64,000 bases of DNA. Source: a virus (Duplodnaviria > Caudoviricetes). Below the pieces are notes generated by a model, which did not search any database, was not told where the DNA came from, and was given only the letters and a program-made list of their open reading frames with translations. The stretch lies in IMG/VR virus record IMGVR_UViG_3300028624_000003, positions 32,001-96,000 of that record; one strand, given 5' to 3'. Made by a program: the position numbers and the translations under genes. Shown piece after piece: positions 1 to 64,000 of the stretch. The first letter of the stretch is position 1, and every line of letters begins with the position of its first letter.

Positions 1-312
1 AGAGGACAAATCTTCGTCGATCGGTACGCAGCGAATCGGGATAGGTTCGTAGAGATCCAGTTCCGTATTGATCGGCTGATGGGGATTTGCGAGAATACCA
101 TCGTCTGCATTCTTGAATCCCCGGATACCCAGACCAAAGTACTGCAGCCGAGGTACAGTTGGCGGAACGATGTCGTGACACCAGTTGTATTTTCGGTTGA
201 TGGTGGTTTCGGTCTTAGGCGTGAACTGAATCGGAATTCTGGAAAGAAGTTCCAACTCAGATGCGAGTCCGGTCTTTACGACAAACTCGCTGGTCTTTTT
301 GCTTGATGCCAT
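1..312 (-). CDS. Virion structural protein, phiKZ gp127-like (truncated by window edge)
   Basis: Not in ORF track. GGAG RBS and ATG at 312; frame open to the edge (MASSKKTSEFVVKTGLASELEL...LQYFGLGIRG...LYEPIPIRCVPIDEDL). Position beside the gp128/portal-like pair matches phiKZ gene order. Confidence 0.6.
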   Translation of the reverse strand, partial: MASSKKTSEFVVKTGLASELELLSRIPIQFTPKTETTINRKYNWCHDIVPPTVPRLQYFGLGIRGFKNADDGILANPHQPINTELDLYEPIPIRCVPIDEDLSS

Positions 313-324
313 GTGTGAAACTCC

Positions 325-2538
325 TTATGCGATTGGAGTAGTGAATTCGTATGTTTCTGCACCGTTATCCAGTACGGTCACAGATCTTTCCGTATACACC
401 GATCGGTCCACGATCTCTACGCTATGATAGTCTCTGAAGTACGTCACCTCACCAAACTTCCCGGTATCCAAAACTAGTGGTGTAGGATCTACTGTAGTGT
501 GTCGATCTTTACTATCCACACGAAGAATGTCAGTATCATCTAGAGCTGAGAGGTCGAATCCGTCATACTCCCGGAACTTGGATGATATATCCTGACCCAC
601 CGCGGAGATGATACCTTTGACAGTGTCAGTCCCACTAGTTGTACCAATGACAAGATGTGGCGGAGTGATGAACGTGATCGATCTTCTGTTCGTCTCCAGA
701 AACGTAAGTCGATAACTGGTGAGCTGGATGAAGAGTCGTTTAAGTCCAGTATACATCGCAGACTTGTCTTTGTTGAACGCGGTGAATTCCTCAAAGATCG
801 GGTCCTGCATAGGTACAACTTGCTCGAGGAGAATGTCACAGAGATCTTTGTAGAATATCGCCTTGTCTGGTAGCTTTTCATAAGCCGACAATAGCTGAGA
901 GATCTTCGGAGTTGAGTCGATCCATACCTGATAATTCGGTGCATCCACCAACTGAATGTTGATGAATTCCTCTACTGTCAGGTACTTATACAGAGCATTG
1001 AACGCTTCGTGATACAGCAACCCGCCGTTACTCCGGAGACGTTCTATATGTGTCACCAAAACGCGGAACTGTTGTGCAGTTTTTGCTACAAAATCTTCAC
1101 GTGATTCGTATGGTCCAGAATGGAATGGAATCTCATTAAGTACCTTATCCACGTCCACGTAGGTATCCAATCTGTAGCGAACCCCATCCACATAAATCCA
1201 TTTCTGAATAGCAGATTTATTGGGGCGTACCAGCACATACGCATTGTCGATACATGCATGTATGGGAATTACGGTGAGATCTTCCCCACTTTCTTTCAGG
1301 TGCACGTATTGGAACAGTGCGAGTACTTCACCAAACGTCAACTCGATCGGGATGTTCGTATTCGGATCGGTGAAGTTTATTTTGTACTGCAGATTGCCCA
1401 GATACCACTGGTAAACCATGGTATCGAACAGGAACTGCAGCAATAACTTTTCGTATGTCGTGTCCATAATGGACTTTTCGAACTCTAGCAATCTGGTAGG
1501 AACGACGTTCGAAGACGCTTCACCGAATCTAGTAGTCATGCGTTCGACTACTTCCGCATCGAGATTGGGGAAATATCCCTCAGCTTCAATTCGACTAAGT
1601 ATCTGCCCCATCGACTCGAATGAACCTTCGTTTATTCCTTCCGCAGTGGTGTAGTTCACTACGCTATCAGAAAGAAACTCGGGTACAGTGATACACTCAC
1701 TAGCTCTCGTCGCAGTTTGCTGCAACACCATCTTCCCGACCAGTTTAACTTGTAAATCTTTCAGGAGATTCTCTGCTAGTATTTCGAGTGTACGCTTTGT
1801 GCCTTTATTTTGAGAGATGTATTCCATATTCCTATAGAGGAACAGGGCTTGCTTGTCGTTGAGTATGTCACGGTAACTTCTCAGCCCTTTCGAGTCCAGA
1901 TACTCCCAGATGTGAAAAGGATGCACTTGTGGGGTACGAATATTTCTTATCCTTTGTGCGAGTAGTGCCTGGGGAAGAATAGACCAGACAAGACCCATGA
2001 ACGTAGCAGGATAGAATCCTTCGTATATGTAGTCAGCTATGTACCATCGGTTTTCTATGTACCGGAGTACCCGGTCCATTTCTACCATCAGACTTTCACG
2101 TTCGTTCTGGTGAAGGAGAGTAGTATCTCCTGCAAGAACTGTGAAGTTCGGTGCACTGATTGCTAGTGCTATGTTCTCGACAGGATAGACGATCGACTTG
2201 ATCAATCCTACCTGATTCGGATATGTTTCACAGAGTCTGGAAAACTCTTCACTGGGCACTTTGTAAAGTGCAAATGTTTTTGGGTGAGTGATTTTCAAAT
2301 CGGTCGAAAATTTGACCTGTTCCCCAGTTTCCACTGCGGTGATGAACATATCGGTATCGAGCGGACTATACATACCACACAGATTCTGGTAGTATGGATT
2401 ATCCTCAGGACGCTCGACAATGATACCGAGTTCTTCACGCATGCGTTTTTCCATCACATCCGCAAACAACTTGAACTTGATCGTTACGGTCTGAAGAAAG
2501 TCCAAGATTTCTTTGCGGTAGACATCATTCTCGACCAT
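325..2538 (-). CDS. Virion structural (baseplate-type) protein, phiKZ gp128-like
   Basis: Long ORF. Start moved from 2706 to ATG 2538 (GAGG RBS), which removes the overlap with the divergent gene. Assignment by size and synteny. Confidence 0.6.
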   Translation of the reverse strand: MVENDVYRKEILDFLQTVTIKFKLFADVMEKRMREELGIIVERPEDNPYYQNLCGMYSPLDTDMFITAVETGEQVKFSTDLKITHPKTFALYKVPSEEFSRLCETYPNQVGLIKSIVYPVENIALAISAPNFTVLAGDTTLLHQNERESLMVEMDRVLRYIENRWYIADYIYEGFYPATFMGLVWSILPQALLAQRIRNIRTPQVHPFHIWEYLDSKGLRSYRDILNDKQALFLYRNMEYISQNKGTKRTLEILAENLLKDLQVKLVGKMVLQQTATRASECITVPEFLSDSVVNYTTAEGINEGSFESMGQILSRIEAEGYFPNLDAEVVERMTTRFGEASSNVVPTRLLEFEKSIMDTTYEKLLLQFLFDTMVYQWYLGNLQYKINFTDPNTNIPIELTFGEVLALFQYVHLKESGEDLTVIPIHACIDNAYVLVRPNKSAIQKWIYVDGVRYRLDTYVDVDKVLNEIPFHSGPYESREDFVAKTAQQFRVLVTHIERLRSNGGLLYHEAFNALYKYLTVEEFINIQLVDAPNYQVWIDSTPKISQLLSAYEKLPDKAIFYKDLCDILLEQVVPMQDPIFEEFTAFNKDKSAMYTGLKRLFIQLTSYRLTFLETNRRSITFITPPHLVIGTTSGTDTVKGIISAVGQDISSKFREYDGFDLSALDDTDILRVDSKDRHTTVDPTPLVLDTGKFGEVTYFRDYHSVEIVDRSVYTERSVTVLDNGAETYEFTTPIA

Positions 2539-2563
2539 AGGAACCTCATGGAGGGCTAGTTCA

Positions 2564-5251
2564 ATGGATGGTATCAACAGATCGATACGGCAACTCCTGA
2601 CTGGATTCGGTATTGGCAATGCACGAGTACCAAATCCTTCAGCATTACCATCATCGGATCGAGTAAGAAAGAAGTTCACTGCAGCAGAGTTTGAAATTCT
2701 GGCCAAACGCCATTATGTAAAACCTGCAGCCACGATGAGTCATGGTGCAGACCCTGCACAGCTCATATCATACCTTTCGCCTACTCACGAAGGTATGGTA
2801 CGTCAGGTTCAAGACATAGAAAGAATACGTGCGCTTTGTCCTGAAATAGGTAAAGCCGAAAGTATCCTTGTGTCTTCTGTCATGTCTCCTAATGATCTAC
2901 AGTCAGTCGATCCTGACATTACCATCGACGAATACGATGGACTCCCTGAAGAAGTCATTCGAGAAATAGAAAAACTACTCACTCAGACTTTCGCGAAGAA
3001 ATACAGGCTAGGTAAGTCAATGGAAGAGTGGGCAAGAGAAGCACTATTTCGTTCAGGTGCAGCGGTATCGCTTGTACTTCCTGAAGCTACACTGGCACAG
3101 ATAGTGGGTACAGTATCTGAGCAAGGTACTGAAGCTCTTAACAGTGCTTCGGGCTGCGAAGATGTATTCATGCGTGCGCTCAAGAAAAAGATCTACAGCC
3201 CGCAGAGTGCAGTAGAATCTTTTCTGGTAACCTCTAAGCAAGACGAGAAGCCGACAATATCCTCCTCCTTGATACAGGAAATCAAGGATCTACTCGGTGA
3301 TAAGCTGCTCAAAACATTTGAAGAAGAAACTATCGGTGTAGAAAATGTTGCTGTAAATATAGTCACCGAACTGGAAGACGGCGACATACTGCACTTCAGC
3401 GAAAATCCGGAAATCCTTCGATTTGGTAAAAAGATCCGAGAATATGGAAAGAACAAGCTCGGTAAAGACTTGTCCAAATTCTACGATCAATCGAATCGGG
3501 AAATGAAGGAAAGAGACAGAACACTAAACGTGTCGCCAGACAAAATAGAACCAGTCATCGACCTCACTCCGTTTATCACGTCAGACAGTGAGAACATGAC
3601 TGATGCATACATCTTGAAACTTCCCTGTGAATCAGTGATTCCTATCTGTATCCCTGGTGCTCCGAAAGAGAAACTCGGATACTTTGTACTCATTGATGCA
3701 TTTGGTCAGCCGATTGAAGCATCCAAGTACTTGATGACATACATGGGTGGAACTACCAGCAATATGGTTTCGGCACAGTACAGAGCCATGTTCGGCGGAC
3801 GGCCCACTGCTAGCGGTGTGCAGACCAATCGGATGGGAGCTATTGCACAGTTCGGTACTCCGTGGGATATGCAGCAAAGTGCAATAACCAACGTGTTCAA
3901 TCATGTACTTGACGCACAGCTCAAGAAGAAACTTACGAGCATCGGACTTAGCGAAGTAGAGATAGGTGCGCACAACAATATCGCCGCATGTATGCTGTAC
4001 CGTCTTCTCCAGAAGAAGCGTACTGCTTTGGTATTTGTACCTTCTGAGGTCATGACCTACGTCGCATTCGACTACCATGCAAATGGTACAGGTAAATCCA
4101 GAATTGAAGACATCATGTATCTTCTTTCTGTAAAGACTACCATCGTCATCGCTAACATGATGGCGGCCATGAGAAACTCGGTAGCTCGAAAAGACATCGA
4201 AGTCACTGTCGACGAAAAAGAAACGAATGCTGAAGGTATACGTGAAGAAGTTCGACAGGCGGTTATTGCCAAGTACAAACTGAATCTCGACTCCGACCCG
4301 ACATCGATTGCACAGTCGATCATAAACCAGAACATGACGATCAAACTCAAAGGCACCAATGCTGCAGGGTTTGATATCAGTGCTCAGGATACACAGTCGA
4401 ATGTACCTAAGGCAGACACTGACCTACTCGATCAGCTCACGAACGGGATTGTCACTCATCTCGGACCTCCCTATTCGGTAATGAACGAAACGAGTCAGCA
4501 AGAATTTGCGAAGTCGGTGGCTACGACCAACCTGTTCTTCGCAAACGACTGCAGGACATTGCAGAGTACTCTGTGCGAAATAACTGCGAGCTGGTGTCGT
4601 ACAGTAATTCGGTTCTCTCCTTCACTGAAGAAGCAACTACTTGCGATTGTTCAGGGTGCCACAAAGAAGAACGCCGAAAAGCTGACTGCCCAAAGTGATC
4701 CAGAAAATCCTGAACTGAGTAGCGTACCGAATACACTCAACGACGGTGCTAAAGATAGCACCAACACACAGAATGCAATCGCTCAGCTTGGAGAAATTCT
4801 CCAGCATTTGAAGGTGAAGCTGCCTCTTCCCAATATCTCACCCGACAAAGCACAAGGCGAGGTATTCTCTGACTATATTCGTCTCGTGAATGACTTCGTC
4901 GATGCAGTACTCCCGAATGAGTTGGTAGCATCTGACTCTGATCTCTCGGACGTATTCAATGTGTTCAAGGCGAGAGTTCGTGCAGATCTTGTCATGGAAC
5001 TCGGTTCCTCTATCGGGATCAACAGCATCTTCGATGTGCCTGACTGGGAGGATTACTTCGTCAATCGTCGTGGAGATATCGCGAATCTGTTCCTCAAGCT
5101 GCGTAACCTTAAAGCAGGTCTTGATAAGGACAAAGTCGCGACTACGACCCCGACAGAGACTGAAGATGGTACCGATTCTGGTTCGGCGGGTGATACAGGA
5201 AGTGACTCCGGCGGTTCAGATTACGGATCGAGCGACGACTTCGGATTCTAG
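2564..5251 (+). CDS. Probable portal protein, phiKZ gp129-like
   Basis: 895 aa with GYFVLID.FG.P segment, acidic Gly/Asp tail and S/A/G-x-E motifs; size and neighbourhood match phiKZ-like portals. Confidence 0.65.
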   Translation: MDGINRSIRQLLTGFGIGNARVPNPSALPSSDRVRKKFTAAEFEILAKRHYVKPAATMSHGADPAQLISYLSPTHEGMVRQVQDIERIRALCPEIGKAESILVSSVMSPNDLQSVDPDITIDEYDGLPEEVIREIEKLLTQTFAKKYRLGKSMEEWAREALFRSGAAVSLVLPEATLAQIVGTVSEQGTEALNSASGCEDVFMRALKKKIYSPQSAVESFLVTSKQDEKPTISSSLIQEIKDLLGDKLLKTFEEETIGVENVAVNIVTELEDGDILHFSENPEILRFGKKIREYGKNKLGKDLSKFYDQSNREMKERDRTLNVSPDKIEPVIDLTPFITSDSENMTDAYILKLPCESVIPICIPGAPKEKLGYFVLIDAFGQPIEASKYLMTYMGGTTSNMVSAQYRAMFGGRPTASGVQTNRMGAIAQFGTPWDMQQSAITNVFNHVLDAQLKKKLTSIGLSEVEIGAHNNIAACMLYRLLQKKRTALVFVPSEVMTYVAFDYHANGTGKSRIEDIMYLLSVKTTIVIANMMAAMRNSVARKDIEVTVDEKETNAEGIREEVRQAVIAKYKLNLDSDPTSIAQSIINQNMTIKLKGTNAAGFDISAQDTQSNVPKADTDLLDQLTNGIVTHLGPPYSVMNETSQQEFAKSVATTNLFFANDCRTLQSTLCEITASWCRTVIRFSPSLKKQLLAIVQGATKKNAEKLTAQSDPENPELSSVPNTLNDGAKDSTNTQNAIAQLGEILQHLKVKLPLPNISPDKAQGEVFSDYIRLVNDFVDAVLPNELVASDSDLSDVFNVFKARVRADLVMELGSSIGINSIFDVPDWEDYFVNRRGDIANLFLKLRNLKAGLDKDKVATTTPTETEDGTDSGSAGDTGSDSGGSDYGSSDDFGF

Positions 5252-5261
5252 CGTCATATAC

Positions 5262-5295
5262 ACAGTAGACAGAGGCACATGCCTCTGTCTACTGT
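5262..5295. terminator. Intergenic hairpin
   Basis: acagtagacagaggca / tgcctctgtctactgt inverted repeat directly after the portal stop codon. Confidence 0.75.
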
Positions 5296-5310
5296 CAGTA
5301 AACTATTAAG

Positions 5311-5328
5311 TATATATTACTCATGTGA
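5311..5328 (+). promoter_or_regulatory. Phage early-type promoter motif
   Basis: TATATATTAC-tcatg-TGA; one of nine copies; resembles the phiKZ early consensus TATATTAC. Confidence 0.7.
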
Positions 5329-5353
5329 AATAACGTCAATCAATGAGGACACA

Positions 5354-5658
5354 ATGAGCTTACTTAAAATCTACGTGGATGGTGCACGTGAAGCAGCAAA
5401 CGATATTTCGGATATGTTACTGCTACTTGATTATACCGAAAATGTAACGAGGAAGTATAGCAGAGGCCACTCTCAGTTCGTATTGCTCGGGTGAATCGTG
5501 TGTCAGCATCTGTAAATATGGACCAGCATCAGTTGATTGTCATGGATGTGCTACATCGTGATGTGTCGATCAGTGCAAATCGCATATTCGACGATACTGA
5601 ACTGGTACAAAATGCAGTTCTCTTGGAAAGAATCAGAAAGGCCAATAACAAGAGGTAG
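5354..5658 (+). pseudogene. Possible frameshifted small hypothetical gene
   Basis: ATG 5354 with GAGG RBS reads to TGA 5494; the -1 frame is open from about 5461 to TAG 5658, ending just before the next gene. Confidence 0.35.
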
Positions 5659-5663
5659 CTATA

Positions 5664-6098
5664 ATGGGATACGATCGCAATGTAGTGCTATGCATGACGA
5701 CAGATGCGGAAAAGAAATTTTCCAAATTGATCAAAAACTCGAAAGTGTTCACCACGACCGATGCGTATACCGATATGGTAACACTTGTTGAACAAGCTGA
5801 AAAATATACGGATACCTCCAAAAATGAGTCTCTATATCACTGGCCAGTAGTGAAGTGGTACAATGGGGATCGGTTTACTCCTGAACGGGCGCATATACTG
5901 GTTCTGGAGATGGTAATCAGATCTCTACCATCGGACCAGTTCAAGTTCATTGTGCTAGGTGGAGATCTCTCTGATACTACCATTGTAGGTACGTACGCCT
6001 CTGAAACATTTAGTCCAGAAATAATACGAAAAATAGGTTTCAATACACCTTCATGGGTAAAGAAGATAGAAGGAGAAAATCATGGGATATCGCAGTGA
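5664..6098 (+). CDS. Hypothetical protein (paralog of 6082..6471)
   Basis: GAGG RBS; MGY.....LCM, LY.W...KWY and FKFI.LG motifs shared with the next gene. Confidence 0.8.
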   Translation: MGYDRNVVLCMTTDAEKKFSKLIKNSKVFTTTDAYTDMVTLVEQAEKYTDTSKNESLYHWPVVKWYNGDRFTPERAHILVLEMVIRSLPSDQFKFIVLGGDLSDTTIVGTYASETFSPEIIRKIGFNTPSWVKKIEGENHGISQ

Positions 6099-6471
6099 AG
6101 TGGCATTGTGCATGAACAAAGATGCGGTGGCTATCTTCCAAGAAAAACTCAAGCTCTGCGCCACTGTAAACCCGGAACTGCACAAAGCAGTCGTCAAGTA
6201 CTTGAATATCGCCAAACGACGGGAAGACAAGGATACCGGTGATGTACTGTACAATTGGGAATGGACCAAATGGTACGGTGCAGCGTTCGCGAAACTCAAT
6301 ATGGGTTATCCGGAAGTCGAAGAAATAGAACTCATAATCTCGGAACTTCCTGATCCTACGTACAAGTTCATCCGTATCGGAGAAGAATTCGAAGATATCA
6401 CAGTGGATGGCGAATACGAAAACAACGCATTCCACTTAGCAGTGGCAAGGCAGATAGTTGCAAAGTGCTAG
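6082..6471 (+). CDS. Hypothetical protein (paralog of 5664..6098)
   Basis: AGGAG RBS; MGYRSEVALCM, LYNWEWTKWY, YKFIRIGEE. Confidence 0.8.
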   Translation: MGYRSEVALCMNKDAVAIFQEKLKLCATVNPELHKAVVKYLNIAKRREDKDTGDVLYNWEWTKWYGAAFAKLNMGYPEVEEIELIISELPDPTYKFIRIGEEFEDITVDGEYENNAFHLAVARQIVAKC

Positions 6472-6646
6472 CACACTGACTAGTGAGCTGCAACTAGTCT
6501 GACTTGAACATCGAAACGCAGAGAGGTAGCCCACGTGGGCTACCTCTCAAGAAGTACAAATATTGATTCTTTTTAAGAAATATAATCCTACATGTTCAGA
6601 TCATATTTAAATGAAATAGCAAATGTATCACACAAGGAGAATGATC

Positions 6647-7687
6647 ATGCCTAAGTCCATTTTAGGACCAAACATACGTGTCGGTACTCACAATGGAGTG
6701 ATGCATGCAGATGAAGTATTCTGTATCGCTACATTGAAATTCATCAATCCCAACATCACCGTGATCAGAACTCGCGATCCTGAAATACTCAAATCACTCG
6801 AGTTTCGTGTGGACGTCGGTGAGAAATACGATCCTGATACTGGTGACTTTGATCACCACCAGGGAGGATTCGATGTACGTCATCCTTCTCCCAATCCGAA
6901 CAAGTTTGAAGTAGGACCGAAGAAAGCAGGTTTCGGTCTGGTTTGGGAACACTACGGAAGACAGGCAATTCGTGCAGTCCTCGCTGAAGTATTTGGTACG
7001 TTCGATGATGATGGTGTAGATCTCGCACACGAAACCATCACCAAGTCAATCGTTGCACCGATTGATGCACATGACAACGGGGAGAACCGTACCTATTACC
7101 TCAACACGGGTGCGTACAGAATCCCCTCAGCATCTTCCTATATTCAATCGCTCAATCCCACTTATGCTGAAACTCTTCACGGTATGACATCAGAAGAGTC
7201 TATGTTTAACGTGGGTGTCAATTATGCTCAGAATTACCTGCGCAGAGAAATCATTCGAGGCTACTCGATTCATCTCGGCAAAGGAAGAATACTCGAACAA
7301 GTAAAAGAACTTCCGGAACACGGTGTTCTTATCCTGGATACGTATATTCCATGGAGTCCAATTTTCTCACGGCATGCGGAAGAAACAAAGCACGTGAAGA
7401 TGGTGGTATTCCCTTCATCTGCAGATGACTCATGGATGTTCCAGAGTCCATATTTCAATTATCGTGTGGACTCTGCGATGTATAGTTCTACGATGCCTGA
7501 CGGTTCTCGTCGTCGACTGAGACATCCCACACCTGAGCATCTTTACGGTAAGAATGGTAAAGAGCTGCAGGAAATAACCGGAGTAGCAGATGCAATCTTC
7601 ATTCTGCACAACGGATTCATAGGTGCAGCACAAAGCAAAGAAGGTGCGGTGGCACTTTGCGAATACATCATCACACACCAGAGCTAG
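6647..7687 (+). CDS. MYG1/UPF0160-family exonuclease
   Basis: THNGVMHADEV, VIRTRDP, VDVG..YDP...FDHHQ, IDAHDNG and FI.HNGFIG are MYG1 motifs; AAGGAG RBS. Confidence 0.9.
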   Translation: MPKSILGPNIRVGTHNGVMHADEVFCIATLKFINPNITVIRTRDPEILKSLEFRVDVGEKYDPDTGDFDHHQGGFDVRHPSPNPNKFEVGPKKAGFGLVWEHYGRQAIRAVLAEVFGTFDDDGVDLAHETITKSIVAPIDAHDNGENRTYYLNTGAYRIPSASSYIQSLNPTYAETLHGMTSEESMFNVGVNYAQNYLRREIIRGYSIHLGKGRILEQVKELPEHGVLILDTYIPWSPIFSRHAEETKHVKMVVFPSSADDSWMFQSPYFNYRVDSAMYSSTMPDGSRRRLRHPTPEHLYGKNGKELQEITGVADAIFILHNGFIGAAQSKEGAVALCEYIITHQS

Positions 7688-7775
7688 CATAACGGTAGTA
7701 TCAGAGGTCAGGTCCCCTGCGGGACCTGACCTCCTCAACCAATGACCTGAAGGATTTCTTTTTCCTTTAGATCGA

Positions 7776-8633
7776 CTAAGCGACCATACGGAAATCGCGA
7801 AGAGCTTCGTTGACTTCCTTGGACAGACCCATGCCGCTGAGAGCAGTGTCGACACCATTGAAGGTGAGGGCACGCGTGAAGTCCGGCTTATGCAGCTGCT
7901 GAGCCTGCATGATGAGCTTGCCAAGTTCGCGGGTGTTCTGGTTGTGCTGAACGAGAGCCTTGTAGGTGATCTGACGTTCAGGCGATTCACCGTTACCGCC
8001 GATTTCCTTCTTGAACCCGATGTTACCGGTTTCAGTAGGCATCATAGCGGTGTATACCGCAGCATCGATGATACGTTCAGGCAGACCAGTGGGGTCAGGC
8101 TGAATGACGATCATGGATGCAGAGAGAGTGGAAATCAACCACTGGGGCATCGTACCGTCATCGAGCATCGCGGACAGCTGAGACACCTGGGTGTCCGGAT
8201 TCTGGATGTTGGAGATCCACCAGTAGTGGAAGTTCCAGCAGAGGTTGCCACTGATTTCAGGCAAAGTCACCTGAGGGCTAACCGCGGTACGCTTCGAGGT
8301 CGTAGGCATGGGGAGCTGCTGACCGTCGTTGCTATTCTGCTGCTCGTGGAAATCGAGCGTATAACCGAAGTCAATGCCGCTCCACGACTTTGCGTGACGT
8401 TCCCAGAGAGCCTTCAGCGTACGCTGAGCGAGGACGTTTCCGTCCATGAACCCAGGGGTAGACAGCAGCACGATGATGCAGTTGTTCATGATGAGGGGAG
8501 TCGCCGCATCCATTTTGAGGATGTGAGGACCAATGCCGTTCTGAGCACCTTCGTCAATGTTGGCGATAGGCCCGAACGGAGTACCACCAAGCGATGCCGC
8601 CTGGTTGAACAAAAGAGCGTTAGGCATGGTCAT
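7776..8633 (-). CDS. Tail tube protein, phiKZ gp30-like
   Basis: 285 aa, immediately downstream of the sheath gene, strong C-ending codon bias. Confidence 0.75.
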   Translation of the reverse strand: MTMPNALLFNQAASLGGTPFGPIANIDEGAQNGIGPHILKMDAATPLIMNNCIIVLLSTPGFMDGNVLAQRTLKALWERHAKSWSGIDFGYTLDFHEQQNSNDGQQLPMPTTSKRTAVSPQVTLPEISGNLCWNFHYWWISNIQNPDTQVSQLSAMLDDGTMPQWLISTLSASMIVIQPDPTGLPERIIDAAVYTAMMPTETGNIGFKKEIGGNGESPERQITYKALVQHNQNTRELGKLIMQAQQLHKPDFTRALTFNGVDTALSGMGLSKEVNEALRDFRMVA

Positions 8634-8647
8634 TGTACATTACCTCG

Positions 8648-10669
8648 CTAGCTACCGTATGCGGAGTCAGGACGAACGATGAGATCGTTGATGCCGCAAC
8701 GGGCCGGATCAGGACCGTAGATCTCCGTACGAATACGGTACGTGTTGACACCATTGAACTCGTCCGCATTCCGGGAGACCGAAACCTTGAACTTGTACTG
8801 GTTGTCAAACGTACGGTAACAGAGGCGCTCTACTTCCTTCTGTATCGTACTGAAGAGATTCTCGAGAGGAGTGCGCACGCCTGCAAACTTCGCCCACACG
8901 TCGTCAGTGATGTACTTCGAGTAAGTGATAGCATCAGTGAACATGGTGGACGACAGCAGACTGGAATCCTGCTTGTAGATCGAACGCAGATCTGCGTAGA
9001 ACAGCTCGATCATTTTCTTGACTTCGAAGTAGTTGAGCGCATTGTCCCACAGAGTCTGCTTCTGATCCGGAGTATTCGGAACAAAGTTAAACTTGCGGTA
9101 AATGGTCACTTCGTGTTTGCCATCACCCAACGGATCGCCCTGTACGTACACAGTATTGTGCAGCATCGACCGCTTGAGTGCCATCCAGAACGTCGCAGGA
9201 ATGACATTCTTGATGGTGGTGTCCGTCAGGTAACCGCTTTGTGCAAAGATGTCTGCACGACATGCCCCGGTACCGTGGAATTCGGATTCGGGAGTCATGG
9301 AAACACGAGTGCGAATGGCGATACCGACAGCTACAGCTTCTTCCATAGTCTGAAGCTTGTTAGCCGAAGTCTGACATGCGAATTCGTATTTCACGTGGTC
9401 GTGGAGGCCTACGAACTTCGCGGCAGTCAACTTCGTATCGATGGAATAACCCACGTCGTAAAGATGGGTTACCGGATACCGTGCAGTGTTCTGCAGTTCG
9501 GGAACAAAATCGAATTCGAGCAGACTGCGATACATCTCCTCAAACTTCTCATCCGTAAGGTCACCATCGCTGCCGCCGGCAAGATAATGCGTGGTGATGT
9601 CAGACATGAGAGAGAAGCCGACGCCAGTAGTATCGAGAACCGCGTGATGGTAGGGATGGCCCTTCAGATCTCGCAGACTCAGTACGTCAACCATCCAACC
9701 ATCGGTAAGTTCCATGTTGTTGACTTCGACAGCCTTGACCTTGTCGCCGATTACCTTGAAGTTCTCCGAGTAGAAGAACAACTCATAAGGCAATGTCGAC
9801 ACCTGCGTGGAACCGATACCAGTCGTCGAATAGTTGTTGGTGATGATGTCATCGGAAGCAATACGACGCATCGTACGGCTATCGACCGAGCCTGGCTTCA
9901 TCACGAAGTTGACCACCGAGTTCTGGAACTTATCGCGCAGGACCCTGGCGATATCGCTATCGAACGGCTTCTCGTATACCGAGAAAGAATACAGTACTGC
10001 ACCGCTGGAAGCCAGCAGGTCTTCGTCCTGTGCGAACTGGTCAAAGAAGAACCGCAGACCTGCACGATCGCCGGCTTTACCAGGCGAATTGTACTTCGCC
10101 GCAACAAGCGGATAGATGATCGTGGTCTCGCTACCTGCAGATACCGTCTTCGGCTCGAGTTCATCGAACTTTTCGTTTTCTGCAAGAGGACGTACGACGT
10201 GACGAATCTTCACGCCGGGTTCCTTTATGGGGTTGTTACTGGAATCGAGCAGCGGAATCGGACGGTTCTGGGCGTCATAGACAAACGCACCATTAGCGTC
10301 ACGCTGATACTGCTGTACATCGACACCTTCCACGACATGTGCTTCGATCACCATCGTAGCAGCCGCCGCTGCAGGATCCGCGAGACGCACGCAGAACGCA
10401 CGCTGATTCGGGAATACTGCAAGTTCAAGGAAGGTCTGTTCGTTCCGATAGTAAGGACCGAACTTATCGAACGTGGCTTCGCCAAAGTACTCGAGTGCTT
10501 CGGCTCCACTTACCCAGACGATCTCACCGACTTTACCCTTCGCCGCGCGAAGAGGGAAGAGCGGGCGGTGTACAGGAAGTACGAATTCCCGTGCATTTTC
10601 GCGGATGGACTCGTCCTTTACCCGCGACATGCTGTGGGGATGCGTATATTCCCTGAAAATGTTTGGCAT
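8648..10669 (-). CDS. Contractile tail sheath protein, phiKZ gp29-like
   Basis: 673 aa; YLAGGSDG, YDVGYSIDTK and PESEFHGTG segments; high-expression codon bias. Confidence 0.85.
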   Translation of the reverse strand: MPNIFREYTHPHSMSRVKDESIRENAREFVLPVHRPLFPLRAAKGKVGEIVWVSGAEALEYFGEATFDKFGPYYRNEQTFLELAVFPNQRAFCVRLADPAAAAATMVIEAHVVEGVDVQQYQRDANGAFVYDAQNRPIPLLDSSNNPIKEPGVKIRHVVRPLAENEKFDELEPKTVSAGSETTIIYPLVAAKYNSPGKAGDRAGLRFFFDQFAQDEDLLASSGAVLYSFSVYEKPFDSDIARVLRDKFQNSVVNFVMKPGSVDSRTMRRIASDDIITNNYSTTGIGSTQVSTLPYELFFYSENFKVIGDKVKAVEVNNMELTDGWMVDVLSLRDLKGHPYHHAVLDTTGVGFSLMSDITTHYLAGGSDGDLTDEKFEEMYRSLLEFDFVPELQNTARYPVTHLYDVGYSIDTKLTAAKFVGLHDHVKYEFACQTSANKLQTMEEAVAVGIAIRTRVSMTPESEFHGTGACRADIFAQSGYLTDTTIKNVIPATFWMALKRSMLHNTVYVQGDPLGDGKHEVTIYRKFNFVPNTPDQKQTLWDNALNYFEVKKMIELFYADLRSIYKQDSSLLSSTMFTDAITYSKYITDDVWAKFAGVRTPLENLFSTIQKEVERLCYRTFDNQYKFKVSVSRNADEFNGVNTYRIRTEIYGPDPARCGINDLIVRPDSAYGS

Positions 10670-10779
10670 GGTTAAACTCCTTTCAGGACATGGTTGAGTG
10701 CCTATAAAATTTCCGCTAGTATAATGGATACTCTCTAAATTGTATGCAGAGCAGACAATACTACCAACGGAGAACGAGC

Positions 10780-11820
10780 ATGGCCAAACTCCTTTTGGAT
10801 ACCCAATACGCCCACACTGCAGGGCTTAAAGGGCAGATCTCACAAGTCGTCAAATTCCTTGCAATGAATAGGAATGTAGTCATTCCTCCCGGACAACTCG
10901 CACAGATATTCGCAAACCGGCCGATCATGTCGACCGGCATGAATAAACTGTTCGAGAAAATGGTCGAGACTCGTTACATCGATGAGTTCGCTAACATCCT
11001 TCCTGTCTCACAGAAAGGTGCACCGAAATTGTCACTTCCTGATCTTCTCGGATGGACAAACATCACGATCGATCTCAAAGGTGTACAGGATGCGCAGGTG
11101 CTGCATTCCTATCCTGAGATCAGTAACAAGATTCTCGCAAACATCGCATCCCTCGTTCGTATAGAACCAGGACGTACTCCACAGACAACGGATATCAATG
11201 AACTACATAGCATGTATGTTCGTGGTATGTTCGTCAGAAGTTTTGCAGTGTCTGATGGTTGGCTCACACCCATACTCTGCACCTTCCTGATTCAGTCCTA
11301 TTGTCTTCCCATTGCTTCGGTAATAGGAAGAATGGAAAACCTGAATGTGCAAGAAATCAATGTAGTAGCCACTCTGTTTGCACTGTACATGGCACAGATG
11401 CTCAGTCGACATACTGACGACAAAGCACGTCCTCCTTTGCTCTACAGATGTACATTCCTGGGAACCATGCGCGAACTTGATGATATAGCAAATCGAGTCG
11501 CACACATTTCTGGGAACGGGCTGAACATTGCTACAGTGTGCGAACTTGTGGCTGAATTGGGACCTAGCAGGTTGAACAAGTTCAACGCTCATAAGTTCTA
11601 CACCGTCTGCAAATCTCTTGGTCCCAATACAGATGAAATGTCTACTCGTCTCGCTTTCGAGTATCCTCCATACTGGCTCAGTCTGGTACTTCGCGCAGCT
11701 GATGGTTATCGTAGCGGCGCGATCACTGGTTTCTTGAAACAGCATGGTTTGCTCGGTCGACCCAGTGGCGAGTTTGTCAACGGCCTCCTGACTTGTCGCC
11801 AGATGTTCGAGGCGAGATAG
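10780..11820 (+). CDS. Virion structural protein, phiKZ gp28-like
   Basis: Divergent from the sheath gene; GGAG RBS before ATG 10780; assignment by synteny. Confidence 0.55.
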   Translation: MAKLLLDTQYAHTAGLKGQISQVVKFLAMNRNVVIPPGQLAQIFANRPIMSTGMNKLFEKMVETRYIDEFANILPVSQKGAPKLSLPDLLGWTNITIDLKGVQDAQVLHSYPEISNKILANIASLVRIEPGRTPQTTDINELHSMYVRGMFVRSFAVSDGWLTPILCTFLIQSYCLPIASVIGRMENLNVQEINVVATLFALYMAQMLSRHTDDKARPPLLYRCTFLGTMRELDDIANRVAHISGNGLNIATVCELVAELGPSRLNKFNAHKFYTVCKSLGPNTDEMSTRLAFEYPPYWLSLVLRAADGYRSGAITGFLKQHGLLGRPSGEFVNGLLTCRQMFEAR

Positions 11821-11923
11821 ACATTAGAGTAGAGGATTCCCTAGGGAATCCTCTACTCACAATACATGGCTGCCTGAGACTTATTCTATGCCCTTAGGCA
11901 CTAGAACTAAATGGAGATTCACC

Positions 11924-14575
11924 ATGACAGATATGGAGTCTACTCTTCTTAACTCACTTAACCGATTCTGTTTTGATCAAATCTGGAACGAACCGGAAAG
12001 TGAACTGCGTGCAAATATTGTTCCGCAGTTGGTACAGGATCGGTCGTGTAGTGGCTCCATCTATATTGGTGGAACTTACATCGATCTTCCTACCACGAAT
12101 GAACCGTATTTTCTCTACTACATCCCCGATCAGTTGATGTTCGCATTTTCTGCTCGTTCTGTACCTGACCAGTGGCACTCTGCAACTCAGCTCTGCAACG
12201 ATTTCGATATACTGATTCGTACGTACCACCTCAGTGGTAAAATGATGTCGTTCGGTAAGACCTACATCAGAAAGTACGGTACCCAGTATCTGTTAGCAGT
12301 AGCAAAGTCCTCTGCGATTCGTTTGATTCCTCACACCGAAATGAAGAACATTCGGATCACGATGTACTTTGACAGTGATACAGTGAATGCACTCACCATC
12401 AGAAGCTTTGTAGTTCCTACGATTGATGACAACTTGATCGTACGTAGACAAATACACGAGTTCATTCAGCAGTGCCCGCACAACATCGATCATACAACTG
12501 TGTACGTGAACGGATACGAAATTCCTTACACGGGTGTAGACTCGATACCGGTAAATTCTTTTGTGGATGTACTCCATGATGAAAACGAACTACTCTCGTT
12601 TACTGTGGACCTAACTGACCCTAAGAACAATCCCACTTTTTTGAGTGAACGAGACAAATTGCAGAAACTCATAGTGCACACACCTAAATCGCTTAATCCG
12701 ACGAATAAGGTGTTGACGCACAATACTGCAGAGATACATGTCAGAACTATGAATTCTGACGGTACAGTAGGTCGTGGTCTGTATCTTCACAGATGTGCAG
12801 AACATAGCGTAGATCAGCTCACGCATAACGACATCTCCATCCCTACGTATATTCTCGATGCATTTCGTGATTACTTGGGGACACAAGAGATCGCTCTAAA
12901 GATATCGTTCAAACAACACGACAAAGACAATGTACTAATCCGGGATAAGAATTACATCGACCTGCTGTACACGTGTGATGATGCCACAATCATCCAGCAT
13001 CTACTCGGACGTGTAAGTCAGAATCTGGATTTCTGGAAAGCATCGCATCTCGAAAGTAGCGAATACGTTCGAATGATGTTCGACATTCCTAATGTCATCA
13101 CTCCTGAGAACATGTGGGGATACGTCGAGGGTCTCGGTTATTATCACACGATGGCACTTCTGTGCAAGAAGATCATTCATACTGACATCAGTGCATGGTT
13201 CAGTGGAGGAATACATATTCCGAAACCACTACTATTCACTGATACACCCACGTATCCCGTATGTTACCGTAACGGACAAAAGATCAGAAACGATCATGTA
13301 CGTTATCTGGATAACATCCACACCAATGTAGAACTAGCATTTGACGAACACGTCAACTTCACTCCGGGTGATAAACTCACAGTGGAGTTGTTTGTCGATG
13401 GACCCAGTACATGTTTTACTATCGTTCCTTCCGAAGATTCTGCGGCAGTGATACTTCCGTACCATGACTTCGTAGTGATCGAAGAGTTTGATATGGCGTC
13501 CAGTCCTGTACAAGGACTCGATCATGTCGGAACCAAAGTGTATAAAGAGGTCACGAAATTCATAGGGGATATCGTACAGTATCCGACTGACACAGGCATG
13601 CGTCTTGTGTTTGGTCCAAGAATGTACGGAAGGAAGTTCATCATCCAGAATCGTTATTGTGTATACCGGGATGGGAAATATCTCGATCAAGATATCGTCG
13701 CAGGCAACCCGTTGATGGTTCACCTCAATGTGGGAATACGTGATGGCGGATACACTGTACCTATCTGGAATGCAAAGCATACAAAAGTGTACTTGAACGG
13801 AAAGTATTTGGTCGAAGGAGTGGACTACACGATATTCCGACCAAAAGATGCACTAGACCGCATCAGTGCGCAGCAACTCATTCTGAACAACGTAGAGTAT
13901 CTCGTATCCGAGAACAACTACCTCGAATGGATCGTTACCAGCGCACAAGAAGAGAACACCGTCAACGGGTGGGTAGTTAACAACATCGCAGCATCTGAAT
14001 CAGAGCTAGCTCTACTCTTCCCTGAAATGACCATGCTTCATGTCGATGGTCTCTATGAGTCTGCACCTATCGATAGAGGGAACAAAATAGAGCTTCCTGC
14101 TGGTAAATACAGAGAAGGAGCACCTTTCGAAGTGTGCACTACTGTACCTGACTGCATCGATGCGTTTCTTTCTAAGTATCATCCCAATGATGATCTGGAA
14201 AGGTTGACGATATTGAACGAATACTTCTACGGAAAGCAACCGCAGTATCCTGACATTGTCGTTATGCCGCATTCTCACAGATGCTTCAGCCCATATGTGG
14301 TGACCATCATCAGAGATATTCTCAATGGGACACTGCGAGGCATAAGTCTTGATCCTGACGTAGAAAGAATGAAGACACAATTTGCGGCGTATCAGTATCT
14401 GTACGACTGCGACTTGGTGATGCAGTTGAAGTACAATTTGGACTTCGTGGACGTCTTCCCACACTACCGGCAAGTGGTCGTTCCAGACCCTAACACATAT
14501 CGGATTCTGCAAGCATTTATCAATTCGGTGATGCCTGAAGACTCTGTGACCTCAGGAGAGGTGTTCTATGGCTAA
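11924..14575 (+). CDS. Virion structural (baseplate-type) protein, phiKZ gp27-like
   Basis: About 880 aa; GGAG RBS; IWNEP and QLTHNDISIP segments; synteny. Confidence 0.65.
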   Translation: MTDMESTLLNSLNRFCFDQIWNEPESELRANIVPQLVQDRSCSGSIYIGGTYIDLPTTNEPYFLYYIPDQLMFAFSARSVPDQWHSATQLCNDFDILIRTYHLSGKMMSFGKTYIRKYGTQYLLAVAKSSAIRLIPHTEMKNIRITMYFDSDTVNALTIRSFVVPTIDDNLIVRRQIHEFIQQCPHNIDHTTVYVNGYEIPYTGVDSIPVNSFVDVLHDENELLSFTVDLTDPKNNPTFLSERDKLQKLIVHTPKSLNPTNKVLTHNTAEIHVRTMNSDGTVGRGLYLHRCAEHSVDQLTHNDISIPTYILDAFRDYLGTQEIALKISFKQHDKDNVLIRDKNYIDLLYTCDDATIIQHLLGRVSQNLDFWKASHLESSEYVRMMFDIPNVITPENMWGYVEGLGYYHTMALLCKKIIHTDISAWFSGGIHIPKPLLFTDTPTYPVCYRNGQKIRNDHVRYLDNIHTNVELAFDEHVNFTPGDKLTVELFVDGPSTCFTIVPSEDSAAVILPYHDFVVIEEFDMASSPVQGLDHVGTKVYKEVTKFIGDIVQYPTDTGMRLVFGPRMYGRKFIIQNRYCVYRDGKYLDQDIVAGNPLMVHLNVGIRDGGYTVPIWNAKHTKVYLNGKYLVEGVDYTIFRPKDALDRISAQQLILNNVEYLVSENNYLEWIVTSAQEENTVNGWVVNNIAASESELALLFPEMTMLHVDGLYESAPIDRGNKIELPAGKYREGAPFEVCTTVPDCIDAFLSKYHPNDDLERLTILNEYFYGKQPQYPDIVVMPHSHRCFSPYVVTIIRDILNGTLRGISLDPDVERMKTQFAAYQYLYDCDLVMQLKYNLDFVDVFPHYRQVVVPDPNTYRILQAFINSVMPEDSVTSGEVFYG

Positions 14576-16253
14576 CACGCCACTCTATCTTCTTAAAGAC
14601 AGACGACCTGACTCATGCTTCTTGGACCAGATATACGATCCAGATCGTGATGGTCCTCCTAGCGACGGAATGGCTCATGTCATTCCCAGAGAAGGTGCAG
14701 CTGTCTTCGATCGTGACAACAACTACGCAATCTACACTGTGATTGCTGTGGATCCGATCACGTACAAGTCGACGATCGCACCTGCGAAGATCGTTAAGAC
14801 GTCAGAAGGCGAAGAAATACGTGTCATCTCCTACGGTAACGACAAGTTCATGCTGTACTACGATGATCGTGTGAAGCCCACAGAACTGAACATCAGTGGC
14901 AACCTGATGCTGTTTGGTTCTTCGCTTGCTGACTACCGACTGCACCGAATTGGAGCGGACGGTAAGAAGGAATTCATCTCTTTGTATGTCGATACCAATG
15001 AAACATATAAGGGTGATCGCATTCCTCTCGCTGCACTCACTCCCGGAAGCCCGATAAAGAAGTGCACGAACTGTCACACTCTCAGCACATTGCGAGATGG
15101 TGAAACAGTCACACTTGAAATTCACGATCATGCAGGACTTCTTGCAGTAGAACTGCAACTGTTTGTAAAGAGAGGCATTCCCTGGAACGATCTTCTCTCG
15201 AACACCAGCGTAGTGGTGGGGTTCGATGCCACTGCCAACCAGATGCGCGGAAGTGATTTCTACATCCACCAGCGGCAGCCTGTGAACCAGTTGGTCATCA
15301 GCCCTCGATTGACCTATTCTGACGGAAGTACTGAAGATCTGGTCGTTGACAATGTCTCGTGTTTCCTCTATGGACTTGAAACATTTGTCCCTTCTTTCCC
15401 GGGACAACGCCAGAAGATTCTTCTGAAGAAATACCTCGGAAGAAATCAAGTATCTCCCAATCAGGAAGTTGTAGGGAAGATGCGGTTTCTCACTTTGTAC
15501 AAGTGGGTCACTGTCATCACCAACAAAAGTATGGATGGTATCAAAGTATCTGTCATGCCGCAGTGGAATCCTGCGACAAGAAAGTACGATCTGAGATTTA
15601 TTGCATACTCCGATCGTCGGGACAAGATCTACGATGTTACGCCATATGCCGAACTCATCACCAGCTTCGATGGTGGAATTTTCAACATGCCGCAAAACGT
15701 GCTGTTTGAAATCGATCTTTCGAAGATCTTCGGTGCTGAAGCTTCTGTTCTCTATCGTCAAAATGTTGTACTGAACTTGAAACACTATAACGAGTTTCAG
15801 CGGTACACCATCTCTGACGGAGTAGATTCTCCGTATACGTACGGGGTCGAATCGAGCGATATGCGGAGACCTGTGGTACATTACGATGGAACACTTCATC
15901 AGTACTACATTCCCACCTCACGGTTCCTGAACAAGGAAGCATTCATTGAAGCTTACTACACCGCCGCGATGCCTCCGTACGATCCCGATCTTGAACTTGG
16001 TCCGGTACCCCCGACCCATTTCACGATTCGTGATCCCGGAACGTTAGCGACGATCATCACGGATCCGATCCCTGTTGATCAGTACACACAAGCCTGGAAC
16101 ACTCTTTCCACAGGAGATCCTGGTCAGTATGTAGGTGGACAGGTCATCGTAGAGTTTCTCCGTGAAATGAGCGGACAATACCAGATGCTCTACGGAGTTC
16201 CGGTGGATGTTCATCTGAGTCCTTCTGGCTATAACACTGAAAATAACCCATAA
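14568..16253 (+). CDS. Virion structural protein, phiKZ gp26-like
   Basis: 561 aa, overlaps the upstream stop; P.PTHF motif near the C-terminus; synteny. Confidence 0.65.
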   Translation: MANTPLYLLKDRRPDSCFLDQIYDPDRDGPPSDGMAHVIPREGAAVFDRDNNYAIYTVIAVDPITYKSTIAPAKIVKTSEGEEIRVISYGNDKFMLYYDDRVKPTELNISGNLMLFGSSLADYRLHRIGADGKKEFISLYVDTNETYKGDRIPLAALTPGSPIKKCTNCHTLSTLRDGETVTLEIHDHAGLLAVELQLFVKRGIPWNDLLSNTSVVVGFDATANQMRGSDFYIHQRQPVNQLVISPRLTYSDGSTEDLVVDNVSCFLYGLETFVPSFPGQRQKILLKKYLGRNQVSPNQEVVGKMRFLTLYKWVTVITNKSMDGIKVSVMPQWNPATRKYDLRFIAYSDRRDKIYDVTPYAELITSFDGGIFNMPQNVLFEIDLSKIFGAEASVLYRQNVVLNLKHYNEFQRYTISDGVDSPYTYGVESSDMRRPVVHYDGTLHQYYIPTSRFLNKEAFIEAYYTAAMPPYDPDLELGPVPPTHFTIRDPGTLATIITDPIPVDQYTQAWNTLSTGDPGQYVGGQVIVEFLREMSGQYQMLYGVPVDVHLSPSGYNTENNP

Positions 16254-16360
16254 ACAGATAGTCTGCTCACCGGAGTGAGCAGACTATCTGATCATTGTGT
16301 GAATGTCTAACAACGTCCGATATTTATTTTTTTGGAGTTTATAAAAAAATGGAGTAAACC

Positions 16361-17116
16361 ATGAGTCTGTACGTCAAAGGATCTAACAATAAATGGAGTA
16401 GGGTGAACTTGTATATCAAAACAGTCGTAGGCTGGAAAGAAATCAAGAACATCTACACGAAAACAATTTCAGGTTGGCGACCTATTTGGGTCTACAACTG
16501 GTTCACTGGTGACTGGTCTGCATGTTCAGCTAACTGTGGTGGTGGTACTCAGTCCAGAAGCGTGGTGTGTCAGAGAAATGATGGTGTGCGTAAGCCGGAT
16601 TTATTTTGTTCCGATATTGTAAAACCTGCTTCGCAGAAAGTATGTAACTCCCAGCCATGTGGAGAACTTACTACCAGATTTTCAGACTGCACATACTGCT
16701 GTCCACAATGGGGCTCGTGTATTTCAAATACGTTATACATGAATCTAGAAACTCCCATCGAAGTCCCTGGTGTTTATGGTCTGTATTTGGACTACAAATT
16801 GACGTACGAATGTAGGCGGCGATGCGGTGCTGGTGACTTGAGACTGATGGATACGTCAGGGATTCGTATATACCACAGTGTATCTTCAGATAAAACTAAT
16901 TGGGAGTTAGGAAAAATAAATCAGCACTGGGACGTATATGGTAAAGCTAACAATCCCATCTCAGTACAAAGGTATAATGAGTATTTGGGGGAAGTGTCAT
17001 TCACTCAGCCGACGTCTATGTTCGTATACAGAGCATGGACACAGAGAAGAGAGCACGACCATGGATTTGGTATTTGGGATATGGTAGTACGAGCGAGATA
17101 TCTTAGACCACTATAG
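16361..17116 (+). CDS. Thrombospondin type-1 repeat protein, probable virion appendage
   Basis: WFTGDWSACSANCGGGTQSRSVVC...C....KP.SQKVCNSQPC fits the TSP1 consensus; N-terminal YxKx4-5W repeats; GGAG RBS. Confidence 0.85.
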   Translation: MSLYVKGSNNKWSRVNLYIKTVVGWKEIKNIYTKTISGWRPIWVYNWFTGDWSACSANCGGGTQSRSVVCQRNDGVRKPDLFCSDIVKPASQKVCNSQPCGELTTRFSDCTYCCPQWGSCISNTLYMNLETPIEVPGVYGLYLDYKLTYECRRRCGAGDLRLMDTSGIRIYHSVSSDKTNWELGKINQHWDVYGKANNPISVQRYNEYLGEVSFTQPTSMFVYRAWTQRREHDHGFGIWDMVVRARYLRPL

Positions 17117-17190
17117 TGGACAGAGATCTACCTAGTCCATTGGACTAGGTAGATCTTTCTATGCTTATATACCTATTGGAGGCACGAAAT

Positions 17191-17441
17191 ATGAGTCTCT
17201 TCGTAAAAGATAACGCATCGAAATGGAAAAAGCCAACTTGTATACAAAAATTGCTACAGGTTGGAAAGAAGTAAAGAGCGTCTACGTAAAAACCACAAAC
17301 GGTTGGAAACCTATTTGGGCCTATAGCTGGAAAATAGGTACACGGGGTTCGCAGATAGAAGAAATTACCGCGGTCGTACATTCTACATTCACCGAGCCGG
17401 ACCTAGCTTCACCTGCTCACTTTAAACCACGTGAGGAGTGA
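17191..17441 (+). pseudogene. Frameshifted short paralog of the TSP1 protein N-terminus
   Basis: GGAGG RBS, ATG 17191; MSLFVKDNASKWK then, in the -1 frame, KANLYTKIATGWKEVKSVYVKTTNGWKPIWAYSW; aligns without gaps to the 16361 protein. Confidence 0.7.
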
Positions 17442-18700
17442 CATACATGAACATACGTGAACTGTACGTTAAGCAAGGAAGGACCATCAGGACCCTATCT
17501 TTTGCTGACAATACACCAGAAGAAATACGCTCATTCTCGGCACTGAATACGTCGTTTTTCATCGACGTCGAGAAAGATGCAGAAACTGTCGTTACAGTGA
17601 ATCTGTCTCACTTGATGCTCGAAACTATCATCGGTCAGTGTACTACGTGGAATGAGATAGGTACACTACTCACTGGCGTGATGGTGGATTCTTACAGTAC
17701 AGATATTCCCAACCTCGATAATCCGAAGTTTGCAGTACGTACCACAGATCCTTTGAAAGCAGAAGAATTCGAGGTGGGATATACCTGCATTGACACACCA
17801 GAAGATCGAAACGTAAAGATCTTTCGAGATCGTCTAATAGATCTGGTAATCACAAAACACGGAGAAGGTCCGATAAACTTGGATACGTCTCTTTGTTTCG
17901 TGAATGGACTAGTATCTCGTCCGATTATGTACAAAGGAGAAATGCTCGTCTCCAGAGGAGCAGAATTCTTCTCTGCCAGCAGTAAGCTACGGCATCCTGA
18001 CATCATGTTGATGGACTTCAAGGAATTGGGAGATATCGAAATTATCCCATTTTCTGAATGCCGTATAAAGTACCGGAACAAAAAGAATACACCGGATCTC
18101 TACTCTGATATGGAGTTCATACTTCCTGAACAAGTAGACCTCAGAACATCTGTGGTATTTCCGGTATTCGCATACTCGATGTACTTTCCGAACGTACTGA
18201 CCGCAGTGACTCATCGATCTCTGGTAGTGAATCATGCTGATCTTTCTATCGGGAGATCTCTACTCAATGCCGCATACTCTTCGGCAAACTATCTGAATCA
18301 GTCTTACGTTATGGAAGCTGAGGCGATAGAAAAGTACGTCTACGAGACCATGTCGCAGAAAGACCACTATGGTGCATTCTTCGTGATAGTCAAGCATCCT
18401 TCGATATGGATCAAGGAAGAACCCCTTTGCAAATTCGCAGGGGATGTAGAAAGTGGTCTCGTTCGTGACGGTATATTGTTCAATGCAGCAATGCAGTCGT
18501 TTATGTCTTACAACCGAATGATGTATAACGACATCACTGACGTATACCACACACCACTCCCGTCAATTCTCGAGATAGACACCAACGAAAATGGTAAAGG
18601 TGCTCTTGCACTTGAATCTACTCGGTGTCTGCATGCCGGTGAGTATTTGCAAGACCATAGCACAGGTCAGTTCAGTATGATCAAGATCATGAAGCTCTAG
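17438..18700 (+). CDS. Hypothetical protein, probably structural
   Basis: 420 aa ORF inside the structural cluster. Confidence 0.75.
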   Translation: MTYMNIRELYVKQGRTIRTLSFADNTPEEIRSFSALNTSFFIDVEKDAETVVTVNLSHLMLETIIGQCTTWNEIGTLLTGVMVDSYSTDIPNLDNPKFAVRTTDPLKAEEFEVGYTCIDTPEDRNVKIFRDRLIDLVITKHGEGPINLDTSLCFVNGLVSRPIMYKGEMLVSRGAEFFSASSKLRHPDIMLMDFKELGDIEIIPFSECRIKYRNKKNTPDLYSDMEFILPEQVDLRTSVVFPVFAYSMYFPNVLTAVTHRSLVVNHADLSIGRSLLNAAYSSANYLNQSYVMEAEAIEKYVYETMSQKDHYGAFFVIVKHPSIWIKEEPLCKFAGDVESGLVRDGILFNAAMQSFMSYNRMMYNDITDVYHTPLPSILEIDTNENGKGALALESTRCLHAGEYLQDHSTGQFSMIKIMKL

Positions 18701-18774
18701 ATGGTGTGGGGTGCTGAAAGGCACCCCATGACCTATTTTATGCGATATCACACTACGCACAAGGATGTCTAACT

Positions 18775-19455
18775 ATGGCTAGTATAGCTCCCTATTTTCA
18801 AAAAACTGGTGACTCATTCATCTTCAAAGGTAAGAAGCTCCTTGTAAAAATACCCAGAAGATATGAGACTCGTAATTTGCTGCAGGTCGGAGAAGATATA
18901 ACCACGCTCGCAGTTTTTGAAATGGTAATCGACGACAAAGTGACCTGCGGATTCTTTCTCCCCGCAGTGATTACCATGTTTCCTTCGAACACGTACACAG
19001 GTACTGAAGATGGTGTGGATCTGCTATATGCAGAATTTGTACAGGGTGACAAATTCATAGCTAACCGCACTGTTCTGAAGCGAAATTATATCGCATACCA
19101 AATGTTTGTGGAGTTTATCACATTGGGGAACTTCCCAAAATTCATAACCTACGAACATGTGCTCAGGATCTTTGGTAGATGCAAAGACATCTGCGATGCA
19201 GATCTACGTACCGATAGTAGCGTGTTTGAGTTGATTTACTCTCACCTTGCACGCGATCCTGACAATCTGAACATCAAGTATCGCATGTCCAATATGAAGA
19301 AGCCGGCAAAATTCATTGCTCTGAGTTCTGTCACTTACGGAGCAGACAGTACATCGGCCAAACTCATTGGCGCTTACATGTCGGACGGTATCAACTCGGC
19401 AATCGTCAACCAGTCGACTGAGCATAGTCAGCTGGAAGATTTGCTGCGCACATAA
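18775..19455 (+). CDS. Conserved-type jumbo phage protein next to the prohead protease
   Basis: 226 aa; C-terminal KLIGAYMSDGINSAI...LEDLLR. Confidence 0.7.
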   Translation: MASIAPYFQKTGDSFIFKGKKLLVKIPRRYETRNLLQVGEDITTLAVFEMVIDDKVTCGFFLPAVITMFPSNTYTGTEDGVDLLYAEFVQGDKFIANRTVLKRNYIAYQMFVEFITLGNFPKFITYEHVLRIFGRCKDICDADLRTDSSVFELIYSHLARDPDNLNIKYRMSNMKKPAKFIALSSVTYGADSTSAKLIGAYMSDGINSAIVNQSTEHSQLEDLLRT

Positions 19456-19480
19456 ATTCATATTTAGGGAGTTTACTACA

Positions 19481-20308
19481 ATGGCTATACCCTCGATCAT
19501 TCCCACGAACAAAGTGTACTTTGCAGTTCAGGTGCTGGACCAGTTGGACGGCAAAAAGCTGCGTGCTCTTCGTCCTGACGAAAATGGCTACTACCAAGTG
19601 GTTCTGGCGATGCTGGATGCCACATCGCGTAACAATGCCTATTACGACGTTGATAGTCTTGTAAGAGAAATCAACGAGCCTTCCTCTGTATTCAATCAGA
19701 CGCTTACGCAAGGTAACCTGCGTGGAGAGTGGGGTCATCCTCCGATGGATTCCACACTGGAACGTATCCAGACGATTGATGAAAGTCGCATCTCCCACCA
19801 CATCAGCAGACTGTGGACTGGAGACCGTACAGAGCGAGGCATTCCTCTCTACGGTTCAATCCGTCCTTCTGGTCCTTTCAAGCAGGTACTGGAAGACTCG
19901 CTTCTTAACCCCAAGGAAAACACCACGTTCTCGTTGCGTTGTCTGATGAAGCAGCGTGTAGATGCGGTGAACAAACGTATGCACCGTACAGTGACTCGTC
20001 TCGTCACCTTCGACTACGTGAACATGCCGGGATATATGGAAGCATCCAAGTGGTTCGCTCCTGGTACCGAATCGTTCAACGGTTATATGGCAGAGATCAC
20101 TCCTGATCAGATCTTCGATGACCAGGGAAAGATCGTCGGTCTTGAATCTTGGTCGGATCAAGAACTTGCAGATTTGTTCGGGGTTCATGAGGTACAGATC
20201 GGGAATCTGCGAATGAGTGCATATCGTTCTGGTACCGGTACCTACTATGACGAACGTGGTAACAAACGGTCCGCAGTGCATGCGATGCTGCGTACTCAGC
20301 GGAGGTAA
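19481..20308 (+). CDS. Prohead protease, phiKZ gp175-like
   Basis: LRGEWGHP (His), FSLR (Ser) and TFDYVNMPG (Asp) motifs; GGAG RBS before ATG 19481. Confidence 0.9.
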   Translation: MAIPSIIPTNKVYFAVQVLDQLDGKKLRALRPDENGYYQVVLAMLDATSRNNAYYDVDSLVREINEPSSVFNQTLTQGNLRGEWGHPPMDSTLERIQTIDESRISHHISRLWTGDRTERGIPLYGSIRPSGPFKQVLEDSLLNPKENTTFSLRCLMKQRVDAVNKRMHRTVTRLVTFDYVNMPGYMEASKWFAPGTESFNGYMAEITPDQIFDDQGKIVGLESWSDQELADLFGVHEVQIGNLRMSAYRSGTGTYYDERGNKRSAVHAMLRTQRR

Positions 20309-20310
20309 CC

Positions 20311-21027
20311 ATGCGCGGATTGAGACAAATTGTTCGTATGTCGAGCGAACCAGAAATACCGCACAGCGATGAAAATCGTGCGATGATGCTCGTAGGTATG
20401 GAGTCGATGGATTCTCGAGAAGAACCCAGCGGACATCAGCCGTGGCACGCATCGTACGATCTGGAGAAACTTCCTTACTGCCCTGTGTATTTCGTAGAGA
20501 CTGTCACGGAAAAGCATGCGGGGGGTAAAACCCACAAACTTTTCCGTGCACACATCACGTCTACGATAGAAACCATAGAAGAGTACTTCACACTTCTCGA
20601 GGTCCTGTACAGTATGGGAGAAGATGATATCATCGAGATACTCATCGACTCTCCTGGTGGTTACATCAACACCGGTGCAACTATCGCTACTGCGATCAGG
20701 TCTTGTAAGGGTAGAGTGATCACACATGCAGTCGGTCTCTGCGCTTCATCCGGATCCTTGATCTGGTCTGCAGGGCATGAGTGTGTTTGCTCGTCTATGG
20801 CTACCTTCATGTGGCACATGTCTTCGCATGGTAGTTACGGAAACTCTATCACTGTTCAACGTGACGCAGAAGCCCAGGTGGACTTTGTGAGAAAGGTCTT
20901 CCTCGATATTTCCTTCAAGAAGGGTCATATCACGAGAGAAGAAGTCGATCGTATCTGCTCAGTACCAGACGAAGCAGTCTGGATTACTGCAGAAGAAATG
21001 AACCGTCGTCTGGCAGCAGCTGCGTAA
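20311..21027 (+). CDS. ClpP-like protease
   Basis: LIDSPGG, CASSGS (nucleophile Ser), FMWH (His), D...WITAEE. Confidence 0.85.
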   Translation: MRGLRQIVRMSSEPEIPHSDENRAMMLVGMESMDSREEPSGHQPWHASYDLEKLPYCPVYFVETVTEKHAGGKTHKLFRAHITSTIETIEEYFTLLEVLYSMGEDDIIEILIDSPGGYINTGATIATAIRSCKGRVITHAVGLCASSGSLIWSAGHECVCSSMATFMWHMSSHGSYGNSITVQRDAEAQVDFVRKVFLDISFKKGHITREEVDRICSVPDEAVWITAEEMNRRLAAAA

Positions 21028-21038
21028 GGTGGTGACAT

Positions 21039-21704
21039 ATGTACGATCTTAACGTAATCGAAGCGGACGATGGACTCACCGGGTTTGCGCAAGAAAACTT
21101 TGTACCTGAACACCTCCAGGGTATGAACAGTGTAGTAGGTTCTGGAAATCCACTTGCATATACCAGAGAAGTAAACCGAAAGCTGTGCAACGGTCCTGTT
21201 GAGTTTGTGCGAGAAGCATCTCGTCTGCATCTTCACAGTACCGACCCCAACAACATGCGACTGTACATTTCCCCCAAGAATTCGTACGGTCTCAGTTATT
21301 TCCAGAACAAACTGAGCACACTGCTGTACTCACTGAAGTCCGATCAGACACTGACAATTCTCATCGGGTCCGGTGTGGATGAGTGGTGGTCAGTACCTAC
21401 ACTGGGTGCGGTACTCACTGCTATGCAGAATTGCCGAGGCAAAGTTGTCACTGTGGTCACCTCCAGATGCACGTTCGTCGAAAGTGTACTCTGGCTTTTT
21501 GGTAAGGAACGTGAGATATCTCCTTATGGTGAGGTGATGCTGATGGGTGCAGAAGGTATTCTCAACTCTGAGGTACAATATCTGAAGCCCATCTACGAGA
21601 GGATTTATCGGCGTGCACAAGAACTCGGAATGATCTCACCTGAGAAAGTCGAGGAACTTTGCACATCGAAAGAAGTACTTCGCTTCGGAAACTACGAAGG
21701 CTAA
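21039..21704 (+). CDS. Degenerate ClpP-like protein, probably inactive
   Basis: Collinear with the upstream gene (TILIGSG, AMQNCRGKVVT, LWLFG) but CTFVES and VMLMG replace the Ser and His motifs. Confidence 0.6.
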   Translation: MYDLNVIEADDGLTGFAQENFVPEHLQGMNSVVGSGNPLAYTREVNRKLCNGPVEFVREASRLHLHSTDPNNMRLYISPKNSYGLSYFQNKLSTLLYSLKSDQTLTILIGSGVDEWWSVPTLGAVLTAMQNCRGKVVTVVTSRCTFVESVLWLFGKEREISPYGEVMLMGAEGILNSEVQYLKPIYERIYRRAQELGMISPEKVEELCTSKEVLRFGNYEG

Positions 21705-21776
21705 TCCACAGGGTAGGGGGCAAAACCCCCTACCCTATGACGGAGTTATACACCACTTAACAGCTGGGTTATTCTC

Positions 21777-23894
21777 ATGATCCTATTCGAACGTGAAATA
21801 GAAGAAAAAGGCGCATACATTCATACGAAGACATCGAACATGTCATTTCTTCGGATGTATGCAATTCTGAAGAAAATGGGCATCAGTAACAACAAGTTCT
21901 TCCTGACTACATACGACAAAGAACTACTTACGATAGATGTGCAAAAAAATACAGATCCATCCCAAGAGTTAGCTGCGCGTATTGTACGAGAGTGCAAACT
22001 CAATCCTTGGTACTATTTGCGTGAAGTGATTCTCATTCCTGGTGCAGGTGAAGATATTCGATACGAACTAAATCGTGGTAATTTAGCACTAACTTGGTCG
22101 TATTTGAGTAATATTGACGTGTATCTAGTAATGGCTCGTCAGTGCGGTAAATCGATGTCCACACATGCTATCGTGTCTTGGGTTATATTTCTAGTAGCTG
22201 AGAAGTTCAACATGGCTATGCTTACGAAAGACATTATTCTTTTACAAGAAAACGTCAAACGTGTGCGAGACATAAGAAATGCGCTTCCTAAATATCTCAT
22301 TCACAGAGATAAACTGAAAGATACCGAAAACAAAACAGGTTTAGCTTACGCCGCATTGAACACGCAGTATCTCACATTTGTGGCACAACCAGAAGTTATG
22401 GCTGCAGCCAAACTTGCCCGCGGTATGTCGATATCGTCCGAACACTGGGACGAATTCGAATACTTCAAGAACATAGATCTCTCATATCCGTCAGCGGTTG
22501 CTGCCATGGGTGCAGCTGCAGAACAAGCAAAAGCACTTGGTCTTCCTCACACGAACATCATCACGTCCACTGCCGGAAAGTTAAACTCTCCTGAAACTCA
22601 GTATGCGTTGAAACTCATCTCGCAAGCAATGCCGTTCAGTGAAACGCTATACGACTGCAGAGATAAACAGCATCTCCATGAAGTAGTTTCTACAAACTCT
22701 ACGAATAAGATGCTGTATGCAGTATTTTCGTATCTGCAGTTGGATAAATCACATGCATGGTTTAAGGAAACTACAGTTAAAACTGGTGGTACTCCTGAAG
22801 AAATTGCTCGCGACTATCTAAACCTACGTCAAGCAGGTATCGAAGGAAGTATTATTCCTGCTTTGACTTTGGACAAGATAAAGAAGTCACAAGAAGAACC
22901 AACGAAGACTACAATAATGGGCGGTTACGCTTTTCGTTGGTATCAGGATCCTGAGCTATTACTGAACAACAAACTGTATAAGCGACCGCTTATCATGGGC
23001 CTCGATACTTCCGAAAATATCGGACAGGACTTTACCACACTCGTAATCGTAGATGCGACGGACTTATCAGTGGTAGGTACTGCGAAGTGCAACGAAGCAG
23101 ACCTCATTAAGTTCGCTACATTCCTCGGTGAATTCATGGCCAAACACGATCATTTGTTCTTGGTGCCTGAAAGAAAGAGCACCGCCCTGATCATGCTAGG
23201 CATCATCTGTGCGATACTCCGCAAAGCGGGAACGAACCCATGGACCCGTATATTCAACCAAGTGTTTCAGAATCGTACATCTGAGCCATACTGCAAAATA
23301 GATGTCACAGATTCATCTGCTGAGACGGGAGCGAATAAGAAGTATCTCGGGTATGTGACTGCAGGTAGTGGAGAAATGTCACGAAACACTCTCTACAAAG
23401 TTACACTCATGAAGACATTGGAACTCAACGCTACTAGAATCAAAGACCAGTCTCTCATCGACGAGTTGTGCCAGCTGACACTGAAGAACGATAGAATCGA
23501 CCACAGTGCAGGCGGGCATGACGACATGGTCATCGCGTATCTCTTAGCCTGTTGGTTTGTACTCTATGGTAAGAACATCAATCTGTATCGACTCAACAGA
23601 AATGACTTCTTGTCAGGAGTAACCAACACTGGTGACAAAATAGATCCGACAGAAAAGAAAGCGCTGGAAGAAATTCGAGCGCGTGTAGAAGAAGTCAAGC
23701 AGATGCTCAGAAATACGAGATTCCCTGCAGTACGCAGTTCGTTGATCCGGGAACTGACGCACCTAGAATCATTACTCGGAGAAGAAGCAGAAAACTCTTC
23801 TGATGCAGTAGTACGAGAAGAAGATATCTCGGGAAAGATGCAGACCATGGATCCATCCGTGATGATTTCGGCAATTCGTGCAATGTACTTGTAA
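21777..23894 (+). CDS. terL: Terminase large subunit
   Basis: NPWYYLRE, Walker A ARQCGKS, Walker B HWDE, TSTAG coupling motif, nuclease GLDTS and GHDDMVIA. Confidence 0.92.
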   Translation: MILFEREIEEKGAYIHTKTSNMSFLRMYAILKKMGISNNKFFLTTYDKELLTIDVQKNTDPSQELAARIVRECKLNPWYYLREVILIPGAGEDIRYELNRGNLALTWSYLSNIDVYLVMARQCGKSMSTHAIVSWVIFLVAEKFNMAMLTKDIILLQENVKRVRDIRNALPKYLIHRDKLKDTENKTGLAYAALNTQYLTFVAQPEVMAAAKLARGMSISSEHWDEFEYFKNIDLSYPSAVAAMGAAAEQAKALGLPHTNIITSTAGKLNSPETQYALKLISQAMPFSETLYDCRDKQHLHEVVSTNSTNKMLYAVFSYLQLDKSHAWFKETTVKTGGTPEEIARDYLNLRQAGIEGSIIPALTLDKIKKSQEEPTKTTIMGGYAFRWYQDPELLLNNKLYKRPLIMGLDTSENIGQDFTTLVIVDATDLSVVGTAKCNEADLIKFATFLGEFMAKHDHLFLVPERKSTALIMLGIICAILRKAGTNPWTRIFNQVFQNRTSEPYCKIDVTDSSAETGANKKYLGYVTAGSGEMSRNTLYKVTLMKTLELNATRIKDQSLIDELCQLTLKNDRIDHSAGGHDDMVIAYLLACWFVLYGKNINLYRLNRNDFLSGVTNTGDKIDPTEKKALEEIRARVEEVKQMLRNTRFPAVRSSLIRELTHLESLLGEEAENSSDAVVREEDISGKMQTMDPSVMISAIRAMYL

Positions 23895-24053
23895 TCACAG
23901 TAGAGAGGTCGGAGATCCGACCTCTCTACTATCGTACTTTATGTCAAAAATATAAGTCCTGTGGCGTACTCCAGAAAGTAACAAAAATTAACAAAACTAC
24001 TCCAATAAATCCCACACAGTGTGTAAGGATTATGTCATTCTGTCTAATTCAAA

Positions 24054-24071
24054 TATATATTACTAATTTGA
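24054..24071 (+). promoter_or_regulatory. Phage early-type promoter motif
   Basis: TATATATTAC-taatt-TGA. Confidence 0.7.
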
Positions 24072-24107
24072 TCCCTATCCAAAATAATCAAACTCAAGGA
24101 GTTTACC

Positions 24108-24647
24108 ATGTTTAAGGAAACATTCAAATTTATCAGACTCATGCTCGCTCACATTGTCAAAGTCTACCATCGTCACCGGATCTCTACGCGGATTGAGAAA
24201 AGAATCCGCAAAGAGGAAGTCAAGCAAGTAAAGGGGATTTACATGGTAGTCGACACGGGTACAGTCGCAGCCGTGACCGGTATCACGGATGATCCGTGCG
24301 CTGCTGCGCTACAGTACAACGTTGTCGAAGCCACCGCACGCGGGTTCGTTCCTACGACTCGTAGGATCATCGTCATAAATGACGAACTAAATCGCACAAA
24401 TGATAAGACCCTGGTTGCCGCAATATCCCTCCACGAATTTGCCCACCACTATTTCGACCACTTGAAAGATGGTTCCCGAGAAGGGACCATCGAAGTGGAG
24501 TTTGAGGCAGACAGGTACGTATTCGATCATAACCGTGAAGCAGCGGTGGCACTCGAAGCGTATCTGAGAAAATCCGGAGAGAAGTACAACAACATCACAT
24601 CTCTCCGGAGAGCTACAAGATTAACGGCCCTGTTGGAAAGAGAATAA
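24108..24647 (+). CDS. HExxH zinc metallopeptidase-like protein
   Basis: LHEFAHHYFDH followed by EFEADRY. Confidence 0.75.
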   Translation: MFKETFKFIRLMLAHIVKVYHRHRISTRIEKRIRKEEVKQVKGIYMVVDTGTVAAVTGITDDPCAAALQYNVVEATARGFVPTTRRIIVINDELNRTNDKTLVAAISLHEFAHHYFDHLKDGSREGTIEVEFEADRYVFDHNREAAVALEAYLRKSGEKYNNITSLRRATRLTALLERE

Positions 24648-24707
24648 TGGCATGACTCGAGATAGATGGGGGTACCAAAAGTACCCCCATCTCATTTAAT
24701 TTTTGTG

Positions 24708-24725
24708 TATACATTACTACAATGA
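24708..24725 (+). promoter_or_regulatory. Phage early-type promoter motif
   Basis: TATACATTAC-tacaa-TGA. Confidence 0.7.
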
Positions 24726-24763
24726 ACCACTTCTTTAACCCTAAATATTTGGAGAGCTCTACC

Positions 24764-25252
24764 ATGAACGACGCAAAAGTAAACGTGAGTGCAGCAGCTG
24801 TTGAAGTGTTCGGTAACGTGATGGCCGGCGTAACTCAGGAATACATTCTTGCGAGTAAGGATCGTATCTACATAGTGGAACCGGTGAAGGATGCCATCAA
24901 GAAGGAAGATCTCTTCTACGTTCCTGCCACGCTTGCGCTCAGCATGTACAAGATCGTACTCGAAGCCATGAACCCGAACATGCTGCACCCCACTGAAAAC
25001 CGGGTAGTGACAAAGAAGGAAGCCGAGTCTCGCGTTTTCACCAAGCGGGCGGACCCTGCTACGATTCACAACCTCACTCACCGGTTCATTTCGGCTCTCG
25101 GTGATGTGGATCTGATAGAGATGCACTCATTGTGCTATCGTGCACTGTCTGAAATGATCACACTGAACAAGGCTGTGATCTCTAAGCCTGTCCGGATCAA
25201 GATGGTACAGGAACTCGTCGGTCTCATCAAATCCACGTTCAATGTCAACTAG
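24764..25252 (+). CDS. Hypothetical protein
   Basis: GGAG RBS before ATG 24764; the 24722 ATG lies inside the promoter motif. Confidence 0.75.
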   Translation: MNDAKVNVSAAAVEVFGNVMAGVTQEYILASKDRIYIVEPVKDAIKKEDLFYVPATLALSMYKIVLEAMNPNMLHPTENRVVTKKEAESRVFTKRADPATIHNLTHRFISALGDVDLIEMHSLCYRALSEMITLNKAVISKPVRIKMVQELVGLIKSTFNVN

Positions 25253-25808
25253 ACTGGCAGAGTTTGCGCACGCAATAAACAGGAAAGGAATACACATGAA
25301 CAAGCTCAGCAGTACGATACTGGACTTTCCGGAAATCAAAATCGTGGACGGAAGCGAATGCTGTAAATTTCTGTTTCCCCGCAGAAAAGCCGTATGGTGT
25401 GAAGAATACGGAGCAATGGTGTTTCATGAGGCAGGACGTGACGAACTGATTTCCCAAGTGCTGAGCGTTGGCGGGGAAAAGCTGACGCACGGCGACGAAG
25501 TGTATCTTAAGCTTTTTGCCAATACCATCGAGAGCGCAACGAAGGCTAGCGAAATCATCGCAGATCATGACGATGTCATAGAAGCTGTACTGACACGTAC
25601 CGTGAGTTTGCGCACGACTTGCAAAAACGTGGCAGTTATTTCGATTTACTACGAAGTGCGTGGAGACTTGGCGTGTATCGAGTCCATACATTTCCAGAAC
25701 ATCAGAGACAGAGCGACGTTCGAAGAACTGATCGACCCTGTCAAGATCTACAAGAAATACTTCAGCGCAAAATGGACGCGTTGCTTAGTGAGTACATGGG
25801 CCAAATAG
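25242..25808 (+). CDS. Hypothetical protein
   Basis: 188 aa ORF; start uncertain. Confidence 0.65.
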   Translation: MSTRLAEFAHAINRKGIHMNKLSSTILDFPEIKIVDGSECCKFLFPRRKAVWCEEYGAMVFHEAGRDELISQVLSVGGEKLTHGDEVYLKLFANTIESATKASEIIADHDDVIEAVLTRTVSLRTTCKNVAVISIYYEVRGDLACIESIHFQNIRDRATFEELIDPVKIYKKYFSAKWTRCLVSTWAK

Positions 25809-25848
25809 GGCCCATGTACTCCACATCCCTCCGTAGTACATCTGGCAA

Positions 25849-26157
25849 ATGTACACAAGAAAAGACTCAGGAGAACTCGCGTGTATCGTTACGGAAATAC
25901 TCGCAGATACTGCGAAGTACTACAGGAAAGATTACTTGAGAAAAACAGACATCTCGCAGGTGCAGAAAGAGTAGGTAACTGATCCGGAATGCGTGATCGG
26001 GTTCTACGATAAGATCAATGGTTTGCACTGGGCGGTCAATCGTGAAGTACCCGAACCGTCGATGTTCATGAATGCTCGACAAAAACTGCAGTTACAAATT
26101 CTGCAGCGAATTCTGTACTACCGAGGACTCAACAGCCTTCAGCTCGAGTTCGATTGA
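25849..26157 (+). pseudogene. Possible interrupted gene
   Basis: Frame from ATG 25849 to TGA 26157 broken by a single TAG at 25972. Confidence 0.35.
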
Positions 26158-26197
26158 GCGGCAGGATTTACTTCATCACTAAAAGAGGATACAACAA

Positions 26198-26731
26198 ATG
26201 CAGATACACGTAAAGACGGAAGAATATCGTGAATGGTACGTCACCTACATAAGGGAATACGAGCCTCGTTTTTGTATACCTAGAGGTAAAGGGGAGTGTG
26301 CCATCACAATGGCACACCCGGCCATAAACATCTCGTTAGGTCTTGCATTTTGTAAAGCGACTGAATCTTACGGTCTCACCGGATGGGAGTACAGAATGGA
26401 TACCGCAGAGCGTCTGTTCTATGCTGAGATCAATGATTGTACTTGCGCCGTTGGTGTGAGCATACTTCACACACTGCGTGATCATGCTTCACGTTGTATA
26501 CCTGAATCTTACGAAGACTTCAGATACACACAACTTCTTCATGCGCGTACAGTAGAAGAAGATTTTTCGGAGTGCACGATAGGCTCGAGTAAGGGAAGCT
26601 ATCCTTTCACTGAGCACAGGATCGATTTCGACTCCAAACGTAGCGAGATGTCTCTGTACAGGATGCGTGATGAGATTCAAAAAGATCACTTAAAATTGTG
26701 CAGGTCAATGTCGCCGTACTACGAAAGGTAA
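26198..26731 (+). CDS. Hypothetical protein
   Basis: GAGG RBS, 177 aa, followed by a hairpin. Confidence 0.75.
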   Translation: MQIHVKTEEYREWYVTYIREYEPRFCIPRGKGECAITMAHPAINISLGLAFCKATESYGLTGWEYRMDTAERLFYAEINDCTCAVGVSILHTLRDHASRCIPESYEDFRYTQLLHARTVEEDFSECTIGSSKGSYPFTEHRIDFDSKRSEMSLYRMRDEIQKDHLKLCRSMSPYYER

Positions 26732-27211
26732 AATGAATGGTAGAGAGGACCGGTGAAGGTCCTCTCTACTTGTGCAGTTGTTCTATTTCTTTTTATTTGA
26801 GACATGATTTCCATTTACTACAAATATGCTCAGACACACTGAGCATATCTACGCTACTCTCTTTAAATATCGACTAGCTTGATGCACTCTTCCCTTTGGG
26901 AAACCATGAGTATATATTCCTTTAGAGATAGACTCAGTAGAGTCTATCTCTGGTTGTTCTCAGTATACTTCTTCTCTTACCAAGAAAGGATGTCGAGTAC
27001 TCCGTACTCTCCTCTTAATACAAACAGACTTCGTCTGTCGCTGGGGTTTTCGAGGAGTTTCCAAGTTCTCCTCTTCTCGTGAGAGAAGAGTCGAGGTAGG
27101 TGCTTTCGCATTTTATAATTGTACATGTAAAAAATTACAACAGTGTACACCCTAGCTATGTATGGGTGCAATGCCCCAATGCTATGTATTCTCTACAACG
27201 GGAGCATAACC

Positions 27212-28483
27212 ATGTGTGCACAACAGCTTCGTACTGGATTCATGTCAATACCTGAGGTAAACACACCTATCTCAGTAGAGCTGATAAACAAAATTGACAA
27301 CTACTGCAGATATTTCGAGACCAGAGGTGAGAACGGTCTTGCTTTGAATACCCCATATCTTGGGGTTCATCAGATTTCTTTTACCAGATTCGATCGTGAT
27401 CTCTTTTACGCTGCAGTAGAAGTAGAAGAACCCGTAATCAAAGCGGTGATCAGAAAAGTAGACTACATCAGTCCCTCCTGGAATGTCCTAGGGGATCCGA
27501 TGAACCATCTGATCATTTATCTGGCTCACAGAACTATCACATCAAAACTCACTGCAGCTGAAATAGATAAGGGTCTGTTAGCTCTGTTCAAGATACTGCA
27601 CTACAAATTGTTCACATCACTTCTATTCAAGCGATTTGAACATGGTGCAAATCCTGACATCATGGAAGCTGTAGTAAACAGTTTGTCGAAGAAATTCGAC
27701 CTCATTGCTTACAAGACATGGAAAGGTGTAATCGAGGCACGCAGCCGTGCTGTATTTGATGCAGGGTCCGACGTAGACAAGGATGCATTGCACTTGACTA
27801 CTCTGCAGAACTATGACGACGACAAGAAGATCTGTTATGTCATCAGCGATATACAGACCAGACTCAGAAACAAGATTAATCTGATCACTGAACAGTATTA
27901 CAAATTCAAGGAGTCCGGGGATCGTATCGCATCTTACGGACACGTGGACACTATCGACGGTGAAAAGGTTATTGCAGATTCGTCCAACGTCATGGACTCA
28001 ATGCTCAGTTCCATGCTCGTCGAATGTCAGAACCCATCGAGGTTCATAGAGAATGAACTCATCCAAGTACTGAGCACGAAGTTTCAGTATGTCAACGAAG
28101 ACGCGATGAGATCAATACTCATACGGTTTGCTGAGCTCGGATCAGTCCAAGCGCAGTCTGGTGAACTGCAGAAAGTGGTCAAACCGCGCGGACAAGATGA
28201 GTACTACGTGGGGGTAGGTATTCTCGTGAGAGAGCTTCTCCAGAAAACGTACCGTCTCTGTCAGCTGGATAAAGTGAACATGAATTCGAAAGGTGCAATC
28301 CTTACAAAGGTAATGAACATCTATACGAGTTCACGTATCACTGACGATAACGTCATTAAGATCAAACGGAGTTTCTACAACTTTGTTTTGACATGTGGTG
28401 AATCTCGTCGAGAATCCACTAACGCATCACTCGCAATCGCCATGATTCTGTACATCATGATTCGATCGTTCCGATACCTTTAG
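27212..28483 (+). CDS. Conserved-type jumbo phage protein, probably structural
   Basis: About 420 aa; GGAG RBS before ATG 27212. Confidence 0.7.
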   Translation: MCAQQLRTGFMSIPEVNTPISVELINKIDNYCRYFETRGENGLALNTPYLGVHQISFTRFDRDLFYAAVEVEEPVIKAVIRKVDYISPSWNVLGDPMNHLIIYLAHRTITSKLTAAEIDKGLLALFKILHYKLFTSLLFKRFEHGANPDIMEAVVNSLSKKFDLIAYKTWKGVIEARSRAVFDAGSDVDKDALHLTTLQNYDDDKKICYVISDIQTRLRNKINLITEQYYKFKESGDRIASYGHVDTIDGEKVIADSSNVMDSMLSSMLVECQNPSRFIENELIQVLSTKFQYVNEDAMRSILIRFAELGSVQAQSGELQKVVKPRGQDEYYVGVGILVRELLQKTYRLCQLDKVNMNSKGAILTKVMNIYTSSRITDDNVIKIKRSFYNFVLTCGESRRESTNASLAIAMILYIMIRSFRYL

Positions 28484-28517
28484 AAAGAAACTGAGAGGGT
28501 CGCAGGATCCTCTCAGT

Positions 28518-29000
28518 GTGGGGAAAGTTGTGTGCAAAATAGTATTTTTGGATATTGATGGAGTGCTCCTCACATTCCGTCCTGAACGGTATTTCGATGA
28601 GGATTGCTACACCTATAACACGGATATTCTCGAGATCTTTATCAAGATGCTGGAAGAAACCGACGCTGAGCTAGTTCTAATCAGTGTCATTGCATCTCAC
28701 CCAAATCCGTTTGATTGGATCAGGAAGAGTGATTCCGCACTGGCGTACAGATTACGGGCTAGACTACATCCAGTATGGAAGATCGATGATGTAACAGTAC
28801 ACAGAGGAGCAAGTATCGGTAGATGGTTGAAGTGGAATGAGATCTCTCCGAAGAAAGCCGTAGTCATAGACGACTCGATACATGGACACGATCCTGACCA
28901 GTACGGATATCACTTCATAAAGTGCACAACAGAGTACGGTATGGGGTTTCATCAACTGGATGATCTGTACATGTGCCTCAAACAAAAAGATTCAGAGTAG
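28518..29000 (+). CDS. HAD-superfamily protein (Swiss-Army-knife RNA-repair type)
   Basis: FLDIDGVL, VLIS, RG..I..WL and VVIDD motifs. Confidence 0.75.
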   Translation: MGKVVCKIVFLDIDGVLLTFRPERYFDEDCYTYNTDILEIFIKMLEETDAELVLISVIASHPNPFDWIRKSDSALAYRLRARLHPVWKIDDVTVHRGASIGRWLKWNEISPKKAVVIDDSIHGHDPDQYGYHFIKCTTEYGMGFHQLDDLYMCLKQKDSE

Positions 29001-29034
29001 AGCAGATAGGGAGTCTCGCGACTCCCTATCTGTT

Positions 29035-29439
29035 TTATTTTTCTTCAGGTTCTTCCACATCAGGAAGCGGATCGAGTGTAAATTGGACCACAAGGATGTC
29101 GGGCTCTCCTGTGATCAGTGCCTTGAGTACTCGATGGTGGCCATCCATGATTCTCCCATCTTCTCCGAGGATGATGGGGTACTGAAGATCTGCAGCCATC
29201 GCTACACGAGCGTGGTATGCAATCTCAAGATAATCACCTTTACCTACCGTGGGGAACTTCGACTTCAGCTCGATCGCTCTTAAGTCTTTGATAGGAAGAC
29301 GGAATCTTGGTAGATCTGCAGACAGTGAGATCAGATTGTCCACGTACCACGATTTTCCTTCGTAGGTATGTCTCTGTCTTGATGTCTCTGCAGGCTCGAA
29401 ATTTTCCGGATCTTCCATGAGTCGTTGAATATGTTTCAC
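29035..29439 (-). CDS. ParB/Srx N-terminal-like protein
   Basis: ADLQYPII...IMDGHHRVLKA. Confidence 0.7.
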   Translation of the reverse strand: MKHIQRLMEDPENFEPAETSRQRHTYEGKSWYVDNLISLSADLPRFRLPIKDLRAIELKSKFPTVGKGDYLEIAYHARVAMAADLQYPIILGEDGRIMDGHHRVLKALITGEPDILVVQFTLDPLPDVEEPEEK

Positions 29440-29448
29440 TGTAGACTC

Positions 29449-30273
29449 CTATACTGCGTCCATGATTCTGGCACGACGTCTTTCAGGATCGAGTATGGTA
29501 CTGGCACCATTGAAAGCTCGCATGAGGTCGTTGTAACGATCTTCCTGGTCTGCATACGACTCACATATGCGCTTCATCTCGCCGAGCTGCTGACCACCTT
29601 CAAGAAATGCCAGTTCGGTTTTGATGATCAGTGTGTTATAGATGTACGACTTTACCGCACATGTCACGAGGTCTACGAGAGGCATTATTGCTTGCTCGTT
29701 GATGTTCGTGAATTCTTCGTCATACCCCAGCCGACACTCCAGTATCCAGTCTACATTCTGCAGCTGAGAAATGTTGTTGGGACTGAGCTGTACCAAGTTC
29801 CCAGAACGGAGTATCGGCGTAGGAAGTTCCATCACTCCTGAGTAGGTATGTGAACCCAAAATCTGTGAATTGAGTGCGTCCATGGTGGTACCAGAGAGTA
29901 CACTACCTGGGCCTCCCGATGGAGCTTGCAATCCGTCGTACAGTGCATACGGAAACCGCAACCCTAGTACTTTGGTAATTGGCTGATGCTCTCGTGCTTC
30001 CGGTGGTACACGATAAAGACTGAAGGTCATACTGTTTCCCCAGATAAAGGGAGATGGGGTGGATGATGGTTCTACCCATCCACTCTTCAGTACAATATCC
30101 TTACGTCGTCCACCCATCAGATTGCAGTCTTCCAATACTCGAGGAATGATCACCTCGTTGAGTATGGCGTCTGTCAATTTCATATTGGGACCGACAGGAA
30201 ATGCTTTCAATAGAATCTGTTCGGGGATAGAGTAGGTGATCTTTCTCATACACGCTTCAATTGCATTATGCAT
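29449..30273 (-). CDS. Conserved-type jumbo phage structural protein
   Basis: 274 aa, GGAGG RBS; VKSYIYN and GGQQLG segments. Confidence 0.65.
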   Translation of the reverse strand: MHNAIEACMRKITYSIPEQILLKAFPVGPNMKLTDAILNEVIIPRVLEDCNLMGGRRKDIVLKSGWVEPSSTPSPFIWGNSMTFSLYRVPPEAREHQPITKVLGLRFPYALYDGLQAPSGGPGSVLSGTTMDALNSQILGSHTYSGVMELPTPILRSGNLVQLSPNNISQLQNVDWILECRLGYDEEFTNINEQAIMPLVDLVTCAVKSYIYNTLIIKTELAFLEGGQQLGEMKRICESYADQEDRYNDLMRAFNGASTILDPERRRARIMDAV

Positions 30274-30340
30274 CGTATTCCTCCAATGCAGTAGGTTCTA
30301 TAGGATTGACCCTTATCTGTAAATCCGTCAACATTTCGAG

Positions 30341-30358
30341 TATACATTACAAACGTGA
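30341..30358 (+). promoter_or_regulatory. Phage early-type promoter motif upstream of the candidate ncRNA
   Basis: TATACATTAC-aaacg-TGA, an exact match to the window consensus. Confidence 0.75.
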
Positions 30359-31370
30359 TAGGATGTATCAATTTGTTGGCAGTAAAATTGTACATGCTGT
30401 GCTAATGGTGTGCGCAAACTGCCAAGCATGCATGAGTCCTCTCTGACGACCATGCTGGTGGCTGAGACTCCTACATCTCAGCCATCTACTATAGTTCAGG
30501 CTGGTTCCCGCTATCCACGTCCAAGTCCCTAGCGCACATCAGCGCTTTGACGCCGGCGGTATTATCGTCCTTAACACGGAAATGAATATTGACCGATGAC
30601 GTGCTCGGCTATCGCCACGGCCGGGAACCAGTCTGACATGACCGGACCAGTGTCTTAACCAGTTAATCCACCTTGCGTCATGGCGTGTCTCCTTAAACCC
30701 CCTACCACGCAACAAATTCTACTAGATCACGTACAGAGATATCTCTCCCCTCTGTATATCGCAATCGCAACCGCACTGCGTGAGACGCGATCATTGGTGA
30801 CCTAGTGACAGGTGAAATTCCTGTCCTCGATAACGTCGGCAAAATGCGGACATAAATCGATGAGAATGGGATAAACGTCCACGGTTGCACAGAGACGCTG
30901 GTCCGGTCAAACTTTAGTGGTTTATCCTGGTACTCGCTGCCGCCCTCGCACTCCCCACAAGGAGCACCCGTAAAGGGATTCGGCCGCAGCCTTGCCAGGT
31001 TTGTGAGATGCCCAGCCAAGCGAGCACATCGCTCCATTCTTGGCGATATTAACCCAGATTGTGTAGCACAGGACCGCGAAGCGGTGTCCATGATCGTAGA
31101 CACTTCCATCGACTACATCATGGCGGATTATCCGTTTGAACCGATTTCGTTAGCCTACAGAGAAATGGTTGGCGAGTCGACAACATCGTCGTTCGCAGTG
31201 TCGAATGTCCGCGTCGATCAGCAGCTCGGTGAAGCCGGGCGTTAGCTCCGGCGGGACAATTCGGCTATGGGGGAATAATTTTAGATGGATTACCCCGTAG
31301 TCTACGCACTACCCGGACGAAATAATGGGCCTTCTAGGACCGGGAGCATGCCAGCTCCCGGTCCATTTTC
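30357..31370 (+). ncRNA. Candidate ~1 kb structured non-coding RNA of unknown class
   Basis: No credible ORF; promoter motif at the 5' end and hairpin plus T-tract at the 3' end; long-range helices 30496-30510/30622-30636 (15 bp) and 30639-30655/30893-30909 (17 bp), each with a G-U pair valid only on the + strand; many local hairpins. Confidence 0.75.
31337..31369 (+). terminator. Hairpin terminator closing the candidate ncRNA
   Basis: ggaccgggagc-atgcca-gctcccggtcc followed by atttt. Confidence 0.7.
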
Positions 31371-31415
31371 CTAGCCTTATGTTCTTTTAAATTTTTGACA
31401 GCAGAGGAATATGAG

Positions 31416-31697
31416 ATGAACCGTATCGACGACACGTTTCTTACATTTCCTGAATTCGTGAAGCACATGAAAAAATTGGAAGGAGTCGACATCATCGACT
31501 ACATACCTGAAGAATTCGTGACTGACATTCATGTCATGCAACTATTCCCCAGATACAAAGAACCGTACTCTGTACGGAACCCCAACAAAACCATAGAAGA
31601 TATGATAAGAGATCGAGTGATTCCTGTAGTAGTAGCATTTGTGCACCTACCTAAGACACACTACGTAATGTTTTCTGAGCTTACAGGAACTGCGTAA
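31416..31697 (+). CDS. Hypothetical protein
   Basis: GAGG RBS, about 93 aa. Confidence 0.65.
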   Translation: MNRIDDTFLTFPEFVKHMKKLEGVDIIDYIPEEFVTDIHVMQLFPRYKEPYSVRNPNKTIEDMIRDRVIPVVVAFVHLPKTHYVMFSELTGTA

Positions 31698-31716
31698 TAA
31701 AAAGGAGTTGGGTTAA

Positions 31717-32091
31717 ATGAGCAATGACGATTACTTGAACGACATCATGATGGCAGGAGTACATGCACGCGAAGACTATGTCATATCGCAGCTCAAAAAA
31801 GGCAAACCTGTAAACCATGCAGAAATGCGTCGTCGTGGAGTTAGTGCAAGTGAACGTGCTGCCACTTTCGGACTGACCCCTCAGGCACTTACCCAGCTTC
31901 TGACTCTTCCTGGAATGGGAAGGATGGAAATGAACCGACTCAACATGAAGATACAAGAATTTCTTGATCAAGATCCCCCTGTCTCGAATGACGTCTCACC
32001 TAAAGGAAAGATACTTCCTTTCGTACGTCCGGAAAAGAAAAGCTTTCTTGCACCTGCAGAATACGACGAATATGGTGATCCAGATGAGTAA
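31717..32091 (+). CDS. Hypothetical protein with possible HhH-like segment
   Basis: AAGGAG RBS; LLTLPGMG. Confidence 0.7.
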   Translation: MSNDDYLNDIMMAGVHAREDYVISQLKKGKPVNHAEMRRRGVSASERAATFGLTPQALTQLLTLPGMGRMEMNRLNMKIQEFLDQDPPVSNDVSPKGKILPFVRPEKKSFLAPAEYDEYGDPDE

Positions 32092-32233
32092 GAATGAAGA
32101 TGAAGAAATTGTCGGGTTCTACGGTACAATCGGTGTGGTAGGTACTACCAATTCGAACGGCGAATATGTACCTGACAGTGTGGGACGAAAGTCCGATCTC
32201 GATGAAAATGTAGAAGCTCCTGTAGACCAGTAG
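32084..32233 (+). CDS. Small hypothetical protein
   Basis: ATG overlaps the upstream gene end; 49 aa. Confidence 0.45.
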   Translation: MSKNEDEEIVGFYGTIGVVGTTNSNGEYVPDSVGRKSDLDENVEAPVDQ

Positions 32234-32417
32234 GTAAGACGTGCGGCATAACGGCATAGAGGGGCAGAGCAGGGTTGACGGACCCTGCTCTGCGTGAAGG
32301 AAGGGGCGAGAGTGCGCTAACTTACTCACAATTCCGACCGAGTGAGTATCTGCATTCTGGTGTGGGCTGCAGAGTAGCGCATAGAATTAACATGTGTTAT
32401 TTCAATTGACATATGGA

Positions 32418-32435
32418 AATATATTACAACGATGA
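32418..32435 (+). promoter_or_regulatory. Phage early-type promoter motif
   Basis: AATATATTAC-aacga-TGA. Confidence 0.65.
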
Positions 32436-32496
32436 GAGGCCGGTACTATAATACCCCTCGGTGAGACAACCCATATAACTTAAGGAGCCTTAGGAG

Positions 32497-32838
32497 ATGG
32501 AACTCAGCGAACGCGTCGACGGGATTCTTCAACTTTGCGAACACATCGAAAACAACAAGAAGAACTATCCTGACGGGCTGGTAACTGCAGTATCGTTCAA
32601 CAACAGAAAGAAGTGCTCGTCGTTCACGATCATGTGTGAAGGCGCCAAACTCTCGGTGGTCGTCGATCCGACCATTCCCAAGTTGTCTGTTCTGGTTGAC
32701 GATGGATTTCGCAAGATCCTTCGTGTGGACATTCGCAAGAAGTTGCATTCTGTCGTGGGCGATGGTTCCGTGGTCATCCGTCGTATCGCTCAACACATTC
32801 CCGAAATCAGCAAGCTCATCACGCTGTCGGCGAATTAA
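32497..32838 (+). CDS. Hypothetical protein
   Basis: 113 aa, AGGAG upstream. Confidence 0.7.
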   Translation: MELSERVDGILQLCEHIENNKKNYPDGLVTAVSFNNRKKCSSFTIMCEGAKLSVVVDPTIPKLSVLVDDGFRKILRVDIRKKLHSVVGDGSVVIRRIAQHIPEISKLITLSAN

Positions 32839-32851
32839 GGAGTGATGCACA

Positions 32852-33088
32852 ATGAGCAAATGCACAAAGAACAAACCAACCGCACAGGGTACTAAGATTC
32901 CTCAACTGGGTAGATGTTTCGATTTCTCCCAGGTTTTCAAAGATCCAGAACCGGAAGATACTTCCACCCAATCTCTTCCGGAACAACACCGACCGGCTAC
33001 TCCTCAACAAGAACCGAGAAGCTATTTTCTAAAGGAGTCCCGACTGACTCCCGCCGAACGTGAGCGGTACGCGAAGAGGTTCAAGTAG
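32852..33088 (+). CDS. Hypothetical protein
   Basis: AAGGAG RBS, 78 aa. Confidence 0.65.
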   Translation: MSKCTKNKPTAQGTKIPQLGRCFDFSQVFKDPEPEDTSTQSLPEQHRPATPQQEPRSYFLKESRLTPAERERYAKRFK

Positions 33089-33106
33089 ACCGCGCAACGG
33101 AGATCG

Positions 33107-33583
33107 ATGGTTATGGCTACAACTCGAAATATTTACGACAAAGTGGACTCCCTGATCGCAGCTCGCTGGGTGTCTATTCTGAAGAAGGAACTGCGTGAGC
33201 TGCTCCGTGGTGTAGTAGATGGCGACATCCGTACATCCAAGCACGTGGTTTCTAAGATGTCTAACGGGTCTCTTAGAATAGAAATATCGGACAGCGAAGA
33301 GCCAAGTGATTATGGCATTGTCTATTCGCTCGGAGATAACTCCGTAGTGATTCGCTATCGTACAGGGAGTCGCAGATCCTGCACGGTACGTATGCTGAAC
33401 ACGAGTGGGTACATCACCACTACTGTACAAGCCAGTAGCAAAAAAGTTCCTCAAGCTGGACTGCACTGGTTCCGAAAAGCATTTGATCTGCCCACAGCGA
33501 ATGACGCTCTGGCGACACGTGAAGCGATGCAGTTGAAAGACGAAAAGAGCCTTATCGACTGTTACCTGAAATACTGGGATTAA
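33107..33583 (+). CDS. Hypothetical protein
   Basis: GGAG RBS, 158 aa, followed by a hairpin. Confidence 0.7.
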   Translation: MVMATTRNIYDKVDSLIAARWVSILKKELRELLRGVVDGDIRTSKHVVSKMSNGSLRIEISDSEEPSDYGIVYSLGDNSVVIRYRTGSRRSCTVRMLNTSGYITTTVQASSKKVPQAGLHWFRKAFDLPTANDALATREAMQLKDEKSLIDCYLKYWD

Positions 33584-33622
33584 CTACTAGCTAGAGAGGG
33601 ACGCATTGCGTCCCTCTCTAGT

Positions 33623-36178
33623 TCAGGAGATATCCACGTGTCGATTCATTTTTTCTGGTCGGACTATGTTGTTATCAGACAAACACAGAACTTCTCCATC
33701 AGCGAAACCGTCGTAAAGCACAGCTTCATGATGAACCATCCATAGTTGACTGACTAGTCTTTGGTCTATGAGCGAGCGTAGCCAGTCTAGTAGGGCACCT
33801 TTGTGTGCATGGTCAAAACCTTCGTCACATTCATCCAGATATATTGGATAGTCCGTCAGATTTTTGCAAAGAACGAATGCTAATGTCCATGCCAGATTCA
33901 TCATCGCTTCTTGCGCTTTACTGAGCGACTCTAGATCTGGTACCACCACATCGTCCACCTGTACCTTGAATGTACCGTCAAATGTATCCGTATATGTGAG
34001 CGGTATGACACTGAATGGATAAGACCACACTTGCGCTAACACACAGTTCACGTTGTGAATGAGTGAATTGGCGAAGTCTATCATGTGCCGGTGAGGAAAC
34101 CCGGTATACGGTGAGATACTTCTAGCTACATGCTCTAACTCTATTTTTCGTGTAGTGATCGTGGACGCAGTATCTTCCGCATCTTTGAGTCTGGCTATAA
34201 GACCAGTCTGATCTTTCAGTGAGTTGTCAATTTCTCGTAACTGAGTGTTCAGCTCATCTATTCTAGTTTTAACTGCAGATATTTGCAGATCACAGAACTC
34301 GAGATTCATCTTCGATATGTCGCGATTTATGATCTGCGATAGACGCTCCTGATACTCCTCTATTTTGGATTTCACGTATACAAAACGCTCGGTGTCTGTG
34401 AGATGTTTTGTACGTTCCTTCAGATAAGTTTCGTCGGTACGTATATCTGTCTGCAAGTCACTGAACTTCTGTTTTGTACGATTCAACAACGAGTGAATGA
34501 AGTCGATAGATGCTGCTCCAGACTCTTGCATCTTTTTCAGCTTGTCTAAGATTGTTTGTTTTCGATGCTCGAGTTCTTCTTGCTGGTCATAGAGAGACGC
34601 CATTGCTAACGTCTGCGTCAGTTCTACTATCAGTTGATTGGGATTCCTGTATAGAACTTCTTGCAGATCTTCCAACTTCTTGTTGGATTTAGTGTTCTGT
34701 AAAGAATATTGAATTTCGTAGATACAATCTAGAGCATCTTTGTACTTCAGATAGTTTTCGTTAAGCTTCTCGAATCCACGACTTGCTATCCGTTCTTTTC
34801 TCTGAAGTTCTGATATATACATCCTAGCTGCTTCTTTCTTGCTAGTGAGATCCTTCATCTTCTCTTTGTAATGCTTCAGTAAATCACACGACGTTTCTTC
34901 GTACTGACATGGTACATCCATCTTCAGAGCCATCAGTTCTTTTTCTGACTCTTCTAGAATGGATATTTCTGAAGCTATTGTTGATTTCAGATACGTACTT
35001 TTTCGAATGAACAGATCTACTTTGTCCGCAAACTTCTTGACCAAAGTTGCAGTCACTTTAGACTTCAGTCTAAATTCAGTATATCTATTGATTCGTTCTA
35101 TTGTGTAGTTGTACTGTACAGTATGCACAGTAACTTCATCTAACGGAATTCGAGGATACCGTAAATCTAGTTTTTGTAGAATCTCTGAACTCTTCATGTC
35201 AATCAGTTTGAGTTCATTTTCCAGAAGCTCAATGGTTTCTCCTGATTCTGCCGTCTGAAGATGATTCATGTACAGTTCGATATCCTGCTGCAATCTGCCG
35301 AGATCACGATATCTTTCATCCAGCTTCTCTTTTGCTGAATCTATAATGATCTTGTTACGAACCACGTCTTCTTTGTATTGCGATAGTTCCCAGTTTCTGG
35401 GTACTTCGTGAAGTCCTACCAGCATCTTAGTCAGCGTAGTCTTACATGACTTTATAATAGACGCGGCAGTGATGTCGTCAGGTATGCTAGGTAGTTCGGC
35501 TATTTCAGCCAGAATTTGACCCCTCAAATTATTCAGATAGAACAGCTCACTAGTGTAGTTGGTCAGCTCGGCGTTCTTTGTCTTTCTCTGTTCCTCTAAA
35601 GATTCTCGTATATTGTCTGCCAGAAGTTTTGACTTGATTTCCTGAATCTTTCCGTTCAGTAGTGTCAAGTTATTTTTGCATTCCTTGATTCGTGATACTA
35701 TCAGCTTGTACTTATCTAGCACTATGGTCAGATCGATAGGGTTCAATGTAAGTAGGAACTGTCTTCTCTCTGCTTTACCCATTGAACACATCTTTTGGGA
35801 CATGTGCAGAAGTTTGTGTGTCGTTGTATCGTATCCCAGATGGTGTTGTACTAGCTCATTCTGTATCCCGGATGTTCCACTTGTATTTAAGTCCACTCCG
35901 TCTTTTATGAAAGAATGAGCGTGTCCTGATTTAGTGAAATCGGAGATCAGATCGTAGGTTGAACCTTCGTGTTCGATCACGAGATGTTTGGATCCACCCT
36001 TCCCGTACGAAGAGCTTACTGCAGCCATTGGGTGTAACTCATTCAGTAACGAGGTTTTCCCGCTACCGTTGTCACCAACTAGAATCTGAATCGGAGATGT
36101 GGCAGTAAGAGAAAGCTTGTTGACTTTTGCTAATTTGAAGGGATTGAATTTGTGTATTTTTGCGAACTTTATTTGCAT
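33623..36178 (-). CDS. sbcC: SbcC/Rad50-like SMC ATPase
   Basis: Walker A GDNGSGKTS, long coiled coil with a central Cys pair, signature LSKAQ, Walker B YLDE, H-loop. Confidence 0.9.
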   Translation of the reverse strand: MQIKFAKIHKFNPFKLAKVNKLSLTATSPIQILVGDNGSGKTSLLNELHPMAAVSSSYGKGGSKHLVIEHEGSTYDLISDFTKSGHAHSFIKDGVDLNTSGTSGIQNELVQHHLGYDTTTHKLLHMSQKMCSMGKAERRQFLLTLNPIDLTIVLDKYKLIVSRIKECKNNLTLLNGKIQEIKSKLLADNIRESLEEQRKTKNAELTNYTSELFYLNNLRGQILAEIAELPSIPDDITAASIIKSCKTTLTKMLVGLHEVPRNWELSQYKEDVVRNKIIIDSAKEKLDERYRDLGRLQQDIELYMNHLQTAESGETIELLENELKLIDMKSSEILQKLDLRYPRIPLDEVTVHTVQYNYTIERINRYTEFRLKSKVTATLVKKFADKVDLFIRKSTYLKSTIASEISILEESEKELMALKMDVPCQYEETSCDLLKHYKEKMKDLTSKKEAARMYISELQRKERIASRGFEKLNENYLKYKDALDCIYEIQYSLQNTKSNKKLEDLQEVLYRNPNQLIVELTQTLAMASLYDQQEELEHRKQTILDKLKKMQESGAASIDFIHSLLNRTKQKFSDLQTDIRTDETYLKERTKHLTDTERFVYVKSKIEEYQERLSQIINRDISKMNLEFCDLQISAVKTRIDELNTQLREIDNSLKDQTGLIARLKDAEDTASTITTRKIELEHVARSISPYTGFPHRHMIDFANSLIHNVNCVLAQVWSYPFSVIPLTYTDTFDGTFKVQVDDVVVPDLESLSKAQEAMMNLAWTLAFVLCKNLTDYPIYLDECDEGFDHAHKGALLDWLRSLIDQRLVSQLWMVHHEAVLYDGFADGEVLCLSDNNIVRPEKMNRHVDIS

Positions 36179-36290
36179 TGGATCCTCCTTATTTTGAGGT
36201 ATACAATTGGCTCACTGTGTAGGAATTAAGTCGCTAATTTTATGTGTTGCGGTTAAAAATTAAAGATCACCTCTATGTTAGGAGGGTATA

Positions 36291-36650
36291 ATGGCAATTG
36301 GCTTCAAAAGCATGCAAGCGTTCGTCAAGAATACGATACATCCGTATATCGTGAACTTGCGCGATCTCTGGCGTGACGATGTCGCATGGCTGAAGTCACT
36401 AATAGACGCACTCGATGCCCGGTTGACTCAGGCTATCATAGACTGGAACAATCGGCTTAATGCGTTAGACGTTCGACTCAGTAATGCTATCAACTCGGTT
36501 ACGGCATCGCTCGATACCCACGCAAACCGTAAAGACAACCCACACCGGGTAAAGACCATTCAAACCGTATACGGTGGAACGTCTTATACCACACCACCTT
36601 CCGACTCACAAGGTGAAGTGGGTGACATCTATATCGAGCGTATCAACTAA
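36291..36650 (+). CDS. Small fibre-like protein (coiled coil plus NPH motif)
   Basis: GGAGG RBS; HANRKDNPHRV; C-terminal GEVGDIYIE. Confidence 0.7.
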   Translation: MAIGFKSMQAFVKNTIHPYIVNLRDLWRDDVAWLKSLIDALDARLTQAIIDWNNRLNALDVRLSNAINSVTASLDTHANRKDNPHRVKTIQTVYGGTSYTTPPSDSQGEVGDIYIERIN

Positions 36651-36676
36651 TTACCTATCCCAGCGAGGCTAAATTC

Positions 36677-37615
36677 ATGGATATTGCACAATCGATCGTG
36701 TCGTTCAAATACGAACGCGGCCGTACCTCGTTTCTCGTAATCGACGGTTACGGATCTTTCCAACTCGATCAGTTCGAAAGTGCGGAATTCCCCTTCGATA
36801 ACGAAGGTACCCTTCTGTACGAACGTGACGAGCCAGAACAGTGCGTATACGGTCCTAAGTGGGACCGCAAGATGAGCGATGATCAGATCGCCAAGGTTCG
36901 TGAATTCGCAGGGACTCTTCCTGAGTCTCTTGAAATGCCTTTTACCGCGTACGATCCTGAAAGGGACAACATCTACGTGGGAGAAATGAGCATCAAAGAA
37001 GCTCGCAATGCTGGGTACGTCTGTACTACTGCACGACTCGATCATCCTGCATCCAAATTCGATGTCGCGAAATCCGCATGGACCCGAGTCAAAGCGGTTA
37101 TCACCGATGAAGGTACACTGGTACTCGACCCGTCTGGTTTCTGCGATCGGTGTGTCCTTTTCATGGATGAAGCAGAATGGTCTGTATTCCCGCATCCTGA
37201 CGAAGAACTCATCTCGATGGGAGTACTCAGGTACAATTTCAGTACTTCCACGTGGGACGACACACGCAGCAGCACAGATCTCCTTGACTCTCTTCGCATG
37301 AAGATTCACTCCGAGTGCGAGATGAAGATGATGAAGAAGGTTCAGGAGAGTGAAGTAAGCTGCTACGTGTGGAACTACAATACGGAAATCCTCCGCCAGC
37401 TTCGCAGAATGGCGGAAGTGAGTGGTTCCGAATTCCGTGGAGCTAACGAGATCGACGATCTCGATAACTTCGAGAAGGCTTTGAACTTGTTCCGTGTTCG
37501 TGCGATCAATAAGGTCGAAGATCTTCGTGCACTTGACGAATCTCAGGTGACGAAGGAATCCATTGCCGCACTCGAAACTGCGATCATTGCCGAACTGGAA
37601 TCATTCGCAAAGTAG
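36677..37615 (+). CDS. Hypothetical protein
   Basis: 312 aa, GAGG RBS, in an operon with the fibre-like gene. Confidence 0.75.
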   Translation: MDIAQSIVSFKYERGRTSFLVIDGYGSFQLDQFESAEFPFDNEGTLLYERDEPEQCVYGPKWDRKMSDDQIAKVREFAGTLPESLEMPFTAYDPERDNIYVGEMSIKEARNAGYVCTTARLDHPASKFDVAKSAWTRVKAVITDEGTLVLDPSGFCDRCVLFMDEAEWSVFPHPDEELISMGVLRYNFSTSTWDDTRSSTDLLDSLRMKIHSECEMKMMKKVQESEVSCYVWNYNTEILRQLRRMAEVSGSEFRGANEIDDLDNFEKALNLFRVRAINKVEDLRALDESQVTKESIAALETAIIAELESFAK

Positions 37616-37750
37616 ATTACACCATGAGAGATGCCCTGTTAGAGGCATCTCTCATGTATTCGATTTATGTCCATTCTGTAAAACTCTACAGGTGAATGCA
37701 ATTGTATAGTCTTCCCCAAAAATTTAAAAGCACAACCTGGGAGTACTCCC

Positions 37751-38683
37751 ATGAATTATACACCAGATCTCGAAACCCGGATGTCGACTGATGCGGAATT
37801 TGTGTGTTCCACAGTAGTCAACGATGTCGCGTACATTACAAATGCCACAGGAATCATCACCATCGACATGCATGTCAATAATGCAGAACATCGTGCACTA
37901 GTTCAGCACGCCAAGCGCGAAGGTAAAATTCTGGTACACCACATCAACTCTCCTACACTCAAGAAGTACGATCGTGTCGATATCTACAAGAAAGAATATT
38001 CCGAGTCCATTGACGTGTTCTGGTTGGTACAGCATTCCGGGCTGTTCGACGATACTTACGCAGTACGTTTTGATGAACACCCTGCCACCTGCCCATGTTG
38101 TGGTAGCTTCACAGTGCTGGATGAACTTGGTCTACACTGCATTAATTCACGGTGTGCTGCAAAAGTGTACAGATCGCTTATGCTCTACTGTGAGTGTTTC
38201 TATTCAGAGATCATCATGTCTGACTACCTATTACAGATACTCAGACGTCTGCTTCTAAATGATATCATTTCAGGTATACCTGATTTGTATGAAGTTACGG
38301 TCGAGCAAATCGATCAGTTGCAGATACCACGAGAAGATGCAATTGAGTTCGTTGAGCTGATACAAAGTAGACGAGGACATATCTCGTTCGAAAAGTATTT
38401 GACGTCTCTTAACATCGAATATTGGGCATATCTGGAGGACTACCCACAGTCACGTTCGGATAGTCCAAACACTGCCAGAATTCCCTTACTGCGTGAGGAT
38501 TCTGGTGCATTCCCTGACGTTGCTTCTTTTTGGGACTGGATGAAGAACATCGTTGATAGTGAGAGTTCGCCTCGTCCGTACATGAACGAAAGGATGTTCT
38601 ATTTAGTCTACAGATTCTTCTCGTGTTTGGAAAACAGAAAGGACTTGTACAGGTTGGAAGAACTGGGGGTCTTTCGTAAGTAA
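37751..38683 (+). CDS. NAD-dependent DNA ligase-like fragment (Zn finger plus HhH region)
   Basis: PATCPCCGS...LHCINSRCAAK and IISGIPDLYEVTVEQI; no KxDG adenylation motif. Confidence 0.65.
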   Translation: MNYTPDLETRMSTDAEFVCSTVVNDVAYITNATGIITIDMHVNNAEHRALVQHAKREGKILVHHINSPTLKKYDRVDIYKKEYSESIDVFWLVQHSGLFDDTYAVRFDEHPATCPCCGSFTVLDELGLHCINSRCAAKVYRSLMLYCECFYSEIIMSDYLLQILRRLLLNDIISGIPDLYEVTVEQIDQLQIPREDAIEFVELIQSRRGHISFEKYLTSLNIEYWAYLEDYPQSRSDSPNTARIPLLREDSGAFPDVASFWDWMKNIVDSESSPRPYMNERMFYLVYRFFSCLENRKDLYRLEELGVFRK

Positions 38684-38736
38684 ACACACTAGGTGAGGGA
38701 TTACCTCACCTAGTGTAAATTCATCATTATGTCAGA

Positions 38737-38754
38737 TATACATTATAATTTTGA
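38737..38754 (+). promoter_or_regulatory. Phage early-type promoter motif (one mismatch)
   Basis: TATACATTAT-aattt-TGA. Confidence 0.6.
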
Positions 38755-38850
38755 TGACCACATGAATTTCGTGTACATTAAAACACGCTGTGCACAATAT
38801 TGTGCACATAGTCCACCAACCCTTAACACATCTCCACAGCGGAGGACCCA

Positions 38851-39324
38851 ATGGAAGAGAACATCAAGACGGTTGAAGACGCTGCACGCTTCTTCAAGGA
38901 AAAGGGCGTCACGAAGGAAAACGGCACTGTCGTGCTGGCCAAGCCTGCGTACCTCGAATTCATGGCCGGCTGCGGCATCCCGAAGAAAGCGGTCGATCAG
39001 GTCACGCAAGCCAACTCGATGCTCATCGAAGCCGGGGTGGAAGTCGCCACCGGCGTGCTCACCAGCAAGATCAACGAAGGCAAGAAGGCCGGCAAGAATC
39101 CCAAGGAAAATCCTGTCGACTCGCGTGTCATCGTCGAGACTTCTGACGGCCGCATCGAAATCGCCCAGACCAGCTACCGTACCCGCCCCAACAACATGGC
39201 AGGTCCCGGCCAGATGTCGGAATCCTTCGGTCGTACGACCGTCAACCAGCGCTTCGGTCGTGCATACCCCAAGGGTAAGCGTGCCGAAATCAGTGAGCGT
39301 ATCCGCGCTCTGATCGAAGGGTAA
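38851..39324 (+). CDS. Hypothetical protein, probably highly expressed
   Basis: GGAGG RBS; strong C/G-ending codon bias; basic C-terminus; own terminator hairpin. Confidence 0.8.
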   Translation: MEENIKTVEDAARFFKEKGVTKENGTVVLAKPAYLEFMAGCGIPKKAVDQVTQANSMLIEAGVEVATGVLTSKINEGKKAGKNPKENPVDSRVIVETSDGRIEIAQTSYRTRPNNMAGPGQMSESFGRTTVNQRFGRAYPKGKRAEISERIRALIEG

Positions 39325-39604
39325 TCCCAGAAGATCCCGGCCTCATAAGGGCGGTAGACTCTTCTCGGTTTGCCGCCCTCTTTAAAACGATTACGTTATC
39401 AAATTGGCTAGGGTTAGATAAGGGTGGAAGGCAAAGGGGAGTGCTCGTTGTGAGCACTCCCCTGCGTCTCAAGTTTATGCTGCATTACGTGTGGAGAAGT
39501 CTACCTATACTGGTGGCTTTCTTCACCTACGTAAATAAATATACATCGGCTGGAAAGTTTTTATTCTGAAACGAACATATAACTTCCTCAAAAGGAGTTG
39601 ACTC

Positions 39605-40654
39605 ATGATCGACGTAACTAGCCTTCTCAAGAATATCTTCGGGCATGCGACCAACGATGGTTCCGACTCGCCGGAAGCACCGATCTTCGGATTGGTGGTC
39701 AGAGAAATGGGGCATCCTTCGGTACGGCACGGCAAAATCATACGTTACGGGGATGACGTGACTCCTTCACGTGTGACTCTCAATCCTGAGCTGTACTACA
39801 GTAGCCCCTGTACCTCCACGTTCATCAAGACCAAAGAAATCGAGGTCACTGACGAGTATGACGCACAAGAAGTGGTCGTGCTTGTCGGAGACACGATCGA
39901 AATCAATGCACGGCTTGCGGCAAAATGCGTGGTCCTGATCGCAAACAAGATCACCATGTCTGCGGACATCTGCGCAAAGTACCTGTATTGCGGGTCGCTC
40001 GAGCATTGTGATGTGGAGGGTAAGCTCTCGAATGTGTACTGCGCACGAATTCGCACGTACTGCATGGCGGATGAGTTCGAAGCAGTCAAATGCACCATCG
40101 GTAAGACCATCGAAGGTGCACGAGACGCGGAGATGAACGCGGCAGAGTCGCTCAAGTACGTCAACGCGGCCACGAAAACGATTCGTACTCTCGTGGAAAG
40201 AAAACATGAACTGGAGGATTCCGTATCGGAAACTGATCGTTTCTGGTGCAACACGCAAAACACGCAGAACCTGAAGAAAACTTCGCACCCCACGATCACC
40301 GACTGGCTTGTGGATTCGAGTGATACGAGTACTGTCGATAAGAGTACGGTATCTCACGAAACTTCCAAACCGGTAACAAGCGAAGAATCTTCGACTCCTT
40401 CCCAGGAGCAGGCCGCATCGGTGTCCGGCACTTCTGAGGATGTGGAAGCACCGCGACAGACCAACATCAGATTCGATGCAGTCGATGATGCGGACACTGA
40501 CGAAGAGCTCGATATACCTGACTTGTTCCTGATCGGCAAAGGTGGCAGCATTGACGACAGGATCAAGCCCACGGTAGTCACCGATTCGACTACCACCGAT
40601 GAGACTACCGAGCAAAACAAGCAGACGGTCACGACTCGTCGGCGCAGTAAGTGA
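39605..40654 (+). CDS. Hypothetical protein with a low-complexity S/T/D/E C-terminal half
   Basis: AAGGAG RBS, 349 aa. Confidence 0.75.
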   Translation: MIDVTSLLKNIFGHATNDGSDSPEAPIFGLVVREMGHPSVRHGKIIRYGDDVTPSRVTLNPELYYSSPCTSTFIKTKEIEVTDEYDAQEVVVLVGDTIEINARLAAKCVVLIANKITMSADICAKYLYCGSLEHCDVEGKLSNVYCARIRTYCMADEFEAVKCTIGKTIEGARDAEMNAAESLKYVNAATKTIRTLVERKHELEDSVSETDRFWCNTQNTQNLKKTSHPTITDWLVDSSDTSTVDKSTVSHETSKPVTSEESSTPSQEQAASVSGTSEDVEAPRQTNIRFDAVDDADTDEELDIPDLFLIGKGGSIDDRIKPTVVTDSTTTDETTEQNKQTVTTRRRSK

Positions 40655-40766
40655 ACGGACCAGGAGGGGGATAAAACCCCCCTCCTGTCTTTAATTTTTT
40701 GTATATATAACTGCAGCTGAGAGGTACCTCGGATGGGTACCTCTCAGTATGTATTTTTGGTGGACA

Positions 40767-41390
40767 TTAGAACATGTGGATCAATTCAGTTTTTGCAAAA
40801 GCATATCCGACGGATATAGCGTCTGCGTCGTGTTCACAAAGAGCCACTGCGTTTTCTTCACTCAGTTGATCTTTGTGTACGGGAACTACGTCAAATGAGA
40901 TTTCAGGATTGGACAGGACAGATTCGATTACTTCGACTTTGTTACTGGTTCCTCTACCTGAGATCGCCAACTTGATTGTCGAGGGAGCAAGTTTGTGCAA
41001 CTTACTAGCAGTCAGCGGGATGCTATTTTCATCTTTGTAAAGATGAAATAACGTACGAGAGATTACGTGAATACACAGCAGAAGCGCAGCGTGTGCACCT
41101 GGTGTACGACTGTTGAAGTAGGTATCTTCAGATACCACGTAATCTGGTTGATATTTTTTCATCAACCTGCACACTTCGTCCTCGACCACATCGAGAGCGA
41201 TTAGTCTGGTACCGTGTTCGAGTACTGCGTCTTTTTGTTTCTTAGCCATTCGAGTGGCATGTGTCACACCGTGACAGCGTACGCGGTAGTCGATAGGGTC
41301 TACTTGGTAGTCACCTATAGCCCACCCGAGGTTGGTGGTACCAGGGTCAAATGAGAGGATCCGTTTGGTGATAGGTGCTGCACGTTCCAT
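40767..41390 (-). CDS. ruvC: RuvC-like Holliday junction resolvase
   Basis: ILSFDPGTTNLGW, VVSED, PSTIK..ISGRG...K, HDADAI. Confidence 0.88.
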   Translation of the reverse strand: MERAAPITKRILSFDPGTTNLGWAIGDYQVDPIDYRVRCHGVTHATRMAKKQKDAVLEHGTRLIALDVVEDEVCRLMKKYQPDYVVSEDTYFNSRTPGAHAALLLCIHVISRTLFHLYKDENSIPLTASKLHKLAPSTIKLAISGRGTSNKVEVIESVLSNPEISFDVVPVHKDQLSEENAVALCEHDADAISVGYAFAKTELIHMF

Positions 41391-41410
41391 ATCAAACCTT
41401 GAGACGATGG

Positions 41411-43132
41411 CTAGTATTTGAAGAATTCATCCTTCGCTAGTTCAGCCATCTCTGCGTAGTTGGGCAAGCCGAAATAATCGTGACCAATCCAAACTGCATT
41501 CTCCACAGGATTTGCGATCCCTCCGAACAGTGGTTCAATGAGCTCAGTAGGTACACCTTCGATTGCCACAGTAGTCGAAAGCTTGGTTTCTTTCGAGATC
41601 CCGTATCCTGACTTGTACGAAGGATAGATTGCTTTGTAGTCAACGTCAGACACACATACAAGAATCATTGATTCGTAGTCTGGTCGTTCTATTACGCAAT
41701 TTGTTCCGATGTCTTTGCAAAGATCTGCACGCAGAACTGCACCACCGACTTTGCCGAGCAGATGGTCGTACGGTCCTGTCATATCTTTACCAGTGGTAGC
41801 GAAGACACGATTGTGTGCCAGTGCAAACTTATAGTAGTTGTCCCTGAGCATGACAGACTGTTTAGAGAATGCGCTCAGTGGACTGTCACCAGTCAGGTTC
41901 CACATAGCAGTAGTGTCGTGGTTCTTTTCTTCCATCAGTACTTCGAGTAATGCGTCCTGTATGTTGTAGACTACATACTCGCAGAAATATTCTGATTGCA
42001 TTTTGTGGTGGTCTGCAGAATACTGACTGATTTCCGAATCACCGAATGTCATCTTACCAAAACCTAGTTCTTCGGTGGCGATGAAATCCAGTTTGTATGT
42101 AGGCTTCTTTTTGTCAGTTTTTCTTATTCTGGCATACAGAAGCATGCTATCGACGAATTGTGACATAGAAGTACAATACAACCAGTGCCACTTATCCGCG
42201 ATGTGTTGTGTGTTCTTCTTATCTCTGATATAGTGGAAATGTTTCCACCTGTCCGGAACTGAAGGATGACTGAACACATCTTCGGGACGAACTCCATAGT
42301 AATTCAGCCTGTCTACGATTTTTGGTATGTCGTAGTCTATGTTCCAGATACCGATAAAGTCGGTTTCTTCCTTATGGATTTTCTCAAATATCCAGTAGAT
42401 ACATTCCAACTCGGTATCGCAGATCTCCAAGTTCAAATTGTAGTCTACAGTCTTTGCACCATCTGGATATGGCAGAGTTATACGTAACTTACCATCAGGA
42501 AGGAATTCTCCTAAATATTTGGTAATTGCTTCATAGATATCATCGCGATATGCTTTCTTTTTGTGACCGTCTTCATACCGCCACATAAAGTCATCTAGTA
42601 CTGCGGTGTAGATAGTTCCGTTCGTAATAAACGTGATGACGTTAATTCGTTTACAACCAAGCACGCTTGATTCGATGTCAAATCCACCGAATGTGATTGG
42701 TGCAGTAGCATGTGCTCTACTGTTGTTATACTTCATTCGAACTAGAGCTTCCATGCTCACGTCGGCATTGTAGATAAACGGAGAGTTGCACAACTCACGC
42801 AAACCTACTTTCTTATATTCAGGATATCCTAGTATTTGCTTCAGATCGTCTACAAGATATCTGTCATCGCAGATGTACATGTCGACTTTATTCATTTCTT
42901 CAGTTTCTTTTTTGTCTTTATGATTACGAAACTGAGGCTTAGTCACGAATATACGCCGTTTAGGATTAAGCAGCGCATTGTCGTTCACTGTCAACCGATT
43001 ACGGACTTCAAGTACATCGCTTGTATCGGAATCTATTGTCACGATCTTTTCTTTGACGATCATGTTGTTGCCGAAGTTATTTCTAACGTAACAACTGTGT
43101 ATCCACTGTCTAGCAGTAATAGGGGTACCCAT
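41411..43132 (-). CDS. Family-B DNA polymerase, exonuclease/motif-A half (split polymerase)
   Basis: ExoI FDIES, ExoII WNIDYDIP, ExoIII YNIQD, motif A DYKAIYPS; motifs B and C absent. Confidence 0.85.
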   Translation of the reverse strand: MGTPITARQWIHSCYVRNNFGNNMIVKEKIVTIDSDTSDVLEVRNRLTVNDNALLNPKRRIFVTKPQFRNHKDKKETEEMNKVDMYICDDRYLVDDLKQILGYPEYKKVGLRELCNSPFIYNADVSMEALVRMKYNNSRAHATAPITFGGFDIESSVLGCKRINVITFITNGTIYTAVLDDFMWRYEDGHKKKAYRDDIYEAITKYLGEFLPDGKLRITLPYPDGAKTVDYNLNLEICDTELECIYWIFEKIHKEETDFIGIWNIDYDIPKIVDRLNYYGVRPEDVFSHPSVPDRWKHFHYIRDKKNTQHIADKWHWLYCTSMSQFVDSMLLYARIRKTDKKKPTYKLDFIATEELGFGKMTFGDSEISQYSADHHKMQSEYFCEYVVYNIQDALLEVLMEEKNHDTTAMWNLTGDSPLSAFSKQSVMLRDNYYKFALAHNRVFATTGKDMTGPYDHLLGKVGGAVLRADLCKDIGTNCVIERPDYESMILVCVSDVDYKAIYPSYKSGYGISKETKLSTTVAIEGVPTELIEPLFGGIANPVENAVWIGHDYFGLPNYAEMAELAKDEFFKY

Positions 43133-43273
43133 TGCAATCCTCGCGATCTTTGAGCTGGAATGGAAACTATACCATTAGTGTCAGTGGCTAAAATAAACAT
43201 AAAGCAAAGAGGAGAGGTGGACCCCCCGAAGGGTCCACCTCTCTTCTGTTTGGGCCGTATCTGGAGGATACGA

Positions 43274-45595
43274 TTACGGACGGGGATCCATGACCGGGTA
43301 CTTGGACCAGTCGATGGGAGTGTTGATGTCCGGCAGAATGGTTTCAAGATCCTGCACAGTGATCAGCAGACCCGACGGGCACAGGGGCACGGGCATTTCA
43401 CGGTTGTTCATGTACATGCGCTTGTTGACCTGGTTGGTGTCAACCGGGGTGTAGGTGGACACGAACTGACCACCATCCCAGTTGTGCGCGAAGGACAGAT
43501 CGGATGCAGGATCAGCCGCATGGAACGGAATGATCATGATCTTGTCCTGCATGTAGTCGAAGGTCGTCGAGATGCACTCGAGACGAACGCCAGAAGGCAG
43601 AATGCGCACGAATTCGACAGGCTCGCCGATCTCCTTCTTCTGGTAGATCCGCTCCGCATCCATGCCCTGAGGCATCTGATGATTGTGGATGTGCGGGATC
43701 GAAAGGAGGCACTCGATGATGGGCCCGGAGGTCAGCACCTTGTAGGTGGGGATTTCGCCGTTGTTCAGCTGCTGTACGTACAGCGAGCGGAAGTGCAGGA
43801 TCGAGATCATCTTCGTCAGATACGCATCAACGTACTGACGGATGTCGCCGAGCATGTCGGACGAACGGATGTTCACGACCTTGCTGAGCTGGATGGAGCC
43901 CATCATGACGGTCGGGTTGACACGCTGACCGGACACGAACGCGGTGTTCAGAGTGGCACCGTCGTTGGCGTTGCGGTAGTTGGGATCGTTGGCTTCCATG
44001 CGGCTCTGGTCATGGACATGACGCATGAGCTTCAGGAACATCTGCAGGTTACGGTGGTCGATACCGATGGCCTGAACTTCCTGACCGGTGTTCAGTACGT
44101 GTTCGGCGACCGCCTGCTGCATGGAGAAGTCGACAACGATCGACTTGCCCTGGGGCAGTTCGTAGTGGGCAGTGTAGGTCTGCGTACGAACAGCCATGTT
44201 GACCTTGCGCATGTTTTCGTCGCTGAACTTGGCGTCAAGCGAGTAACCCACGGGCGAGATCTTGATGCTGTTGGCAAGGGTGCGCACGGCTTCAGTCACG
44301 GGGCTACCGTTGGCAGTGCGTGCCATCGCAGTCATGTTCGCAATGGCGAAAGCCACCGCAGTCTTCAGGTTGATCTCGGTGGACACGAAGATCTTCAGTT
44401 CGACGATGTCGTTGCCGGCAGGGTCGATGGTGGAGAAGATCGCCGTAGCAGCACCGCCGCTGGTCTTGGTGTCCTTGTTCATCTTCACGCTGACCGTGAG
44501 CTGAGTGGCACGTTCACCAGAGTCATTCACCTGTGCAGGCATGACGAGACGAGACTTCTTCGCAGCAGACACGTCAACGACCATGCGTTCGGTGATCTCG
44601 CTGCCACCTTCAGGGGTGTAGGTCAGGTCGAAGTACACCTTGTCGAGGATGACACCTTCCGAGACGAGGTCGGTGTAGTTGTAGTTGTTGTAGCCGATCT
44701 TCGTGGGGTCGAGTGTCAGGTCAAACATGTTGACACGCGCACCGAACATCATCACGCCGTCAGCCACGAGCTTGGGATTCGTCGGATCGGTGTCCTTGTC
44801 CTTCATCGGGACAATGGGTACCAGCTGCATCTGTACGGGATTGGGGTTGCGGTACAGCGACACGATCGGGAGACGATGGTCGTAGCTGTTGCGCACGTCG
44901 CCGGACTGGTTCTGCGACTTGGTGAGGTCGTAGAATTCGTCAGCGTGAATCACGTACTGGATGACCGAGCCAGCGAGGGTGTGACGATGAATCAGTCGGC
45001 TCATGATACCCTTGTGGGGCTTGAGCAGATTGACAGTCATGGCCAGACGCACGTCGGGAAGAACCACGTCCATCGAAGCACCGAATGCTTCACTGCCGGG
45101 ACGCACTTCGCCGAAGGTGACATCGGACAGAGCGGCAGCGGGGTACATGTTCGTGTAGGGACGGCAGTCCGAGTTGCCACGATTGTCCCATTGAGCGGTC
45201 TGAACCGTGCGGGAGATGTGACGCTGCAGCGTCTGGAACATCGCGGTGGCAGTTTCAGCACGCTTACCTGCGGGAATGTGCAGTTCTTCGCACAGTTCAA
45301 GCAACGAGTCTGCTATGCTGCGGCTGACGAGAGAGTCCTGAGTCGCCGTGGAAGGCATGTAGGATTCCATCGCACGAGCTTCTGAGTAGCAGAAGTTGTT
45401 GTCCCAAAGATTGGAACCGTAGAGCGAATGATCGTTCAGGAACTTCACCACTGCGTTGTAGGCCTTGCCCACGAGACTGCGGTCCTGAATCGACATCTGC
45501 TTGTCGAAAGTCGGCATCCCTACGACAGGAATACCCTTCAGTTCTGCGGAGGCGCGCAGATCGCGTTCAAATGCTGCAAAAATTTCATTACCCAT
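43274..45595 (-). CDS. Major capsid protein, phiKZ gp120-like
   Basis: About 773 aa, AGGAG RBS before ATG 45595, very strong codon bias, N-terminal A/G-x-E sites, order DnaB / acidic protein / capsid as in phiKZ. Confidence 0.8.
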   Translation of the reverse strand: MGNEIFAAFERDLRASAELKGIPVVGMPTFDKQMSIQDRSLVGKAYNAVVKFLNDHSLYGSNLWDNNFCYSEARAMESYMPSTATQDSLVSRSIADSLLELCEELHIPAGKRAETATAMFQTLQRHISRTVQTAQWDNRGNSDCRPYTNMYPAAALSDVTFGEVRPGSEAFGASMDVVLPDVRLAMTVNLLKPHKGIMSRLIHRHTLAGSVIQYVIHADEFYDLTKSQNQSGDVRNSYDHRLPIVSLYRNPNPVQMQLVPIVPMKDKDTDPTNPKLVADGVMMFGARVNMFDLTLDPTKIGYNNYNYTDLVSEGVILDKVYFDLTYTPEGGSEITERMVVDVSAAKKSRLVMPAQVNDSGERATQLTVSVKMNKDTKTSGGAATAIFSTIDPAGNDIVELKIFVSTEINLKTAVAFAIANMTAMARTANGSPVTEAVRTLANSIKISPVGYSLDAKFSDENMRKVNMAVRTQTYTAHYELPQGKSIVVDFSMQQAVAEHVLNTGQEVQAIGIDHRNLQMFLKLMRHVHDQSRMEANDPNYRNANDGATLNTAFVSGQRVNPTVMMGSIQLSKVVNIRSSDMLGDIRQYVDAYLTKMISILHFRSLYVQQLNNGEIPTYKVLTSGPIIECLLSIPHIHNHQMPQGMDAERIYQKKEIGEPVEFVRILPSGVRLECISTTFDYMQDKIMIIPFHAADPASDLSFAHNWDGGQFVSTYTPVDTNQVNKRMYMNNREMPVPLCPSGLLITVQDLETILPDINTPIDWSKYPVMDPRP

Positions 45596-45636
45596 GGATA
45601 AGCTCCTGAGGAGGCTGATGTTGATGAAGTGCACTT

Positions 45637-47133
45637 CTATACATCAATTTCTACTGCGAACTGGCGGAGGACCGACTTGGTGGTATCTGCATCCACTATG
45701 TCAATCCAATCCGAGATCCACATCCGAAGGAATGCGACAGTTTCATTGGACATACTGGACGGGGGATTGTTGACGAGATTGACGAGAGCGTTTGTGGCAG
45801 CCTTGCGGAACATGAAGTCCGAGAAGGTTTCTGCTGTGACGATTTTGAAGATAATGGCAGTAGGATCTTCCGGTTCTTTCACTGTGTCTGTCAGTTGATC
45901 GGCGCCATCGCCGGAACCGGAGTCACCAGAGTCGGTACCCGACTCATCACCAAAATCATCATCACCGCCAAAGTCATCGCCAGTGTCGCTACCGAGATCA
46001 TCACCACCTGCATCGTCTGCAGAAGGATCTTCACTCGGATCCTCACCATCGTCAGAGTCCGGATCAGTATCCGGATCATCTGGCAATGGATCGGCGTCAG
46101 GAGTGCCCTGATCATCATCCTCGTTTTCATCGTCGTCCGGTTTATCTTCTTCCGCTGCAGCTGCTTCCATTGCGGCGCGCAGTTTGTAAGGTTTAAGGAA
46201 CGAAAGCTCGGCATACTTTTCAAATGCTACCATGTCGGTAGTGAGCGGATTCGCTTTCAGAAGAAAAGATGCGTCATACCCAAAACCAGAAAGAATGAAG
46301 CCAAGAGATTCCAGAGAATCTACGTCCATACGATAACGTGACTGCAGTAGCTGAAATGACCTCAAAAACTCGTTACGTGCGCCTCTGGTATTCACCATGT
46401 TGGTATCACGGTTCCGAAGAATTGAGTTCAGAGCACCAGCGAGAGTCTTGGGTGCATCGTAGGTGGCGTAAGGCTCAACATAGAAAGATTGCAATGTTGC
46501 GACAAACTGTTTCCAGTTTTGTCCAGTCCAATCAAGTCGGTGGAGATATTCCAGTGCAGGCGTATTCGAGAAAGTCGCACTCGCCTGAAGATCGCACGAA
46601 GCAAACCGCTTAGGAACAAAAACGACTGAGTGCCCGCCGCTCTTGATGTTCTGCAGTGTAGGAACCAGCAGCAGAGCGCCATTATACCGCTCACGCTTAT
46701 CCTTGCGCATGGTCTTCAGATAGGGTACATAGAAATCCTCTTCCAGCATCTGGAACTTCGGATCGCATGTCGCACAATCGCCGAGTATCATCGTCAGTCC
46801 GGTGTAGTCCACGATGGGTTTACCGTGCAGCAATGTCGACATGATCGACACATACCTCTGATAGAGGTCACTCGACATAGTATTCGTATTTTCAGGAATG
46901 CTGGTGGGAACCAGTCTGAGCATTCGCTGCAGATACTGCTCCATGGAGGGAGCTGCGCCGCTGTTCATTTCGGCGATATACCGAGCGAGAAACGCCTGAG
47001 TGACAAATACTTTTACCTTGTTCTGTGGTGCAATGTCGGCTGCCGCCAACTCTTCGATGGACATAAAGTTCCCAGGAAGAGCACCGGGGTCGGTGACGGA
47101 ACTCACTTTGTTGACACAAAGAAACTGGATCAT
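45637..47133 (-). CDS. Head-associated protein with a long Asp/Gly-rich tract, phiKZ gp119 position
   Basis: GGAGGAG RBS before ATG 47133; AMEA motif precedes the acidic tract. Confidence 0.6.
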   Translation of the reverse strand: MIQFLCVNKVSSVTDPGALPGNFMSIEELAAADIAPQNKVKVFVTQAFLARYIAEMNSGAAPSMEQYLQRMLRLVPTSIPENTNTMSSDLYQRYVSIMSTLLHGKPIVDYTGLTMILGDCATCDPKFQMLEEDFYVPYLKTMRKDKRERYNGALLLVPTLQNIKSGGHSVVFVPKRFASCDLQASATFSNTPALEYLHRLDWTGQNWKQFVATLQSFYVEPYATYDAPKTLAGALNSILRNRDTNMVNTRGARNEFLRSFQLLQSRYRMDVDSLESLGFILSGFGYDASFLLKANPLTTDMVAFEKYAELSFLKPYKLRAAMEAAAAEEDKPDDDENEDDDQGTPDADPLPDDPDTDPDSDDGEDPSEDPSADDAGGDDLGSDTGDDFGGDDDFGDESGTDSGDSGSGDGADQLTDTVKEPEDPTAIIFKIVTAETFSDFMFRKAATNALVNLVNNPPSSMSNETVAFLRMWISDWIDIVDADTTKSVLRQFAVEIDV

Positions 47134-47276
47134 CTGCTCCTCCCGAAATGGAAGTTTATTTGTAGTATAGCGCATAACATATATTTTGGAACCCCGTAAT
47201 TTTAAGAATGTGTCTTTATCTACGCCGAATTGGATAGTATGTCTCGCTACCTAAGTAACTATCCGGAGTACTTCAA

Positions 47277-48830
47277 ATGGCCGTCATAACAACCGAAGTC
47301 TTACTTGATGCACTCGCACTAATATCGTCAGGTAAAGACCCGCGAGATGTAGAAATCATCGACGATCTGATTGAAATCTATACCAATGATCAAAAGAGCA
47401 ATAGCGCACTAGAAGATGGTCTCACGAGAAAGTTCATTTCTATATTGAACACAATGAAGACTACACAGAATGACGAGAAAGGTGCACGTGATCGTAAAGC
47501 ACTTTTGCTCGGCTTCTTCTCTGACCCCATCATTAAGAATGATGAACTTACCTATCGCACAATGCGAGAGCTATTCGACTCGGTCGAGAATGCCCCTGAA
47601 AAAGTACAAGAGAGCATCGTCGAAGATATTCGCAGAAAGCTCAAAAACAATATTCTCTGGAATAGAACCAACAAGTACGTTCGCAGAATGTACGGCAAAT
47701 TGAACTCGTGTAATCTTACCACAGACATCGAAGAGCAAGAACGCAACATCAATGACGTAATCATGATGGCTCGTGATTTGACAGATGTCGCAAAAGATAC
47801 TGATCGACTTGCCAAAGGCTCTGTCGAAAGAATTGATATGTCTAACCTCGACTCCATCAAGAAAGCGGTCGAGCGTTACAAATCTCGAAAAGTAAACGGG
47901 ATACTTCATACCGGTTTACAAGGACTGGATAGACTCACTGGGCACCGTAGAGGGTTGGCTCGTGGCGAATCTGTATGTATCTACGCACTACTGCACAACT
48001 TCAAGTCCGGCTTACTTATGACTATTGCCAGAGGGATTATCTGCTATAACGATCCCCCGGTTGACTGTTGTGGTAAGCCCGCAGTACTGTTCATCAGTCT
48101 AGAGAACGAAGCAAACGAAAACATGATGTGGTTTTACAAAACCGCATATGAAGGAATTTATCGCAAATCCTCGAGAGACATCTCAGAAGAAGAAATCATC
48201 GAAAGAGTCCATGACATTTATCATCGTCGTGGATGGGCATTATTCATTGAGCGATGGGAAGGTACGAAGTTTGGTGCACAAGAGTTCATCAACTTGGTGG
48301 AATCGTACATCGCTCAAGGTTACGATATCGTCGCGGCATTTGTAGACTATGCTTCAAAGATGAAGAAAGCTAGTGGTGCAGGTGGTAAAGATCGTCGAGA
48401 TGACTTAGCTATCTCTGATCTCTACAACGACATGTGTACGTTCACCAAAACGAGAGGTATTCTGTTTGTTACTGCTCACCAGTTAAACCGAGAGGCAATG
48501 AAACTGGTAGCAAGTGCAGGGAATAACCACGTCAAGAAATTTTCAGCAGCGTTTGCAGGAAACAGCATCGGTGCGTCACAGGAAATAGACCTGGAAATAT
48601 TTGTACACCTAGAGACAAACCATCTAGGTAAAAAGTATCTCACTGCTTTCCGTGGAAAGCATAGATACGTAGACGACACTCCTGAAGCTCACAAGTATTT
48701 TGCACAAGAATTCACAGAATTTGGGATAGTCAGTGACCATGATACAGAACCTGCATACATCACTGACATCTACGCTGAACGTACAGAAGACACAACAAGT
48801 GATACACTCGAGTTCAGTGCATTATTCTAA
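47277..48830 (+). CDS. dnaB: DnaB-like replicative helicase
   Basis: TGLQGLD, ALLHNFKSG (phiKZ-type Walker A), ISLEN, VDY, TAHQLNR, RGKHR. Confidence 0.88.
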   Translation: MAVITTEVLLDALALISSGKDPRDVEIIDDLIEIYTNDQKSNSALEDGLTRKFISILNTMKTTQNDEKGARDRKALLLGFFSDPIIKNDELTYRTMRELFDSVENAPEKVQESIVEDIRRKLKNNILWNRTNKYVRRMYGKLNSCNLTTDIEEQERNINDVIMMARDLTDVAKDTDRLAKGSVERIDMSNLDSIKKAVERYKSRKVNGILHTGLQGLDRLTGHRRGLARGESVCIYALLHNFKSGLLMTIARGIICYNDPPVDCCGKPAVLFISLENEANENMMWFYKTAYEGIYRKSSRDISEEEIIERVHDIYHRRGWALFIERWEGTKFGAQEFINLVESYIAQGYDIVAAFVDYASKMKKASGAGGKDRRDDLAISDLYNDMCTFTKTRGILFVTAHQLNREAMKLVASAGNNHVKKFSAAFAGNSIGASQEIDLEIFVHLETNHLGKKYLTAFRGKHRYVDDTPEAHKYFAQEFTEFGIVSDHDTEPAYITDIYAERTEDTTSDTLEFSALF

Positions 48831-48918
48831 TTTATATAAAGTAGACTGGCCCGAAAGGTGCCAGTCTACCTGAAGAAATACTATGCTCTATCCATATTGA
48901 AACATCAGGGGGTTACCC

Positions 48919-51741
48919 GTGAAAAGTAATAACATCAGCATGTTCCCCGTGCATCGTGCAGGTGCTGCGATATCTGGGGACGGAATGACGGCGAGTAAAG
49001 TAGATACTGCAGAACTCGTCATCGGTAGTGCTGCCGCAGTTACCTCCGTAGCAGTGGACGAGGTAGAAGGTATTCCGTCTGAGCTTGTCGGTGGTTCTGC
49101 ATTTAAGAAACAGATGCAGAAAGTGCACGAAAGTATTCGTGACATCGATCCTGACAACAATTTCTTCCGTGACAATACTGTCATTACTCTGCCGCTTCTT
49201 CCGCAATCGTTTGCTGAAGGTGTACTTGGATGGACTCTTGTCAACTGGAAGATAGTCGAAGGGCAGGCTTTCTTTACAGGTACCAACAATCTTCACGAAC
49301 CTAACTACCTCCAGATGGATAGTAGTGTATTCAATTCTCCTGGATACTACTTCCTTCACATCAATGTACCTCGACTCGACTCTGGTGCGCTTAAACTGTA
49401 CGACGCAGGAGGAAATGAACTCTTTGCGATCACGGAGTACGGCACCAAATCATTTGAGATATTTGTAGCAGATCCCACCATTGCCAGCTACAAACTGATT
49501 GCAGATGGTGTATACCCTGACGAAGTACTTTGTGTGGGTAGTGTATCGCTTCATCGAGTTACTCCGCGTCTGAAAGAATATCTCACGTATATTTTTTCTG
49601 GTGAAGGTAACATCGGTGTATCTCGTGAAGAGTTGACTGCGGCTATACGGGAATCCAATCGACTCACTGCCGAGCTCATCGCCAATCAGATTACTCCTAT
49701 ACGAGAGACCTTGGAGGTACACCTCCAAAGTTCCAATCCGCACAACGTCACATGGGAGATGATCGGAGCAGCGGCTGCTAACCATACTCACCAGATAGAA
49801 GATTTTGGTGGTGCTCCTTTACATCACACCCACACTCCTGAAGAGTGTGGCTCAGCTCCTATAGAGCACAGCCATACTCCTGAACAATGTGGTGCAGCTC
49901 CTGTAAATCACGGGCATACTGCAACTGAAGTTGGCGCATCTCCTTACGACCATACACATACGCCAGAATCCATTGGAGCGGCCAAGGATGTTCACACGCA
50001 CTCACTCGAAGACCTCGGGGCCGCCGCAAAACTGCACGTACACGATGAGTATACGACAGAGCAAGAAGCGGATACGATCGCTCGCACCGCAGCTTACGAG
50101 ATACTTGCGGCTGCCTTGGAACGTACGGCGCCAATGGTTGCTCCCATCACCCTTGCTTCGGCGCCTGCTGGTTCACTTCCTGACAAAATGGAAGATAGTA
50201 GTTTGTCGCATCCTGTGACACCAATCATTCTTCCGTACATAGTGCATAGATCGAGTGGTCACTACGACTACTTTGAAGGAGCTGCTGCTACCAACGTAGC
50301 TACACTGGACGGACATCCGATCCAGTATGCATTCAAGAAGCATCTCACTCCCGCCGATATGACTGCAAACGTAGCCGCGTTCTATTCTGCAACGGAAGAA
50401 CTTCAGGACTATGTACTAATTGAGTACTTCTTCCATACTGTCAGAAAAATTGATGCATACACATTCTTCAAGGATTCCACTGGTGCAATAGGTGGAGTTC
50501 CTACAGAATGGATGCTCATGGTAGATGGTGTACCTGTCAGAGAAACTGCAGGTGAGCATCTGACTTGGTATACTGAGACATCAGTTACTGATGCACTCAA
50601 TCAGCCTGTCACTGGCCGAAGATTCTCATTCGTGGTCAAGAGAGTACATCGAGATGTGAGTGGTAACTGGGGTGTTCGTGTTGAGTTTTCTTTCGCAGAT
50701 GTGGCAGCCGGAAAGATGGCAATCTCCTCACCGATTACATTCATTGGAGCACACTCCGATGGAGTCAAATTGGTGTATCTCGACAGAGTACCTGAAATAG
50801 ATCCAGGACTCACCGAAAAGAACACCCCACTGTACGTGTACGTAGACTACACAAACGAAGCTGCTCCTGTGTTTAAGCTCAGTCCACTTCGTCCTGAGTA
50901 TAGTAACGTAAAGAAGGGGGTACCAGGACTGATTGGTAAGTTCGAAGGAAAGATCAATCAGTACTGGGGTCAACTTTCGGTTACTTCAGAAAATCCTGCA
51001 CATCCGGTAGAGAATATCTACGGAGACGATGAAGGGTACTTCAGATCTGCAGGTGGTGTCACTGATGCCACGATTGTACATCTGTTCAATGAGCCGATCG
51101 ACATTTGTGGTCATCGACTGGTATTTTCTAAGGACACTCTCGACGAGAAGATAGTGCCTGACAAATGGACATTGAAGATGTTCAAATCGGACAATACCGA
51201 AATATTGGTAGAGTCCGTGGAGTCGTATTGCCCTGCACGAGGCAACGGCGATGGTGAACAGACCTGGTGGATTCAGGACTATGATCTGATCTACAAGGAT
51301 ATCGTGAGAGTAGAACTCAAGCTTTATGGTACACGAAACCAGATTGCGTTGGGTCTTTGGAAATTCATCCTGATGTTCGATAGTGTACACTTCAACATAC
51401 GGATGTGTCTACTCTCCCCAGAAACGATGTTTCCTCTGGGAAGACTGGAGTATACAACGAATCACGATAAGTCGTGGGCTGGGATGATTCATAGTGGTCT
51501 GGTACTCGGGGATTCTTGTCATCTACCGATCGACCACTTCAATCCTCAGCCATCTGGAATACGAGTCCACACAATACCGAATCCGTTCGGGACTAAGGAC
51601 ATCGACTACACCGTGTTTGCGTTGGAAATACCCGGACAGCAACAACCATTAGGGAACGTAGAACAGATCACTGATGAGTACATCAGGTTCACCTCTATGG
51701 GTCCTGGTAGATACTCTTTGCGCATATCCAGAAACTGGTAA
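48919..51741 (+). CDS. Tail fibre-like protein with HxH repeats and probable beta-sandwich C-terminal domains
   Basis: NPH motif, seven 14-aa GAAP..HxH repeats; start codon uncertain. Confidence 0.75.
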   Translation: MKSNNISMFPVHRAGAAISGDGMTASKVDTAELVIGSAAAVTSVAVDEVEGIPSELVGGSAFKKQMQKVHESIRDIDPDNNFFRDNTVITLPLLPQSFAEGVLGWTLVNWKIVEGQAFFTGTNNLHEPNYLQMDSSVFNSPGYYFLHINVPRLDSGALKLYDAGGNELFAITEYGTKSFEIFVADPTIASYKLIADGVYPDEVLCVGSVSLHRVTPRLKEYLTYIFSGEGNIGVSREELTAAIRESNRLTAELIANQITPIRETLEVHLQSSNPHNVTWEMIGAAAANHTHQIEDFGGAPLHHTHTPEECGSAPIEHSHTPEQCGAAPVNHGHTATEVGASPYDHTHTPESIGAAKDVHTHSLEDLGAAAKLHVHDEYTTEQEADTIARTAAYEILAAALERTAPMVAPITLASAPAGSLPDKMEDSSLSHPVTPIILPYIVHRSSGHYDYFEGAAATNVATLDGHPIQYAFKKHLTPADMTANVAAFYSATEELQDYVLIEYFFHTVRKIDAYTFFKDSTGAIGGVPTEWMLMVDGVPVRETAGEHLTWYTETSVTDALNQPVTGRRFSFVVKRVHRDVSGNWGVRVEFSFADVAAGKMAISSPITFIGAHSDGVKLVYLDRVPEIDPGLTEKNTPLYVYVDYTNEAAPVFKLSPLRPEYSNVKKGVPGLIGKFEGKINQYWGQLSVTSENPAHPVENIYGDDEGYFRSAGGVTDATIVHLFNEPIDICGHRLVFSKDTLDEKIVPDKWTLKMFKSDNTEILVESVESYCPARGNGDGEQTWWIQDYDLIYKDIVRVELKLYGTRNQIALGLWKFILMFDSVHFNIRMCLLSPETMFPLGRLEYTTNHDKSWAGMIHSGLVLGDSCHLPIDHFNPQPSGIRVHTIPNPFGTKDIDYTVFALEIPGQQQPLGNVEQITDEYIRFTSMGPGRYSLRISRNW

Positions 51742-51847
51742 CAACAACTCTGAGTAGAGACCCCTCACAGGGTCTCTACTCAGTGTCTACTTTTTTATTC
51801 GCATATGCCGTAATATACGTTACCTCGGAAATCGAAAGAATTCGAGG

Positions 51848-51865
51848 TATACATTACAATATTGA
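51848..51865 (+). promoter_or_regulatory. Phage early-type promoter motif
   Basis: TATACATTAC-aatat-TGA. Confidence 0.7.
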
Positions 51866-51905
51866 GATACCTCCACTAACCCTCAACACCATGAGGACTT
51901 CCATC

Positions 51906-53822
51906 ATGTCTCAAAGACCCAAAATGAGCTGGCGTAGGCAGATCACCAGAGCAATCGAAGACGATCTTCGGTTCATGAATTCGTCGAAGTTCTCTCCTCC
52001 CAGCAAGTTGACGTTGACCACTGGCGCATCCGGAACTCTGTTTGAGTTTGGCGGACAGGATGACGTACACGGTATCGCTACGATCATCGCGGCACCCGGC
52101 GGTCAGCCTTCTCACACCCGAGTACTGAACTACCCGGAACCATGTGGTCTGCATTCTGCTGTGACTGTCTGGCCCGGGTGCGTGGTACTCATCGCAGGTC
52201 ATCGACTCGGTAGCATCCGTAGTGCGCTCTACCGTGTGGATAACGTGATCGTCGCAGACGGCCGTGACCAGTTCGGGAAAGCAGAGCTTACGCTTCTCGG
52301 CAGCATCGAGAACCTGACCAGGCGTGAAGATGTCACGTGGATCTCGGAATGGGCAGCAGAGATTCCTCTGATCGTGCACGCGTATCGTGCACTGATGGAT
52401 AAGCTGTTCACCTTCAAGTGCACGAAACCGATGTACCTCGAGTGGTTCCGTGAACTGAAGTCCGACGAGTACCGTGGCATCAGCAAGAAGATGCTCGAGT
52501 TCGTACAGAAAGACCAGGAAGGCGGAAACTACGTGGGTCTCGACGGCCGCTCGGTTGATACCGAGAACATAGTCAACACGTACGACACGCTCATTCGGGA
52601 AATGACAGCATACGCAGACGAGATCCACAAGAAGACCAATCACTTCGTGTGGTGCACTCTCGCGTATCTGCAACTCGAACCTGGCGAATTCGTGGTTCAT
52701 GGACGAATCGTTCACTCCAAATACGGCTTCCGTGATACGGAAATTCACGTGGGTGATCGTCTCTACATCTTCAACGTCGACTGCGACGAGAAGGTGGAAA
52801 CGATCGACGATTTCTTCCATCGGCACCTCGAAGAATACCGCAGAGCTCTTCTCGGCCGGTACCGTGTGGCGAAACATCTGTTCGCACACATTCACCGCAA
52901 CGACGCCATCAATGGTCTCGGAAGCACCGTAAGTGCACAGATCTGCAGATACGCGCAGTGCTGCCACCGGCAGCTGTCTTCGCAAGAAATCGCTACGATC
53001 CGTGCAGCGGAAGAAAAGGACGATGTCAGCGTGAAAATCGAGATCCCGAAAGTCGAACTTCCTGTGAAGCAGCAGGAAGAAGCACCTGCCGAAGTACTGA
53101 CAGAAACGGCTGTAGAACCGGAAGTACAGCCTGTCGAGGAGTACACACTGGAACAGACTGTAGAAGTTCCTGCAGCCCAACTTGCGGAAGAACTCACGAT
53201 GGAAGATGAAGAGCCTACGCAGGCTCCTCTGGAATCCGTACTGATCACCGAGGAAGTATCCGACACTTCCACTGCGGAAGTGGCTGCCGCTGAGGAAGTT
53301 CATACAGAACCTGAGATGGAACAGGAACCGACTGCATCCTATCCTGCAGATACCACCGAACAAAGCGTAACGGGGGATCATGAAGAAGTCGAAGAAACTG
53401 AACCCGTGCTGTTGCAGGAAGTGGAAAACGTGACGATCCACCTGGGACTTCCAGAAACCTTCGACGTGATCGAGCCGCAGGAAGAAACGGTCACTGTCGA
53501 TGTAACTGAGGAAAACCCCAAGGCCGAACCTGCGTTCGATATCGAAAACGGTGTCGATCTTTCGGTCAGTAACGAAGAAAAGAAATCGACATGGTTCGAT
53601 ACATCGATTCGTCAGCTCGCAGAAGGCGTGCACATCCAGTCGATAACCGTCAAAGAGGTTGTCGTGATGGATCGCGCATCCGAGACGAGAATCGGTAGTG
53701 ACCACCCCGACTACAGTGCCGTCACCTTTGAAGTGAACGACACCTTCACGGTCGTCGCAAATGCGCCCGGTCATTTGTACGTGGGCAAAGCAATCGTGAC
53801 GATCATCGGCTCCCAGAAGTAG
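51906..53822 (+). CDS. Hypothetical protein with a long Glu-rich linker
   Basis: GAGG RBS before ATG 51906, downstream of the promoter motif. Confidence 0.75.
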   Translation: MSQRPKMSWRRQITRAIEDDLRFMNSSKFSPPSKLTLTTGASGTLFEFGGQDDVHGIATIIAAPGGQPSHTRVLNYPEPCGLHSAVTVWPGCVVLIAGHRLGSIRSALYRVDNVIVADGRDQFGKAELTLLGSIENLTRREDVTWISEWAAEIPLIVHAYRALMDKLFTFKCTKPMYLEWFRELKSDEYRGISKKMLEFVQKDQEGGNYVGLDGRSVDTENIVNTYDTLIREMTAYADEIHKKTNHFVWCTLAYLQLEPGEFVVHGRIVHSKYGFRDTEIHVGDRLYIFNVDCDEKVETIDDFFHRHLEEYRRALLGRYRVAKHLFAHIHRNDAINGLGSTVSAQICRYAQCCHRQLSSQEIATIRAAEEKDDVSVKIEIPKVELPVKQQEEAPAEVLTETAVEPEVQPVEEYTLEQTVEVPAAQLAEELTMEDEEPTQAPLESVLITEEVSDTSTAEVAAAEEVHTEPEMEQEPTASYPADTTEQSVTGDHEEVEETEPVLLQEVENVTIHLGLPETFDVIEPQEETVTVDVTEENPKAEPAFDIENGVDLSVSNEEKKSTWFDTSIRQLAEGVHIQSITVKEVVVMDRASETRIGSDHPDYSAVTFEVNDTFTVVANAPGHLYVGKAIVTIIGSQK

Positions 53823-53905
53823 CGATACGCAGGAGAGTACGGAGGGTTCCTCCGTACTCTCCATTTACTAAACAAATGCTATAACTTTTTGAAAGGAGTA
53901 GAACT

Positions 53906-54098
53906 ATGGCCATGCCAGGATGCGTAAAGATGTCGGACCTTGTTTACCGTATGCGGCAAACTTCTGGGGGTATCCCAGCAGTTGGTCAGTGGTGTATGGG
54001 TACCTGCAAGATGTTATCATGTACCCAATCTGAAGAAAAGATTCAAACTTGCTTGGGGCGTATTCACCGGTAAATACAATGCTCTTCATTGGGAATGA
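53906..54098 (+). pseudogene. Small phage protein interrupted by a +1 frameshift
   Basis: AAGGAG RBS and ATG 53906; removing one G from the G5 run at 53966-53970 joins it to ...GVWVPARCY...RFKLAWGVFTGKYNALHWE*. Confidence 0.55.
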
Positions 54099-54173
54099 GA
54101 TAGAGGATCTCCTTCGGGAGATCCTCTATTTTCAAATATTATGCCCTAAATTTTTTACACAGTGAGGCGTTTC

Positions 54174-56408
54174 ATGGCCAATACAGAGCAAAAATCTCCG
54201 GGATCTACGCTCGCTCCATCGAGCGTCTCTTCTCCGGAACTGATAGGTGGAAAGACCAAAACCGATCGATTCCAGATGGGTGGAGTGGAAGTAAACGGTA
54301 TCACTCATGACCACCAATCCGCAGACCCTGGAAAGTTGTCGACAGCATTTGCTCTTGCCAGCAGCATGATCGGGGTGAATCGTGATTTGGAAGAAATGAG
54401 AAATACCTTGGGAAAGGTATATTTCTCACCAGTACTTTCAGATCCAATTCTCAATCCTTTCTTTGTTGATACGAACTGGGGCTTTGATGGTTTTACTATT
54501 GATGTCAACGAACTGCTCTACATCAACAAAAAGCCAGTAATCCCCGCACAGGCCACTGCCCGTGTATTGACTCCTGCATTTCAGAAGCCCGGTCGACATT
54601 TCGTGTATCTTGTGGTAACAGAACTTACCTCAGGGTCTATCACCCTCTCCAACGAAAAGGGTATCATCCTCAAAGAAATCACCATTCCGGGTGAGTACTC
54701 TTTGGAGATTGAAGTAGAACAACCATCGATCGCATTGCTCGATATCGTCGCGAATAACATCAATACGAACGAGTCGTGCCGAATTGCATGTATTTTCGTT
54801 CACTATGTCAAGACTGCATTCAATCGATACATGGATTACATGGCATCGAAAATGCTGTCAGGTGGATCAGGATTTGCATCTGTGGCGTATGTCGATACTG
54901 TCGGGTCAAATGTACTCAGACAGGCACGCGATTATACAGACGTACGTCTTACCTCGTTCGGGGAAGACATCGAGATGCACCTCAGATCCAAAAATAATCC
55001 GCATGGTGTGACGTACGATCAGACAGGTGCAGCACCATTGCATCACACACACATCGCGTCAGACTGCGGGGCAGCAGAAGTTAATCATACCCACACCCCA
55101 GAACAAGCAGGCGCCGCTCCTATTGTGCACACGCACACACCCAGTGAATGCGGAGCCGCTGCCGTAGTTCATACTCACACACCTGATCAGTGTGGAGCAG
55201 CTCCAGTATCTCACGATCACTCGATCAATGATCTGCGAGACTACAATCTCATTGAAGCCGAGTTCAATCGCGTCTATGCTGCAATTGCTGCAGGTGGTAG
55301 CGATACTTCTGCAATCCAGACTGCGCTCAGTTCACATACGGGGAACCGTGACAATCCTCACGCAGTAACCAAAGTTCAGGTAGGTCTTGGTGAGGTAGTG
55401 AATGCACCTATGGCTACTGATCAAGAAGCCATAGACGGAGTATTGACGAATCGGTACATGAATCCTGCGACCACCCGCATGGCACTTGCCAGTACTCTGG
55501 CACAACCAAATGTATCTACTGCACAATTCACACCAATCAAGAAAGCAGTACTCGATTTTCAGGGAGAAATGGAAGTATTCAACCTCCTCATCGAAAAAGA
55601 TCGAGTATACTGGATCTTGATAGATTGCGAAGAGAGCATGAGTCTCAAAGATTTGGCACTAACCATCGATACACTCGGTGGGGCTGAGAATATACGCAAC
55701 TCTTTCGTTGTGCCGACCACGATCACGACGCCTGAAGGTGAAGTATCTGTGATGGCAAAGAAAGATGTCGTAGCTAATCACTTCAAGCTCATGCATCCTG
55801 ATCAAGGAATAAACGGAGGGGGTGGACACCTCGTACTGGATACGAGGACCATGACTCTTTCCGGTACTATTCAGGGTAGAGTACTGGATCAGATTACTGG
55901 TGCTGAACTGAATGATTCAGTAGGATTTCCTGTAAATGTCTCTTCTGGATACAAGATGAATGCTGTCCCTCAGACTGTACAATCGCTGATCGTACATTCA
56001 TGGAGCGGTCAACCTGTATTTGCTACAGTCACAGTATTTGAAGTAGTACAGACTACTCAGCAGCCTGCGTTGGTGGTTGACGCTACACCTGTAGGTATGT
56101 TGGTGTTCCGTATGTCGTCAGATCCTGTACATGGCTGGATCTACCCTGATGGTTCTGAGTTACTGCGAGAGTCCTACCCTGAGTTGTTCAGATACGCACA
56201 GGAAAACAACCTGCTGGTGTCTGAACAAGAGTGGCAGCAGCTAGTCACAGATACAGGAAGAACCAATAAGTATTCTTTGGGTGACGGATACACCACGTTC
56301 CGTGTACCTAAGTTTACTATTCCTGACATGACTGCGTATATCAAAGCACGCCATGTGCAAGTACCTGATGAAGGTGAAATACTTTACCGTACGATATGGG
56401 AGGCATAA
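54174..56408 (+). CDS. Tail fibre protein with HxH repeats and a C-terminal tail-collar domain
   Basis: Five HxH repeats, NPHAVTKVQVGLG, TPVG...GWIYPDG.ELLRESYPELF...GDGYTTFRVP. Confidence 0.8.
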   Translation: MANTEQKSPGSTLAPSSVSSPELIGGKTKTDRFQMGGVEVNGITHDHQSADPGKLSTAFALASSMIGVNRDLEEMRNTLGKVYFSPVLSDPILNPFFVDTNWGFDGFTIDVNELLYINKKPVIPAQATARVLTPAFQKPGRHFVYLVVTELTSGSITLSNEKGIILKEITIPGEYSLEIEVEQPSIALLDIVANNINTNESCRIACIFVHYVKTAFNRYMDYMASKMLSGGSGFASVAYVDTVGSNVLRQARDYTDVRLTSFGEDIEMHLRSKNNPHGVTYDQTGAAPLHHTHIASDCGAAEVNHTHTPEQAGAAPIVHTHTPSECGAAAVVHTHTPDQCGAAPVSHDHSINDLRDYNLIEAEFNRVYAAIAAGGSDTSAIQTALSSHTGNRDNPHAVTKVQVGLGEVVNAPMATDQEAIDGVLTNRYMNPATTRMALASTLAQPNVSTAQFTPIKKAVLDFQGEMEVFNLLIEKDRVYWILIDCEESMSLKDLALTIDTLGGAENIRNSFVVPTTITTPEGEVSVMAKKDVVANHFKLMHPDQGINGGGGHLVLDTRTMTLSGTIQGRVLDQITGAELNDSVGFPVNVSSGYKMNAVPQTVQSLIVHSWSGQPVFATVTVFEVVQTTQQPALVVDATPVGMLVFRMSSDPVHGWIYPDGSELLRESYPELFRYAQENNLLVSEQEWQQLVTDTGRTNKYSLGDGYTTFRVPKFTIPDMTAYIKARHVQVPDEGEILYRTIWEA

Positions 56409-56765
56409 ATGTCCGAGAACTTTGACGCGATTGTTGCAGCTGAACCTGGTACCAGAAACTGGGTGCGAGTACTTTTTCCTGAAGACATTCCTCCCGGATA
56501 TATCCGGATGGCTGGTCTTCCTCCGAACAATGGTGACACCGTGATGGTGGCATCTGAATCTGGAGAGTGGGAGATTCCTGCCGATAACTATACGAAACTC
56601 TACAACGAGGAAATCCGGAAAATTCGCAAACGCGAATATCTGCAGGCCGCTTCCATCGAGGAACAACTCGAAGCAATATTCGAGTACCAGATGGGAAATA
56701 CTGCCAAACTGGAATCGATCGTAGAGAAGATGAAAGCTATCCGTGAAGCACACCCCAAGAGCTAA
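56409..56765 (+). CDS. Probable tail fibre assembly chaperone
   Basis: Abuts the fibre gene; IRKIRKREY...EQLEA...AIREAHPK. Confidence 0.6.
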   Translation: MSENFDAIVAAEPGTRNWVRVLFPEDIPPGYIRMAGLPPNNGDTVMVASESGEWEIPADNYTKLYNEEIRKIRKREYLQAASIEEQLEAIFEYQMGNTAKLESIVEKMKAIREAHPKS

Positions 56766-56822
56766 GAAATACAGCATCTCAGAGGAGTGGCATTGCCACT
56801 CCTCTGAGGGCTTTTGTCTGTA

Positions 56823-57734
56823 TTAGACGTTAAGATACTTTCTCACCAGTTTCAAGACTTCCACGAAATTGTGTTCTACTCTACCCATGTCTTGGATAGT
56901 TACACCATACATGTCAAACATCTTGGCGTAGTAGAGCGACAACTCGGATAGCGTAGTGAGCTGTTGTTTGGAAATGGAGACCCCATCTTTTTCGATGAAG
57001 TTTATGATCTCCGTAAGCAGCGCACTACATGTTTCCATGTTCTTGACAACTGATGCCACTTCGTAGTGGTACTTAGCCGAGTCCAAAAGCAGTTCGTAAG
57101 TTCCTTGGAGCTCTTCCTTGGATTTGATGACTTTGCTCATCTGAATATCCCGAAGATGCTGCCCCACAAAACAACGATTAAACTGCTTGAACTTTGCGGT
57201 CACTGCCGGCAAATTACTCGGCAGATCAAGATCTTCCAAAGTGACAGTCATCGCGAGGACCTGATTGCGCAAACTTTCAAGTCCTTTCACGAAACGATCA
57301 GTAGTTTCCTTCATCTGCATCACTAGCAGCAGATCGCTACCGTACTGAGTAGTTTGCAGATAAGGTTCAGACATCTTGTCAGGTACAGGAATCGAGATAT
57401 GTTTGACCATGTCGTAATCGAGATTCACGAGTCGCATGGTAGTGAACTTATTCGATTCCACGTAGTACACAAGTTCCGTTCTTTTCAGCGTTCTGTACGA
57501 ACGAAACACATTGGTCTTGAATGTGTTCAAGATGTGTCCGAAAGTATTCAGAATACCGAAGAGAACTCTGGTGAGACCAGATCCGAAGAACTCCACACCT
57601 CGAGGATCTTGGAATAAACCTTGGAGTCTTTCGAGGTTGTGTTCTGCAAAGTTCTGGATGTCAGAGAATTCCAGAACTTCGTCTGCTTTCATGTATCGAA
57701 AATCTTCAAGTTCAGAGGAGATGTTTTTGAGCAT
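56823..57734 (-). CDS. Hypothetical protein
   Basis: 303 aa, co-oriented with the fibre-like operon. Confidence 0.75.
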   Translation of the reverse strand: MLKNISSELEDFRYMKADEVLEFSDIQNFAEHNLERLQGLFQDPRGVEFFGSGLTRVLFGILNTFGHILNTFKTNVFRSYRTLKRTELVYYVESNKFTTMRLVNLDYDMVKHISIPVPDKMSEPYLQTTQYGSDLLLVMQMKETTDRFVKGLESLRNQVLAMTVTLEDLDLPSNLPAVTAKFKQFNRCFVGQHLRDIQMSKVIKSKEELQGTYELLLDSAKYHYEVASVVKNMETCSALLTEIINFIEKDGVSISKQQLTTLSELSLYYAKMFDMYGVTIQDMGRVEHNFVEVLKLVRKYLNV

Positions 57735-57737
57735 GTC

Positions 57738-59189
57738 CTACCTCTTGAAGATGACGATGCGTGCACGCAAAGGCGTAGTAACAGTAGGGAAGCTAGCTCC
57801 GAAAGGGGAACCAGATTCTTTACCGCTGGCAAGGAAACCCATCAGACCAGATTGCAGTATGATTCGCTTCAGCGGACCAGTCTGATGAGGTTCTGCTCGT
57901 ACCCCGATCTGGTCGTTCCAACCCGTCTGTCCCCAGTTTCCATTGTACTCTACTTCCGCGTACATATCGGTCTCGCCAAGGAACGGATTGTAGTAAAGAT
58001 CACGTCCACCCAAGATGATTGGGATTGTAGCAGGAATGATCGTACGATCCCCGACTGGTGCGCAGATGACCTGGGTGATTACTCCAGAAAGAACTACCAG
58101 TTTCGCGATGTATACACGCAATACTGGAGCGTCCGAAGAATTAAACATCACGCAGCGTGCAGTATCGAAAAAGTCACCGACGTGACCATCGCGAAGTGCC
58201 CCTTCTTTGTAAGGGAATGCGGTCAGATTGAACGTGGTGAATTGAGCCTTCTCGTTGAGATTTGCTGCCACGTAATAGATCCCGTCTGCGGCGTTTGCAG
58301 GAAGATCCACATTCACAGGTGCGATAAGTTCAAAACTTTCCCGTACCTTACCAGAGTCAGCAAATGCGACGACCAGACCTTCATTGATTCTCAAGCGAGT
58401 ATCCGTGGACTTCTCCACAGGAATAGCGGGCTGGCTACAATCAAGCTGCGACCACCCCACAGGACGTGGGCCCATTTTCGATTTCATGATCGATTGCGGA
58501 GCAACCGCCATGTTTATCTGTATCCAAGATTTGACAGCAGTGTGTGTCATCTTGGGTGTCATGTACAAATCGTCACGAGTTTCGTCAGAGCACGTTTCAG
58601 CAGTAGCTGGAGCGTAGTTAGCTACACTGCCGAGACCTACCTGACCTTTACTGACCTCGTGTGGATTTTCTTTGTTCTGTACATGTGCGATGTGCGCATC
58701 ATTCAACACCGAAGTGGCCTTCGTTGTTGCGAGTACTTCGGAATCTCCGAGTGTGGGATCGTCACTCTTAGCATTCGGAATGTTACCCAGACCCACTTGT
58801 GTCTTGTCAGTGGCGTGAGGATTGTCGTGATCGTTACGGTGATCCCTGATCAGGTTATTCACCACATCCAGTAGTGCCGCCAAATACGTGATATCCTCAG
58901 AAGGATCCAGTGTACCGTAAGGACGAATAGTCAGTTCACCTTGGCCGTCTATAGCCTTAGCGTATGCAAACTGATTCAATTCGGTACTCACTTCGAAAAT
59001 GGATCCACCTATCTCCACGGGATCGATACCGCTTGCAGCGAGCGATTCGTCAGTGGGCGGAGCATCTGTGGATGCAATACGTACGATGCTTATCGGGTGT
59101 CCGGATTTGTTCCTGATGGTAAACGGACCATCGACACCTTCAAGTTTGGTCCAGTTAGCATCGGTCAGGCTTATGGTTACGACTGCCAT
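57738..59189 (-). CDS. Tail fibre-like protein
   Basis: Two NPH..K.QVGLG repeats; GGAG RBS before ATG 59189. Confidence 0.75.
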   Translation of the reverse strand: MAVVTISLTDANWTKLEGVDGPFTIRNKSGHPISIVRIASTDAPPTDESLAASGIDPVEIGGSIFEVSTELNQFAYAKAIDGQGELTIRPYGTLDPSEDITYLAALLDVVNNLIRDHRNDHDNPHATDKTQVGLGNIPNAKSDDPTLGDSEVLATTKATSVLNDAHIAHVQNKENPHEVSKGQVGLGSVANYAPATAETCSDETRDDLYMTPKMTHTAVKSWIQINMAVAPQSIMKSKMGPRPVGWSQLDCSQPAIPVEKSTDTRLRINEGLVVAFADSGKVRESFELIAPVNVDLPANAADGIYYVAANLNEKAQFTTFNLTAFPYKEGALRDGHVGDFFDTARCVMFNSSDAPVLRVYIAKLVVLSGVITQVICAPVGDRTIIPATIPIILGGRDLYYNPFLGETDMYAEVEYNGNWGQTGWNDQIGVRAEPHQTGPLKRIILQSGLMGFLASGKESGSPFGASFPTVTTPLRARIVIFKR

Positions 59190-59191
59190 GT

Positions 59192-60913
59192 CTATTCTCC
59201 CAAGAAGAAGTTGGTATTCTTGACTGTACAAATTCCCGGATAATACCACATGCGTCTGAACCATCCGGAGAACGGACTATTACCGAAACGATCTGCGCCG
59301 ATGTGAAGATGAGAGGAATCTGCACGAATCGGTTTGGTCACTGCAATTTCTTGTACCGGACCATCAAACCCTGCAACGATGTGGTTCTGTGCAGAGTATG
59401 CATGTACAAGAGATACGAATTCTCTGGTACAAGGCGGACTCCACTTCCCGTACATTGCGATGTTGTTCGGATCATTCGCTGCGAAATAGAAACGGCGATT
59501 ATGGTTCGTGGGGAACTGACCACTCAGTGCAAGACCTGTAGGTCCATTAGCCAAGTTGTAGAGTACGCGATTGATGTCCGGGAGAAGACGACCGGAGTTC
59601 GTGCACTCAAAGATGAAGGTACCTTCATCATTATTGAGCCATCCTACAGTGGGAATCTTGAAGTTATGGACTCCACAAACTCCCTCGGTATCGGTGGATT
59701 CTACGTAAGGTACAAGCGGGCCTTCGTTGAATTGCACAGCATCGATACCGATCGCAGGATCTGCGACACCCACGTAATTATCGTCACCGTCGTAGATATC
59801 CAGAGGGTACATCGCTGGTTTGATCGTACCAGATGCTACAGGTCGGAATGACATCGACACACGGTAAAAACCAGAATGCAATTTCTGTATTTCTCCATAT
59901 ATCCGATTTTGATCAGATCCTGCGTTGATGAACACTCTCTCGTCGAGCAGGTCGAAATGTACGTACGAATAAGGTCCAGCATACGACCCGGGAAGCATGA
60001 TACCAAAACAGTGTCGACCTATGGGATACACAAACACTGAAATGGTGTACAGCTTGTCCGCTTCAACTGCCAGCCCTATCGCAGATGTGAGTTGATGGTG
60101 CACTGGATTAGCAGAAGCCACTTCCTTAAGAATATGCAGTGGTCCGTTCTTTCTGAGATTCTGCAGATTACCTGAGACGTCTTTGACGAGATTGGTAGTT
60201 TCCCAATACTCATTACCGAACTGCTCAGAATGCAAATATTTGTTCGTGTACTGCCCGGTGAGCGGAATTGCCGGGTCCCCATAGATGTAGTCTATAGGCA
60301 ATACACCAGCAGGAGCAGTACGGAGTACTCCATGTTCGTCTATGTACGATATCGGAGTTTCAGCAGTGACAATTGCTTTCCTGGGTATTCCAACCAATGC
60401 ATCTACTGCAAGAGTAGGAGTCAACTGTACAGTTTCTCCCGGGAAGAGCTTTGCGAAAATTGCATCGTGTGCGTTTGGATTGGTGTCGTGCTGATGCACC
60501 ATTGCAGCGGCTGCTTTCACCGAAGGTACCTGATCAAGTGCTTTACCTTCAAGTGCAGTGGTTACATCTGCGATCTTCACATACTGAAAAAGTACCTTCA
60601 GAAACTCTTCTCGTGTTCCGGAGTTTCCTTCGGACAACCACAGATTGTAGAGTTCCTGCAGTACACTTGTCCCCATCTTCGCCAAGTCAGTGTCGTGAGG
60701 GTTGTCGAAATCGTTGACGTGTTTGGTGATGAGACCCTGAATGTAGTCGATGTTTGCGGGATCAAACATACGACGTACTTCTTTCAGTAGAGTAAACAAA
60801 TCCGGTACAGTGAACTCATGTTCAGACTGTGGAATTACTTGACCGTCTTCCAGTGTATCAGTCTGCGCAAGTTCAAATCCGGAGATGGTCCAAATGATGC
60901 GAATAGGTGGCAT
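59192..60913 (-). CDS. Fibre/spike-like protein with a probable lectin-like C-terminus
   Basis: NPH motif, TNKYLHSEQF..W and EGTFIFE segments. Confidence 0.7.
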   Translation of the reverse strand: MPPIRIIWTISGFELAQTDTLEDGQVIPQSEHEFTVPDLFTLLKEVRRMFDPANIDYIQGLITKHVNDFDNPHDTDLAKMGTSVLQELYNLWLSEGNSGTREEFLKVLFQYVKIADVTTALEGKALDQVPSVKAAAAMVHQHDTNPNAHDAIFAKLFPGETVQLTPTLAVDALVGIPRKAIVTAETPISYIDEHGVLRTAPAGVLPIDYIYGDPAIPLTGQYTNKYLHSEQFGNEYWETTNLVKDVSGNLQNLRKNGPLHILKEVASANPVHHQLTSAIGLAVEADKLYTISVFVYPIGRHCFGIMLPGSYAGPYSYVHFDLLDERVFINAGSDQNRIYGEIQKLHSGFYRVSMSFRPVASGTIKPAMYPLDIYDGDDNYVGVADPAIGIDAVQFNEGPLVPYVESTDTEGVCGVHNFKIPTVGWLNNDEGTFIFECTNSGRLLPDINRVLYNLANGPTGLALSGQFPTNHNRRFYFAANDPNNIAMYGKWSPPCTREFVSLVHAYSAQNHIVAGFDGPVQEIAVTKPIRADSSHLHIGADRFGNSPFSGWFRRMWYYPGICTVKNTNFFLGE

Positions 60914-60925
60914 GTGACAATCTCC

Positions 60926-61894
60926 TTAGTCGAGATGTTCGAAGATATGTTCAACTTGTTCCGGTAGTAGTGCTTCCGGATAGATCACGAATTGACGCAA
61001 AGGACTCGTGTCAGTCATCTTGAGCAAGTCGCAGGTGAGTCTCCCTGTAGATGTAGACGAAGTACCCGGAGCATATCCCAACGCGATAACCTGAGTACCA
61101 AAAACCAAATCAAGTACGCCGTCGTATACGACTAATCCACACCGCACTACATCGAACCACGGGGGAATGGATATAACAAATGACAGCCCGTTATCCGCCA
61201 CAAGCTCTCGAGAGACAGCATCCAGACTAAGACGAACGGTATCGCCATTCTCCCACTTAAGGGTGGCGAACACACACGACTTAAGTTCAACACTCCAGAA
61301 TGCGGAAAACTCATCACCTGTACGACCCATGTCCATGACTATGTCAGTATAGTGGGTATCCTCAGTATTTCTGCGTAGCTCTATCTCTCTCGGAATTCCT
61401 ATAAATTTCGACAAGTTCAAAATCGGAGAATGGATCATCGGATCTCCAGGAATGAATGGATTGATGACTGCGGAATGAGCATTCAGTGCATCTTCATTAT
61501 GCAGGTCCAGATACTGTTTGAGTATAGCTACGGGAGGAACTGCTGTCTCGGAGATGCCCTCAATCATTTCGTCAAGTGTAGCGTATTTGACGTACTGGAA
61601 TATGATATCCGTAAACTTTTGCAATGATCCTGTGTAGCCCTCAGTGAGCCACGCTTCGTACAGTACTTGAATTACTTTTGTATGAAGTTGTTCCACTGTC
61701 AAGCGGTGTGGGTTGTCGAAATCGACCACATGGCGGTATAGCGCATCCACTGCATTTGCCCAGTTGATGAAAGTGGGGTTCTTGTGGATAGCATTGAGAA
61801 TACTGAGAATATCCTCAACAGATACTCCATCTACGTGGAGTGAATTGTTTGCGGTCAAATTGTGCAGACCTGAAAGTACGAATTTTTTATTCAT
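60926..61894 (-). CDS. Fibre-like protein, N-terminus paralogous to 59192..60913
   Basis: HVVDFDNPH...LYEAWL.EG..G....F....FQYVK shared with the downstream gene. Confidence 0.7.
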   Translation of the reverse strand: MNKKFVLSGLHNLTANNSLHVDGVSVEDILSILNAIHKNPTFINWANAVDALYRHVVDFDNPHRLTVEQLHTKVIQVLYEAWLTEGYTGSLQKFTDIIFQYVKYATLDEMIEGISETAVPPVAILKQYLDLHNEDALNAHSAVINPFIPGDPMIHSPILNLSKFIGIPREIELRRNTEDTHYTDIVMDMGRTGDEFSAFWSVELKSCVFATLKWENGDTVRLSLDAVSRELVADNGLSFVISIPPWFDVVRCGLVVYDGVLDLVFGTQVIALGYAPGTSSTSTGRLTCDLLKMTDTSPLRQFVIYPEALLPEQVEHIFEHLD

Positions 61895-61964
61895 GATAGA
61901 ATTACTCCGTAGATGGGATGGAGAAGCATAGCATGACAGATCTTAATTTCAAACTTGCTATATG

Positions 61965-61982
61965 TATATATCACTGATGTGA
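61965..61982 (+). promoter_or_regulatory. Phage early-type promoter motif (one mismatch)
   Basis: TATATATCAC-tgatg-TGA. Confidence 0.55.
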
Positions 61983-62018
61983 GATGAGATTACTAATCAC
62001 TAAATTCGGAGTCTGAAA

Positions 62019-62522
62019 ATGGATGACAGAATTTCATGGCATGACTACTTCATGGCACACGCAGTTCTCGCAAGTACCAGATCCACCTGTGTCCGTCGGA
62101 AGGTAGGTGCAGTTGCCGTAGGTAATGGTAGAACCATTCTGGCCACAGGTTACAACGGTGCACCACGGAATCATCCGCATTGTACAAAAGAGACGTGTTT
62201 GCGCTACGTTAAGAACATTCCTTCCGGCGAACAACTCGATGTTTGCCGCGCAATTCATGCGGAACAAAACGTAGTTATTTCTGCGGCAAGGAATGGGGTG
62301 TCTCTTGTAGGATCGACGATCTACTGCACTACTGCACCGTGCATCACCTGTCTCAAAATCCTATGCAATGTAGCGGTGGCGGAGGTGTACTACATGTCCG
62401 ATTACCCAGAAAAAGATGACCATCTCATTCTCAATGCAAGCGAATTTCAGGGCATCATAATCAAGAAATTCGAACCATCATTCGAACTAACGCTACTCCC
62501 ACTGAATACACAGGCTGAGTAG
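62019..62522 (+). CDS. dCMP deaminase
   Basis: RSTC.RRKVGA, TGYNG, HAEQN, PCITC. Confidence 0.92.
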   Translation: MDDRISWHDYFMAHAVLASTRSTCVRRKVGAVAVGNGRTILATGYNGAPRNHPHCTKETCLRYVKNIPSGEQLDVCRAIHAEQNVVISAARNGVSLVGSTIYCTTAPCITCLKILCNVAVAEVYYMSDYPEKDDHLILNASEFQGIIIKKFEPSFELTLLPLNTQAE

Positions 62523-62542
62523 TACTAGGAAAGGAGACACAG

Positions 62543-62998
62543 ATGCATCCACATCCACGTGAACTGATGGTATTACTTGAGCAGATGTGTTTAGCACTTC
62601 ACCTCAAAAGAATCGATTCTGCCCAGCAGGTTCGATTTGTGCTACCAGAAGACAATGCTGAAGTGATTCTTCTCTCTGATGCGGTGTGTATCTATTACCC
62701 GAAGAATATTGCGGTTGAGTCCCTTGAGGATATCAGCAAAGTACTACATGAATCTTACAATTCTGTGGTACTTGCAGTAGACTTCAAAAATAAGAGGTAC
62801 ATCAAACCTATCGCAGGAAAGCTCCAAAAGACGTGGATGCTCAGAGCATTGCGCGACGTAGTCGTGACATTTATTGCCGAGTGTGGGGGTCTCTCCTGTG
62901 TATGGAATGCACAAGATCTTGTACGACCAAAAGCAATCAAACCTGTACAACAGATTCCAGTCATCCACGCACGATCGATTCCGCTAGTACTATACTAG
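62543..62998 (+). CDS. Hypothetical protein
   Basis: AAGGAG RBS, 151 aa. Confidence 0.7.
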   Translation: MHPHPRELMVLLEQMCLALHLKRIDSAQQVRFVLPEDNAEVILLSDAVCIYYPKNIAVESLEDISKVLHESYNSVVLAVDFKNKRYIKPIAGKLQKTWMLRALRDVVVTFIAECGGLSCVWNAQDLVRPKAIKPVQQIPVIHARSIPLVLY

Positions 62999-63074
62999 AC
63001 AGATATCTACAGAGGGGAGGCAAGTGCCTCCCCTCTGTAGTGTAATTGAATTATGTCATTCATCTATTTTTAGA

Positions 63075-63092
63075 TATACATTACTATTTTGA
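63075..63092 (+). promoter_or_regulatory. Phage early-type promoter motif
   Basis: TATACATTAC-tattt-TGA. Confidence 0.7.
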
Positions 63093-63127
63093 TATCCACC
63101 CAACAATCTAACCGTAGGAGATTTATC

Positions 63128-63559
63128 ATGGCTACTATCAACGGCATCGAAATCGGTAATGTCGAAATGTTCATCGTCCCCAATGAGATCACGAAGATCT
63201 CAGCTCTGCACCCGTTCGTGGCGAAAGATGTCTTTCGCCAGTTCGACCAGATGGGATTCCAATACCAGGATGGCGACTACGCCATCCAGGTTTGGATCCA
63301 CTCGGAAGGACACGAGAACTGGGCATGCCACGGTGCGCCCTCTGTCGTGATCAAGGAACTGCGCAAGATCAACAACATAGAGGGACCGTCCCGCGGGATG
63401 ATCCCTGCCTTCGTACCCGCGAGCATCCTTCGCACGGCTCGCGAAGGATGGCCGATAGACCTCGGCCATCTAAAGGGTGTCGTAGCAAGGCAGCTCCCTT
63501 ACCGCCACGGCGAGTTTGGGACCTTTGAGGAAGTGTTCACCTCGCTGGTCTACCGCTAG
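63128..63559 (+). CDS. Hypothetical protein
   Basis: AGGAG RBS before ATG 63128. Confidence 0.75.
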   Translation: MATINGIEIGNVEMFIVPNEITKISALHPFVAKDVFRQFDQMGFQYQDGDYAIQVWIHSEGHENWACHGAPSVVIKELRKINNIEGPSRGMIPAFVPASILRTAREGWPIDLGHLKGVVARQLPYRHGEFGTFEEVFTSLVYR

Positions 63560-63631
63560 GTGATACAGTTGTAATGAGCAGATAGGGGTGGAGCGCAAGC
63601 TCCACCCCTATCTAAACCCACTTGCGGAGCT

Positions 63632-64000
63632 TTATTTTTTCTGCAACAGCTCGAGTACGTCGTACAGACTGAGGTATGGACGATCCTCGGTCTTTTCGCT
63701 GTACGACCAATGACCACGCGAATTCAAGATGTCTTCGATCTTGATGGAGTTACTCGCATGAATCTTCTCTACGAATTCTGTAGCAGTTTCGGGAATGTCA
63801 ACAGGCTGTGCTTTGGTATTCCAGTACATGGAAATCCATTTGAGCTGAGAGAGTATCTCCAAAGCACGACAGAGTTCGTAATTGTCTTTGAGAGTATCGA
63901 TGACGCTGTTTCTGTGAAGTAGGGTGTCTGGTGTCATCATGCAGTAACGGTTGTGACCCTTCTTCACGAACCCGAAGTCTTCGTTATTCTTCAGGAAGTG
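63632..64000 (-). CDS. Hypothetical protein (start beyond window edge)
   Basis: Frame stays open from 63967 to 64000. Confidence 0.55.
   Translation of the reverse strand, partial: HFLKNNEDFGFVKKGHNRYCMMTPDTLLHRNSVIDTLKDNYELCRALEILSQLKWISMYWNTKAQPVDIPETATEFVEKIHASNSIKIEDILNSRGHWSYSEKTEDRPYLSLYDVLELLQKK

Follow-up and report, generated by a model that had tools for sequence, protein, structure and literature searches.

Jumbo phages that build a nucleus serve as model systems for the cell biology of phages and for counter-defence, and the only RNAs described for them are, to our knowledge, small ones derived from 5′ untranslated regions (5′UTRs). In Staphylococcus aureus, RNAs of the RNAIII/RsaE type have hairpin loops rich in C and U, through which they pair with Shine-Dalgarno regions. 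Phage T5 encodes RNAX (rnaX; NC_005859, complement 40848-41566), an RNA of ~0.7 kb with its own promoter that is annotated as 'stable RNA with unknown functions' and lies in the tRNA island, where it abuts a tRNA-Arg gene. The GOLLD and ROOL RNAs, of about 580-800 nt, often occur in phages or prophages and adjoin tRNA genes, with which they are possibly co-transcribed (PMC5737381), and a preprint reports RNA-only oligomeric cages (bioRxiv 10.1101/2024.12.08.627333). The small 5′UTR-derived RNAs of phiKZ are 70-200 nt long and are located upstream of a gene (PMC10914365; PMC8244752).

The locus described here is a gene-free kilobase in the 221-kb genome of an uncultivated phiKZ-like giant phage (Chimalliviridae), of which a stretch of 64,000 nt, hereafter the window, was analyzed. 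Sewage and wastewater samples hold this phage, and the contigs derive from SRR29553506, SRR26328488, SRR15237801, ERR7764205 and JGI 3300034683. It is best read as an undescribed, lineage-restricted large phage non-coding RNA (ncRNA) within an RNA-gene island. On balance, we consider it probable that the kilobase is a transcribed and functional ncRNA gene.

Genomic context of the gap

Stop codons are found in all six frames across 30341-31400, and equally across 30274-31394. The longest ORFs of the gap measure 135 aa (- strand, 30702-31109) and 80 aa (+ strand, 31003-31245); neither matches a PHROG family, and the view of an earlier note on this DNA that the gap holds no credible gene is upheld. 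The GC content is 52-54% within the gap as against 41-46% in its flanks. The divergent neighbor is a DUF7484 gene (29449-30273, - strand), which is conserved in chimalliviruses and served as the synteny anchor.

Neither tRNA nor tmRNA genes were detected by ARAGORN in the window or in the whole 221-kb genome, and a search of the entire window against Rfam returned no match at the gathering threshold. The lack of tRNA, tmRNA, RNase P or group I/II intron hallmarks stated in the earlier note is corroborated, and the locus falls outside the catalogued RNA families, including GOLLD and ROOL. Even at E ≤ 10, the region 30200-31500 matched only mir-725, by chance (16.9 bits vs. a threshold of 76). 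A pseudogene of the syntenic ORFs of relatives was rejected, as comparison of the gap with those ORFs by tblastn and tblastx gave nothing above chance, and no conserved reading frame was found among the homologs. A PhuZ pseudogene was rejected because tblastn with the PhuZ of phage RsoM3USA found nothing in the gap or the genome, and so was captured host or plasmid DNA, since blastn of the gap against phage, plasmid and E. coli collections gave no match.

In a fourth, sister lineage (L008, L009 and L011), the syntenic locus holds 4-8 tRNAs and a tmRNA, the latter identified by Rfam, on the same strand. This array lies at the same promoter-side locus and carries the same motif; the genome of the window has neither gene type. 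The best explanation suggested by these comparisons is that the kilobase occupies the RNA-gene island of its lineage. Between lineages, blastn, nhmmer and shared 9-mers revealed no homology except for the promoter and CCAAACAUGCA. More distant DUF7484 relatives (37-40% identity) have protein genes at the syntenic position; in RsoM3USA it is occupied by the tubulin PhuZ.

Promoter and terminator

The gap opens with the motif TATAYATTAC-N5-TGA, of which TATACATTAC-AAACG-TGA (30341-30358, + strand) is an exact copy. The motif occurs nine times in the window (0.12 copies expected) and 22 times in the 221-kb genome, always on the + strand and never on the - strand, and an identical motif precedes the syntenic RNA loci of L004, L006 and L009. 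We regard it as a phage promoter resembling the early promoters of phiKZ, to whose consensus it may be equivalent. The phiKZ early promoters have an AT-rich consensus (PMC10914365). The copy at 30341-30358 is probably an early promoter read by the virion RNA polymerase, and transcription of the gap probably starts near its TGA; from the motif alone, we infer early expression of the RNA.

A terminator-like hairpin (31337-31369, + strand) closes the gap and is present in all length forms of the RNA. Its 11-bp stem (GGACCGGGAGC/GCTCCCGGTCC, nine G-C pairs) spans 31337-31364, encloses a 6-nt loop and is followed by the tail ATTTTCC. The element displays the G+C-rich stem-loop and the T-tract of an intrinsic terminator, the T-tract being short. 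Both boundaries proposed in the earlier note, the exact promoter copy and the terminal 11-bp hairpin plus T-tract, were recovered.

Folding and strand asymmetry

The whole gap (1014 nt) folds with a z-score against shuffled sequences of -7.8 on the + strand and -5.3 on the - strand. Coding sequences of 0.84-1 kb, taken from this genome as controls, span -0.2 to -5.5, which makes an outlier of the + strand but not of the - strand. The idea of a structured + strand RNA is supported, as this strand lies beyond both the shuffles and the coding controls; because long coding controls also have negative z-scores, the thermodynamic signal is only moderate. Tiles within the gap reach -1.4 to -3.8, and the flanks are at about 0. 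The tiles of the 3′ body reach -2.6 to -3.7 on the + strand vs. -0.1 to -1.3 on the - strand.

The syntenic loci of three related lineages fold on the same strand as the gap. The asymmetry between strands also recurs among relatives, with z-scores for the sense and antisense strands of -9.3 and -5.0 in L003, -9.1 and -2.7 in L004, and -5.8 and -1.2 in the leader of L009.

A conserved 5′ module

Beyond close relatives, conservation is restricted to a 5′ module of ~120 nt with one invariant hairpin loop. Hairpin 1 (30376-30425, + strand) belongs to the consensus structure and comprises an outer stem, UUGGCAGU/ACUGCCAA, and a G-U-rich inner stem. The outer stem is recovered by model R1 in L004, L033 and L034, with one A-U pair replaced by G-C through a double change. 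Hairpin A (30430-30455, + strand) follows the conserved CCAARCAUGCA; the L004 lineage keeps its outer five pairs with two double changes, and its inner part is not conserved. Hairpin B (30457-30486, + strand), an 11-bp stem with the loop CUCCUACA at 30468-30475, is the sole element conserved across three phage lineages. Among the copies of CTCCTAC in the 221-kb genome, only that of hairpin B sits in a long hairpin.

The counterparts of hairpin B in L004 (4145-4175, - strand) and L006 (4632-4656, - strand) have stems of 12 and 9 bp, respectively, and each displays the loop CUCCUAC. The stem sequences of the three lineages are unrelated, and all are fully paired. Compensatory changes also occur inside lineages: L033 and L034 differ from L004 in hairpin B by two double compensatory and two wobble changes, with few differences elsewhere in the ~850-nt RNA. 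Single changes that are paired only as sense-strand G-U are seen in L007 and in the window. In alignment A9, which was fitted to the model structure and hence favours pairing, 7 of the 11 pairs of hairpin B are changed on both sides with 100% of the cells paired. For the 5′ module as a whole the same alignment gives 10 of 41 pairs and 96.8% of the cells, a result reached by one of 500 shuffles. A model of the module built from the window lineage only found the syntenic site of L004 as the best in 55 kb (E 0.007), and gave E 5e-4 on L033 and L034. Convincing covariation is confined to the 5′ ~120 nt, and above all to the CUCCUAC hairpin.

Hairpin B is absent from phiKZ, 201phi2-1, SPN3US, PhiPA3 and RsoM3USA. 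A pattern scan for further lineages (CCAARCATGCA-N28-48-YTCCTAC) over IMG/VR and JGI metagenomes returned at least 142 loci; among the matches listed one was real, the L004 contig again, and the rest lacked the hairpin. The combination of an invariant CUCCUAC loop with a freely covarying stem is the signature of a specific reader, which may be a protein or a complementary RNA.

Structure and evolution of the body

Downstream of the module, the fold is organized by long-range helices. In the RNAalifold consensus of ten relatives, a terminal closing helix joins 30355-30369 to 30919-30937 (+ strand), and the substitution G30920A of the short forms turns a U-G pair of this helix into U-A. A pseudoknot between 30868-76 and 30920-28 was rejected because the same G30920A breaks it and yet improves the terminal helix. 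The domain 30496-30636 (+ strand) is closed by a 15-bp helix, 30496-30510/30622-30636, and the central domain 30639-30909 (+ strand) by a 17/18-bp helix, 30639-30656/30892-30909, in which G30897A of L016 and L017 again replaces U-G by U-A. Both helices had been proposed in the earlier note, the second as the 17 bp of 30639-30655/30893-30909, and are found in the minimum free energy (MFE) fold and the alignment consensus alike, each with a single imperfect pair that is G-U on the + strand, as described there. Most of the smaller helices of that proposal also stand, including 30376-83/30418-25, 30459-84 and gacagg/cctgtc. The pair 30767-73/30882-88 does not, as it is outside the consensus and lost in short-form relatives.

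Within the central domain, alignment delineates a hairpin (30682-30701, + strand) whose 10-nt loop GUCUCCUUAA (30687-30696) is invariant although its flanks vary. The stem covaries: in L017 and in the short forms, A-U replaces G-C at two of its pairs. Alignment A7 shows a slippage-prone patch (30741-30766, + strand), in which the 6-nt ATCGCA is copied in tandem and a CT-tract occupies the loop of a hairpin. The model of the central domain (R3) has no credible counterpart in other lineages.

Near-identical relatives carry 0.7-, 1.14- and 1.5-kb forms of the RNA. Among relatives whose DUF7484 proteins share at least 98% identity, some are missing 30515-30596 and 30941-31297; in others, the long forms, an extra 367 nt follows 31059. 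The 82-nt insert 30515-30596, missing in L003 and L020-L023, corresponds to consensus helices 9-12. Since near-identical relatives differ in length form, the 82-nt block and the 357-nt 3′ body (30941-31297, + strand; missing in the short forms, and including the ORF remnant 31003-31245) are dispensable. An origin of the indel blocks from repeats or mobile elements was rejected, as no further copies in the genome and no target-site duplications were found. The 98-aa ORF of the long form was considered as a real small gene in view of its Shine-Dalgarno site and signal-like N-terminus, and was rejected; it differs between L016 and L014 by one synonymous and seven non-synonymous changes, matches neither a Pfam nor a PHROG family and lacks homologs beyond the lineage.

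Covariation among relatives, strong in the 5′ module, is weak in the body, where 3 double changes occur in 182 consensus pairs. With a structure predicted from a single sequence, pairing survives in only 28 of the 45 pairs that have changed over all three lineages, compared with 19 of 44 for the antisense strand, and the window core's own single-sequence fold keeps 52% of the changed pairs. Evolution lends poor support to the body. The ~1 kb, read in the earlier note as a multi-domain RNA, is not conserved as one unit: blocks are dispensable in relatives and the central domain is without counterpart elsewhere.

These observations bear on a doubtful but appreciable alternative, namely that the locus is mostly non-functional and accessory. 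Selection would then be limited to three elements, namely promoter, hairpin B-bearing 5′ module and terminator. The other ~0.8 kb would be a decaying or rapidly replaced cargo spacer, for example what is left of a former RNA or gene cassette, and its stable folding would be a legacy or incidental. The three length forms, the weak body covariation and the remnant of the long-form ORF retained in the window are all in line with such a spacer. The core has diverged by ~7% between the window and L003, which is about neutral and not below the 4-fold sites of the flanking genes (7.6%). In the L004 lineage, a 213-aa ORF is gained and lost at the syntenic site, and the cargo elsewhere is unrelated. 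However, stretches of 91 and 120 nt show 0-2 changes, as against the roughly 7-9 that the neutral rate predicts, and the RNA of the L004 lineage is better conserved (~2% diverged) than the adjacent ORF (~7.5%). The folding excess is strand-specific and includes the 3′ body, and the 82-nt indel takes out precisely helices 9-12 and leaves the closing helix intact.

Possible roles of the RNA

We propose a + strand ncRNA unit that would run from the promoter (30341-30358) to the hairpin terminator (31337-31369); at the syntenic locus of the sister lineage, the promoter motif would direct transcription of a tmRNA and as many as eight tRNAs. Two parts would make up the RNA. The first is the conserved 5′ module, with three predicted hairpins (30376-30486), in which hairpin B would display the heptaloop CUCCUAC. 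The second would be a strongly folded, fast-evolving and lineage-specific body, with whole blocks gained and lost. The RNA may act in trans via exposed pyrimidine-rich loops. CUCCUAC and, in the window lineage, GUCUCCUUAA contain CUCCU, which is complementary to AGGAG, the core of the Shine-Dalgarno sequence, and we tentatively suggest that the exposed loops could base-pair with mRNA leaders rich in purines. At the ribosome sites of the phage, GUAGGAG shows no enrichment, with 3 of 31 copies located there; the gene that starts at window ~63128 has GUAGGAG in its leader. Alternatively, a protein may read hairpin B as an operator or as an anticodon-loop look-alike; its loop fits Y-U-NNN-R-N, with the anticodon CCU. 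Either way, the folded body would be a scaffold and stabiliser.

A cis-acting role is unlikely. The kilobase would in that case be a giant 5′ untranslated leader or attenuator for the + strand genes at 31416-32091, and the terminator, perhaps with hairpin B as a nut/boxB- or put-like element, would control read-through by the phage polymerase. Such a role would agree with the short T-tract and with the lack of a promoter motif between the terminator and gene 31416, the next copy being at 32418. Operator hairpins bound by proteins typically combine an invariant loop with a stem that is free to vary, and the short 5′UTR-derived RNAs of phiKZ arise by conditional termination (PMC10914365). By contrast, the copies of the motif mostly lie 33-63 nt upstream of ORF starts, and none of the others in the 22-copy set has a long non-coding leader; two candidates (window 51848, genome 112504) were rejected, as they lie within long ORFs and show coding-like folding. 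Moreover, the same unit in the sister lineage contains tRNA and tmRNA genes, whose products are stable and act in trans, the RNA of L004 and L034 is downstream of an ORF rather than upstream, and hairpin B occurs once per genome and not at every early operon.

Regarding the trans-acting RNA, a more elaborate version is improbable: a large decoy RNA would have replaced the tRNA/tmRNA array, with hairpin B as an anticodon stem-loop mimic that soaks up a host factor. CUCCUAC would then correspond to C32-U33-CCU-A37-C38 of an Arg(CCU)-type tRNA, and the target would be either a host defence nuclease that attacks tRNAs or a translation factor, captured at the onset of infection before the phage nucleus exists. 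In a second version of this novel reading, the folded body would self-assemble as an RNA-only particle, by analogy with ROOL/GOLLD. If the decoy is real, it would constitute an RNA-based counter-defence of a new kind.

A DNA-level element is very improbable. In this reading the inverted repeats would work in double-stranded or extruded DNA, as an origin of replication, as a site of packaging or recombination, or as an array bound by proteins. In its favor, the locus is an indel hotspot, that of L006 is an AT-rich run of perfect palindromes folding on both strands (z -12 and -7.6), and the terminator loop is inverted between variants (ATGCCA vs. TGGCAT) by DNA-level inversion between the stem arms. 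Against it, folding is strand-asymmetric in the window, L003, L004 and L009. The helices need G-U pairs, which become A-C when the opposite strand is read, and it is only in the sense orientation that single substitutions survive, as G-U. Conservation of the loop is likewise limited to one strand, and a promoter and terminator bracket a unit whose sister-lineage locus holds RNA genes.

A lineage can apparently set aside 0.6-1.5 kb of an otherwise dense genome for a folded RNA behind a phage promoter, at precisely the position that holds the tRNA and tmRNA genes of a sister lineage. Hairpin B offers a small, sharply defined experimental handle. If its reader belongs to the defence or translation machinery of the host, the RNA would represent a takeover or anti-defence factor of a new type; should the body prove dispensable, the locus would still be a clear example of the turnover of phage RNA islands.

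Comparison with known systems

The gap RNA and the small RNAs of phiKZ belong to one virus family, and both span a phage promoter to a terminator. The gap RNA differs in its length of 0.6-1.4 kb and its position in an RNA island, and phiKZ lacks hairpin B. As in RNAs of the RNAIII/RsaE type, several of its loops expose CUCC/UCCU, complementary to AGGAG, and are invariant on variable stems. It is far larger, phage-encoded and without enrichment of complementary sites, and membership in this type cannot be claimed.

With GOLLD and ROOL, the gap RNA shares the character of a large structured RNA in an RNA-gene context. The Rfam models of GOLLD and ROOL do not match it even at E ≤ 10, and their cores are multi-junction, pseudoknotted and deeply conserved across phyla, whereas only the ~120-nt 5′ module of the gap RNA is conserved, in few related phage lineages. 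In comparison with T5 RNAX, blastn found only 9-10-nt chance words, and RNAX contains no CTCCTAC. RNAX is AT-rich (39% GC), and T5 belongs to the Demerecviridae and keeps its tRNAs, of which the genome of the gap has none. The gap RNA nevertheless resembles RNAX in size class and context, and the locus links the unexplained companions of phage tRNA islands, T5 RNAX, GOLLD and ROOL, to a new virus family.

Genomic setting and content of the gap

The virus record containing the window measures 220,982 bp and carries direct terminal repeats. To the left of the gene-poor gap (30357-31370, + strand) lies a divergent gene encoding a DUF7484 protein (29449-30273, - strand). This protein is kept across phiKZ-like nucleus-forming jumbo phages, its many homologs there, PhiPA3 gp037 among them, being less than 30% identical; the phage is therefore a distant, uncultivated chimallivirus. 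Most related contigs come from sewage-type metagenomes. Neither a tRNA nor a tmRNA was detected in the window or in the entire genome, in line with the judgement of the earlier note on the gap. A search of the 221-kb genome with PhuZ (phage tubulin) of the Ralstonia phage RsoM3USA found no homolog, a weak negative from a single query; in RsoM3USA itself (L002 3895-4890), PhuZ takes the place of the RNA locus and is transcribed divergently from DUF7484.

Every sequence feature that had been named in the gap was found there. Stop codons occur throughout all six frames of 30341-31400, in agreement with the claim that no credible gene is present, and the only two ORFs, of 135 aa (- strand) and 80 aa (+ strand), match no PHROG family. 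The TATAYATTAC-N5-TGA motif, proposed as the promoter of the RNA, occurs nine times in the window, where 0.12 copies would be expected. The 22 copies in the genome are all on the + strand, usually 33-63 nt upstream of an ORF start, a distribution by which the motif behaves as a phage promoter. The terminal hairpin was scored as an intrinsic-terminator-like site at the 3' end. Its loop (31348-31353) reads ATGCCA in the window and L016, and the reverse complement TGGCAT on the same stem in L014 and L013, further contigs of the window lineage; the loop has thus been flipped at the DNA level between the two inverted arms of the stem. The gap has no Rfam match at the gathering threshold or at E<=10, consistent with the supposed novelty, and its GC content is 52-54%, compared with 41-46% in the flanks.

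A conserved 5' module

A comparison of hairpin loops between lineages revealed hairpin B, located at 30457-30486 (+ strand) in the window, with an 11-bp stem and the loop CUCCUACA. Its counterparts in two distant lineages, on the - strand of L004 (4145-4175, 12-bp stem) and L006 (4632-4656, 9-bp stem), have the loop CUCCUAC. The stem sequences are unrelated between the three contigs, and every pair is Watson-Crick in the lineage comparison. CTCCTAC occurs 31 times in the genome (both strands), and the hairpin B copy alone lies in a hairpin of more than four pairs. Relative to L004, hairpin B of L033 and L034 has two double compensatory and two wobble-preserving changes, and its first loop base is U instead of C; the ~850-nt RNA shows few differences elsewhere. 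In L007 the one change from L006 is a C to U that retains a G-U pair, and the window has G-U where relatives have G-C.

A covariance model of the 5' module, which comprises three hairpins (30376-30486), was built from window-lineage sequences of 30372-30492 only. Within 55 kb, its top match was the syntenic L004 site (20.4 bits, E 0.007), and L033 and L034 scored 25 bits (E 5e-4). The match aligns all three hairpins and the word CCAAACAUGCA; in this alignment, which is fitted to the model, 10 of 41 pairs are changed on both sides and 96.8% of cells are paired, a result reached by one of 500 shuffles. A central-domain covariance model found no match in other lineages, the hairpin B model found none in phiKZ, 201phi2-1, SPN3US, PhiPA3 or RsoM3USA, and pattern scans of IMG/VR and JGI metagenomes yielded no further lineage among the matches listed. 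The second-best match of the hairpin model R2, within a HAD-like gene (28557-28581, + strand; 17.8 bits, E 0.11), is kept in L003 and L020, weaker in L014, and probably due to chance.

Stems that covary freely while their loop stays invariant are the signature of a specific reader. A second invariant loop of the window lineage, GUCUCCUUAA (30687-30696), is carried by a stem whose double changes convert G-C to A-U. Both loops contain CUCCU, which is complementary to the Shine-Dalgarno core, and by analogy with C/U-rich-loop regulatory RNAs the hairpin B loop would fit Shine-Dalgarno pairing. GUAGGAG is not enriched at the ribosome-binding sites of the phage. In two genes with nearly identical promoter-leaders (window 63075-63131 and genome 212555-212611), the ribosome site contains GTAGGAGATTTATCATG, to which the hairpin B loop is perfectly complementary over 7 nt; this may be chance, since 3 of 31 GUAGGAG copies lie at such sites. 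Anticodon loops follow the rule Y32-U33-NNN-R37-N38. The hairpin B loop fits it with CCU as the anticodon, and the C to U change in L033 leaves a pyrimidine at position 32; the fit is suggestive because tRNAs fill the locus in a sister lineage.

The locus in distant lineages

The locus still adjoins DUF7484 in three distant lineages, represented by L004, L033 and L034 (63% DUF7484 identity), L006 and L007 (60%), and L008-L011 (55%). All three have the promoter motif in the same orientation and fold strongly on the same strand as the window; neither blastn nor nhmmer aligned their loci to it. The folding z of the L004 locus is -9.1 sense versus -2.7 antisense. The AT-rich L006 gap (4381-4960, - strand; 36% GC), a chain of perfect 7-16-bp hairpins that has only the CUCCUAC hairpin in common with the window, reaches -9.9 to -12.1 sense and -7.6 antisense. 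In L009, the leader (4577-4960, - strand) gives about -5.8 to -6.3 sense versus -1.2 antisense and a tRNA-array spacer (2613-2980, - strand) -7.8 sense; both may be further unannotated RNAs.

In L008, L009 and L011 the locus contains up to eight tRNAs (Gln, Thr, Gly, Pro, Lys, Arg, Met, Ser) and a tmRNA of ~398 nt, arrayed on the - strand (L008 99-4576; L009 695-4576; L011 69-3960) with structured spacers and, in L008, an HNH-like ORF (2445-3011). DUF7484 relatives at 37-40% identity have protein genes in this position. Together with PhuZ in RsoM3USA, these comparisons identify the locus as the RNA-gene island of a single sub-lineage. Two contigs of the 63% lineage have an ORF, of 213 aa in L004 (4234-4875, - strand) and 207 aa in L034 (643-1266, - strand), inserted after the promoter and ahead of the structured RNA; it is cleanly missing from L033, matches no family, and its region shows ~7.5% divergence, the RNA ~2%.

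Folding and evolution of the RNA body

The gap folds with a z of -7.8 on the + strand and -5.3 on the - strand (40 dinucleotide shuffles). Coding stretches of this genome, 0.84-1 kb long and used as controls, also score negative (-0.2 to -5.5), and therefore the + strand is a genuine outlier of moderate size, which the - strand is not. Tiles of 300 nt give -1.4 to -3.8 in the gap and about 0 in the flanks. The two proposed long-range helices, of 15 and 17 bp, recur in the minimum free energy (MFE) structure and in a consensus structure derived from ten relatives, each with a single imperfect pair that is G-U on the + strand.

About 15 contigs with a DUF7484 protein at least 98% identical, found via DUF7484 homologs, show three gap lengths: a short form of ~700 nt without window 30515-30596 and 30941-31297, the window form of 1142 nt, and a long form of 1510 nt with 367 nt added after 31059. 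In the consensus structure, the 15-bp helix closes a domain in which two inner hairpins coincide exactly with the 82-nt optional block; the helix is still present in the short form. In the long form an ORF of 98 aa arises that has a Shine-Dalgarno site; it was not accepted as a supported gene because L016 and L014 differ by one synonymous and seven non-synonymous changes and it has no homologs beyond the window lineage and no family match. The 80-aa ORF of the window is its remnant.

For the shared 5' core, RNAalifold gave 182 pairs with 3 double compensatory changes, ~10 one-sided changes kept via G-U and 5 broken cells, in a structure picked with the alignment in view. On the window's own MFE structure, the unbiased reference, pairing is retained in only 14 of 27 changed pair states; the three lineages together keep 28 of 45 changed pairs sense versus 19 of 44 antisense. 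The core diverges by ~7% between the window and L003, equal to 4-fold sites of the flanking genes (7.6%). On these figures the body as a whole has weak evolutionary support, and a rival reading takes it as mostly turnover-prone spacer. Divergence is very patchy, with stretches of 91 and 120 nt having 0-2 changes. The most variable patch (30741-30766) combines a variable-length CT-tract in a hairpin loop with a 6-nt tandem duplication (ATCGCA, two copies in the window, one in short forms); the central domain owes most of its apparent hypervariability to these two features.

Overall reading and comparison with known RNAs

The locus is best read, from these comparisons, as a non-coding RNA transcription unit that joins a conserved 5' module to a lineage-specific, modular, strongly folded body. 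The ~120-nt module with the CUCCUAC hairpin is its well-supported putative functional core, and the remainder could plausibly be scaffold. What stands of the giant, ornate RNA of the earlier note is thus an apparently real non-coding RNA locus of an undescribed family; less is retained of the giant architecture, the support being centred on the 5' module. Another rival takes the RNA as a cis-acting leader of the genes at 31416-32091. A DNA-level element, as an account of the repeats, is disfavoured because folding is strand-asymmetric and the helices depend on G-U pairs.

GOLLD and ROOL, the giant phage RNAs invoked earlier, are with T5 RNAX the nearest known RNAs in context, and gave no Rfam match here. 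The RNAs described for phiKZ are 5'UTR products of 70-200 nt (PMC10914365). RNAX of T5 has no sequence similarity to the window RNA but resembles it in context: it is 719 nt long, carries the annotation 'stable RNA with unknown functions', has its own promoter and abuts a tRNA-Arg gene.
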